Shown here piece by piece: positions 1 to 64,000 of a DNA stretch of 64,000 bases. The position numbers and the translations under genes are program-made. The notes under the pieces were generated by a model. That model was given only the letters and a program-made list of their open reading frames with translations. It was not told the origin of the DNA and ran no database searches. The stretch's first letter is position 1; each line of letters starts with the position of its first letter. This stretch comes from Gekko japonicus (lineage: Eukaryota): contig NW_015166508.1 of assembly GCF_001447785.1 (NCBI RefSeq), forward strand, positions 62,001 to 126,000. Reading direction: 5' to 3'.

Positions 1-258
1 TGACTGTAAGCCACCTTGTCTGCATAATGAAAGGGAAAGACGACCCCCCCCCTTTAAAAAAAAAAGAAACCCATTTGCCACAGATGCAAACAGACTAGGT
101 TAGATGGAGGCAAACTGACTACAGGAAAGGAGTTGGGTCTGAGCCTCCAAATGTCAAACCCCTTCTTTAAGTCAACATTTGCTGCTTATATTTACCAGTG
201 CCAACATTTACAGCATTAGATCCTTCCAAGCTCACTGATATCAATGGGCTTGGAAAGG

Positions 259-950
259 TAGTAATAATAATAGTAATATACTTTATTGTCATTGTACATA
301 GTACAATGAAATTAAGATGCAATCATTTCGGTGATCTACAATATTCATATACACTCACACAACCATTCACAACTATCTCATAACCAATGTTCCCTCTAAG
401 CTGTGGAGTCTTGTGAGCAAAAATTCTACTTTGTGAGCTACCAGCATTAAAGTTGTGAGCAGGTGATTTGGCTGCTGCATAAATCAGTTTGCTTTGGAAC
501 CATCCTTCCTGAGCTAAGACCAAAATCTGTGAGCCGGAGGCTAAAAAAAATGTGAGCTAGCTCACACTAACTCAGCTTAGAAGGAACATTGCTCATAACT
601 CCCTTAAGGTTCACATAGCAACTTAAAACCACTAATGTCACCCAAATTCCAATTTCATACAGCATTTAAGGCAGTGATAGCTCTCGAATAAAAACTATTT
701 TTAATCTGTTTGTGCTTGTTTTAATTGTCCTATATCTTCTGCCCGAAGGCAGCAGTTCAAACAGGGAATGTCCAGGGTGTGACAAATCCTGCAGAATGTT
801 CTTTGCTTTTTTCAAACATCGAGAACTATACAATTCCTCCAGGAATGGGAGTGGGCAGCCAATGATCTTCTGGGCTGTGATGATAACTCTCTGGAGTGCT
901 TTCCTATCCACAGCCGTACAACTGGCAAACCAGGTACATACCACCACTGC
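259..950 (-). mobile_element. Rex1/Babar-like LINE 3' fragment (RT C-terminus plus 3' UTR), interrupted by a hAT MITE at 385-591
   Basis: ORF 666-947 (WFASCTAVDRKALQRVIITAQKIIG...LSHPGHSLFELLPSGRRYR) resembles the Rex1/Babar C-terminus; AT-rich tail with minus-strand AATAAA near 281. Confidence 0.75.
385..591. mobile_element. hAT MITE family A, copy 1
   Basis: TIRs CAATGTTCCCTCTAAGCTG / CAGCTTAGAAGGAACATTG; perfect 8-bp TSD CTCATAAC (377-384 and 592-599). Confidence 0.9.
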
Positions 951-3376
951 TTAGAAATGCACTGTACATTTACCCGTTACAGATTTAAACATGTAATCTA
1001 TTCATAGTGAACATTATTAAGAAACTGGGATCCAAAATTTATGTCCGCCATGAATTATCTGGATATGTGTCTTAAGAGGTCTCTTTTGTTGACCCATTTT
1101 AGATTTAGTGGTTATTCCAAACTGCCAGATATCCTGAAGTTTCTACAAGCAGGACATGACAGCAACAGCCTTGTTGTTCATCTCAAAAAAGAGGCAGTGA
1201 CTGTTGAAAATTTAGGCATCATAGCTAATAGAGGTTGATGGACCTGCCCTCCATTAATAACCTTTTCACATTATCTAATAACAACTCATACATTAAGGAG
1301 TACAGAGGCTGGGTCTGTGATACATACATATGAACTAGGGGTTCTCCTCCATTCCCATGCACGTAGTGCCCAGTTTGGATTGTGACTATGGTGCACACGG
1401 ACAAAGGGCTTCACCCTTCCCCTTCTCACTATTTTCTTGACCTGCAAAAGGTCTGAGGTGTGCTGTTTGGTCCAAGAGAGAAACCCACACATACACTTGT
1501 GTGTTTCCCCAACTGGAGTTGCCAACAGGCCTGCAGAAAAACGTTCTGCCCCTTTTACAGAAGCATAGTATGTGGAAATAGATGGCTGAAGCTTTTCATG
1601 GCACGGGGTTAATAACACAACTTTCAATCTCTATTAAAGGGAGAGGACATTTTTTTCCTCTCCGATAAGTTTGCAGCCTTACTCACCACATAAACCAGAA
1701 CCAGCCAAGCTTAAAGTGCCTTTGAGCATCTGAGCCTTTCTCTCATTAACACCCTCTAACTCACAAAACCCAGAAGCACACAGTCTGCCTCTGCACCCTC
1801 ACACATTAACAAGCAGTACCCATCACCATATGACAAGCACACACAGAATCAGAAGGGTTGACAAGCAGGATTGAAATAACTGGGAAAATGCAATGCAGGT
1901 TCAGAAGAGAGTTCGAAGTTGCACGTTATTTCTGAGAATCCAGAAACTGTTTTTATCAATGGACACAGTATGCAAAAATCAGCCTCCCTCAGTCCCCTCA
2001 AAATCCTCGAGCAGCTTGGCAAGTCAATAGATAGGGAATTTCCTCAAACACACAGCAATCAAGTATGCTTATTATATTGTAAGCCACCTTGAGCTCCGTA
2101 TGGAAGAAAGTTGGCTAATTAATGTTTTAAATAAATAAAATATGCTTATTTAGGAATAAATCCCAGTGGATTGAAAGGGACTGACTTCTTAGTAACCATG
2201 CACAGGATTATTCTGCAGCCTTTAAGAAGAGCCCTGCTGAATTCCATCTAGTTCACCATCCTGTTTCCCACCATGGCTAAGCAGATGTTCCCAGGAAGCT
2301 AGATGGTGAGGCTGGATGGTGATGCCTTCCACATGGGTTATCTGCCTTGAGTTCAATGCTTTTGGGAAGTGAGTTTTCTTCCTGCTTCCCCAACAGCATT
2401 ATGGTGCACTTGGGAACCCCCAGGGGTTTCCCCTGCTTTTCTCCAATATTACTAAAATGTTATTTGCTCTGAAGTTTTGGGAAAGATTGCAAGTCCCTGT
2501 GGCTTCCATTCCCCCCACAGATACTTGGGGGGATGCTTTTATTTTTTTTAAAACCAACAAACAGGTCCCGGGCCACAGACGGCGCCTGACAGGGTATAAA
2601 TTGGAAGTAAATAAGTAGATAAATACGGAAGGCATAGGACATTTGCTCTCCAGGCAGTTGGCAACCCTAAGAGAGCCTTCAATTATGATCCTAAGTCTCA
2701 GCAGATTTGTACTGCAGGAAGAGACCCTAAAAACATTCTGGTCTAAAATCATATAGTGCTTTATAAGCCAAAGCCATTGCTCTGAACTGTGCACAAGAAG
2801 AAACAGATATTTATGCAAAAACTTACCATCCATATCTTTGTAGTCTTGTGGAAGCATCTGGAGCTGTGCTGTGGCAAGGTCTAGCATGCTAGAAGAGCAG
2901 AACAGATAAGACAGCATTACCTCTCCCTGTGCTTTTATAGTTGCAAAACCCCTCCTGCCCCCAGACTCATCAGGTATAGTTGCCTGGCTACTGATTAGTT
3001 TACTTAAAATAATTCCATCGGGACTCCTGAAACCATCCCTGAAGACCTGATCTAATTTAATTTGATTAAAAGCTTTTTTTCCCTTTCACAGTTCCCCCGA
3101 GTATCTTTGTCACTCTATGGATTGAATTGCTGCAGAAAACAACTGGCAGTTGAAGTTATCTTATCGTGACTGCATGAGATGGAAGCTTCAGTCTGGCCTC
3201 CCCTTCAGTGTTGCATTCATGTGATGTTTTCCTGCATTACATCAGATGCTTCAACCACAATCTAGGGAGGGAGAGGAAGACATTTCTTTTGCTCTTTCTC
3301 TGTAGTCACAACTAGGGACTGGATAACTAGGCTGGTTAGATAGTGCCAAGAAAACATGTCCTTTCTTTTCTGATCA

Positions 3377-3556
3377 AGATGAATAGTTTGTCTGTAGCAG
3401 CAGAAAAGAGCAGGAGTCCAGTAGCACCTTAAAGATTAACAAAATTTGTGGCAGGGTATGAGCTTCCGTGAGTCACTGGTATCTGAAGAAGTGAGCAGCG
3501 ACTCACGAAAGTTCATACCCTGCCACAAATTTTGTTAATCTTTAAGGTGCTCCTGG
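3377..3556. mobile_element. Penelope-like element (PLE)-derived palindromic repeat (inverted pseudo-LTR arrangement)
   Basis: Near-perfect inverted arms (about 3418-3475 vs 3500-3556): GCACCTTAAAGATTAACAAAATTTGTGGCAGGGTATGA / TCATACCCTGCCACAAATTTTGTTAATCTTTAAGGTGC; truncated by the gap. Confidence 0.7.
3478..3519 (+). ncRNA. Minimal type I hammerhead ribozyme motif
   Basis: GGTAT-CTGAAGA(A)-GTGAG-cagcga-CTCAC-GAAA-gt-TC-ATACC: helix I GGTAT/ATACC, helix II GTGAG/CTCAC, conserved core boxes, predicted cleavage after C3514. Confidence 0.65.
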
Positions 3557-4106
3557 NNNNNNNNNNNNNNNNNNNNNNNNNNNNNNNNNNNNNNNNNNNN
3601 NNNNNNNNNNNNNNNNNNNNNNNNNNNNNNNNNNNNNNNNNNNNNNNNNNNNNNNNNNNNNNNNNNNNNNNNNNNNNNNNNNNNNNNNNNNNNNNNNNNN
3701 NNNNNNNNNNNNNNNNNNNNNNNNNNNNNNNNNNNNNNNNNNNNNNNNNNNNNNNNNNNNNNNNNNNNNNNNNNNNNNNNNNNNNNNNNNNNNNNNNNNN
3801 NNNNNNNNNNNNNNNNNNNNNNNNNNNNNNNNNNNNNNNNNNNNNNNNNNNNNNNNNNNNNNNNNNNNNNNNNNNNNNNNNNNNNNNNNNNNNNNNNNNN
3901 NNNNNNNNNNNNNNNNNNNNNNNNNNNNNNNNNNNNNNNNNNNNNNNNNNNNNNNNNNNNNNNNNNNNNNNNNNNNNNNNNNNNNNNNNNNNNNNNNNNN
4001 NNNNNNNNNNNNNNNNNNNNNNNNNNNNNNNNNNNNNNNNNNNNNNNNNNNNNNNNNNNNNNNNNNNNNNNNNNNNNNNNNNNNNNNNNNNNNNNNNNNN
4101 NNNNNA
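3557..4106. other. Assembly gap (550 N)
   Basis: Run of N. Confidence 1.
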
Positions 4107-4414
4107 ATGAGTTCCTGCTGGACTTTTCTACAAAAAAAGCCTTGGGCTCCATCATTAACTGAATACAGGCAGAAGGGGCCCCTGAAATTTATTTAATGTT
4201 CTCATCCTTTCTCCAAACTGTTCATGGTGATGTTTTAATCTCACAGCAATTCTGTGAGGTAGACTAAGCTGAGCATGCCAGGAACTCATTCTGCCCAAAC
4301 CAGGTTTAGGTGCTAATAATGAAACAGCCAGTATCATAATGCCTGCAAGGTACAGCCACCTTTGGAATAGATCTCTACAGGTCTGGTCACTCCATCTTAA
4401 AAATAAGTAAGGGC

Positions 4415-4742
4415 TGGCAGCTTCTTTCTGCAGGGCTTGTAAGGGACAGCTGTTCCGCCAGGCTTTCGGCTGAGGAAGCGACAGGATAGCACATGGTCTG
4501 GTGCTCTTAGGTTTCCCAGCCCTCCTTACCTGCCCCCTTGTAGGCTCTGGGTAGTTTCAATTTTCTATTCGAATCATTTGTCACCTTGGAACTCCCTTTT
4601 ACTTATGACTCTGTATTGTGTTTCAATGCTGGATTAACTTAATTTGGATTACTGTGTTTTTATTCTGTTGTAACCCACCCTGGGCCCTGCTTCCAAGGAA
4701 GGGCGGCCAGAAGTCTAAACAATAAATGAATGAATAAATAAT
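4415..4742 (+). mobile_element. L2 LINE 3' end fragment
   Basis: CTGTTCCGCCAGGCTTT stop region like the L2 at 11430; L2-type terminal stem and AATAAATGAATGAATAAA tail. Confidence 0.6.
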
Positions 4743-4819
4743 TTCCCCCTGACAAGAGTAGTCTAAAAGAGCACCTTTTGGTTTAGAAAAACGATAACTG
4801 GGGGACGGGACGGGACGTT

Positions 4820-5258
4820 AGACGTCCATAAAATTAAGCATTATGTGGGAAAAGTAGATAGGGGGAGCTTTTTCTCCATCTCCCATAATATTAGAATTCA
4901 GGGGTACCCCATGAAGTTGCTGGATAGCAGATTCAGGACATACAAAAGGAAGTTCTGTACACCTCACACAATTTATTTGATTTATTAATGTAATTCAGTG
5001 CCACAAGAAGTAGCAATAGCCACTGGCTCAGACAGCTAGGTCTGTCAATAGCTATTAATCACAATAGCTATACGGAGCCTCCATGTTCAGAGGCAGTGTA
5101 CCTCTGAATAGCAGTTCCTGGGGGTGAGCAGCAAGAGAGCCTGTTCCCTTCATGTCCTGCATACGTGCTTCTCAAAGGCAACTGGTTGGCTGTGGAAACA
5201 GGATGCTAAACTAGATGAACTCTTAGTCTGATCCAGCAGGGTTGTTCTTACGGTTTTT
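4820..5258 (+). mobile_element. Old CR1-type LINE 3' fragment
   Basis: Degenerate CR1 C-terminus (...AGATTCAGGACATACAAAAGGAAG) and 3' UTR ending CTAGATG...TCTGATCCAGCAGGG...TTCTTA; similar tails at about 35510-35680, 41330-41500 and 58110-58300. Confidence 0.55.
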
Positions 5259-6168
5259 AAGTGTGGGATTACTCAAAACAATCCATGCTGAAGGCACAAA
5301 GGATCTCAACCCAATCTAGTGGATCTATTTGGGCCAACTGCCTATGCTTTCAATATTCTGGCATGAAGGAGAATGGCTGCTGTGGTTCTGTCAACCTGCA
5401 TGCATTCTTCTTTCAACTATCTAATTTTAGACTACAATTCTTCAGTTCGGGGCCTACCAAAATATAATAAACAGATTTCTAAAGCAGTATTTATAGCTAA
5501 ATATACAGAATAAACCCTAGAAGTCTGAGGAAACGCCGAAGACTGGACAGAGAACATGTTCCAAAAGGGAAAAAAAAAAATCATGCTACTGATGCAAAAT
5601 CTTGGACAAGCATGATCAGATAAGGGAGAAATTTTTGGATCTGTCTGAATAACAGACCAAGACAGCAATCCAGTACACACTTGGGAGCAGTAATAATTGT
5701 ACTCAGTGCTACATATTTCCCTGACTTAGCCTCACAGTCTCCTTTCCCTGACTTTCCCCTCTCCTCCCCATTTTTTCTATTATTTTAAAAAAATGTTGTT
5801 AGTGGCATTTGGTAGGGACGGGACGGCTAGGGCAGGGTAATGGGAGAGGCAGGATAGAATAAAAGGATATTTTAGGGTTCCGATTGGCTTTACTGCATTG
5901 CCAGTCTGAACGTAAGTAAAACAAGCAGGGTTTGCTGAATGATCATTCAAAGTCATGGCTGGCCTTCTTACCCAGATTTCATTACCTACATGGAGGCCAG
6001 CACACTGCTGTTACTTTCAGTGATTTGCAAAATAGGAAAGAGAGAGCGCGAGCAGATATGTTTTCAGTCTGGGTTTTCTACGTCCAGTTCCATACTCCAT
6101 CTAACAAACTTCACTGCCTCTTAAATCATACTGTAGTTATACAGTACTTTCCCCTAACTGTTCAAAGA

Positions 6169-6393
6169 TAGGGTTGCCAACATCCAGGTGGGAGCTGGAG
6201 ATCTCCTGGAATTACAACTGATCCCCAGACTACATAAATAACTTATTTATTTATTCCACTCCTCCTAGAGAAAACGGCTGCTTTGGAAGATGGATTGTGT
6301 GGCATCATGCCCTACACCCAAGGCCCCTCCCCTCCCTAAACCCTACTCTTCTCAAGTCTCTAGGTATTTCTGAACCCAGAGGTGGCAACCCTA
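6169..6393 (+). mobile_element. hAT (Blackjack-like) MITE with TIR TAGGGTTGCCA
   Basis: TAGGGTTGCCA...TGGCAACCCTA; homologous to the copies at 23602 and 31678. Confidence 0.75.
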
Positions 6394-6554
6394 GAAAGAA
6401 ATGCCATCTCAGTAACACTTGCATAAACCCCGTTATTATTTCCATATTACAGCCAACCAAACCTGAGCCAAGACTTGAATCTGTGGCTTCTGGTCATGCT
6501 TATAATCAATAAGTGACATACAATACAATCCTAAACAGAATTACGCCTTTCTAA

Positions 6555-6904
6555 GCTGTGGTGGCTCAAGTGGTTAAGACGCTAAACTGCAGGCTGTGGA
6601 AGGTCAGTAGTTCAGCAGTTCAAGACCCGGGTGCCGCAAGACGGGGTGAGCTCCCGTCTCTAGTTCCAGCTCCTGCCAACCTAGCAGTTCGAAAGCAAGA
6701 AATTGCAAGTAGATAAATAGGTACCACTTCGGTGGGAAGGTAACAGCGTTCCGTGCGCCTTGGTGTTTAGTCATGCCGGCCACATGACCACGGAAACGTC
6801 TTCGGACAGCGCTGGCTCTTCGGCTTTGAAACGGAGATGAGCACCGCAACCCTAGAGTCAGATTCGACTGGCTTTCGAGCAAGGGAACCTTTACCTTTAC
6901 CTTT
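6555..6904 (+). mobile_element. Sauria SINE (Squam1)
   Basis: tRNA-like head (GTGGCTCAAGTGGTTAA, GTTCAAGACC), body CCAACCTAGCAGTTCGAAAGC...GATAAATAGGTACCAC, (ACCTTT)n tail; near-identical copies at 27817 and 38673. Confidence 0.9.
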
Positions 6905-7246
6905 AAGACCATTGATTCAGTGGACTTTGCAGGGTGCAACTGTGTTTAGGACTGGATCATTAACGCTTCTAAACTATGAGCCTTAAGAACATTTGAATAC
7001 TTGCTGAAATTGTGCCACACAATTCATACTATCACATGGAGGAGCATCTATGTAATACACAAATACAAAGGAATAAACAGTATTGAATTAGACTGAGGAT
7101 CAATCTCCAGATATCCATATGGACACAGTTTTATTTATTTATATATTTATTCCTTGCTTTTCTCCCCAGTGGGAACCCAAAGCAGCTTTCAACATTGTTC
7201 GCTTCTCTTCCATTTAATCCTCACAACAACCAGTTATAAGGTGGGT

Positions 7247-7878
7247 TGGCAAATAGAAGGGGAAGTCGTGGAAGTAGTGACAGACTTCACATTCCTGGGA
7301 TCCCAGATCACGGCAGACAGTGACAGCAGCCATGAAATTAAAAGACTCCTGCTCCTTGGGAGGAAAGCAATGGCGAACCTAAACAGCATGATAAAAAGTA
7401 GAGACATCACCCTGCCAACAAAAGTCCGCATGGTCAAAGCAATTCATGTATGGCTGTGAGAGTTGGACTATAAGGAAGGCCGAGCGCCGAAGAATAGATT
7501 CTTTTGAACTATGGTGCTGGAGAAGACTCTTGAGAGTCCCTTGGACTGCAAGGAGATCATATCAGTCAATCCTAAAAGAAATCAACCCTGACTGTTCCCT
7601 GGAAGGCCAGATAATGAAACTGAAGCTCAAATACTTCGGCCACCAAATGAGAAGGGAGCACTCACTGGAGAAGACCCTGATGCTGGGAAAGATTGAAGGT
7701 CAAAGGAGACGGGAACGGCAAAGGATGAGATGGTTAGACAGTGTCATAGATGCAACGAACATGAAACTGAGTCAACTGAGTCAACTTCAGAGGACAGCGG
7801 AAGACAGGAAGGCTTGGCGGGATCTTGTCCATGGGGTCGCAAAGAGTCGGACTCGACTGTGCGACTGAACAACAACAA
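7247..7878 (+). mobile_element. BovB (RTE clade) LINE, 5'-truncated
   Basis: ORFs 7154-7459 and 7446-7868 (EVVTDFTFLGSQITADSDSSHEIKRLLLLGRKAM; MYGCESWTIRKAERRRIDSFELWCWRRLLRVPWTARR); (CAA)n tail. Confidence 0.95.
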
Positions 7879-7903
7879 AGGCTGAGAGTGACTGGCCTAA
7901 GGT

Positions 7904-8296
7904 TAGAGTTGCCAGTCGCCAGTTGGGGGTGGGGAATTCCCCGGTTTTGACCCCTCCTCCACTTCAGGACTATCCAAAAATGGGGGAAATTACCCCCCCC
8001 CCCAAACAGGCAAGAAGCCAGAAATAAATGTGACATGCCTATGCAACCCGGAAGTGACGTAGGCACTTCGGTGACGTGGTGTGATGTTCTGGTTTTGGAG
8101 CAAAACTCTATGGTAAGACGCTAATTCTATCATAGAGTTTTGCCCAAAACCCAGATAATCGGCACTCCCCCCCAAGTCCCTACGTCACTTCTGGGTGACG
8201 TAGGCATGTCATGTTTATTTCCGGCTTCGGAATACCATGCTCTTGGTAAGTTTGCCCCATCCCCTGCCCACTCGTCTGACAGACCTGGCAACCCTA
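7904..8296. mobile_element. hAT (Blackjack-like) MITE with an internally palindromic body
   Basis: TIRs TAGAGTTGCCAG / CTGGCAACCCTA; imperfect 8-bp TSD CCTAAGGT / CTAAAGGT. Confidence 0.75.
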
Positions 8297-8370
8297 CTAA
8301 AGGTCACCCAGCAAGCTTCTGTAGCAAAGAGGGGATTTGAATCTGGGTCTCCTAGTCCGACACTCCAACC

Positions 8371-8832
8371 CAGTGGACCCCAACATTTTTAAGCCAGTGG
8401 ACACCTTTGAATTTTGACACAGGATGCTATGAACAGCCACAAAATGGCTGCTGCCAGAGGTGTAGCCCACCACAGTGCCAGGGAGTGAGGGAATACATAA
8501 CTCTACTAGTACTGTAATATTTAAAGCAGAAGCACTGCTTAACAGGACATCTCTTTAAATAAATGTACTGTTTGGAAATATTTTCCTGCTTACACACAGC
8601 TTATCTCTAAGCACACAGTGAATATCTTTGTGCTGTGGTGGCACCTACTACCAAAGCAACCTCTTTTTTTAACGAATCTGCACAGTCAATCAGCTCTCTG
8701 AAGGCCAATCAGAAAGTCTGCTGGGCAAAAGCCTCATCTGGTCCCACCAACTTTCTAAGAACACTTGACAGGTGTTAAGGAAGGAACTGTTGGGTGCCGC
8801 GGCACCCACAGACACCATATCAGGGACCTTTG
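8371..8832. mobile_element. hAT (Charlie-like) non-autonomous element
   Basis: CAGTGGACCCCAAC...GGGACCTTTG ends; TSD CTCCAACC / CTCTAACC. Confidence 0.75.
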
Positions 8833-9093
8833 CTCTAACCATTACATGTACTACACATGGAACATTACAGTATTTGAAATTCATATTTCAAGTACTTAAT
8901 TTTTTTAATCTGAAGTACCCAATTGTTCAGGAGGGCTTTTTTACTGTAGTCATTGTTAGTATCTATGAATGTTTAAAGTTGTTTGCTTTGGCTTATATAT
9001 ATAAATAACTGTTTAGGACAGCCTTTCTATAAAGGCAATGGGGTCATAGTTAATGCCTGTGAAATCTTGGTTTTCATTGCTTTATTCATTGTA

Positions 9094-10045
9094 CTAGGAA
9101 TAAGGCCCGTTGTGGAAATAAATAGAAAGAGGCTCTGGGAGAGTGCCCCGGCCTTGGGCACTCAGTGTTAATTTGCTGTGGCGACCTCAGCAGGGTATGA
9201 CACCAAGTCCACCATTTTCTCCAGAGGAACTGATCCCTGCTACCTGAAGAACAGTTGTAATTTTGAGTGATCTCCAGCCCTCACCTGGAGATTGGCAACA
9301 ATGGTTCCCCATGACGGAATGGCTGGTTTGGAGGGTGGAGTCTATGGCATTGTACCTGTCCGAGGTCCCACACCTCCTCAAACCTCACCCTCTCCAGGCT
9401 CCATCCCTGATATCTCCAGGAATTTCCCACCTGGAGTTGGCAACCCTATCTTCTTCCCAGCCAATCATCAACCTACCTATATTTCCCTCTCACTCTTCAG
9501 CTTTCCACCCCCCCTCACGTGCAGCCTCTACCATGCTCTGAAGCCCTGACTGCTACGTCACATTGGCTGTCATACAGGGCTCATCTCAGCAGGATATAAG
9601 GACACAGTGTCCACCATTTTCTCCAGGGGAACTGATCTCTGCCATCTGGAAAGCAGTTGTAATTCTGAGTGATCTTCATCCCTCAACTGGAGATTGGCAA
9701 CAATGGTTTCTCCCAACAGGCACTAAGGGTACCTCAGAACACATTTTACCTCAGAACAGCAACAGCAAACTGTTTAGAATGTTAGAGGCAAAGGCTTCTA
9801 ACAACCTCTGTGCTCTGAGGCAAAAGCCAATCAGGCGACATATGCAAATAACCTCTGTGTTCTAACTGGCTATGGGGGGGAGAGGAACAGCAAACTGTTT
9901 AGAATGTTGGAGGCGAGACTCAGGCAACGCAGCCAGTGGATAGGGACAGCTTCTGGCTGACAGATCACGGAGCCAAAGGCTGTGGGCGCTGTGTGGAATG
10001 TTCAGCAGTGTGCCACCACCAACAAAGAATTATTATATAGAGAGA
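9094..10045 (-). mobile_element. Probable non-autonomous Helitron
   Basis: Minus strand begins A|TCTCTCTATATAATAA and ends with a degenerate hairpin (...CAACGGGCC) then CTAG|T; no TSD. Confidence 0.65.
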
Positions 10046-10904
10046 TACATTAAACTGTTGCACTTTCTCTAACTCTGTAATCTAGTTTTGTTTCTTATTT
10101 GTTGCATGTACCATATTGCTTTATTGTATGTAGTATACAGTACACACTGTATTCTAATGTGTAATCCTGTTTTATTGCATTGTTTGTCTGTATTATACTG
10201 TTTAGACTGCATTTTCTTAAACTGTGTAATCCACCTTGAGTCTCAATGAGAAAGAAAAGCTATAAACAAATGCTATATACATGCCGTTAGTAGTATGCAT
10301 TGGAATCCCTTCTCTTCTTGTAGTATTTTATATTTTATCACTGAAGGGTGTGTGTGTGTGTGTGTGTGTATAACAAATACAAGTAAAACCATCTCAATGC
10401 CGAAAACAAGCCACAGTTAGGGGAAAGTTTTAGGAGCCTTTTCTAGTAAATCTTTAGTTCTCCTTTTTCTCAAAAAATATACTGACTGCAACCCAACACA
10501 GAGGCTGGTGTTCTTCAGCCATTTTATTTCAATGGGCTTAAGCCAGTGATTCCGAATGGGGTCCATACAGCCCCCCCCCAGATGAACATCTACAAATCTT
10601 GGGGGCATTCACAACTTTTAGTTAGCAAATGGGGAGATCTGGGAGCAAATCTGAGATTTGAGGTAATTCCCTCTTCCTACTTGCAATGGCTTCTGCCAGG
10701 AAATGAACAAGAGCTGTTCTATACTGTTCATGAGAAAATTCCAGATTCTAGCTTTCTCCTACAGGCTCTTGAAAAAGGGCCACGCAGCAATAAGAATCAA
10801 AACTAACATTAAGGAGTTGGCTGATGGTTAGCAGCATAAGGATCTTACTGAATGTATGCTCCAGATCAGTGTAGTATGCACATACAGCATGGACAGTGTT
10901 GCCT

Positions 10905-13900
10905 TATCTTGAGTGTGGGCCCTGCTGCTTGCAAAATTATTCACGGAAACAGACAGGACAGCCAGGATTCCAAAGGATTGGGACACGGGTGTCATAGTAC
11001 CCTTTTATAAGAAAGGCAACAAAAGAGACCCAAACAACTATAGACCAGTTAGTCTCTTCAGTATAGTAAAGCAAGTTGTATGCCAGCTGGCTGAAAGAAA
11101 AACTGTGAATGGACTGAACATAATTGTTATCATTATTATTTATTAAATTTATACCCCGCCCTACCCCACGAGCGGGCTCAGGGCGGCTTACATAATTGGT
11201 CTATAGATGACCATACATTCACATAAAAACAATTTAAAATTCAATACAATAAAATAAAATAAAACAAAACCTTATAAAAGACTAGTGCTAATACATTGAA
11301 TGCATAAGATGGCGTGCTAAAATTACCATAAAACAAGACAGTTTCGCTCAATGATCTTCCAGAGCACAGTGGTAGCGGCCAGATGTTAGTACTACGGGCT
11401 GGCTCGTTGGTGGTTGGGGGCAAGAACTCCTAGTTGAAAGCCTGGTGGAAGAGCTCCGTCTTGCAGGCCCTGAGGAACTGCATAAGATCAGGGGCTTGCC
11501 TGGCAGTGGCCCTGATCTCCTCCGGGAGCTCATTCCACCAGTGCGGAGTCGCTACTGAAAAGGCCCTGGCCCTAGTAGTGGCGAGCCTGGCATCCTTGGG
11601 GCCCGGTGGGGCCAGTCGGTTCTGGGACCCCGACCTCAGTGCTCTTTGGGGTATATATGGGGAAAGGCGGTCCCGCAGGTATGTCGGACCCTGGCCATAT
11701 AGGGCTTTAAAGGTAAGCACCAGCACCTTGAAGCGAACTCGGTATGCTATTGGCAGCCACTGCAGTGCCTTCAGCACAGGCTGGATGTGTTCCCATCCGG
11801 GAAGACCCATCAACAGCCTGGCCGCGGCATTCTGCACTAGCTGCAGCTTCCAAATTTGTGACAAGGGCAGCCCCATGTAGAGAGCGTTACAGTAGTCTAG
11901 TCTCGAGGTGACCGTCATATGGATCACCGTAGCCAGGTCGTCGCAGCTGAGGAAGGGAACCAGCTGCTTGATCAGCCGAAGATGCTAAAAGACTGACCTG
12001 GCAGTGGCTGCCACCTGGGCCTCCATTGTTAAGGAGGAATCCAGGAGCACTCCCAGACTCCTAACCTCTGGTGCTGGCACCAATGGCTCCCCAACCGTAG
12101 GTCGGGAGTTGGGTCCCTCCTCCCAGCCTGCTCCGACTCATGTACAGGACCTCCGTCTTCATCGGGTTCAGCTTCAGCCGGCTCAGCCTAAGCCAACCAG
12201 CCACGTCTTGTAGTGCCTGGTCCAGATCTTCCGGACTAGAGTCTGACCGGCCACCCAACATCAGATAGAGCTGGGTGTCATCAGCGTACTGATGGCACCC
12301 CAGCCCATGCCTCCGGACAATCTGGGCAAGGGGGGCGCATATAGATATTGAACAGCACTGGGGACAGCACAGCCCCCTGAGGCACACCGCACTCCAGCGG
12401 GTGCCTCATGGACTGCTGTTCCCCTAGTGCCACCCTTTGTCCCTGACCTTGGAGAAAGGAAGCAAGCCACTGCCAGGCAAGCCCCTGAATTCCCATGTTG
12501 GCGAGGCAGTGAAGCAGTAGCTGGTGGTTGACCGTGTCGAATGCAGCTGACAGGTCCAACAACAACAGCACCACTGAACCGCCCCGATCTAGATTCCTCC
12601 GGAGGTCGTCAGTAAGAGCCACCAGTGCTGTCTCCGTCCCATGTCCCGGGCGAAAGCCGGACGGGAAGGGATCTAACGTGGAATCTAATGGACTGGAAGG
12701 GACTCTAACGTATTAATAAGATCCTTGGAGAGCTGAACAGGCTGGGTTTAGAACAGGCTGCTCTACTTTGGATTACTGTGTGGCCCTAGATCATCTTATT
12801 ACTAAATACTCAATTAACAGTTCCTCCCCCCTGTACACAGCGTTTATAGATTTCAAATCGGCTTTTGACCTGGTCCACCGGGGCCTTTTGTGGGCTAAGT
12901 TGAGGGACATGGGCATTGATGGGAGACTTTTGATTCTAATGAAGGCCTTATACGGGAACACTAAAATCCGGGCCAGGACAGATCTTCAAAGACATCTAAT
13001 GGAAACCATAAAGGTCGGCAAAGGTGTTAAGCAGGACTGTATTTTGGCAACCTTTTTATAAACAATCTGCGGGAACATCTGAATTGCCCTGAAGTGCATG
13101 CCCCCAAAATTGTGGAGAAACATATTCCCCTTCTATTGAATGCAGATGATGCTGTGTTAATATCCAGGACTCCCATTGGGCTTAGAAGAGCTATGCAAAT
13201 TTTAGCTCGGTATTGTCAGTCTAACCATGTGAAAATGTAACTATCAGAAAATGTAACTACGTGAAAATGTGTAACTATCAGAAATCGAAGGTTCTAGTGT
13301 TTGCTAGTAGCCCAAAACTTCATCAGTGGAAAATTAATTCAGTAGACATCGAGCAGGTTCGCTGCTTTAAATCCTCAGGTTCCAGAAAGGCACACGTGGA
13401 TTATATTACAAGTGCAACTAAAAGCGCGGGCACAATCGAGAAATTTTACTGGAACCTGGGAGGTTGGAATGCAATGGCAGTAGTTAAGATTTTTTAAGAC
13501 CAAACAGTTCAATCCAAGTTTTTAAGATATTTTACAAGTCCTTCCTGGTGTCTCTAATTCTTTGATCTGCCTGGAAACTGGCATGGTTACTTTAAAGGCT
13601 CGTCTATGGATTGCTATTACTTTGTATTGGCTCAATTTAGTGTCTAAATCCACTGGTTTGGCAAGCTTAATTCTGAGGGACTTCACGACACCATTTTGGG
13701 TTAAAGAAACAGAGCTCAAAATGGGCTTTTATGGTCTCTGTAAACAGTTCTTGAGTCAGATAGACTATGGTTCCATCAAATAAAGAATTTTGGATATTGA
13801 GAGACAGCATGATCTGTCACAGATTAAATGCTATCTGCCAGGCATGGAGAAATTAAATCAAGTTTTAATGATGCCATACCTTCAGAATCTCAATAAAACT

Positions 13901-14425
13901 GACTACAGAGGAGCATTTACTCTTATGAGAGTGGATATGCTGCCCTCAGCGGTTCCAGAGGGCAGATACAAAAAGCGCCCATATGATGAATGTGTATCTG
14001 CAGGGAGAGTAAGATAGAGAAAAGAGAACATGTACTACTCAAGTGTAAACTTTATCAGAATATTCGAACGGTCTATATATTGCCAATTTGTAGCCAGTTC
14101 CCATGGAGGGATTTCAGATTTTATTTAGATAAGCTGTTAGCTGATAGGGACCAAGAAATTTCTTTAAAAGTGGCGCCATTTACTAATCAAGCTATAAGAC
14201 TCCGGAAAAAGCTGCTAAACAAAAATATCTAATTATTTTACTAATTTTAAGTCTAAAATTTTAGATTTGGTATTGGAATTTGTATATCCAGGTTTTAAGC
14301 TGTGTCTGCTTTGAACTGTATATTTTGAAATTTGGTTACGTTTGGTTATATTTGGATGTACTATAGATTAGTTATGCAATGTTGTTATTTGTTAGGTCTT
14401 TGACTGTAATAAACAAATTGATTGG
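10905..14425 (+). mobile_element. RTE-X-like LINE (frameshifted RT and C-terminal Cys/His domain), interrupted by an L2
   Basis: ORFs 10913 (IPKDW...KKGNKRDPNNYRPVSL), 12768 (AFIDFKSAFDLV...GVKQDCILA), ADD motif near 13142, 13990 (CICRE...EHVLLKC); AATAAA at about 14408. Confidence 0.8.
11124..12680 (-). mobile_element. L2 LINE, 5'-truncated, relatively young
   Basis: ORFs with LLDLSAAFDTV, GVPQGAVLSP, HQYADDTQLY, SRLDYCNALY, LQLVQNAAAR; L2-type 3' stem and (AAT)n tail. Confidence 0.95.
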
Positions 14426-15100
14426 TTGAGTACTGTACTTATCTTCCAGTTTTTTGCTTGTTGCTTGGCGGCATTCAATGATTATGTTGAGTACTCGGTG
14501 GACAATAGTGAATTAAAGGTTAAGAATCACTGTTGTAAACATACCTAAATCTGCACTGGTTTGTAGCCACTGTGCAAGGTGTGGTGGGCAAACTGCCTCT
14601 TGCAAGTTAAATTCTGAGTCTGATAGAATGAAGAGTGCTGATAAAAGACAGTATGTGATCAAATTAGAGTAGGTTGAATGGAAAGCCCTTATGAATACAT
14701 CAGTCATTGCAGGTTCACCAAAAGCAATCAGAGATATGAGGCAATGCCTCATGGGTAACAAGGTTACCCACTCTGATAGAAAAGAGAAGTCTGTGATATG
14801 GTTGTACCATCTTTAGGATGTTAATTAGAGGAAGTAGCACTATAAGGTTTCTGCAAGAAAGTCACAAATATCAGGTTGTGAATACACACACACATACATA
14901 TGATATTTACATACTTTAATTTCTGACATGTGGAAGGGAAACTTTCAAACTAATATGCTTGTTAACCTACATTAAGATTTTTTTAAAAGAAGTGAATATT
15001 AAAGGCAATAAAAGTCTGGTTAGAAAAGGGAATATATATGAAACAGGTTATATAAATAGTATCTTATATAATGAGGAGTTAGTATTTTGTACTAATTATA

Positions 15101-15282
15101 ATATGGCTCTTATTCTAGCAGGAACTCCTTTGCATATTAGGTGACACACCCCTAATGTAGCCAATCCTCCAAGAGCTTACAGTAGCCCCTGTAAGAAGAG
15201 CTCTGTAAGCTCTTGGAGGATTGGCTATGTTAGGGGTGTGTCGCCTAATATGTAAAAGAGTTCCTGCTACAAAAAGAGCCCT
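15101..15282. mobile_element. Fully palindromic hAT-type MITE, copy 1
   Basis: About 80-bp arms GCAGGAACTCCTTTGCATATTAGG...AAGAGCTTACAG / CTGTAAGCTCTT...GAGTTCCTGC; near-identical to 57701-57878. Confidence 0.8.
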
Positions 15283-16374
15283 GCGGTTTTGCTATTGGCA
15301 ACCACCTGATCGGACTGCTAGATTTTAAACTACCAAGTAGACACATTTTGCTTTTCTGCATTTTTATGTCTCAATTATTTGGCCTTTTTATCTGAATCAA
15401 ACTGTTGCAGAGGAAGAAATATATTCTTTGCTTCTCCCCACCGCTGCCTCCACCCAACAGGCCTTTCCCTTTCATATTTGCATAGGACCCAACCAATTCA
15501 CTATTACCAGGTGGGAAAGAAGCACCCCAATTCCATTGAAACTGCGGGAACTTTCAGAATGTTGAGAAAGGGAGGTCAGTGTGTCACCACATAATGGCTG
15601 ACATAGGTGACAATTACAAAATGTAGGGAGATTTCAAGCCAAGCTTCCTCCCATGATGGGAACGGCTATTTCTGAATGGACACTCCCCGAAGACCAAATG
15701 GCAGTGCCGTCCTGCTCCAGTGAGATGGAAGAAAGCCAAAACTGGCCTTGGAAGAGCAACAATAACAGTGCTTAAATAGGCTTTCAAATGAACTACCTCA
15801 CTTCAGATTTCAGGGGCCACATAATGTTTCCTAAGATTTTACTTGAAATAAGGCTATACCAGTTATACAGCTGGGTTGATACACAGCAGTCATTCCCCCC
15901 AGGTTTCATGTGGCAGAACAGGACATAATCTATGGCATTTATTGCACATACAATCTCAAAGAGGGTTAAATGTGAAGGAGGGCTGTGGAAGGGAGGCTGG
16001 AGCGATTCTTGGCGTGTCTCTCCCCGCTAGTCAAAGGTGAAAGCTATGCACAAGTCTCTGCAAAATGTCAGTGCCACTTAGGACCTGCCTTTAAAATACA
16101 GATAGGGAAAGGCTGCATTAGAAAACGAAGCAGGTCTTGTTACATCACAGTGGACATTGTGCAGTGACAGTACACATGACTGGTAAAAAGGTCGGCTTAA
16201 TAATATAACATATTTTATATTATCACATATACATTTTGAGGCCACAACACGCAGTACAAAATTTTGCTTTGGACTGAGCTTCTCAAAGCCAAAAAGGCCA
16301 CTAACATTAACACATGGAAGAATGCCAGAAGCCACTCAGAGGTATCTTGCAAGCTGGATGCAGAATGGGTGACA

Positions 16375-18810
16375 ATATTTATTTATTTAAAACACTTTTA
16401 TGCTGCCTAAAAATATGCAAACAACACTAGAAGAAGGGCCAAAAAATGTTACGGGGTAAGCTGTATGAAACAACGGAGTCTTCACCTGCTGGTGAAATGC
16501 ACTGATAGAGGGCGACAAACAAATTGACCTGGGGAGGGATTTCCAAACTTTTGGTGCCACAACAGAGAAGGCCCTTTCTTGGGTTACCACCTCTCTAGAC
16601 TCAGATGGTGGGCAACTGAAGCATGGCCTTCGAGGATGACCAGAGTGAGCGAGTATGTTCATATGGGAGAAGGTGGTCCTTAAGGTATGTTGGTCCCAGG
16701 CCGAACAGAGCTTTATGTCAATACCAGTACCTTAAATTGAGCCTAGAAGCAAACTGGAAGCCAGTGTAAGTGGAACAAGACTGGAGAGATATGGTCTCTG
16801 GCGGCAGCATTCTGTTCCAACTGTAGCTTCCAGACATCTTCAAGGGCAACCCCACATAGAGTGCATTGCAGCATTCTAATCTAGATGTCACCAGGGCTTG
16901 CACCACAGTGGCAAGATCTTTTCTGTCCAGGAAAGGCCACAAATGGCTTACTAGGGCCCTGGTCACACGAGAGGTTTTGGGCCGGGAGAGGGACGGATCA
17001 GGGGCAGAGCAAACGGGCGCGATCCCACCGCAACATTTGGGAAGCGTTGCACACCCGTCCCTGATCCGGCCCTTCCGCCCAAAACGCCGCGGCAAAAATA
17101 AACCACCTACCGAGGTGGTTCTTCTGGCAAGTCCGCATCAAGGCCGGCCGTGGGATCGCCGGCGCATCCCCGGCTCCCCGGCTCCATGGGATCCCGCCGC
17201 GGCGTCTCTATTTTGGTGCGGCTCTGATTAGCCGCACTTTGCCCAGGTTTTTTTCTGCCGTGTGTCAGGGACCTAGCTGAAGCTGCTGAAAGGCACCCCC
17301 AGACACCATTGCTGCATGTTTATCCAACAGGAGGCACCTCCAAGCTATGAACCTGCTCCTTTAAGAGAAGTACATCCCCATCCAGAACAAGCAATGACCC
17401 ATTTCCTGAGTCAGGATTAAGTTTCAGCCCTCATCCATTCCAGACCTGCCTCCAGGCACCTTTTCATAGCTTCCACAGCCTCCCTGGGATCTGCTGGAAG
17501 TGCAAGATTGAGCTGAGTGTCAGCTGCATATTGGTGGCAGCTCAGCCTAAATCTTTGTATGGCCTTTCCCAGAGGCTTTACACAAATGCTGAAAAGCCCG
17601 GGGGACAAGATGGAGCCTTGGGAACCCTCTAGGCCAAATGCCAAGAGGCAGCGCAGCAGTGCCCCCAGCAAAGCACTGTGAAACCTACCCTTGAGGTAGG
17701 ACTGGAACCACCACAGAACAATGCTTCCCAGTCATAGTCCCAAAAGGCAATCCAGAAGGACACCATCATCAATGGTATCAAAAGCCACCAAGAGGTCCAA
17801 GAGAATTAACAGGGTTGCACTCCCCTGTCCATCTCCTGGTGCATGTCATCCACAAGGGTGACCAAGCCGTTTCAGGCCTGAAACCAGATTGGAATGGATC
17901 TAAACAATCTGCTTCATTCAGGAATCTCTGAAGCTGGCCAGCCAACACTCGTTCAACCCCCTTGCTCAAGAATGGTACATTTAGACTGGACAGAAGATAT
18001 TCAACTCTCCTGGGTCCAGAGTAGGTTTCTTTAGGACTGGACACACCACTGCCTGCTTCAAGGCAGGAGCAAGCAGCCCATTTCTCAGGAAGTCATTTAC
18101 TGTCTTCCAGACCCAGTCCACACTCCCCAGCACCTGTAAGCAGCCGGGAGGGGCAAGGGTTGTACAAACAGGTGGTAGGTCTCAAACTTCCCAGACTCCT
18201 ATCCACATCCTCAGACTGCGCAAGCTGAAAGGTATCCCACACAACTAGACAAATCAGCACCCTGTAACCATCTATCCTGTTGCTGTTAAAGTAGAGTCCA
18301 AGTTGGAATGGATGCAGGAGATTTTATCCGCAAAGTGCTTAGCAAGATGATCGCAGTGGGCTTCAGAGCAGTCCACCTCCTCTTGCTGCAGGTCTACACT
18401 GTATGGATGCAATGGTGGTGGGAAAGTATCGCTTCTTTGCCGCCATCATTGCCACAGAGTAGGCTTTCAAATGAGCTCTAGCCCATGCCTTGTCAGTTCC
18501 ATCCCAAGTCTTTCTGACCACTTGCTCTAGCCATCTCCCCAGTCTTTTAATTGACTGCAGCCCCTCCCTACACCAAAGGGCTGCCTGGGCTCTTTGACCT
18601 GAGAGAGGGCTCCTAGGTGCAATCACATCAATTGCCCAGGTAATTTCCCCATTCCAGAGGTCAACCAGGGCATTGACTGGAGTGCTGACCATATCAGCGG
18701 GAAAATCCCCCAATACCATCTGAAAACCTATCGGATCCACCAATCTACAGGGACAGATCCTCTGAATCTACCTCCTACTCCTGCAGAGTAATGGTACTCC
18801 TATAAGTCTA
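16375..18810 (-). mobile_element. Old degenerate L2 LINE
   Basis: ORF pieces LDPFQSGFRP, HQYAADTQL, LVTSRLECCNALY, RAFSVVAPKVW. Confidence 0.85.
16955..17273 (+). mobile_element. PIF/Harbinger-type MITE, copy 1 (inserted into the L2)
   Basis: TIRs GGCCCTGGTCACACG / CGTGTGTCAGGGACC; 3-bp TSD TAG; CpG-rich. Confidence 0.85.
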
Positions 18811-19539
18811 AACAATTTTTGTTACTTGTGACACTTTTGAAGAACACAATTCTCCTTTTGCCTTTGTTGTTATTGCAATGCCCCCCCCCTTCACATTTAC
18901 TTAGTCTCATGGAGGGAGGAGTACTACAGCATAATCCTCAAGAGAGTCAATGAAGTTTGAAGGATGTGACTCCGTTCATGACTGTACTGTGGCTCACCCA
19001 CTTCATTCTATGGCTCTCAGAACAGTGGAGCAGAGCATTAAGGGGGAACATCCAAATCCATAACTGCAACACACCAGAAAACTGAGGCCAACCACACCTT
19101 CCTAATCTATGTCTCCTGCAGACCTTGTGGGGCATCTCCGCTCTGCATATTTCCTGGGACACCAGTGTAAATACGGCAAACAAGCCTGGCTTGCATTTGG
19201 CACCCCCAGAAAAGCAAGCAGAGCTGCACAGAGGGGCACGCCGGCCAGCACTAATTTCCAGGTTTAATTCACGATGCCCGCCCTGCATTGCCTTCGACCC
19301 TCATACCTGCAGGACTGTCTCTCTTGGTATGCTCCACTGGAGAAACTTTTCTCATCCGTGCAAAGCCTTCTGCAGGTGCTATCCTACAAATAGGTAAGAT
19401 CAACAGCTGCCTGTACCCAAGCATTCCCGGTTTTGAATCCTGCTTGGTAGAATGGCCTGCCTGATGATGTCGGGAAGGCATCTGTCATTCTGCAGAATGT
19501 GTACAGCAGAAACTGTTCAAGAGTCCATTCTTATAAAGA

Positions 19540-20394
19540 AGTAGTGAACACACCAGAAGACAGCAATAGAATTCAACGCTATCTGAACACACTGGAAAAG
19601 TGGGTGCATGTGAAGAAGAAGCAATTCAAAATGGTAAGTGCAGAGTTCTACATCTGGGTAACAAAAATGAGAAGCACACATTCTGTACGGGGGACACACA
19701 CTTCTGGGTTGCAGTGTGCATAAACAAGATCTTGGGATACGGGTAGACTGAGTTAAATATAAGCAGTCACTCTGATGCAGCGGCAAAAAAGATTAATGCA
19801 ATCTTGGGATGTATCGACGGAAGCAGAATATCCAAATCACAAGATATCATACTCTCACTGTACACCGCATTGGTCAGGCTGCAGCTGGAGTTCTGTGTGT
19901 GGTTCTGGAGACCTCACTTCAAAAAGGATGTGGACCGAATGGAGAGGGTGCAGAGGAGAGCGACGAGGATGATCAGGGACCTGGAGACCAAGCCCTATGA
20001 GGAAAGGCTGAGAGACTTGGGAATGTTTAGACTGGAGAAGAGGAGGTTGAAGGGAGACATGATTGCTCTCTTTAAGTATCTGAAGGGTTGTCACTTAGAG
20101 GAGGGCAGGGAGCTGTTCCTGTCGGCAGCAGAGGACAGAACTCGCAATAATGGGTTTAAATTACAGGTGGAAAGATACCGGCTGGCTATTAGGATTATTT
20201 TTTTTTACAGTAAGAGTAGTTCAGCAGTGGAATCAGCTGCCTAGGGAAGTGGTGAGCTCTCCCTTACTGGCAGTCTTCAAGCAGCGGCTGGATGAACATT
20301 TGTCAGGGATGCTCTAGGCTGATCCTGCTTTGAGCAGATGGGTGGACTAGATGGACTGTATGGCCCCTTCCGACTCTTGTGATTCTCTGATTCT
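19540..20394 (+). mobile_element. CR1 LINE 3' fragment
   Basis: ORF 19804-20244 (LYTALVR...ERVQRRATRMI...YEERLRDLGMFRLEKRRLKGDMI); 3' tail GATTCTCTGATTCT. Confidence 0.95.
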
Positions 20395-21879
20395 AAGAGG
20401 GATTCAGTAAAACCAAATTGTTCAGAAAGGCACTTTTAAAAACAAAAACAATAGGACTGTAGTCTAATTGTGAAAAATGGTATGTATTCCCTCCCATCAT
20501 TCCTTCCCTCATATCGTATTGTTTGTTGAATGTATTATACTGTTATAATGTACTGCTTGTTGTCATAATACTCTTTACTTCATTGTTTCTCTGACTGTGT
20601 GATCTTGTTTTGCTGCATTATTTATTGCATGCATTTTACTTGTCTTTATTGCATTGTTTTTAAAGTATGTAATCCACATGGAGCCTCAGAAAGAAAAGTG
20701 AACAATAAATGAAGTAATTAAAAAATTAATAAATGCACAATGTGTCCCTCGCTAACTGTATGGTTCCTTGGCCCACGGTGTGGACCAGTGATGAACATGC
20801 ATGTGCAAACTAGCCTTAGGAACTTTGCCCGCATAAACAAGGAGTGCCCTGATGTAGCAGGCTTTTATTTTTTTTCTGCTCATAGTACAGCGTGGTTAAA
20901 AAAAAACCCTATACTGATTACATGCAAACAGATGTCCAAAACATGCTCAGGACAGTTTACAGAAATATAGGAAAGAAATCATATATCTTTCTCTTCTAAA
21001 GTATATACTATATGACTGAATTCTTTCATTTAAGACACAGATCTTGTGAACCAGCATAAACTGTTATAATTTCCTCCTAAACATTTACCTAAACTATAAT
21101 TCAAAACCCTGCTGCTTATCTTGTCCTTAGTGGGTCCAGTGAACAACCATTCTGTATCTTTTCTTCTGACAACATTTTAGGGGTATGATCAAAGCAAAAT
21201 TAAGAGTTGTTAAGCCCAATTGATTACAATGGGAGAAACTGAAGAATGTGCTGATGGTTGCAACAGCATAGCTACCCTATACTAACACAGCTACTGTGAT
21301 GTGAGTCTTCGTGAAATCAGTGGGTTTTAACAGTACTTAATTGCTTGGATCATGTCGTAAATATTTTAAAATGGCAACATGGTCTTGTTTCATCTCATTT
21401 TGTCGTAGGTTTAGCATATCTGGTTTTTGTACCTTTTCTTTATGCAACTTGCCTTCTACCTCTCAGTCCCTATAGCTCTCCTTTGAATTGTCTTACATGT
21501 GTCAGAATCCTCGTTAATGAGAAGCACTCAAAACTGATCACAGAATTCTGGTTGTTTCTGCTTTTACAAGAGATGAGTCACACACAATGATCTAGTTCAT
21601 TGTATGGTCTTATCTTTTTTACTCTGAAGATCTTAAGGCCATCCAAAAAACACACACAAAGTTATCTGTGTTTGAACTGATCAAGGCATTTTGCACCTCT
21701 CAACTCATTACCTTTTGTATCTAAAAGAATACTATCACATATGGAATTGTTAACAATGGATTTGGAAATCCAGCAAAATGTGGAATGCTTTAACTACCAG
21801 TATTGGTAAAGCCCAGGATCCAATGAGATCTTTCATAGCATACTCATTTATCGTAGTGGGGTGTGTGTGTGTGTGTGTG

Positions 21880-22890
21880 TTAAGCGCCATCAAGCCTCTT
21901 CTGACTTCTGATGACCCTATGAATTAATGACCTCCAAAACATCCTATCATTAACAGCCTTGCTCAGGTCTTGCAAACGAATGACTATGGCTTGCTTTATA
22001 AAGTCAATCCATTTCTTCTTGGGTCTTCCTTTTTCCCTGCTGCCTTCCACTTTTCCTAGCATTATTGCCTTCTCCAGTGACTCTTGTCATCTTACAATGT
22101 TACCAAAGTATGAGAGCTTCAGTTTAGTCATTTTAGCTTCTAGGGAGAGTTCAGGCTTGATTTGGTCTAGAACCCAATGATTTGTCTTTTTGGTAGTCCA
22201 CAATATCTATAAAACTGTCCTCCAACACCATATTTCAAAGGAATCTACTTTCTTCCTGTCAACTTTCTTCATTGTCCAACCTTTACACCCATACAAAGTG
22301 ATGGGGTAAACTATAGCATGAATTAACTTTATCATGGTTGCCAGCAACACATCCTTACACTTAAGAATCTTTTCTAGCACCCTGACCTCGATAGCCCAGG
22401 CTAGCCCAATCCCATCAGATCTCAAAAGTTAAGCATGGTCAGCCTTGGCTAATATTTGGAAGGGCAGCCTCCAAGGAATACCAGGGTCGTGATGCAGAGG
22501 CAGGCAATGGCAAACCACCTCTGAAATGTCTCTTACCTTAAAAACAAGTCTAGCTCACCATCTAGTGGTGCCTAATGCTAAAGAGGTAGAACTTCTGGCT
22601 GCCAGACAATCTTAGGATCTCCTGGCTATTCTATACACAATACCATACGATGATGATGATGATAATGATAATAATCTTTTCTAGCTCCTTCATGGCTGCC
22701 CTTCCCAGGCTCAATCTCTTTCTGATTCCTGGGTTGCAGTCTCTCTTGTGGTTGAAGATGGAGCTAAAGGATAGAAAATCTTGAATAATTTCAATTTCTT
22801 CATTGTCAGCCTAAAAGTTCTATAATTCCCCAGCAGTCATTATTTTTGTCTTTTTGATGTTCAGCTGTAATCCTGCTTTAGCACTTTCTG
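21880..22890 (-). mobile_element. Older RTE/BovB-related LINE 3' fragment, interrupted at 22379-22672
   Basis: ORFs 21880-22062 (LGKVEGSREKGRPKKKWID) and 22207-22425 (LYGCKGWTMKKVDRKKVDSFEIWCWR); ends in (CA)n at 21861-21880. Confidence 0.85.
22379..22672 (+). mobile_element. Chimeric retroposon: 5S rRNA-derived SINE head plus a distinct 3' tail module
   Basis: 5S-like box A/box C region at about 22404-22490; tail from 22546 ending CCATACG(ATG)n; 13-bp TSD AATCTTTTCTAGC at 22366-22378 and 22673-22685. Confidence 0.8.
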
Positions 22891-23601
22891 CTATACATCT
22901 TAGCAGTACATCTAATTAAATAAGGAATGCACATAGTGCTATAGTACTTAAACAAAAGTAAAATTTAAATAATGTAGTGCATTTATGCTATAAAACACTG
23001 GCAGTACAGTTGCTTCTTTTTAATTAAAAGGCATGTACAGTGATCACAATCCTGACAAGTGCTTCCACAGAATTTTAGGAACCTACCATCAAACACTACA
23101 TTTTCAAGAAACAAGAACTTTTAAATAGCAAGTATAGTAAAATCACCTCTGTCAAACTGAGCCCTTTGGAGTGAGTTAAGTGTTCAGCACTCCCTAACAT
23201 CCCTATTCTAAACTTAGGACTTGGTTTAGAGAAGTGTCTTGTTTATTATTTACTTAAGCTATTTAAAGCATTAATACCCTGCCTTAAATGGAAGGTTTCC
23301 AAGGCATCTTAGGAAACCCCAGTTTAAAGTTGCCTTCCTTAGCAGCAGCAGTTCCTCAACCGGCTGCCTTATAGCTTGGGATACAATGCATGGGGCCGTA
23401 TCTGCTACTCATCTTTACTACTTAAATATTTCAAATATTTACATCATGCCTTTCAAACGTAGCAGCATGTAGAGATGTAAAGGAGCTCAAAGTCACAAAT
23501 GGGTTTTATGCTGAGTAAACAATTATGACTTTTCTAGTAAAACTATTTATATTCTGACTGAAATGTCTTTGTTACATAGCCTACAGTCAGACAGGACCAA
23601 A

Positions 23602-23813
23602 GAGGGCTGCCAACCTGCAGGTGGGGCCTGGAGTTCCCATTAATCTCCAGACTGTAGAGATCAGTTCCCCTGGAGAAAATGGCAGCTTTGAAGGGTGGAT
23701 TCTATGGCAATCCATCCCTGTTGAGCTCCCTGTCTTCCCTACCCCAAACTCTGTCCTCCTCAGGTACCATCCCCACATTTCTAGGAATATTCCAAGCCAG
23801 AGATGGCACCCTA
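23602..23813 (+). mobile_element. hAT (Blackjack-like) MITE
   Basis: GAGGGCTGCCA...TGGCACCCTA; perfect 8-bp TSD GGACCAAA. Confidence 0.85.
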
Positions 23814-24514
23814 GGACCAAACATGGCACATTTGGTCCTAGGTCAGCTGGAGAGGTGGTATAAAACCTTTCTGGATAAATAAAATAAATAGGTACTGCCC
23901 TTTCCCCCTACTGGTGTTTAGGAGACTTTTTCAACTGGGGGGACAACATGGGGAGGAAGAGGTAACTTTCCACAGCATCAGTCCATAACACCTCCTTCCC
24001 CTGCTGCTTTCTAGGGGCAAAAGGCACAATGGAAGCTTCACAACACAATCCTATGCATGTTTACTCTGAAGTAAGTCCCACTATGTGCAACGAAACTTAC
24101 TCATAGGTAGGTGTGCATATGCTTGTACCCTCAATCATGCAAGTCCAAAATCACAAAGTTACAGTTTCCAGTCGTCTTTAGAGACTCCACGATATTTAAA
24201 TTTAGTTGTAGAGTTGTCTCCATTTATGTGATAAGAAACTCTCTGCTTTAAAAGTCTCCAAGAAAAGAGCTGCACAGCTGGTTATGTACCCGGTTAAAAG
24301 CACAGGATTGAGACCTTGCTTTCAATAGGTCCTTCTGCTTCTGGAACAGTCAGAGGACTATTTTTGCCTGTTCCCTGGACTCACTGCAGCCCCTGTTTCA
24401 ATCCCCATGATGTTCATGGGGTCCACTGGCCCACAAAGACATGATTTCAAGGGTCACTGTAGACCACAGCAGGAGGGGAGGGAGGGAAGAGGTGGAAAAG
24501 CTGTCATGTATACA

Positions 24515-24603
24515 GAAGAAGAAAAAGAAGAAAAGATTGGATTTATACCCCGCCCTTCACTACCCAAAGGTGTCTCAGAGCGGCTTACAAACTCCTTTCC
24601 CTG
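24515..24603 (-). mobile_element. Squam3-type SINE, 3' end only
   Basis: (CTT)n tail and body near-identical to the 3' end of the copy at 45890-45975. Confidence 0.8.
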
Positions 24604-26347
24604 ACCAGAGAAGAGGTCTTAAAGTTAAAGGGGAAGAATTCAAATTACAAGCTTTTGCTGACGACTTAATTTTTATTTTAGAAGACCCTCTATCTTCAAT
24701 TATCCGACTTATAGATACAATTCAGGATTATGGACAAGCGGCAGGCTTGAAAATTAATTTCAAAAAAATGAATATGTTGACTAAAAATTGTACTTCAAGT
24801 CGAATATTGCAGCTTCATGAAATTTCCTCCATAGAGGTAAGAAAGAAAGTGAAATATTTAGGTATTGTTTTAACCAACAGAAGTAGTTCCATAATTGATG
24901 ATAATTATAAGAAACTGTTCCTAGATATAAAAAAGGATCTGGCAAAATGGAAGGACCTTCAACCATCTTTCATGGGGAGAATTGCAACGATCAAAATGAA
25001 TGTTCTTCCCTGGTTTCTTTTTCTTGCCCAAAACATACCGATTCTTAGAAAGATGCAATACTTGAAAGAGATGGATAAGATCACTCATCAATTTATTTGG
25101 CAATTGAAAAGGCCTAGGATTAAATGGAAAATATTACAAGACAAGAAGGAGAGGGGTGGCTTTGCACTAACTAATTGGATATTGTATGATAAAGCAGTGC
25201 CTTTATCATGGATAAAAGAGTGGATAGCATTAGAAAACTTAAGATCTCTAAAACTGGAAGGTCATACTTTAACTATGGGAAAAGATAGAATACATACAAA
25301 TTTTCATCACCATATAATAAGAGGGGCATTGATAAAAACTTGGAGAGAGATAAAAGATAAACATTATATGAAATCCCCAAAATGGGTTTCACCTCTCGAA
25401 GCCTTCATAAAACCTACCTTGATTACAAAATATAATGTGGGGAGATATGAAGAGCTTTTAGATGCTAAAACTATGTTAAGATCAGAAGAGCTATTATTTG
25501 TACAGAACTTTAAACTAATGTGGTGGGGGAAAATACAATTAAAGTCTAGGTTCTATAAGGATAATAGAGTTGGATTTTATGAGAAACTTATAGATTGGGA
25601 TAGGATATGGCTGGGAACAGATGAGAAACTGATTAAAAATTATATACCTTATTATTAGAGGAATATATGCAAGATGAAATTGTGAAAACATCAATGGATA
25701 CCTGGATGAAAGATACAGGTCACAATATAGATTTAGATAATTGGGCTAAAATTTGGAATGCAGTAAAATTTACAAGGGCTACCCCATATAAATAAAATAT
25801 TTATAAAATGTTCCATAGATGGCATTGGTCGCCAGATAAAATTGCTAAATGTTACCCAAATTTAACAAAAAATTGTTGGAAATGTAAGAAAAACGTAGGA
25901 ACATACTTTCATATGTGATGGAGATGCGGGAAAATCTATAAATATTGGGTTGGGATACAAAAGATAATTCAAGAAATATTGGATATTAATTTACCATAAA
26001 AACCAGTTTTTTAAAATTAAATTAAATATATTACCGGATGGTTATAATAAATGTGACCTTTATATTATTACATATGTATTGACAAAAGCCAGAATTTTGT
26101 TAGCAAAAAATTGGAAACTGGATAAAGTACCATCAAAGAAAGAGCTAATCCAGAGACTGTTGGAGATGGCCGAGATGGATAGACTAAGCAATTTACTCCA
26201 AGGAAAAGATGAAGAAAATCACCTAAAATTTTGGTCAAGAGTGTATAAATGGATACAAAAATGATTGAAAATTTTGACTTTCATGATTATTTGTTAATTC
26301 AAGTGGACTGTATATTTTCTTTATACAATAAATAAATATTAAAAAAA
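24604..26347 (+). mobile_element. L1 LINE ORF2 3' fragment
   Basis: AFADDL, AGLKIN, KYLGI, GRIATIKMNVLP, ERGGFAL motifs; CWKC zinc knuckle near 25875; AATAAA and an A tail. Confidence 0.92.
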
Positions 26348-27816
26348 CACATCCATGATAACCCAAACTGTGAATCCTTGCCAAGTGGAGACGTCTCTCT
26401 AAAGTTGCATTCTTAGCATCCATCCATAACTCTGCTTTCATGGATAGACTGAGCCTGAAATTTTTAACTCCCATTCTGCCAATATCTCTGGGAGGCCTCG
26501 GGACCAAATGAAATGAAACCTTGGGACATCCATTTTTCTAAATTGGCAGCAGCTGCAGGACTCTCCAATTTGAACCGGGACTGTGATATTCTTAAAACGT
26601 TTTCCATCCAGGCCTCACTTACTTGGAAATAAATTCCACAAACTCATTGGGACCAACATCCAAATGAACATGCAAGGGATTTGGCTGCATGTCTATGCAA
26701 CTCTAGAGCTGACTGAGCAAAAGAAGTCCTTTACAAGTGTGAATTTCCCCACTGATTTTAATTAGGTGCTGATAATACAGATGGATTGGAAACCCCTTCC
26801 ATGTTACCTGAGCAGCAGAAAAAGCATATACAATATTGAGCACTGAGCACATCATGAATTTTGAGCAGGCAACAAGGTGTTTCCAATCAAATATTCAATC
26901 CGGAGTGTGCCCTGTTAGGGATTCCATGGCAAACAGATACAACTGTTTCATTTTGGTACATTCCCAAATGTGAAAAAGTCTGCTTTAGTCCCAAGCCAAA
27001 CTAAGCAAGGCAGAAAAAGGCATTGTGGGGTTTTAGATTCAGCCACTATCAACTGACAAAACACCAAATTGATTTGGCATGTAAGTCCCATAGCTAATGT
27101 CAACAGACTAGATTTATGCTGGTTAACTGAGTCAATTTACCACGGTAAATTAAGAAAAGGGTTCCTCCCATTTTCATTTTATTTTATTTCATTTTTGTCT
27201 GCTGGTGAGATGCAAGACATGTTACAAAAAGGCTGAGTGAAAGCATATGATTTAAACATTTTTAATGTATTTTAAATTAGCCAAGGTTAAATCGGTTGAA
27301 ATTAAAGCTCTTCCAGCGACCCCTGTGGACCTGCCATTAATTCTGATGCCAACATTCCCATGTATGCCTTGCTCAAGAAACCATACATTAGTTTAAAAAA
27401 TATCTGAGACTGATCTTCATCCAGTATTTTACTCAAGCTTTGCAAAAGTATAAATTGACAAACTACTACTACGCGGCACCATCCATTGCGCCAGTGTAGA
27501 GTAGCTGCTAGAATGTCAGACCAGACGCCCAGGGAGATGCAGGTTCAAATACCCAGTCTGCTACACGCAGGCTAGTCAACCTAACCATGGGCTATTGTGA
27601 AGACAAAAGGAGGAGGAAAACCCTACAGCCTGCTCAGAACTGTCTGGAAGAAGGGCAGTATAAAAATCTTATCAATGAACAAGAAGTTCTCCCCAACTAA
27701 AAAAAAGTTAGAGTAGTGTAAGGGTACTACTACAACAGTAGAATTTCTTGGCAGATTCTGCCCTAGTACACACACACCCCCATCTACACAATTTGCATCC
27801 AGCTTTTCCTAAGTAG

Positions 27817-28166
27817 GATCTGCGGTGGCTCAAGTGGTTAAGACGCTGAACTGCAGGCTGTGGAAGGTCAGTAGTTCAGCAGTTCAAGCCCCGAGTGTGC
27901 CGCATGACGGAGTGAGCTCCCGTCTCTAGTTCCAGCTCCTGCCAACCTAGCAGTTCGAAAGCAAGAAATTGCAAGTAGATAAATAGGTACCACTTCGGTG
28001 GGAAGGTAACAGCGTTCTGTGCGCCTTGGTGTTTAGTCATGCCGGCCACATGACCACGGAAACGTCTTCAGACAGCGCTGGCTCTTCGGCTTTGAAACGG
28101 AGATGAGCACCGCAACCCTAGAGTCGGACTCGACTGGCTTTCGAGCAAGGGAACCTTTACCTTTAC
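27817..28166 (+). mobile_element. Sauria SINE (Squam1)
   Basis: Near-identical to 6555-6904; (ACCTTT)n tail. Confidence 0.9.
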
Positions 28167-28254
28167 TTACTTCTGATATAAAGCATACAGATTTCATCAT
28201 TAAGTGGGAAGATTCCAAACAACGAAATTAACTCCCTTCTCCTGTATAGGGAGG

Positions 28255-28394
28255 TCAGAGATGGTTTGCCATTGCCTGCCTCTCCATCATGACTGTGGTA
28301 TTCCTTGGAGTTCTCCCATCCAAATACTAGCCAGAGATGACCCTGCTTAGCTTCCAAGATCTCATGAAATCGGGCTATCCTGGGCTATCCAGGT
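28255..28394 (-). mobile_element. 5S rRNA-derived SINE, 3'-truncated
   Basis: Reverse complement contains GGAAGCTAAGCAGGGTC...TGGATGGGAG...GGCAATGGCAAACCA. Confidence 0.8.
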
Positions 28395-28476
28395 AAAAGC
28401 ATGACAGTAATACCATTCAATAACTTCTTGGTTAGCAATAATAGTATGTAGAAAAGAGTATGCACAACATACTTGT

Positions 28477-28672
28477 GGGACAGCCCACACTAGACCGATC
28501 GTAAGCCAAGCTGGGTTGGCCCTGGTTAGTACTTGGGTGGGAGACAACCAAGGAAGTCCAGCGTTGCTATGCAGAGGCCAGCAATGGCAAACCACCTCTG
28601 ACTGTCTCTTGCCTTGAGAACCCTCTGATGTTGCCATAAATCCGCTGCACTAGACGGCACTGTCCACCACAT
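28477..28672 (+). mobile_element. 5S rRNA-derived SINE with RTE-type tail
   Basis: GCCCTGGTTAGTACTTGGGTGGGAGAC (5S-like), then GCAATGGCAAACCACCTCTG...GACGGCAC. Confidence 0.8.
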
Positions 28673-29794
28673 GACATGACAGAGGTTCTTCTTTTATAAC
28701 AGCGGCCTGTAGTATAACACGTTGGGAGTGTGTTCATTTATTGATTTACTTACTTCATTTATGGCCTGCCTTTGTTGTTAAGACTCAAGGCAGATAACAA
28801 AATATAAAATAATCAAACAGCAGAGACCTCCAGTTAACAGTGCAGTAGGACGAAGATAATAAAATTGTACAACAATGCAAACAAGCAAGGAAACAAACAA
28901 AAATTGTTTAAGACATGACATACCATAGTACAGTATAGATCTTTGCCATGTGATTGAAAAGGCACCTTAGACTCTGTATCCTATGACACCCAAACTCATG
29001 AGAAACAATTCTTCTCTCCAGTGATCATGGTATAGAAGTGATTTACTTCTGATGAGTCTGTGATTGTTGCCACACCAGTCACTATCCCTGGCATACTGCA
29101 CAGTATTTCTATAGTTCTTCTGCATTCCTGCAGACAAAAACTGCATCCTAAGGCCCAATTTTAGCTGACACTGCTCTCTAAATCGTATTTCTCCCCTCCC
29201 CAACTGGGATGAAATAGGATTATCTCTGATTCAATGAATTATGCAAATATAATGTACAGCTGGAAATGCTTAAAACGATGTATTTTTGCCCAGCAAAGAG
29301 AGCCATAAAAATGGCTGTCACTGCTGCAAGCTTTTATATTTGATGCTCTAGAGTCTACCCTTAGTTTTGTTACATAATAAATAACCCAGCTATTGTATTA
29401 CAGTGTCAGCATAAACATATTAATATCTGCAACTGAAGAACTCCCAAGACAGGCTATGGAACTGCAGGGCTTTAGTCAATAAAGCAAGATAATGTTATTT
29501 TATGCTGCACAAAATCACAAAACATGAATCCCCATTGCAATAAGGAGATATATTATTAATTCTTTTCCCTGTTGCGTTATTCAAACCTGTCATTCATTTC
29601 TTAGTGTTCAAAGTATTGTAAAACTGTCCATTTTCAGAATTAACATGCGGGGGAGGAAAATTTGCAGAGCAAAAAACAAAGGTGAGAATCACACACTGTG
29701 TCAAGACAGCCATGGGGAAAAGTCATGTCATCCTGTTCCAAAGCAGTTGTGGGTGCCCACTTGCACACACAAGGGCTGATTTCAAACAGCCTAT

Positions 29795-30238
29795 GGTCCC
29801 TGCCACGAGAGGGGGAAAAAGGACGGGCAAAGTGCGGCTTTTGAAAGCCGCACCAAAATAGGCATGCGGCGGTGGGATCATACAGATCCCGTGAGCCGTT
29901 GTGCACTTGCTCCCCAGCACGATCAGATGCCAGGAAGACCGGGGAGAAAGCCACGGGAGGCTGCCGAACTGCGCATGTCTGAGCATGCGCAGTTCGGCCA
30001 GGAGCCGGGGATGCGCCGGCGGAAGAACGCGCCGGCGATCCCACAACCGGCTTTGATGCGGCCTTTCGGAAAGAACCACCTCGGTAGGTGGTTCTTTTTT
30101 GCTGCGGGTTATCGTCGGAAGGGCCAGATCGGGGACGGGCGCGCAACGCTTCCCAGATGTTGCGGTGGGATCGCGCCCGTTTGCTCCACCCCCGATCCGT
30201 CCCTCTCCCGGCCCAAATCCTCTCGTGTGACCGGGGCC
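29795..30238 (-). mobile_element. PIF/Harbinger-type MITE, copy 2
   Basis: Right TIR CGTGTGACCGGGGCC; TSD TAT; reverse-complement homology to 16955-17273. Confidence 0.85.
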
Positions 30239-30489
30239 TATGTATTCCATTTCAAGAACTGGTTACTAACGGGGGGGGGTTCTGTCATTTCAGAAAGACC
30301 CGTTTTAGTAACTGGTTCCTAACAGAATATATTTACCTGTTCAGACAAACACACTTCCGTCCCATTCGAGAAGGGTGCCTGAAGTGTTGTTGACTCAAAC
30401 TGCTTTCTTCCAATCTTCAATCCTTCCTACTGCTTCTGAAGCGCTATGGGGTCTAAATAAAATGCCCCGTAGCACTTCCTGCAATGACA

Positions 30490-31120
30490 GGTTTTTTCGC
30501 GCCCCTTTTCTCCCCACACGCAATCATCCTCTTTTTTTTTTAATGTTCTATTGGGAGCACTATGGCACTGAAGCAGGACCACAAATCAGCGCCATAGCAA
30601 CCCCATTGAGATGCCTGGACTCTATTTAGATACACTGACATTCGCTACTGCTGTCACTTGGAAACAAGTACCTGATTGGACAGTGTGTTTAAGTGGGACA
30701 TCAGGGATGTAAGTGAATGGTGAGACAGATGTTTGGTCGATTTTTAAGAAGTTTGCTTTAGAGGAAGTATAGACTCAGGCACAACACACAAGCACACATA
30801 TTCCATGGTTTGTGGGAGTTAAGGAAAGCAGGAAAGCTTCCTGGGTTTCAAAACAGTCCAGTCCCCCCCCCCCGGTGCTTGAACTCTGTATCCAGTGAGC
30901 TCCTTGTTTACAGGTGACAGCAGTAGTGAATGTCATCTAAATAAGTAGTGAATGTATCTAAATGGAGTCCAGGCATCTCAATGGTATTGCTATGGCACTG
31001 ATTTGTGGTCCTGCTTCAGCGCCATAGCGCTCTCAATAAAACATTAAAAAAAAACCCACAACCCTCCCAGGAAGATCGTGTGTGCAAGGGGAAATGGCGG
31101 GAAAAGAAAGCGGTGCAGTT
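30490..31120. repeat. Long inverted repeat, probably an old palindromic DNA transposon
   Basis: Arms of about 200 bp, e.g. CTGAAGCAGGACCACAAATCAG...ATTGAGATGCCTGGACTC vs GAGTCCAGGCATCTCAAT...CTGATTTGTGGTCCTGCTTCAG; spacer about 180 bp. Confidence 0.8.
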
Positions 31121-31677
31121 TGAAATGGCACACCGCTTCAGAGATGGCTCCTTACCAGAAGGCAAATGCTGTGTGACACAGCCGTCCCTGGACTGGTTTA
31201 CTCCATGATGGGCCAATAATGGAAACCATGCGGTTAAAAAAGGTAATGTGAACTTGACCAATATCTTGGGGGTGGTCTTGGCATTTAAAAAATCCTTCGT
31301 TCACTCAACCCCACTCAGCAGAATACATTCAGAGCATAAAGTTCCTGCTTATTTCCTTCCTAATGGAAATCAAGAGCACATACCTGAGAATGGCACTTGA
31401 ACTATCAGAGAGGCTCAAAAAAGCCTTCCCCTCACTTTTCACAAGGAAGCTCATTGTGATCGTCTGAAAAGCTTTCTTCTACTAGAGCCAAACCATCTGC
31501 TTATGAGTGCTCTAAACAATGGATGGGATTCGATAACTCCCTTGACAGACAGAAAGACTTCCACCAATGGAATAATTACACTGTGATTACTCTTCTCTGT
31601 TTGATGCTTCTGCACTGTCTCGGTGTTAGGACCCTGAGGCACAAGCAACATTCACCAGTGATCAGATGTCTCTGCTC

Positions 31678-31896
31678 TAGGGCTGACAACCTCCATGGGG
31701 TGGCTGGAGATTTTCTGGGATTACACTGGATCTCCAGGCGACAGAGATCCATTCACCTGGAGGAAACGGCCGCTTTGGAAGGTGGACTCAATGGCCTTAT
31801 AACCCACTGAAGTCCCTCCCCTCCCCAAACCACACCCTCCTCAGGCTCCACCCCCCAAATCTCCAGGTGTTTCCCAACCCAGAGCTGGTAACCCTA
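31678..31896 (+). mobile_element. hAT (Blackjack-like) MITE
   Basis: TAGGGCTGACA...TGGTAACCCTA; TSD CTCTGCTC / CCCTGCTC. Confidence 0.85.
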
Positions 31897-32164
31897 CCCT
31901 GCTCCCATCGATTTCCAAGTGCCCATCATAAACTCTGTATAACTTTGGACAGCCAGTGAAGTATTGTGGGGAACTAGGGCTGGAAGACCCGGGTTCAAAT
32001 GAAGCTCACTAGGTAGCCTTGGGTCAATTGCTCTTTCTAAGGCTAACCTACCTCACAGGCTTGTTGTGACGATAAATTGGAAGAAGCATCCACCTAGACA
32101 CCACCATGAGCTCCTTGGAAGAAAAGCAGTATAAAAATTGTGACAGCTAGGTCATAGTAGTAGT

Positions 32165-32386
32165 AGAAGAAGAGTTGGTTTTATACCTTGCTCTTCACTA
32201 CCCAAAGGAGTCTCAAAGCGGCTTACAATCTCCCCACAACAGACACCCTGTGAGGTAGGTGGGTCTGAGAGAGCTCTGAGAGAGCTGTGACTGGCCCAAG
32301 GTCACCCAGCTGGCTTCATGGGGAGGAGGAGTGGGGAATCAAACCTGGTTCTCCAGATTAGAGTCCTCTGCTCTTAACCACTACAC
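32165..32386 (-). mobile_element. Squam3-type tRNA SINE
   Basis: Minus strand GGTGTAGTGGTTAAGAGC...GGTTTGATTCCCCAC (Pol III boxes) and (CTT)n tail. Confidence 0.85.
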
Positions 32387-34810
32387 CGATAGTAATTATC
32401 TATGAGGGCCGCCATTCTCTTGTATCATAGCCAATGAGCACAACTTTCACTTGGCAAATCCCAAGTACGCAGAAAATCATCTGAAGACCAGCATCATGAT
32501 AAAAAAAAAGTTAGAAATTTTGCATTAACATGTTGTGAATCATATATAGTTCACTCATGCCAGGATCAAAGATTTCCAGGTTTAGAACAATTTATCACTG
32601 GAATCTTTAGCAAATCGCGGGGAGGGTTTTTTTTGGGGGGGGATTGCATTAAAATAAACTGGTTTATAGGTAAGAAACAAACTGCAATTGGTTAAAGCAC
32701 CAGATTACACATTGTAGTTAGTTCTAAACCAGGAAACAGTCAATCAATGTATAATGTGTAAAAGGAGGGCACTAGGAACACACAAGCTTCATGACTGCTT
32801 TCTTTTTCTTTTTGCCCCCCCCCGGGGATTTTTTTTTAAATTTAAATTTCTTATTTTAATTCAGCTTAAACAAAACACAAACTTTTATGACTGTCAACAA
32901 CAATGGAACTCAACAAGGTAACTACATATGTTTATACAGATTTCGAAATAGATTACATGTGGTGAAAAATGTCATAATACTTTTTAGGAACACTGAATTT
33001 AGAGAACTCAGTATTAAACATATATTCAAGAAAAGGGAACCATTTCAGATGAAGGTTAGGTTTTTTACATGTGAGATTTGTATTTTTATTGCATTTTCTA
33101 TAAACTACAAAGAAACAAGGAGGGGTAACTACAAACTACAGGTGAAAGTAAAGAGAACCACTAAAAACGTCATGATTTCTGAAGTTCTTTCTCAGACCCA
33201 CCCAAGTGAGCACAGCCATTGGCTTCTAGCACGTTATCCTGAGTGCTCTGCTGTAGAAGCAGTATGTGAATGAGGGTAAAATCCTGTGAGAGCCACTGTC
33301 CTTCACGTTATCACATCTATGTATGCTACTTCTCTGTATGGCACATGCTTGTGGTGGTTATAAAAACAGGCAACAGTACAAATCGATCATCATTCATTAC
33401 AAACTTATCAACAGAATTACATAGATTATTAGTGGAGGAGAATATGCTAATTAAAAGTCCCATACTTTTTCCCAAAGGAGAGGTCATTATCTGAACTTGG
33501 TAAACTGACAGAAAAGACAACTCCCCACTGTGAATTTATCATTAGTAATGCTGGCAGCATTCTTTGGTTTCTCAGATTCTAGTATCCCTAACTGAAAACA
33601 GATCCTTCGGGGTACATGTGGAATGTGCATCCAGAAAAGAATAGACAAAATAACAGTATGCGTCTCGCAGTGCTCCTGCTCTAGATTGTCTACCCCAGAG
33701 AGTGAAATTGAATGAAAGTGAGTTTAGGAGTCTAAGTAAAACCATAAAACCAGCAGTTAATTTAATTTCATGGCAAACCTAGGGAGTCATATCAAATGCA
33801 AAATGATGCTTCACAACTAATTGTGGTAAGCAATTTAAAGCAATTGTAATCTAAATGATCTCTGCCCTAGATGAGATTCAGTTACTCCCATACAAACAGT
33901 ATGTGAAACATCCACTGAAGGGAGACAATATGCCTTTTCTATGCAATATAATATAATTTACAAAATGCATGTTAAATGTCATGGATTGATGATGGAGAAT
34001 AACATTTGAAAATTCTTGAGAACCAAATATACAGATTTATCTGGGTATGTGCATCTGATGCATGTCAGATTCTGATTCAAACTCCAGATCCTAGCACTGG
34101 ATATACTGAAGCTCATGCAGCACAATTCCCTGTGGTCTATTCTTCTACACTTAACTACAACAAAAACCCACCCAAGACTCAGAGTGCCATAGCTGCCTAC
34201 TGATAAGATAAAGTCATCTCAAGCAATCTGCCATGTGCAAAGGTAGTCAGGGCTCATTTAAAGAATATGTTTTCAGTACTAGGTTTTGGATTAAAAAGGG
34301 ATGACACCTGATGCACATAAAAACAAGCTGCAAAACTTATCAAGTTCCAAAAAACCCAATAAGTGTATAAATTGGAGGCCCCTTTTGAGCTTGAGGCCCA
34401 GGCCAAATTGCTCTCCTGCCCCTCTGACTGGCTCTGGTAGCCACCTGGAGTACCTTTCTCTGTGGCCTTGCTGACTGAATGTGACACACAGAAGATTATA
34501 AACTGGAACAAAGCAGAAAAGACAACATTGTGCATGAATGACAATAGGGAGCCAGTAGAAATGCAGTTCCTCCCTATTTCCAAACCAGGTGACTAATAAC
34601 CATAATATGTAGTGCAACTAGACTATCAATATGTTCTTCTTAATGATCTGAAGTAAGATTTTAAAGGTTGCTTTTCTGTCTCTGTAGGAAACCTTCAATC
34701 AGTTCTTACAATCCTAAAAACAAATCCTTAGATGGAAGCTATGACAGTTAAATTGATATCAGTTTGAGCATAGAGACAAGTCTATTATCTTGGTTTGAAA
34801 AAATACCGTA

Positions 34811-35176
34811 GGCCCCGGTGACACGGCAAAGTTGTCACGGGAGAGGCACGGAAGGTGGGCGGATTATCCGGGCACGATCACACCCCAACATCTGGGAAGT
34901 AGAGCGCACCCGTGGCTTACCGCCGACAATGCGCATTTAAAAACTAGTACCTCCAAGGTACTAGTAAACGTTTGCCACAGGCTGCCTCCAGACGCCTGTG
35001 GTGTAATCGCGCCAGCATGCGGCATTCCCCTCTGGTGCCTCGTTTACCCTCTGGCGCCGAGGGAAGGACCCGTGGTGTGCCGCTGGCACGTCTGATCGCG
35101 TAATTGCAGATCAAACTGCGCCGAGGCAATTAGCCACGCCTCCCCCCCACAATATCCGGCCCGTGTGACCGGGGCC
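34811..35176 (+). mobile_element. PIF/Harbinger-type MITE, copy 3 (divergent interior)
   Basis: TIRs GGCCCCGGTGACACGG / CCGTGTGACCGGGGCC; flanks GTA / ATA. Confidence 0.85.
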
Positions 35177-35179
35177 ATA

Positions 35180-35309
35180 GGCTGCAGTCACACACACTAA
35201 ACAATCCACTTTCAATGCACTTTCCAACTGGATCTTGCCAGTTCACACAGTAAAAATCCAGTTTGAAAGTGGACTGAAAGTGGATTATTTAGTGTGTGTG
35301 ACCGCAGCC
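35180..35309. mobile_element. Short palindromic PIF/Harbinger-type MITE
   Basis: TIRs GGCTGCAGTCACACACACTAAA / TTTAGTGTGTGTGACCGCAGCC; TSD ATA. Confidence 0.85.
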
Positions 35310-36525
35310 ATAGTTTTCTTTTGGGGTAACTGCTTAACTGGGCAAGAGGCAACTATCAACTGGTAATCTGGCAATTGATGGTAGGAGTTTCACATGTTTA
35401 TGGAGTTATAACTGATACGAGTTCCCAAATTTCAGAATAATATCTGAAATCATTCTTAGGCTGAATGTAAACGAGATCCAACAAGTCCTCTGAAGACAAT
35501 CGCTCTCTGCACATACCTTCAGGCAGTAAATCCCTGAATGCCAGTGCCAGGAAGCAACATCAGGGGAAGGCCTCAGCCTGCTTGTTGGCCCTCAAGGGCA
35601 ACTGGCTGGCCACTGTGTGAAACAGAATGCTGGACTAGATGGATCACTGGTTGATCCAGTAGTATTCTTCTTATGTTCTGAGAATCCATCTTTACACTGT
35701 GTCACTTACATCTCCTAAGGTTAGAATGGACATGATTTCAGGAGATCTGTGAATAGTTATTTAATGAATAAACTGTTGCTGCAAGAAATCCCAGTTCTAA
35801 CCGGGACTCAGACCTTTCCTCCCTCTTCCTATTTACCAGACACTAATTCTCCCCCCCCCCCAATACTACAAAAGGATCTCTCTGTATCATCTAATTTGAT
35901 CCTCAGGCAGATGTTCTAACTATGCAAGGGTGAGATTTCTCACAGCAGAGTAGTTTGGTAATCAGAATCACCCTGCCAAGAGATAAGGAGGATTTCCCCT
36001 TCCTTCAGGAGTAGATATGTGATAAGATATGGGGATTATCTGTTTGGGTTTTATGATGCTTTTAAATTTAAGCATGATAGCATAGAAGTAAATTCTACTT
36101 GAAATCAGGGAAACTCACATAATGAGACTATGATTACACCACCAGAGGGAGAAAGATGAACACACAATCCTAAAGACACTTTACTTTGAAATCAATGGAA
36201 AGCTCTGAAATCAATGGAATTTGCTTGCTCCAAATGTGCTTAGAACTCAGGTGAAAGTAGTCTCAATGCAACAGTGCTTGCCTGCACTCCAACAGGACTC
36301 TACTGAGTCTCCAGGATCAAACCCGTTATACCACCTGTATTTCCATTGTTCAGTTCGGGTAGCTATTTCACGTTCCAGATCTTTTAAAATTTATTTGTCA
36401 ATGGTACAGACACAATACTGCCTCACTCTTGAACACGGTTAAGAAATCGGAACTGAGCCATGGAATTATGCGTTGCTTCCCTGCAGTCTTTCTCTGAAGA
36501 AAACACCTTCTCTCTTGCCTTAATC

Positions 36526-36940
36526 CAGGGGTCATTTCCTGCAGGAGCGCACAGGAGTGGAGCTCCGGCAGTAAAGAGCCCAGGGGGTGGGCACATGCAA
36601 CAAGCCCCACCCCCTGCTCCCAGCAGCCCTCAGTCCCAGCAAGAAGCAACCAGGTAAGTTGCAGAGCACACACCCCCCACGGTCCAAAACAGTCCAGAGG
36701 CACCTTTAAGACCAAGTTTTATTCAGGTACAAGCTCTCCCTCCTCTGCGAGGACAGATCTGCATGTCCCCCCCCCCCAAATAGCTAGCAATCCAAAACAG
36801 TCCAGTGGAGCCTGAGCGGTGGGTGTTCCCTTCTGACACCCTTCCGGTGATGTCAGGGGTGTGTGGCATATGCAAATAAGTTATGCTAATGAGTTATGCT
36901 GATGAGCTCCTGCACCTCTTTTTCTATGAAATGACCCCTG
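36526..36940 (-). mobile_element. hAT non-autonomous element (TIR CAGGGGTCATTTC)
   Basis: CAGGGGTCATTTC...GAAATGACCCCTG; perfect TSD CCTTAATC. Confidence 0.9.
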
Positions 36941-36971
36941 CCTTAATCACAAAGAAAACATACCTGGCTAC

Positions 36972-37177
36972 CAGTGTTCCCTCTAAGCTGAGTTGGTGTG
37001 AGCTAACTCACAGTTTTTTAGCCTCCAGCTCACAGATTTTTGTCTTAGCTCAGGAAGGAGGGCTCCAGAGCAAACTGATTTATGCAGTAGCCAACTTGCT
37101 GGCTCACAACTTTAAAGCCAGTAACTCACAAAGCAGAATTTTTGCTCACAAGACTCCACAGCTTAGAAGGAACATTG
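36972..37177. mobile_element. hAT MITE family A, copy 2
   Basis: Same TIRs as 385-591, opposite orientation; TSD CTGGCTAC. Confidence 0.9.
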
Positions 37178-37242
37178 CTGGCTACTGATGTTAACCATGG
37201 TTAGGCACTTTACTTAAGTAAGACTTGGAACTAGTGTTTGAA

Positions 37243-37672
37243 AGCCCCGGCCACACGGGGGGAAATGACGCGGCCAAAGTGCGGCTTTTTAGAGCCGCAC
37301 CAAGAGACACGTGGCAGCGGGATCAGACAGATCCCCTGAGCTGCCACACAGTTGCTCCCCGGCACGATCAGATGCTGGGGGGGGGAGCCACGGAAGGGAG
37401 AGCGAGGCAGTCAGCTGTGCATGTGTGCGCATGCGCAGTTCTGCCGGGAGCCTCGATTGCTCCTGAAGACTGGCACCGGCGATCCCACGGCCACGCTTGC
37501 TGCGGCGTTTCAGGTAGGTACTGCTCTTTTGTAGGTTCTTTTTTGATGTGTGTTATCGGCCTTCGGGGATGGGTGGGCGCCGCTTCCCAGATGTTGTGGT
37601 GTGATCACACCCGTTTGCTGCACCCCTGATCCGTCCCTCTTGCGGGGCTAAACCTCCCGTATGACCGGGGCC
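37243..37672 (-). mobile_element. PIF/Harbinger-type MITE, copy 4
   Basis: AGCCCCGGCCACACGG / CCGTATGACCGGGGCC; TSD GAA. Confidence 0.85.
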
Positions 37673-38672
37673 GAAGTTGACTAACATACACCAGTAACGG
37701 CAGAACATGGTTAGCCTCAGCCATGGTTAATATTGGTACCCATTAACTGTTGTTTAGGTAGGAGAGAGAGACTGAGGGGAGAGGCTGAAGAGAACACAGG
37801 GTTGTACAGCTGGCTCCCAATCCCTTAGCCAGCATTGAATCTGCACCAGCTTTTTAAAAAATGTGGTTCAACAATTCTCTCTGAGGAATGTGCTGCCCTA
37901 ATTTAGGCCAAGAAGTGTTAAACAAAGAGCAAAGTAAATACACCTAGAATAAGCGTTGATGAAAAGGCTAACCATAAAGTTATATAAGCTTGTGATCTGA
38001 AGCACATTCATTTAAAAGGATGTACCATTTCAATGAGCAGGGATGACTTAATGTTTTTAGGTTCAAGTTAATTACCTTGCCTTCATCACTGCTGTATCCG
38101 AGTACCACCCAGGCTTTTAAATAATTATGAATTCCTTCAGTCTTTCATCTCCTATTGTAACAGACAATGTCATATGAAGAGTCACAGGAAGATCCACCTT
38201 CTCTTAGCCCTGACTAAGCAGCTTAATTAGAGGAAGAAAACCATTGTCATGCATACAGGTAATGAATCTTCAACTCTCTACTACTACAATGAAGAACATT
38301 ATACACAGAATCCTTTGAGCTACAGATAGCCAACAGGATATTGTGACCTACTGCTCTGATTTTACCCATGCTTACTTAAAGTTTCACTAAATTCAACTGC
38401 ACCTACCACCACAGTATAAGTAAGCACACGACTATAGCCCTAGTGTAACTCTCAGTCTAACTTACCTCAGAGGGTTGTTATGAAAATAAAATTGAGGAGA
38501 AGAAAATGATGTAAACTGCTTTGGGTCCCCATTGGGAAGAAAGATGGGGTATAAATGTGGTACCTATCCTGACATACTTCAGTATGCTTTTAGGCAGCAA
38601 CAGACTCACAACAGTTTAAAGCTATCATCTCTTTTCCCCAAGGAACTTTGGAAACTCTGATAATTCCAGATG

Positions 38673-39023
38673 GGTAAAGTAAAGGTTTCCCTTGCTCGAA
38701 AGCCAGTCGAATCCGACTCTAGGGTTGCGGTGCTCATCTCTGTTTCCAAGCCGAAGAGCCAGCGCTGTCCGAAGACGTTTCCATGGTCATGTGGCCGGCA
38801 AGACTAAACACCAAACCGCACGGAATGCTGTTACCTTCCCACCGAAGCGGTACCTATTTATCTACTTGCAATTTCTTGCTTTTGAACTGCTAGGTTGGCA
38901 GGAGCTAGAACCAGAGATGGGAGCTCACTCCGTCATGCGGCACTCGGGTCTCGAACTGCTGAGCTACCGACCTTCCACAGCCTGCAGTTCTGCGTCTTAA
39001 CCACTTGAGCCACCAAAGCTCCC
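38673..39023 (-). mobile_element. Sauria SINE (Squam1)
   Basis: Reverse complement of 6555-6904; flanking duplication TCCAGATGGGTA / TCCAGATGAGTA. Confidence 0.9.
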
Positions 39024-39114
39024 TCCAGATGAGTAGCTTTGTTCATTTATTTCTTTATTTGCTTCAACTATAGCTTGCCTTTTTCACTGATACTTAAGGC
39101 AGATTACAAAACAG

Positions 39115-39305
39115 TTTTAGTCTGTTGCAGCAAAAATAAATAAGGGTCCTGTGGCACTTTAAAGACTAACAACATTTTATTCCCGTGAATGCTTCCCTTC
39201 CACTTTGTATCTGAAGAACAGATTATTCTAGTTTATACAGGTAGGAACCAAATTTTCTTACGTCTTCAAGGTGCCAAAAGGCGCCTATTTATTTTGGGAG
39301 CTGCA
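39115..39305. mobile_element. Degenerate PLE-derived palindromic element
   Basis: GTGGCACTTTAAAGACTAAC...GTATCTGAAGAA...TCTTCAAGGTGCCA, homologous to 3377-3556. Confidence 0.6.
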
Positions 39306-39944
39306 GTCCTGTAAGGGCACCTGGAGACCATACTCAGAACACAGAAAATTGCCAGGTTTCCTCAAGAGAAGCCATAACAATTAAACTGGTATAAAACTGA
39401 TTCTGTAATACAGAGCTGCTCTTTGATTCCTTATAGAACAGGTCCACATGTGCCACTGTAGCTCTTTTCCAGCTGTTCAAGTGCATGTGAGAAACAGAAA
39501 GCCAATACTTAAACACACTTGAACTGACTAATGCCCATACAGGCAGGCTGATTTACAATCACCGTATGTTATAATGGAAGACTTACCATACATCTCTAGC
39601 TTTTTAACTGCAACTCCTGCCCTGCCTTTTACACATTTTGCTGGTCAAAAGGTAAGCAGAAAGGAACTTGTGATTATTATTGCATCACAGCATATGATCA
39701 GTTTCCATAAAACGGTGGATTGCATTCCAAACTTCAGCACAAGAATACCCACAGCATCTTGTGACGGGGCTGATGACCTCTGTTCCAAGCAAATATATTT
39801 ATCATAAAAGTGAAATAGACCTTACTGCACCGGGAGGTGGTGTGAACAAGTAATTTGGAGAAAATAAAAGGGCCATGTGAACAAGTAATTCAAATATTTT
39901 CACTTTAAAGTAATAGAAAATATGCAGGGACATATTTATATATT

Positions 39945-40400
39945 TATTTCAATATTTATATGCTGATTTCTCCCAATGGGGTATCCCTTACATCATCCTT
40001 CATTTTCGCCTCACAACAACTACCTTGTAAGGTAGTTCAGCCTGAAAGAGAGTGACTGGCCCAAGGTCACCCCACAGGCTTCCGTGGCAGTGGGAATCTG
40101 GTCTCCCAGAACTCAGTCTGGCACTTTAACTGCTATACTAAACTGCCCCTCATATGCAGAGCCAACGCAGTGTAGGGGACAAAGTGTCAGACAAGTTTCA
40201 AATCCCCACTCTGCCGTGGAAGATTTTTGGGTAAATTTGGGCCAGTTACTCTCTCTCTCAGCCTAACCTACCTAACAGGGTTGTTGTGAGGATAAAATGA
40301 AGGACAGAAGAATACTGTAAGCCATTCTAGGTCTCCACTGGAGAAAAGTCACATATGAATGAAGTAAGTAAGTAAATAAATAAATAAATAAATAAATAAA
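39945..40400. mobile_element. Two old tRNA/CORE-type SINEs head to head (minus about 39945-40140; plus about 40160-40400)
   Basis: CCTCACAACAAC...GTGACTGGCCCAAGGTCAC vs CTAACCTACCTAACAGGGTTGTTGTGAGG; (TAAA)n tail. Confidence 0.7.
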
Positions 40401-42699
40401 ATGGGCCCTTATCATAGCAGCATGAAACGGTCCAAAAGGTACTTTCTGAAGTTTCTTGCTGTTCTCTATGAAGAAGGTCCTAAATTTTTTTCTTTTATAG
40501 TAATCAATGTTGACTTAGGCAAGAGTAAGTAGAACTAATTGTTCCACACACACCCCAGAAAGACTTCTTCAAAAGCCTAGAACACTCCATCTACTAAGGT
40601 CCTTTTCAGTTGGAGGCCATCAAACTAAATGCCACTCCCTGATTGCACCAAATATATTTGCCATCTCTCTAGAAATAGGAGCCCTACTGTTACTGTCAAG
40701 AACAGAGAGTGAATATACGGAAATTGCCAGAGGCAATGAAATGAATGAAATTAACACACTCTTTTGACAAGATGACACCTCTGACAACTTAATTGCTGTA
40801 TCCCAACCATAATTAACATAGTAAAGCACCCAGCATCTAAGAGCAGCTTGTCACTGTGGGGGAAAGGATGCAGCTAAACCTGACTGCAGGGAAAATCTGC
40901 ACACCTTTTTAAGCAGAAGGACCATTTTTTTTTATACAGGACACTAAAAAGCATATTTGTTTGGAACATATGAAAAGTACTTCTCAATACAATGTGTAAA
41001 TAAGTTATGGAATCTCTGTCACTAGCCCTAAACAGCCTGTGCCTGACATACCTATAGGAACACACTTTACCCCCTCCTCCATTCCTGTGTTCCACCATAA
41101 CATCTGTGCCCCAAATCAGGTCTGCAAGGTGCTCATTGAGATCTTCTCACTGGCAGGCCTTCAGCTGAGGAATTATCTTCCTCTGGAGACCTATGAAAAG
41201 CTTAACTTAAATAAAGTTTCAAAGGTTAGCCATGCTGGTCTGCAGAACAGCTAGATAGATACAGTGAAGATCTAGACGGATTTCAGAAAAAGGGGCCAAC
41301 CATTTTCCAGAGGGAATTAACTATAATGGCACCTTGGTGTTCAGAAGAGGCATCTCTCTGATACCCTGATGCTGGGACCAAAAAGCAGCAGATATTCTCT
41401 CAACTATTCCCTCTGGGTGAGCTTCTCAAGGGTGTCTAGCTGGCCACTGTTGGAAATTGCATGCTGGCTTCTACTCTCATTGAGAAAGGCCATTCTTACA
41501 TTTTGCACGTGCCTCTCAGGCACTATCCATACCATATATGAATAAAGTTAATGCAGGCTAGAAGGTGGAAGAGAAATCAAATGGCCATTTGAGCCAATCA
41601 AAGTTTTGCATTTATATTCTAATTCAACTGAAGCACAGGCTGTATCATGTGTGAAAGGACAGCCAAGACAGAAACAACAGACATCATTAAGCAGAGGTAA
41701 CACCCCCTTTCTATTTAACATGTCCTCCTGTCAAATTAATGTCCACCTCAACATGATGCGGGGGGGGGGATGTCAACTGATTTAACAGAATAAATCTGTG
41801 ACTTCTGCACGGGCAGACCCCCAAGCCCATCTTGCAAGGTCCAGAACTGGTGCTTCTACTCAGGGTTTGTCCTCGCATTTAAGACCACAGCTGTTAGCTA
41901 TACAGTCACTCAGGATTCAAAAAGACATTTAAAATAGTCCGTCTAGAAATGTAGGGGTTTTTTTAAAAAAAAAATAATGCTGCCAAGAGTACAGATTTTT
42001 TTAAAAATCCAATAAATCACTCCAGAAACAGCCATAATTTATATCTGCATGGCACGTCTGTTGAACCAGAAGTTGAAACAGCAGAATGCCCCACTCCCTA
42101 TTAGAAGCCTCAATTCAGCAGACAAGACTACCAAATCTGAGCAAAGGGTATCTTTCTCCTGCCTCCTTCCATGTTCTCCAAAGACACCGAATCACAACCT
42201 AAAGACCTGTGCTCAGCGGAGCTCCACATGATGGAATCTGACTCATCCCAGCAAGGTTAAAATGTACAGAACATAATCAAGACACACTGGGTGGCTTTAT
42301 CCTGTGACCTGTTACTGCCCCGTGTAAACAGAAAGGAAGAACGGGGACATTAGGCACTGTCAGTGGAACACAAATGAATCAGATAAAGGCACCCATCCCC
42401 TGATGAGCCACAGACCCTGGGTTCCCCGTCAAACCCACCATTCTACTGCATAGCATTTCTACAAGGGACAGGAAAATGTGAGAGAAGGTGAGTTGCGATT
42501 TTTCTGCCTATTAAAAAAAAAAAATCGGATCTTTCTCCTCCTTCCTCACCCCCCTACCGAAGGTTTCCGATTTGCATGAGAATCTGGTCATAGATGTGGC
42601 CACGTTTTAGCGTGACTTGGGTATCAGTTACCTAGGCTGAACTGCTGCCTACTCGCTGTCTCCCTCCCAGTTGCACCCGTGTCCTTTTACTGCTATAAT

Positions 42700-43620
42700 T
42701 CCTCCTCCCGCGAACCCTGCACCGTCTCCCGTTATACCCGATTCCGGCATTCGCCGACATTGTACACAAAAGCTGAGCGTCGGAGCCATCCGACAGCGCT
42801 GGGCGGCTCCCCGTGCCGATCCCGTTCCCCATGCATGCGCCAAGGGAAAAGGGAGGGGAGTCAAAGCCGAGATCCTACCAGGCAGGGGGCAGCACCTCTC
42901 ATCGCGCCCCGGCCACAAGCGGCCAGACCCTCCTACGGCCAATCCAACCAGCATTTGGCTTTGCAGCCATCGCCCGTCTCTCTGCCGGCCTCGACCGATC
43001 GCGAGCGGCGCAGCAGATTCGGGGCGGGAGGGCAGAAAAGCGCCTTGCAGTGTAACGCAGCTGCCTTGCACCGTGTAACGCAGCTGCCTTGCGTGCGGGT
43101 GCAGCAGCAGGGACTTACGGGTTCCGCCAAGGCTCGGGTCTGGCGCGCGGCTCGCTCGACTCGTGCTGCTGCTGCTGCTGCTGCACCCGCACGCGCCGCC
43201 TTCTGAAAAGCTGCCCGGCCCTGGCGGCTGCGGCACTCCAGCAGGGAGGGGACCGAGGCGGGGAAGGAGGGAGGGGAGCAGCAGCTGTTTGGGGCGCAGA
43301 GGAGGCGCCTCTCCCGTGACTCAGAGGCGGCCGCCCGCCCGCGGAAGCACCTGTACCCGCCTGTCACCCCGTAGCGCCCGCCCTCCCCGCCGGCCTCCCC
43401 CCCCTTCCCTGCGTCGCCCCCTGACGGAGAAAAGGCTGCCCCGCTTCCTCGAGGAAGGGGAGGAGGAGAAGCGCGCAGGCCGGCGACCGCTGGCTTTTCC
43501 GGAGGCGGCAGCCAAACGAGAAGAGAAGAAAAGAAAGTCGTGAAAGGAGGGAGGGAAAGCGAAACGCCCAGCCGGCTGCTCCAGGAGTCCTCTCTGGCCA
43601 GACAGCACTGCCGCTGCTTT
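42700..43620. promoter_or_regulatory. CpG island, probable promoter
   Basis: About 900 bp of GC- and CpG-rich sequence with no TIR, TSD or repeat similarity; GC boxes, CCAAT at 42939, TGACTCA at 43317-43323, CGGAAG, CTCF-like GTCGCCCCCTGACGG at 43413-43427; splice donors on both strands. Confidence 0.85.
43164..43184. repeat. (TGC)7 / (CAG)n trinucleotide repeat
   Basis: Direct inspection. Confidence 0.95.
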
Positions 43621-43996
43621 CAGCGTCAATAATGTAAGCTTCAGCTGTTAGATGACTCTGATCTATCTGACAGTTGTCATGTGATTGTCATGTGGTGCAG
43701 TACCAGACTTATCCAGTTTGTACATGTCTGGGCAAGGACTAAGTCACCATGACTAAGCACATTGCTGATTGGCTGTGCTATGTATATATGTACAGTGTGC
43801 TTATGGGGGGGTTTGGATCTGGAGGGCACGGCTCGCACAGCGCCGCGCCCGCAGACGGGCATGGTGGCCCAATGAGTGCAGGATCCGGGAGAGACGTTGT
43901 TGAGTGAGTAGTTTATCCAGAGGGGCCCGATAAGGTTTATCCAGAGGAGCCCAGAGCTTCTGCCTGCACAGATTCCACCCTGATTGTACTTGGAAC

Positions 43997-44204
43997 CAAT
44001 GTTCCCTCTAAGCTGAGTTAGTGTGAGCTGGCTCACAGGTTTTTAGCCTCCGGCTCACACATTTTTGTCTTGGCTCAGGAAGGATGGGGCTCCAGAGCAA
44101 ACTAATGTATGCAACAGCCAAATCGCTCGCTCACAACTTTAATGCCAGTAGCTCACAAGGTAGAATTTTTGCTCACCAGACTCCAGAGCTTCGAGGGAGC
44201 ATTG
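43997..44204. mobile_element. hAT MITE family A, copy 3
   Basis: Same TIRs; TSD CTTGGAAC. Confidence 0.9.
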
Positions 44205-44594
44205 CTTGGAACCGGATAGTTAACGCTTATTGCAGCCAGTATTGGACGTTACTTGATGGCTGGCAGACAAACGCATTTATTGCTTTACAGTTGAAAACTT
44301 TAATTAATCATTGCCCGCAGTGGAGATGGTCGACCTTGCTTGGCTTCCAGGCTCTTGCTTGATCGGGCTAGTCGGGGCGATTCAGACGGCTTAGGACAAC
44401 TTTAGGGGATTTGATGCCTGAGGCCTGGTGAGTTCCAGGCAATCAAGACATGCTACCAAGCCCAAAGCACTCACATGTCCAATGCTGAAGCAAAATGTCT
44501 CATTTTAAAACAGATCAGTTTTCACATTAAGAGCCCACATCTTTCGGCCGGGGCAATGTATACTGCCTTCTGGTGTGAAAGCATTACATTATAA

Positions 44595-45055
44595 CAGGGG
44601 TCGTTTCGTAGAAAAAGAGCTAGTGGAACTCATTAGCATAACTCATTAGCATATGCCACACCCCCTGACACCACCGGAAGTGTGTCATAAGGCCACACCC
44701 CCTGACATCACCGGAAGTGTGTCATAAGGCCACACACCCCACCCCCAACGGTCCCGGCCGCCGCTGGCCTTGCAGCTCCACTGCCGAGCCCCATGAGGGG
44801 CCCAGCGGTGGACCTGCAAGGCCGGCGGGAGTGCAAGGAAGCCCCGCGAAGGCCCTCCCTGGCCCCAGGCAGGCGGGGGGGTAGAGGCAGGGAGGAAGCA
44901 ACTTACCCTCCCTCTTCTCCTGCGTCCTCCTGGCTGAATGAGGGCCGGAAGTGGGGTGGCCGCAAGCAGGGGGCGGGGCTTCGTCATGTGCCCCGCCCCC
45001 CGTACCTCACCCGGGGAACTGCGATCCCCCGCGATCCCCCCCAAAATGACCTCTG
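44595..45055 (+). mobile_element. hAT non-autonomous element, same termini as 36526-36940
   Basis: CAGGGGTCGTTT...AAATGACCTCTG; perfect TSD CATTATAA; internal tandem duplication of about 38 bp containing CCGGAAGTG. Confidence 0.9.
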
Positions 45056-45106
45056 CATTATAATATATTAAATATATAGGGTGTTGGGCAGCCTAAACCT
45101 AAGACC

Positions 45107-45328
45107 TCCCCCCCTGAGCTAGTTTGGTGTAGCGGTTAAGAGCAGCAGACTAATCTGGAGAACCAGGTTTGATTCCCCACTCTTCCACCTGGAGCTCTCT
45201 TTCAGGGCTCTCTCAGACCCCGAAATAAGTCTAGCTCACCACAAAAGAGCTAGAATTTAAGGCTGGCTGACAATCTTCAGATCTCCTGGCTATACTACAC
45301 ATAATGCCATACGATAATTGTTATTATT
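45107..45328 (+). mobile_element. Chimeric retroposon: Squam3-type tRNA head plus the same tail module as 22546-22672
   Basis: Head TTTGGTGTAGCGGTTAAGAGC...GGTTTGATTCCCCAC; tail from 45227 (AAGTCTAGCTCACCA...GCCATACG); 10-bp TSD ACCTAAGACC at 45097-45106 and 45329-45338. Confidence 0.8.
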
Positions 45329-45889
45329 ACCTAAGACCCCAGCACTGGTGCATTGTCGGTGTAGTGCCATACCAGTGTTGCTATTTTGGCATTCCGTGCT
45401 TGTTTTGCACAGCAGACATGTGGAAAAAAAATGCCTCTCCAAGGTGCGGAGAGATAGTGATTTCACCAGAGTCCATAGTAACTCCACTGATATTGATTAA
45501 TCACCGTGTAACATGGTGCCAGACCAGTGCCCTCATGATTTGCAGACACATGGGTTCTAGTTTCAGGTTGTGTGGGCCTCAAAGCAAGAAGAATGCAGAG
45601 ATTGAGGTAGCAATGAGGGGACTCGGAGTGGCACCTTCACAAATTGCATTCCTGTCAATGTCCCAATAGTTCCCTGGGGAAAGGAATAGGAGGCATGGGC
45701 TTGAGTCACACTAACAGGTGTGTTGGCAGGAAAGCAAAGCTCACTTTTTGCCCAGCAGCAGTAAAATACCACCAACTGTAACCATTGATTCAACTGGTCT
45801 CACATGAACAAGACATAGCATAGGGCATCCCCCAGTAACCCTGCTATTGACACCAGCCATATAGAGAGGAGATGGAAAGACTGCAGAGA

Positions 45890-46190
45890 AAGAAGAAGAG
45901 AAGAGGAGATTGGATTTATATCCCGCCCTTCACTACTCAAAAGTGTCTCAGAGCGGCTTACAAACTCCTTTCCCTTCCCCTCCCTACAACAGACACCCTG
46001 TGAGGTAGGTGGGGCTGGGAGAGCTCTGACAGAAACTGCTCTTTTTCAAGAACAGCTGTGCCAGAACTATGGCTTGCCCAAGGTTATCCAGCCTTGGTGC
46101 ATCCAGCCAGGTGCAAGTGGAGGAGTGGGGAATCAAAACCCGGTTCTCCCAGATTAGAGTCTGCACACTTTAACCACTACACCAAACTGG
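45890..46190 (-). mobile_element. Squam3-type tRNA SINE, full length
   Basis: Pol III boxes at about 46190-46125; (CTT)n tail. Confidence 0.85.
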
Positions 46191-46561
46191 CATAGCATAG
46201 TGGAAAGGCACAGGTGAATTGTACTCAAGGCCACTGGTTCAAATCCCAGATAGGGATAGCTCTAATGCAGTCTGGACAGAGTCCCAAGAAAGCTGATGTT
46301 TTGTCTCCTCAAACAGAATAATGTTGAATGGGCTGCAGTTGCTGATTGGCTGTCCTGTGTGGCCATCATTTTGGCTGGCAAGCCCCATGAATCATCTCTG
46401 TGCTGCAGTCAGCACCCCACTCTCCCATGCATGCCACCTGCCTTATCAGACTCCAGCAGTGATCTGGGAAGGTGTGTTGTCTTCAAACCTTTCATCTGCC
46501 CTTTCCTCTGCACACATTGGACCACCCTCTCAGCTTCCTCAGTGTAAGCTGTATACTGAAT

Positions 46562-46720
46562 GTATTTATTTTTATTTATTATTAAATTTATATCCCGCCC
46601 TCGACCGCCGTGGCGGGCTCAGGGCGACTGACATACATATAAATATATACATTAAAACTCCAAATATACTAAAACAAAATTAAGTTAAAGTTAAGTTAGG
46701 TTAAAATTACGATATAAGTG
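46562..46720 (-). mobile_element. Short L2 3' terminal fragment
   Basis: Matches the 3' end of the L2 at 11135-11290. Confidence 0.65.
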
Positions 46721-47963
46721 ATCAGTAAGCAGGGGATAGGAACATACCCTTATCTATCAAATCCCAATCAATCTGAGGCACAACTGTACAGCAATCCACA
46801 CATTTGTTAATAACATCAGGACTGTAATATTGAAAGCAAATCAGATTAATGGGATTGTAATTTAACACTCCTGTTTCAGCAAGACTCCTGTGTTCTTGCA
46901 AGCTGTACTGGTGGATCACAGAATAAGGCCCTCCCTGGGCCTTGAGCAGAGCTGTCCGAATCACCATATGCCTATAAGAGGAACAACTGTGCCACAATTG
47001 GTTTATTAAGCAGTTTGCAGCAGGAGGGAGGCTAGAACAAGAGCTGGCAAACTCTCAGTAGAGTAGTCCGATGCATACTCGTCACAGTTGCTGTTGGTCG
47101 TGGTATAGACTCATTGTGGTATAAATTGACACTGTGGGAAATGAGATCCTTCCTGGATTCTTCCCCCACTAGATGGCTTCCTGCAAAGAGACCAAAGAGA
47201 CACACGTTTCATAGATGTTTCATTGTCATAGCAAAGAGCAAGTGTGCTCCAAAGGTCTGCATGAGATGCTCTGGAGTGGTGCACAGCACCCCCCCCCCCG
47301 AGGGTTCCCACAGGTTAGGTTGCCCCTGTTGGGGAATACAGTGAACCACTGAGCCAGTACCTGTCCTTTGTAGTTAGTTGTGGTGGAACTATTCCTGTTT
47401 GGGTTGCTCCATGAGGCTCTGATCCTGCAAGGCAATAGGCACCAAAGGTGGTTTGGTCAGCAGTAGCATAGATTGGAGTGGCTGTCAACCACTACAGGTT
47501 GCAGTTGTATTTGCTCTGCCCCTCGTTTGCAGGGGAGGGAGTTACACTGGCATGCTGTCGTGCTGACAGTCCAGTAACATAGGCCAGTGTATCTGCCAAT
47601 AAGGTGTATTGTGCTGGTGTTTGGCCACACCCAAGGTGAAGGGTCTTAGAAAGCCAGCTGTCTTACTCTACCCATGGTGTGCCCCTGATAGTATGGGAGT
47701 TACATTGGAAATTGTGACAGCAGTTCTTGCTGCCAACTTATTACCAGGCTTATTTATTTATTATTAAAATGTTTGTATCCTGCCTTTCCTCTTGGTTCAA
47801 GGTGGCTTATAATAATAGTTAAAACATCTCCAGCTGAAACCAAGGATAAAATAACAAGCCCCAAATCTTGTCCCCTGTCCCCAATTTCTGAGATACACTC
47901 ACGTAGGGCTTAGTCACCATCCTAAACTCTTTTGAGACAGGACATCATAAACCTTTTTGAGGC

Positions 47964-48658
47964 CGGAGAGCCAGCTTGGTGTAGTGGTTAAGAGTGGTGG
48001 ACTCTAATCTGGAGAACCAGGTTTGATTTTGCACTCCTCCACATGTGGCCAGCTGGGTGATTTTGGGTCAGTCACAGTTCTCTCTCAAAGCTCACTCAGC
48101 CCCACTTACCTCACAAGAATTTGACCCACAGTTGCACGATCACACCTCCCTTTGAAGCTGCGGGCGCAGTCTGTCAGTTTGTGATCCGACACAACTGCAA
48201 GTGAGTTGTTTTTTGTGTGTGCTGGTTTTTCCCCATGTGCTTAAACAAGGGATTGATGAATCGCACTTCCGCACCGAGGGCTTCCTATGGTGCTTGTGAT
48301 GATGTGCATACTGGGAAGGGGGGGAAAAACAATGGCATGGAGTCCGGATGGCTTGATCAGAGCATCCCGATGCCATTACAGCATGCTGGAGCGATCAGAC
48401 ATGGGAAAGTCCATCTGTGGCCAGTCACAACCCATTTACACTACCGGATTTTCCCCGGTGTCTTTTAACTCCGCTTCTGTGGTGAAGCAGAATGGGTTTC
48501 CGACAGCTGCGGGACGCTTCCCAGATGTTGTCTTATTGCGCCCTTTAAATCCACCCGGCATTCGCACCTATGTCGGGTCTAATTGTGCGTATGATCGCAG
48601 CCTGAGACTCCTTTGAGTAGTGAAGAGCGGGGTATAAAACCAACTCTTCTTCTTCTTC
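47964..48658 (+). mobile_element. Squam3-type SINE interrupted by a Harbinger-like element (about 48125-48602)
   Basis: SINE head 47964-48116 and tail 48603-48658 with (CTT)n; the insert ends GCGTATGATCGCAGCC and carries CGCTTCCCAGATGTTG. Confidence 0.7.
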
Positions 48659-49626
48659 AAGGTTGCATGTAAGCTTTATGTTTTGGATAATCAGCTCATC
48701 AAAGAACAAAAAACAATCAGTGCTAATTGGCAGTGTTAAAATATTTTGTATTTAATGGAGCAGCATCCATGCTGCTGCATTCACGGGGTAAGGCAGTTAA
48801 TCAGGGTTTTGATACACTCAGTTTTATAAACACTCGTGTCCATATGGAGTTCTCTACGCTACTTTAAAATGCCAAACAAAAGAAACATTCTGTCTATTTA
48901 ATGGGAGTAACAATGTATTGTTGAAAAGAATCTTAAAGAAGAATGAAAACAATTATTGGCAAAGGAGCAGGTTATGGGATAGGAAATCCATAAATGCTGT
49001 TAGAAATGTTTCTGAGTATCATGAACATTTCTAAACCTAGAATAGTTCCATTGATCCCAATGACATCTTCTCAGAGGTTTCTGTTGGCAGTCACCTGGAC
49101 TTAGCAGTACATTTAAGTTCTGACAATTTTATTGAAGGCTCATTTTTCAAAATATGTTACATTTGGCACTGACAGACTCTAGTACCAAATGTGAATGGAC
49201 TGAAGTTACGAAATATGTTACAGATCTCACTTAAACCGAGACTTTTTTGATAAATATTTTCACATAATAGTAAATGCCAAAACTCAGAATGAACAACTGA
49301 TTATAAAAAAACAATATGCCACATCCCATTAATATGAACTATAGCTAGATATATCTAAAATTCTGTTAAAACAGGTAAAACAGAGCCAGTGCTACAATAC
49401 TTAGCTATCAAAAACACAAAGTCCAAGTGTCTCTCACAAATTTTCAGGCTAGGGCTTTGGTGAGTGTCAGTATGTGTATTGGACCAAAAATACTTCCCTA
49501 CATTCATACATCTTGACTTCAAGCACAGATGATTTCATTAAGAAGAAATGCTTCTGAATGCAACTTGATGTGATGTAGGAGAGGAAGCTGTCTCTCAGGT
49601 TTGCTATATGTGTGTGTGTGTTAGAT

Positions 49627-50040
49627 AAGGGGGTGTCAAACATGTGGCCTGGGGGCCGGATCAGGCCCCCGGAGGGCTTCCATCAGGCCCGCAGTAGAAC
49701 TGGTCATCTCCTGCTTCGAGTTCTGCTGCTGCATCATAGCTTGCTTCGCCAGACTCTCTTAATCACTCAGCCATTTCATGTTTTAACCTGGGTCCTAGAC
49801 TCAGAACTCTGAGCATGAGATTTCTGTGGTGAATGTAATAAATCAAAAGTAGGTTTGTAGCTGACAAAGCTAGTGTTTTAAGCATGTTTTTATTTTAAGT
49901 AAAAATCTTTTTGTGTCCTTTATAAAGTTTATATCTCTGCTACCTGGCATTACATTTTATGACACACATGGTCCGGCCCAACAAGGTCTCGTTTATGTCA
50001 GATCCGGCCCTCGTAACAAATGAGTTCAACAACACCCCTG
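49627..50040. mobile_element. hAT (Charlie-like) non-autonomous element
   Basis: AGGGGGTGTCAAAC...ACACCCCTG; TSD TGTTAGAT / TGTCAGAT. Confidence 0.8.
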
Positions 50041-51059
50041 TGTCAGATCCTGGTCAGTAAATACTTTATAGGATCCATATGTGCTTTGAGGGTACTTGCT
50101 GCAGCAACCTTGCTGAAGCCAAGTGATTCTGGTCAGTGCTCAGGTGGGCAACTTCTTGGTAATGAAGACAGGTGGGATGTAAACATACACCTTGAACTGA
50201 GCTTAAGACAAGAGGATAGTTATGTCAGTGCAGAGGCCCAGTCATTTATCCCATCAGAAGATGTAATGATGTATTTGGGTCCCCGCTGGGGAGAAAGTGG
50301 GATATAAATGAAGTAAATAAATAAAGAACACATGCTTTGTGGCATGCACTAACACGTAAACCTGTGTGTCTCACACTTCGAACTGATGCAATTCTGTTCT
50401 CATAGGGGGAATTGTGCAAGCTTCACATGAATACACACTTGCCATCTCCCCTGCATGGGTTCCCTGTGGAAATGCAAACAGTAGAAAACTGAAGCACAAT
50501 TCAACTTGTTGGTGCTGCTGTTGTAATTCTTATTTCCTTTTAATGGCCTTACCTACCTTTCAACATTTCCCCTTTCTCTAGACCACAGTGTTTCACAAAT
50601 GGAGAGGAAGAGCATACTTACGGCAGAAAGTAGCTCCCTCAGCATATAACTCCCTTCTGACTGGAGGGGAGAACTGGAAGAATTCAAGGTGTTTATTTTC
50701 ATTCTGGTATGTGAAATGTGAAACATTTATTCAATTCTGTGAAGGACTGGTGACTAATAAAAAGATACTGGCTGCTAAAAACTGATACTGGCACTGGGAA
50801 TTTGAAATATTTTTAAGCCTCTCTCACAAGCCAAGCCACATGCCACAGGCTTAATATCCTCAGGGAGGGCTTTGCCCAGGCCTATCTGATCTAGTGAAAA
50901 TGCCCCCCTTATGATAATCAGAAGACCTTGAGCATGAGCAAAACCAAGCATTCTCCAACAAAATGGTACTGAGATGTAATATAACAGATAATAAGATACA
51001 ACTGGGGGAATGCGACTTAAGTTATTTACCAGGCACTGTTGCACAACAGGCATTTTGCA

Positions 51060-51061
<2 letters not shown>

Positions 51062-51114
<53 letters not shown>
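51062..51114. repeat. (TATC)13 microsatellite
   Basis: Direct inspection. Confidence 0.95.
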
Positions 51115-51117
<3 letters not shown>

Positions 51118-51289
51118 ATATGGCTATCACCTTAAGCAGAAATTAGAACCATTTTTAAAGACCTTAATCAGTATTATTTCTTTCACATTTGATTATTGCA
51201 CCTATGAATTTTGCCACTGAGAGGGTGACATGATCATTGGTATCTGATAGTAGCCATGACACCTGGGCTCGCACATTTAGCAGTTCCGT

Positions 51290-51605
51290 ATCTTTAAGTA
51301 AAGGGGGGTGACTAAATTAGCCTTCAACTCATTGAATATAGGTCACTCCAAACCATATGTTCAATGGTTTCGATTGTATCAGATGAGCTTCTGCATGTTC
51401 TGTTAGAGTATGATACTTTATTATATCTGCCCTCCAAAACCACTGAGGCAAGAACGTTTAGTCTTGCCAAAGTAAAAGCTCTTCTCAGTTTTGGGACTGT
51501 CAATTGATTAAAATATTTTGGCAGTTGCATCTGCAGGGCAATTTCCAAATGGAGTGTCGAACATACCCTGCACGCCCTAATAGACGTACTTGTAACAGCC
51601 AATTT
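51290..51605 (-). mobile_element. RTE-X-like LINE C-terminal fragment
   Basis: RRAFTLARLNVLASVVLEGRY...ETIEH aligns by eye with RGAFTLMRVDMLPSAVPEGRY at about 13910. Confidence 0.75.
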
Positions 51606-52743
51606 CCTTACAATTTTTTTAAATTTGTCTTATAATGTTTTTAGTTTCTGTATTTTTAATAATATCATTTGTTATTCCTAGGCATTTCATTTCCCCCCCC
51701 CCAATAGTTGATCCCATTGGCTGTAATGTTTATGTGCCTGGATAAGCATTTTGCAATTGTCAATAAAAAATTATCATTCATCTTGAGTGACAGATATAGT
51801 CTATTGTTTTTTCTTAGAGGAAATCCTAATCTGGATTTTATCTACATTCTTATATTTGAAATAATTAAAATGAGTCCAGATAAATGTAGTTCATTCTGAT
51901 GATGAAAATAACAGCTTAGTAGGCTTTTAAAAGAAATGCCTACAGCCCCAGCTGAAAACTGCCTGGAAGAATATAAACCCATTTTCAAAATCTAATTCTG
52001 TTGCAGTTGATCTCCTGAGACTATGGTTTTCAGTGATGTTATCTTTCTTCTAGTTACTATGGATATGGGCAAAAGAGGATAATTGTAGTTTGTCTATTTG
52101 GCTGAAAGGAAGCGCCTATCTCCTCCATTTCAGAAATGCACTTGAATGGAAAGTAAGCTACAATGTTTTGGTACATTTAGGATTCTCAGCCTTTACTTGT
52201 GTTTGTTGCTGAGTTCCCTTAGCTGAACGAAATGCTAGCAGGTATGCTTACTCTTACTGAATAGTTTCCCTAGGACGAATGAGTGATGGATACTTTGGGG
52301 TAATTTAAAGTAAACAAACAGATATTTCCAGGAGCTGATTCTTCTGCAGCAGAATTGATCACAGTCTGCATACATGCAACTGCTTTCTAAAGTGCATTAT
52401 TTCAAAGGGCTGTGAATGGCTCAAGTAGACAAAGGTCATCCCTCCCTGCTGTTTTCACAATCATTCTGTTTCCAGTATAACTACCCAATTCCAAATTGTT
52501 TGGGTCCCAGACCAAACATTACCTTGAAATGACATTTATCACTCAGCTGCTCCCCTCCGATGGTTGCTGCTTACCCAATATTTTTCCCCTGCATAGAAAT
52601 GATGTCTGAGAAGAAAGGAAACATACTGTATGTTTTGGTCACCTACAAAGACATAGAAAGATGATGCATTTTGAAGTATGTATGAACTATGGGTTGGTCA
52701 GGTTAGAGTACCAAAATAGCTGTTTTCTGAGGAGAGAGAATAG

Positions 52744-53185
52744 GGCCCCGGTCACACGGGAGGATTTGCCACGCGAGAGGGACGGATCAGGGGTGCATCA
52801 AGCAGGCGCGATCACACCGCAACATCTGGGAAGCGGAGCACACCCGTCCCCGATCCGTCCCTTCTGGGCGAAACTGCGCATCAGAAACCCCCCTAGAAAA
52901 CACTACTACTTACTTGAAAATCCGCAGCAGGGGCAGCTGTGGGATCGCTGGCACGCCCGTCTCCAGCAGCATTTGAGGCCCCCGGCCAAACTGCGCAGGC
53001 ACGCACATGCGCAGCAGGCTGCCTCGCTCACCGATCTGTGGCTTCTCCCCCGGCATCTGATCGTGCCGGGGAGCAACTGCGCGGCGGCTTGGGGGATCTG
53101 TCTGATCCCGCCGCCGTGCATCTCTTGATGCGGCTCAAAAGAGCCGCACTTCAGCCACACTTTCCCCCCCAGTGTGACCGAGGCC
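52744..53185 (+). mobile_element. PIF/Harbinger-type MITE, copy 5
   Basis: GGCCCCGGTCACAC / GTGTGACCGAGGCC; TSD TAG / CAG. Confidence 0.85.
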
Positions 53186-53409
53186 CAGGGTTATTTTGCT
53201 TCCGTAGGTAGAGGTTAGGACTGAGAACAATGTTTGCCTAGGACAGATTGGACAATTGCCTTGATTTTTGTTGTTGGTGTTGTTGGGGGACATGCTATGC
53301 CTGGTTCCTTAGAACAGATCACACCATGCACACTCCACTTTTGTCCTAGAGGTGCCTTTAGCACTTTGCTTATTCCTTCTTTCCGCTCACACCAACGTGT
53401 GCAATCTGT

Positions 53410-53605
53410 AAATAATAATAATAAGAGTTGGATTAATACCCCGCCTTCGCTTGGAGTCTCAGAGCAGTTACGATCTCCTTTTCTTCCTCTCCCCATGATA
53501 GACAACCTGTGAGGTAGGTGGGGCTGAGAGAGCTCTGAGAGAACTGCTTTTGAGAGAACAGCTCTGGGAGAACTGTGACTTGCCTAAGATCACACCAAAC
53601 TGGCT
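53410..53605 (-). mobile_element. Squam3-type SINE, internally deleted
   Basis: Homologous to 45890-46190. Confidence 0.75.
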
Positions 53606-53768
53606 CTCAATAAGGATTACTCCCAGGGCTGTGCAGTTAAAGGCCCAAAAGACATGTTTCTTTTGAGTTGGATCCAGGTGACCGGGACCTCACCTCCCCT
53701 ACAGCCACTCCGAGAGGCCCAGTTGGGCCCAGGTCTGTGGTGTGGGGCAGTGTTACTGCCTTCCCTTC

Positions 53769-54598
53769 TGTCATGATCTGGGCTGTGCCACTTAGGGCTG
53801 CCAAGTGGGGGCGGGGGGTGGGGAAACCCCCACTTTGGAGGCCCAATTTCTGCCGTGGCAGAATCGGGCCCCGGGGGGAACTCCGCCCCCGAAGATGCGT
53901 CACCAGAGGTGATGCACGACATAGAGCACGTTGGGGGCGTGGCCCAGATCATCGGGGGGGACCAATGTGCCCTACGTTGTGCATCACTTCCTGTGATGTT
54001 CTGGCGGCGCGCGCGCATCCCTCGGCAGCTCCCGGATGGAAGCGACGCTCCCCCGCCGGTGAGTCATGCCGACTTGGCAACCCTAGTGCCACCAGAGGCC
54101 TACTAGGCTCAGGGAGCCTGTGTAGCAGTAGGTGAGGCTGGGCCTACAACCCCCAGAAGCCCCTGAGAGGTTTTGGAGCCAAAATTGACCAATAGGAAAA
54201 GAGGAGGGCTTGGAATAAAAGATCTGGAGTAGCAGGAAAAGCTGTTCTTCCAAGAGGGCAGAGCCAGAAGGAAGGCTGCTGCAGGGAAGAGACCCTCATC
54301 CTGAGGGAAGGGTGAGTAGTCCAGTGCCACTTGGAATAGTGAGCTAGGGACAGTATATATTTAGATGCGTTAGGGCATTTGATTTCTTTTCACCCACTTA
54401 CTGTTATTATTCTGCACCTTGTTGTTTGACCTTCTATACAATAAACTATTTTCATTGTTCACTCTGCCTGGTCCTCATGCCTATTGTTTGGCCAAAAGGG
54501 AGGTCAGAAGGTCTTGGGAGGGTGCTCTGGGCCTTCTCAAGGGAGCCTGGAACCAGAGGGGTGGCAGCATCAGGTGACACCCCACCTGAACCGTGACA
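53769..54598 (+). mobile_element. Solo LTR, interrupted by a hAT MITE at 53793-54085
   Basis: TGTCATGA...CCGTGACA termini; 5-bp flanks CCTTC / TCTTC; AATAAA at about 54441; MITE TAGGGCTGCCA...TGGCAACCCTA with TSD GTGCCACT / GTGCCACC. Confidence 0.7.
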
Positions 54599-55344
54599 TC
54601 TTCTGTATACAATTTTCTAAAACCAAAATAGCCTTGATGGGGAATTGTTGGCCTCCATTTTGGAGCTGCACATGGAGCCATCCAGTCTAAGAAGTGATGA
54701 TTTCTCTTGACTTTCCCAGTCCTGTAATATTACTATTTAGCAGTTCTTGCTGTCTTGGGTCAATATTTATCCAAAGAATTATATACCACACTTTTTCCTT
54801 TATAGGGATGGGAAATCCCCGGAGATATGGGAGCTGAGCCTGGGGACACTGGGGAGAGGAGGGAGCTCAGCGGAATGTGGTGCCACAGAGTCTGCCCTCT
54901 GAAGCTGTTGTTTTCTCCAGGGACTGGTCTCTGTAGTCTGGAGATCAGTTGTGATTCCAGGAGAACTCCAGGCCATACCTGGATATTGGCAAAACCTGGG
55001 ATTCAGTCTAATAAAAATAAATAATCAAAACCATGATCCATTCCCAAGAACAATAACCATAACATTCAACAGCTTTGACACCTACAAACTCTGATTATAA
55101 TTTAAAAATCTCTTTCTTTCTGTTTCCTGAATTATAATAATAGAATCATATTGTAGAATTCTAACGAGGTGACCATATTACTTCCTCTGGGAGGCCGTTC
55201 TACAATGAAACAGCTGTGGCTGAGAAAGCTCATGCTCTACTGCTGTTCTTAGAGCTTTATATGAAGGCGTGTTCAGTGGGAGCTTCTGGGCATAGCACAG
55301 TTGACACAAGGAGATACAGGGAGAGGCCATCCTGAGGTATTAGT

Positions 55345-55575
55345 CAATTAATTTACTTCATGTATACCTCGCCTTTCTCCCCAATGGGAACCCAAAGCAG
55401 CTTACATCATTCTACGTTCCTCCATCTTATTCTTACAACAACCACCCTGTGTGGTAGATTAGGTCTGGGAGAGAGGGTGACTAGCCCAAGGTCACTCAGC
55501 AAGCTTCCATGGCAGAGTGGGGATTCAAACCTGACTCTCCCAGATCCTAGCCCAGCCCTCTAACCATCACACCAC
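55345..55575 (-). mobile_element. tRNA/CORE-type SINE
   Basis: Pol III B box (GGGATTCAAACC on the plus strand), CORE-like CACAGGGTGGTTGTTGTAAG, L2-type tail. Confidence 0.75.
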
Positions 55576-57700
55576 ATGGTCTGGACCCAGAAACAGATAC
55601 GAAGGCAGTGTGGATGTTCTCAGGAAGCCTTCTCCTGGTCTCTGTCTTACTAGGTAGCAAGAATATTGGATCATAGCAAGTGGAGACTCATATTTGAAGA
55701 AAGGACTAGCCGCATTCCTCATAAAACGTGCTAATCTGTGTACATCCCCAAGGAATGTTTGACGCAAGTGTCCCCTCAGGCTGAAAGCTCAGATTTAAAG
55801 ATTCCCCCACCCCAGCAGTACAGAAAGGAACAGATTATTTGGCAGAGGCAAAAATTATGAATAGAAAAGGTATTACAGGCACAATGTGGGAAGGCTTACA
55901 AAGAACCTTGTCAAAATATTAAACAAGTTTTCTTCGTTGATTGCAGTATCTAAAAAAAAAATCCTTTCGCTTTATTAAGCCAGAGGCCCAGTTATGAAAG
56001 GTGTTGAGAAGAATGCTCAGTATCAACATATTTCATTGGTAATTGAAAGCACCCTGTATCTGGAATGAATAGTCATCGCTTTGCTGTCTTTAATTTGGAA
56101 TCAAAGTCTTCTTGGGGCTTAGCCCACAATTATATTAGCTCATTTTTGCTTTCCCTGTAAAAAATGTAAGTCAGAGCCATTCATAACTTCCAACTCTCTG
56201 TTAAAGCCGGCAATTCCAGTTCTGCATTGCCTGGGACCAGTATCGGGGAACTTTAAAAGAGCTTCTAAAATACCTGTGGCACCATAAAATGATATTTTTA
56301 TTAGGATTAATATGAATACCTGTTTGTCCGACATCACAGAGCACACAATGGAATTGCTGTGGCTCAAAGAACACGGGATAGCTATTTTGTCAGGCAGCTT
56401 CACTCCCATTGTTCTCAGCCTGAGCCAGCAGAGCTGCTTCTGCCCTACATTCCTGGGACGTGAATAATATCAGCAAAGATTACCCTGTAGTACCACATCT
56501 GTTACTAACAGGCCATTATAAAGATTGAGTATAACCTAATTAGGAAATGCTGTAGTCAGCTGGGTGTGGATGTGGGCTGATGAAGAATCATTTTACATGA
56601 GCATTGCTTGTTATAAAAGGGTGTTCATAGAAGATAAAGGAAAGGTACCTAATGTGGTTCTCTGTGCTGAGCTCAGATTTCACAAACAGAGCTTGCATTC
56701 CTCATATGGTTACTAGTGGGCTAGGACAGATCAAGGACTAGTCCCTAAAATTCTCCTGTTCAAAGTCTAAGCACTGCACAGAGTCAGTGTAAACCACATT
56801 TCACCAGCTGCTTCTTTTTTAATTAAGATATATTAATGGGTAAATTCCAAAGTTTAGAGTAAGAGGCATATTGAAAGGGAGTATGGTCCACGGGGATGCT
56901 GTCTCCATCATCTGCAATTCCAGATGGACTATCCCAGGGAATTTGAGTTGGAGCAGATGTTTGTTCTACTTGCAGAAGGTGAAAAGTCATCCATTTTCCC
57001 ACCATTTGTGCTAGGAGGTCAACACAATGATTGGTTGCCTAACCCTTTCCATTGTAAGTACCTAAGATTAATTAATAACTAACTAAATTAATAAGGATAA
57101 GAAAGTTGATTCTTAGGTAGAGGTGGATTTGGATAGTGGCCTTCAAATAGTAATGTGTATATTCTTCCAGCTCACTGGCACCCATATGTAACCATGACTA
57201 CAGGTTTAACTCCAGTGCTGTGTCAATGTGGTGCCCATATCTTATGCATATTGCAACTGTCACATCTCGTTCCGTATGTGAATTGAAACATTCATAAGGT
57301 GGGGCCACAAAGACTACCCATCAGCTTTTTCAGAGGCTGTCCTCCAGTTGTGAAATGCCCCCTTCCTTTCCCTTCACTTAACATTTTCTTGCAAGAGGTA
57401 GAGATATTTTGCTTACAAGGATTTTGATATTGGTTTTATATTGTTATATTATATTACTTTGTTGTTTGTATATCATGTTGTACAGCTGTAGTAAAGAGGT
57501 GGTATACCCATGTTTTAATAAATGACACAATAAATAATATACATTGATGGGATGTGAACTAGTGACTGACCAGGAAAGAAATCTTAGGGCCACAAGTTGA
57601 TGTGCAGCAGTAGTGAAAAGGAGATTTCTGTCCTAAACATTGTGAGGAAAGGGACTGAAAACAAAATGGCCACTATCACAATGCCCTCGTATAGATCTGT

Positions 57701-57878
57701 GGGCTCTTTTTGTAGCAGGAACTCCTTTGCATATTAGGCGACACACCCCTAATGTAGCCAATCCTCCAAGAGCTTACAGTAGCCCCTGTAAGAAGAGCTC
57801 TGTAAGCTCTTGGAGGATTGGCTACATTAGGGGTGTGTTGCCTAATATGCAAAGGAGTTCCTGCTACAAAAAGAGCCC
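57701..57878. mobile_element. Fully palindromic hAT-type MITE, copy 2
   Basis: GGGCTCTTTTTGTAGCAGGAACTCC...GGAGTTCCTGCTACAAAAAGAGCCC, near-perfect arms. Confidence 0.85.
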
Positions 57879-59176
57879 AAAGGCTCTTTGATCAACTAAA
57901 ACCATTCCCTGGATTAATTTGGGATTTTAAAAAAATTTATTCCCTCCCCGCCCCCGATAAATTCTCCTAAGGGAGGAGAAGAAGGCATTTTCCAGTATGG
58001 ATTAGCTGCAATTATTATGTACTGGGTCAGCTCAAGGTCATAGATTAGAGTTCTGGAGCAACTTGTCATATTCAGTTTCCAATTAATTAGTCTACAGTGT
58101 AATAAAAGAAGAGCTCTACTGGATCAAGCCAAGGTCTACCTAATCCAGCAGACAGATATTGCAGGGAAGCTTACAAGCAGCACATGAAGTCAACAGCCTT
58201 CTCCTATGCTTTGTCCTCAGCACCTGGCATCCAGAAGTATATTGCCTCTGATGTTAAAGGTCCTATTTAGCTATTATGGCCTACAGACTTTTGTGCACCT
58301 ATCCTCCATGAATTGTCTAATCTTTTTCTTTTTAAGCAATCCAAGTTGTTGCTGGTGAAGGGCATAAGTGACTGCACTAACCATCCACTGCCTTAAGATG
58401 TGGTGCACTGACAGTAGTGTGTCACAAAGCACACTATTACCCTGGCACTGTTGATGTGCTTGTACTGGCTGTTTGAAAGGACATATTTTCAGCAGCTGAG
58501 TAGGAGGGTTGCTAATTGGCAGGGAGTGCCACCCATCCGAGAGATAAAAGTGATGGATGTAATATTTAGAAGGAAGTCCCCGACAAGCTGGGCAATACTC
58601 TGTGCCATGGAGATGATAAACGGGAGGACAAATCATCTGTTCCTCTTCAGTTCTGTGTATGTTCTGCTTATTGATCGCATTCATCTGGAAAGGCAGCCAA
58701 AACAGATGTGCCCATCTTGAGTCAGCAAATCCTCACTGTCTCTCCTTTCCCACTAGTGCTCTGCTTCATATAGGTTCAGTGATAGATCAGTACAGTACAG
58801 CACACTTTGATTGCTGTATGGAAAGCTCTCTGCTCAGGTGTTTGATGGATGAAGTTTAATAAAGACTGGTCTCTTCGTCTTGCCAGCAGCAAATGTAGTC
58901 TGCACACACATTGTACCAAACTTCTACTGAATGTTTCTACACTGTGCAACCCCCTCCCCCCAAAGATGCTTCATTTTGCTTCATGCAATACATGGTCCCA
59001 CCCTGATCCAGCATTAATCACATAATTTCTCATACCCATACGGTACATGTAGGTTTGCTAGAGGGGGCATGGGGTCGGCACCGAACATGGCGGATGCTGT
59101 CTGAGTGAGCTCCATCCCTTCCCTTGGACCCCTCCCGATGTACCTTTAAGCACAGGAGCCTGAACGCGCCCAGAGT

Positions 59177-60152
59177 ATGGGCAAGACTGGCGGAGCACGG
59201 TCAAAGCCCGAAGATGCTGAAACTCCCAATTTAAAAGACTTTTCTGGCACTGAAACGGCTGGCGGGGCAGGTAGGAACGAACGGATCAATTCCAAGATGG
59301 CCGCCGAGGGTGGGAGCCAACAGTCCCTTCAGGCCAACCTTACTAAGCATGATCTTACTAAATTTAAGACTGAAATGTTGGCAAATATTAATGATATGCT
59401 CAAACCAATGGCTGAGCAATTAGAGTCACTGCAAAACTCAATGCAGAAGGTCTCCCAGTCTGCAGAAATGGTGCTGGAAGCGGCTATCACCAATCAAGAC
59501 GACATTATAAAACTGCAATCTAATGAGTCCTGGGCCAAAGAAAGAATATTTCTTTTGGAACATAAAGCCAGAGAGCTTTTTTTAAAAATGTAGAGGCTTT
59601 CCCAAGCAATCAGAAACAACAATGGAACTAACCTCTTTTATTTCTAGTTGGCTTGCAACTACTCTACAGCTTGAAGAAGGGGTTGCCCCAATGATAGTCA
59701 GAGCCTATCGATTGGGCCCCCTCACACCAGAATGCCGCAAAGGTCCTCATGACATAATGGCAGAATTTCTGGACTTGTGCTCAAAGAATCATATACTTAA
59801 GGAAGCCAAAACTAAAGGAAGATTCAAGTTTAATAATGAAGATATTCTGATATTTCCTGACATCCCTCCAGACGCCCTACAGATTCGTAGAGTATTGAAA
59901 CTCATCACACAATGCTTGACAGAAGCTGGAATACTCTATAGATGGCTCTAAACAGGTTATCTTCAGGTGAAGCATCATGGAGCTACTTACCAAGCTGATG
60001 ATGTCGACACCGGGACAGACTTGTTAAGAGACATTGGACTTGAAACCATATGTGAAGCTCATTCATCTCAGCTGAAGAAACGCAAGTGGGAATTCCCATG
60101 GACCCTGCAGCGCGGGAGTAAAATTCCTATTAGGCTCAATATGACCCCGTGA
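59177..60152 (+). pseudogene. L1 ORF1 (coiled coil, RRM, CTD), disrupted
   Basis: Three ORF pieces: heptad-like region, IVRAYRLGP, ILIFPDIP...YRW. Confidence 0.85.
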
Positions 60153-60805
60153 CTCCAACTTTAATGCTACTGGTATTATTTTTGCTTAGATGTATTTATG
60201 TTAATAACTTAAACTAAGGCTCCTAAAGTCCCTACTACTATATTCAATTCAAGTGTTGGGAGGGGGGAAAGGGGGGGTAGGCTCAATCATGCTACCCCCT
60301 ATTGGTAAGAGGTGAGTATTTTAAAAAAATCTTCATTCTTATTTTTTTTTCTGGTCCATCAGAAGGGGCCATTAAGGCTCTGTGTGGTTGCATACCACAC
60401 TCTAGGGGACTTTCTTGGTAAAAATGTTGGGGGAGGGAAGGGTGGGGAAAGAAACTTTAATCTTATATGGTGTGTTCATTTCCCTCTCCTTTACAAGTTT
60501 TGGCTAAGAGGGAGGTTTGGAAGGGAGGGGGGTGGGGGAAGGGGCAAGATAGGCAAGCTATGGCATTTAACCTTGGTTCTATTTCTACTTACTTATGAAG
60601 AAAGTAAACGACAACGAATGTTTAAACATTGCATTTGTAATGACAGAAATTCAATTTTAGTACTGGTGGCAGGAGGTGTATTAGTGTGTTCCATGTTTAA
60701 GGAGCTGCTACCACTTTATTTAGCTTTATGGATTTTTTGTATTGTGTTGCAGGTTCAATTATTTAACTTTATTGAGATTGTACCGCTTTTCTCCTGTTGT
60801 AGATT

Positions 60806-63800
60806 ATGGCATCAGATTATGTAAAATTTGTAACTCTCAATTGCAGAGGATTAAACAACAAAGTCAAAGCCAAGCGTATTGCTGCTGACCTTAAAAAACA
60901 GAGAATTGATGTAGCCTTTTTGCAGGAAACTCATATAAAAAAATACACCAAAGTGTTAACATCTAGCTGGTTTCCCCTGCAATACAGTGCAGGTGGTTTT
61001 ACTAAATCAAGAGGTGTGGCTATCCTGTTATCTAAGAATCTTAGATTTAGCTATGGAGCAAGTGAAAAAGATGTCAATGGCAGATATATTTTTTACAAGG
61101 TAAAATGAATAACACTGATATTACTTGAGTGTCCATTTATGTACCAAATCAGGGCCAATTGATGTTTTTGAAGGAAGCCCTAAACAAATTGCCTCAATTC
61201 CGAAATGGGCTGGTGATTGTAGAAGGTGATTTTAACTACTTAATGGACAAGTGGTTGGACAAATCTAATACCAGATCTCCACAAGCTTTACAAAAATCAA
61301 TTGCAGACTACAACTTAACTGACATCTGGAGACTCCACAGTGGCACGACGACTAGAGATTATACTTACTTTTCACCAAAATACCATGTCTATACTAGATT
61401 GGACTATATTCTAATCTCTAAGGACTTAATTCCTAAAATTGAATCTACTGAAATTGGGATCCAGCAATGGTCTGATCACGCACCTGTGACATGTATATTT
61501 AATGAAGGCAGTTGGAGATTTAATAAAACTTTATTAATAGAAGCAAAATTGGTAAACTTAAAATGGAAATTGCTGATTTTTTAATTAATAACCATTGCTG
61601 TGGAGTGCCCATAGAGACGGTGTGGAATGCATCTAAAGCTGTCATCCATGGAGCCTGCATTTCAATCCTTGCTGCCTATAATAAAGAAAAGAATCAGAAT
61701 AAAATGGAGTTAAGCCAAAACATATTACAATTAGAAAACCGGCATAAAAGAAATGCAACCCCAGAATCTACACTAGACTTTTGCAACTACATAAGCAATT
61801 GGAATCTTTGGATTTCCATAGCATACGTAAGGATATGTTCGCTTGGAAGCATGCAAGAACCACTAAGGGGCCAAGAGTCTTACGTCTTCTAGCATGGAAG
61901 CTGAAAAACAACGCTCCGAAATGTACATTGATAACCTTTGTGAAAAAGGACAGCTGAAGACCTCGACGAAAGATATACTGCAAGTAATGGAAACCTACTA
62001 CTCATCTCTATACACCTCCTCTTGTCCCTCCAAGCTTGATATCGCAATTTACCTGGAGTCTAAAATTAAGATCCCTTCAATTACAGAGGACTATTGGGAT
62101 TTATTGAATTCCCCAATTAGTTCTGGAGAGATTGAAAAAGCTATTAAAAGCATGAAAAGTAACAAAGCCCCTGAGTCGGAAAGCTATGTGGCTGAGTACT
62201 ACAAAAAGTTTACAGATAATCTAATTCAACCTATGAAGGAACTATTTAACTCAGTCTTATCCTCTGGAGCAATGCCCCCATCATGGCACCAAGCCAATGC
62301 TATTCTATTGCCAAAAAGGGGGAAAGATGCTTTCGATCCTCAATCGTACAGACCAATCTTCCTGTTGAACTCTGACTACAAAATTTTTGCCTTAACCCTC
62401 ACTGAATGACTCAAGCAAATCATAGGCTGCTATATACATCCCAATCAAACCGGATTTGTCCCTTCAAGGGATATTACTGATAATATAAGGAAAAACCTTA
62501 ACTTGATACAGCATGGTTGCAAGCAAAAAAACCCAAAATATGTTATTGCTTTTACTCGATATCGAAAAGGCTTTCGATACGGTAGAGTTTCCTTTTCTCA
62601 CAGCGACTATGCAACATATGCAATTTGGTGATACCTTTTTAAAGGCAATTTCAGCAATTTTCTATGCCAACTGCTAAACTGTTAATCAATGGAGAAACAT
62701 CACAGGAGATCACTTTACACCAAGGAACAAGACAAGGGTATCCGCTTTTGCTGTTATTGTTTGCCATTGTAATGGAGCCTCTAGCAAGTGACCTATGCAC
62801 TAATCCCAAAATTAATGGCATTAAAGTTAAAGAGAAGGAATTCAAATTTAGCCTCTTCGCTGATGACCTTGTTCTGTACGTTTCTAGGCCTCGTAAGTTC
62901 TCTGATAGAAATTCACTCTGCCCTGTTCGGGAAAGTGTCAGGGTTGCAGGTCAGTCAATCTAAATCTGTATTATATCCCATAAACTTAATTTAAGACATT
63001 ATAAACCAAATCAAAATACATTATACTTTTTAATGGACCAAAAAAGTCTGGCAATATCTTGGAGTCGAGATCCCCTTGGATCTGAGTTGCTAAAATATAA
63101 TCATATTGCCATTGATGGGGAAGTGAAAGTCTTGTTTAAAAAGTGGGACTTTAAGCCACTGTCCTGGACAGAGAGAATCCAAGTCCTTAAATCCTTTATA
63201 CTTCTGAAGTTTTTATATTGTTTCAGAGTGCTTCCTGTTTATGTACCACATTTAACTATTGAGAAATGGCAACGCATAATCAATGCATTTTTATGGAACT
63301 TTAAACGTCCCTGGATTAGCTTTGCAACTTTACGTTATCCAACTAGAAGAGGAGGTATTGCCATTCCTGATTTATTTACCTATTACTCTGCAACACTGTT
63401 ATCTAACTTGGTTAGACAATACCATAACAGTGACAAACTGGACTGGGCATATATTGAAGAACAATCACTCCAATACCAATCTTTTAAGGAAATGCTGTGG
63501 ACTGACACACCTAGCAGAGTTTGCAAAATACACAGAAACCCTTTTCTGAAAGCTACTCTATCAGTGTGGTATAGTAATTGCTCTAATTTGTGTAATGCAT
63601 GGTCTCTCCTAAGCACCTTTACTAGCCAAAATTGGTTCCCACCTGCAGAAGAAACCCAGTCTTTTCATACTTGGAAAACAGTTGGCTTAACTTGACTTAT
63701 TGACATTTTTAGCAAAGGAAGGATAGCATCCAAACTTGAATTAGAAAAGAAATACAAGGTTAGTTTATCCTGGTTTGAGTATTTGCAGCTCCAGCATTTT

Positions 63801-64000
63801 ATAGGGCTTTCTGAGATACGTGAAAATCTTAAACCATTACTAGCCTTTGAACATCTCTTACTTAACAACAAAATGGTAAAAGGTCTTATACATTAGTTTA
63901 TAAAATTCTATTAAGTGTGGAATCCTGCAGTTTACATACTTATCAACATGCTTGGCACAAAGATACTCAGCTAACTATCCCGGATGAACAATGGGAGGTA
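60806..64000 (+). pseudogene. L1 ORF2 (APE endonuclease plus reverse transcriptase), multiply frameshifted
   Basis: TLNCRGLN, FLQETH, GDFN, SDHAPV, YRPIFLLNSDYKI, GTRQGYPL, LFADDL. Confidence 0.95.

Follow-up and report, generated by a model that had tools for sequence, protein, structure and literature searches.

The window analysed here is a 64,000-nt stretch of Gekko japonicus contig NW_015166508.1, and at positions 22366–22685 of its forward strand it carries a composite retroposon. The element is bounded by a single 13-bp target-site duplication (TSD) at 22366–22378 and 22673–22685, a sequence with only these two occurrences in the window, which bears out an initial observation that one TSD encloses both a 5S head and a different back end. 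Between the TSD copies, the forward strand reads through a 5S rRNA-derived SINE head that is predicted to be a likely Pol III promoter (22379–22495), a middle piece resembling an RTE 5′ UTR (22496–22545) that sequence comparison traces to the ordinary 5S SINE and that closes with the linker TTAAAAAC (22538–22545), a 105-nt module (22546–22650), and a (TGA/TAA)n simple-repeat tail (22651–22672). Rfam RF00001 matches the head weakly at 22381–22495 (29.4 bits, E 0.054, below the cut-off of 38), and comparison of consensus sequences identifies it as the same head that is present in the ordinary 5S SINE. The RTE likeness of the middle piece was judged by eye against SINE-1_Pmo, SINE2-2_ACar and BovA2 in the accessible part of the PMC5786205 supplement. 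Alignment of the module to its partner LINE divides it into a broken predicted HDV-like ribozyme (22546–22591, LINE nt 8–60 minus parts), the remaining LINE 5′ UTR up to the ATG of the open reading frame (22592–22639, LINE nt 61–108), and the last ~10 nt of the LINE 3′ end (22641–22650), where the LINE 3′ consensus terminates in (C/T)TGCCATAC(G/A)A.

The same window holds, on its forward strand, an ordinary 5S SINE that finishes in RTE-type sequence and represents the type from which the 5S head derives (28477–28672). The preliminary description had placed the end of the head where the ordinary SINE continues into its RTE-type end, and in a consensus of 20 ordinary copies the point of departure is exact: in the ordinary SINE ..GCCTTGAAAAC is followed by the RTE-type end, in the chimera ..GCCTTAAAAAC directly precedes the module, and the middle piece ends TGAAAAC in the former and TAAAAAC in the latter. 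The reverse strand holds another 5S SINE head at 28255–28394, which breaks off behind its middle piece and stands back to back with the 28477 SINE. A sister element at 45107–45328, also on the forward strand, carries the module behind a different head. By eye, this tRNA+CORE head (45107–45226) is the 5′ part of Squam3B ending ..CTCTCAG(A/C)CCC and followed by an A-rich linker, and it matches the Squam3B consensus of scaled reptiles given in the accessible part of the PMC7983390 supplement. The L2-derived 3′ part and (CTT)n tail of Squam3B are absent, and in their place stand a module with a larger deletion, in which the P2 hairpin alone remains of the ribozyme (45227–45314), and a TAA-type tail with the 3′ TSD copy (45315–45338). 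The sister element has its own 10-bp TSD around head and module (45097–45106 and 45329–45338). The two modules share their start as originally claimed, with identical first 15 nt from 22546 and 45227, and both end CCATACGA, at 22650 and 45314. ARAGORN found no tRNA genes in the window. Elsewhere in the window, long palindromic repeats with sub-threshold miRNA-family matches (15105–15281, 57697–57882, 35178–35309 and 3418–3556) are probably MITEs.

The module combines both ends of a Vingi-like LINE

We reached the partner LINE through an inverted look-alike adjoining locus L002, which led to a second family whose members share one start base. Roughly 94 of the 105 nt of the module (about 90%) correspond to the 5′ UTR of this LINE and only ~10 nt to its 3′ end; the alignment covers LINE nt 8–108, interrupted by a single 7-nt gap, and resumes only in the final ~10 nt. 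The shared piece had first been taken for a 3′ tail module, a designation that must be revised because most of it is 5′ UTR; the suggestion that it terminates in a Vingi/Ingi-type 3′ end holds for its last ~10 nt. The LINE is extinct and ~3.1 kb long, with a single open reading frame that begins at an ATG near nt 107 and encodes APE and then RT. Copies share an exact 5′ end, and L091 and L216 hold both ends. Two of six stop-free pieces were informative in domain searches (Exo_endo_phos_2, E 3e-7; RVT_1, a weak E 2.5e-4), and one LINE copy is collinear to residue 996 of a 1000-aa APE+RT protein without an RNase H family, a family likewise absent from the 120 relatives listed for that protein. 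According to the available portion of PMC13708176, a single open reading frame without RNase H separates Vingi from Ingi, and by its sequence we class the partner LINE as Vingi-like. The 20 loci recovered by protein search are all members of a single LINE family, and stops interrupt every long match. The LINE tail is (TAAA)n, whereas the SINE tails are of the TAA/TGA type.

The LINE has also given rise to elements that lack a Pol III head. L072, a headless element of independent origin, retains its 5′ end intact, breaks at nt 131 and finishes in the same ~10 nt of 3′ sequence as the module; with L074, L082 and L076 it belongs to a set of headless, internally deleted copies with differing breakpoints. 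Four further copies (L071, L075, L257 and L255) consist of 5′ sequence without the 3′ end, three of them with an apparent TSD, and L255 contains only LINE nt 1–62, the predicted ribozyme. Bipartite LINE pieces within SINEs were described by Kojima in 2018 (PMC5786205), and the module is of the same kind with an unusually small 3′ part. Long-range pairing between the LINE 5′ and 3′ UTRs was considered as a cause of the deletion point and rejected, as the duplex of −24.5 kcal/mol was matched by 70 of 500 shuffles and, with the whole 5′ part, 397 of 500 shuffles reached the duplex energy.

The exact LINE 5′ end is often inverted relative to the downstream piece in a twin-priming-like arrangement. 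By rule this applies to 8 of 30 loci picked by their 5′ ends (L062, L063, L065, L066, L067, L069, L085 and L086) and by eye to L061, L080 and L088; L103 is also inverted. Loci found with an exact pattern are 5′-inverted in five of nine cases (L252–L254, L256 and L260), L254 being the same place as L069 and L260 the same as L065. TSDs enclose both parts at L065, L067, L069, L086 and L103. At L062, the sequence 3′ of the LINE piece contains a reading frame that we take to resemble a cytochrome P450 exon. Among three LINEs tested elsewhere, 5′ inversions were nearly confined to human L1, as stated in the accessible part of PMC4245944.

Two heads occur at fixed junctions in families of many copies

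Genome searches with two tail queries, A and B, returned the same two heads. The best 30 of 40 scored matches to tail A all carried a 5S head, and 30 matches to tail B comprised 25 with a tRNA head, one with a 5S head and four others. One of these four, L049, was rejected as a third head because it is a tRNA-headed copy interrupted by another, nested SINE, and the remainder look 5′-cut. For head-blind sampling, we used a 32-nt pattern from the module 3′ end with 415 exact genome matches (control, 0) and took 90 of the first 92 listed among these, leaving out two already sampled. The 90 copies divide into 55 with a 5S head, 27 with a tRNA (Squam3B) head and 8 others scored as headless and mostly 5′-cut, six of which start at inner module positions 18–41 and one of which, L200, looks like a weak tRNA-type copy on inspection by eye. 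No third head type occurs among these 90 module copies, a sample that requires an exact 32-nt match and that rare or older heads could escape.

The junctions are fixed: 52 of 55 5S-headed and 22 of 27 tRNA-headed copies have a module that begins no further in than its nt 7, in keeping with the discrete module first proposed, and one 27-nt junction has 591 exact copies in the genome. TSDs of at least 10 nt are present in 27 of the 82 headed copies against a null rate of 1/60, and 26 of these 27 enclose the head. Only one lies inside the module, so that a search for TSDs excluding the head, suggested at the outset as a sign of nested insertion, yields a single case. With many copies, a fixed structure and a TSD around the whole, the 5S chimera is the unit of mobility. 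Recapture of 7 of 55 copies gives ~4,600 5S-headed copies, and about half that number with a tRNA head, as rough arithmetic with a wide error. The head–module junction is spanned by contigs from four sequencing runs that carry the labels of four other organisms, and this suggests that the family is older than the Gekko japonicus lineage. Non-CpG divergence is 6.2% in the 5S family (45 of 55 copies, after low-scoring or interrupted ones were dropped) and 6.1–6.6% in the LINE (18 and 15 of 20 loci), and this equality implies that both were active together; the tRNA family stands at 10.6% (19 of 27 copies, mixed subfamilies). Tandem units made of part of a 5S SINE plus the module occur at L004, L009, L012 and C856:324–646, with a period of 148 at C856, and may constitute a SINE-derived satellite.

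The SINE module carries a predicted ribozyme without its P1 strands

The first 60 nt of the LINE can be read as a minimal HDV-like ribozyme. In the predicted fold, P1 pairs nt 1–7 with 32–38 beginning with a G-U pair, P2 pairs nt 10–18 with 52–60, and P3 pairs nt 19–21 with 29–31, accompanied by a 7-nt L3, GG at nt 39–40 as P1.1, a 5-nt stand-in for P4, and GCUAA with C47. P1, P2, P3, P1.1, L3 and the J4/2 cytosine stand in order in the LINE 5′ end from G1; the element names and the predicted catalytic role of C47 follow those of HDV. With the 5′ end of L072 as query, three HDV-like families rank at the top of 4,227 Rfam families (E 0.005–0.08), one of the models beginning at LINE G1, at scores of 23.8, 23.1 and 22.7 that fall well below the respective curated cut-offs of 44, 37 and 50; a second copy, L070, gives E values of only 0.39–1.3. 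Across 30 LINE 5′ ends, pairing is retained in 250 of 270 P2 cells, 85 of 90 P3 cells, 60 of 60 P1.1 cells and 178 of 210 P1 cells, counts from decayed copies of one family chosen by likeness that fit the fold and show no covariation. All 30 ends retain the C of GCUAA. A T precedes G1 in 21 of the 30 copies, which cleavage at G1 leaves unexplained unless the T was added untemplated.

The SINE module begins at LINE nt 8, the first base past the 5′ P1 strand. The ribozyme part at 22546–22591 therefore lacks the 5′ P1 strand, its 7-nt deletion removes most of the 3′ P1 strand together with the P1.1 GG, and L3 carries two changes relative to the LINE. None of the 82 headed SINE copies keeps the 5′ P1 strand, most of the 3′ P1 strand or P1.1, and none has the LINE-type L3, the sole CCCTGG match being elsewhere in position. 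In the tRNA subfamilies more of the ribozyme core is lost, down to the bare P2 hairpin of the 45227 copy. Among the 30 loci picked by their 5′ ends and the 9 exact-pattern loci (4 places shared), intact LINE 5′ ends are never preceded by a sense Pol III head. The direct precursor is missing, as a ribozyme-intact headless element with the exact 3′ junction of the SINE had 0 matches in an exact, and hence weak, search. Kojima reasoned in 2018 that a 5′-end ribozyme able to cleave itself would truncate a headed SINE and thereby limit which LINE parts SINEs carry (PMC5786205), and the broken predicted ribozyme of the SINE module fits this prediction.

Order of events and alternative explanations

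We consider it highly probable that the element at 22366–22685 belongs to a SINE family with thousands of copies, in which the RTE-type end of a 5S-headed SINE was exchanged for a bipartite Vingi-like piece with a broken predicted ribozyme, and that a second family likely followed through a swap to the tRNA (Squam3B) head. A single gain of the Vingi-like piece, consisting of the 5′ UTR from nt 8 and the last ~10 nt, by a 5S-RTE SINE would have come first, with a template switch as the probable mechanism; replacement of the 5S head by that of Squam3B would have followed. The tRNA family head stops where Squam3B continues into its L2-type part, and the commonest linker before the module is TAAAAAC (8 of 22, the others being A-rich variants); this linker, common to the 5S and tRNA families, makes a head swap the likely origin of the tRNA family. 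The shared module start is then explained by one origin and a later head swap and not by independent joinings. That the 5S family came first and the tRNA family later is very likely, with some certainty taken away by the greater divergence of the tRNA family, unlike that of a younger family. The SINE would be transcribed by Pol III from its head, and its RNA would be reverse-transcribed in trans, through target priming, by the LINE protein. Were the ribozyme intact, it would sever the head from every transcript, so only a broken version could have founded a headed family, and as the junction at nt 8 would by itself break the ribozyme, the later deletions may be neutral decay. Since only ~10 nt of the LINE 3′ end are kept, recognition by the LINE protein probably relies on the retained 5′-UTR hairpins together with the short terminus.

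The preliminary description had weighed capture at each insertion, in which template switching would join abundant Pol III RNAs to a free module, against chimeric SINE families that changed partner LINE. One module with two different heads would suit capture, as would L044, a 5S-headed copy whose short core resembles a tRNA subfamily. Tabulating heads and junctions, as that description had advised, gives a few recurrent junctions, the 591-copy junction among them, and two heads in 90 copies, with a 5S head in front of tail A in 30 of 30, so the second option stands; the heads moreover derive from SINEs with a common linker and not from 5S rRNA or tRNA genes, and headless copies begin at varied inner positions. 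Capture at each event is accordingly very improbable. Nested, independent insertion of head and module has a still smaller, practically negligible probability: it could appeal to L158, whose TSD is the one inside the module, and to L049, which looked headless, yet the head lies within 26 of 27 TSDs and L049 is an interrupted tRNA-headed copy.

Independent acquisition of the module by the two families, from a free bipartite element whose ribozyme was already broken, would accommodate a few near-headless copies with TSDs (L040 and L055) and the higher divergence of the tRNA family. However, the A-rich linker of the 5S SINE middle piece is present in both families, L040 retains this linker and L055 starts within the module, as expected of 5′-cut copies, and we regard this origin as improbable. 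A greater but still minor share of probability falls to the view that ribozyme loss was incidental, either because the LINE 5′ fold is inactive or because the nt 8 start reflects a chance 5′ truncation at the founding switch without selection. Sub-threshold Rfam scores, a P4 of only ~5 nt and the incapacity of one founding event to show selection point this way, as does the Vingi 5′ fold that SINE2-1_AMi, by eye and in the accessible part of the PMC5786205 supplement, mostly retains. Against this, all core elements are ordered and begin at the first base of the LINE, LINE copies share that 5′ end, and headed copies with an intact core were not seen among those sampled, which makes the incidental reading unlikely.

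Discussion

Bipartite-Vingi SINEs and head swaps are already published. According to the accessible parts of PMC5786205 and PMC4494074, which draw on Kojima et al. 2011, SINE2-1_ACar and SINE2-1B_ACar of the anole join a tRNA head to 5′ and 3′ parts of Vingi-2_ACar, so that in these lizard families, too, a bipartite Vingi piece follows a Pol III head; as judged from these descriptions, the gecko families are set apart by the 5S head, the leftover RTE-like middle piece, the head-swapped second family, the ~10-nt 3′ part and the mapped broken predicted ribozyme. Alligator SINE2-1_AMi, as given in the accessible part of PMC5786205, combines a tRNA head with the Vingi-2_Gav 5′ end and a 3′ end of unknown origin, and likewise carries a Vingi 5′ end in the SINE middle. 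Vingi-2_Gav nt 2–74 in the same partial supplement show HDV-like P1, P2, P3 and L3 by eye and are carried by SINE2-1_AMi, which, likewise by eye, keeps P1-like strands with loop changes where the gecko module has lost them.

In published head-swap pairs, too, a single LINE-derived back end stands behind more than one kind of Pol III head, with single origin argued from shared diagnostic changes; they include CoeSINE4/5 and HaSE1/HaSE3, with tRNA versus 5S heads on one RTE tail (PMC5786205), and TguSINE1/PittSINE (accessible part of PMC5729268). In the gecko, by contrast, SINE families that already existed supplied the heads, and the back end derives from a Vingi-like LINE. The tRNA head donor is Squam3B, whose L2-type 3′ end, as described in the accessible part of PMC7983390, is replaced, and the 5S head donor is a 5S-RTE SINE such as SINE-1_Pmo / 5S-Sauria (PMC5786205), whose RTE-type 3′ end is replaced. 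Bipartite LINE derivatives with an HDV-like ribozyme at the 5′ end are described for NARTc/RIME/SIDER with L1TcRz (PMC4035085) and for R2 SIDEs (PMC3414825). In the accessible parts of both sources, ribozymes are active on headless bipartite elements of L1Tc/ingi and R2; these elements have no Pol III head and many have an active ribozyme, the opposite of the gecko case. Among the papers listed for the Vingi, SINE, HDV-like-ribozyme and gecko/squamate literature, we found no published demonstration of the broken ribozyme, of a Vingi ribozyme or of these families, and Kojima 2011, Ruminski 2011, supplements, patents and Repbase Reports may hold part of it.

As genome annotation alone, these data add two SINE families, and the points of most weight are the broken ribozyme and the ~10-nt 3′ end. 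One genome holds both the partner LINE and its SINEs, which lack exactly the P1 strands, and this puts the idea of Kojima 2018 within reach of a test on short RNAs. That only ~10 nt of 3′ sequence are present also suggests that the cis signal used by Vingi proteins is very small; according to the available portion of PMC13708176, RNA-based gene insertion is a use for which lizard Vingi-1 is being developed, on a template that carries both UTRs. Tentatively, and with somewhat less than even confidence, we propose that Vingi LINEs may free their own RNA by a minimal HDV-like ribozyme, that their cargo may be recognised mainly by its 5′ UTR with ~10 terminal bases sufficing, and that a Vingi-driven SINE would be born only once the ribozyme is destroyed, a step that both lizard families would record.
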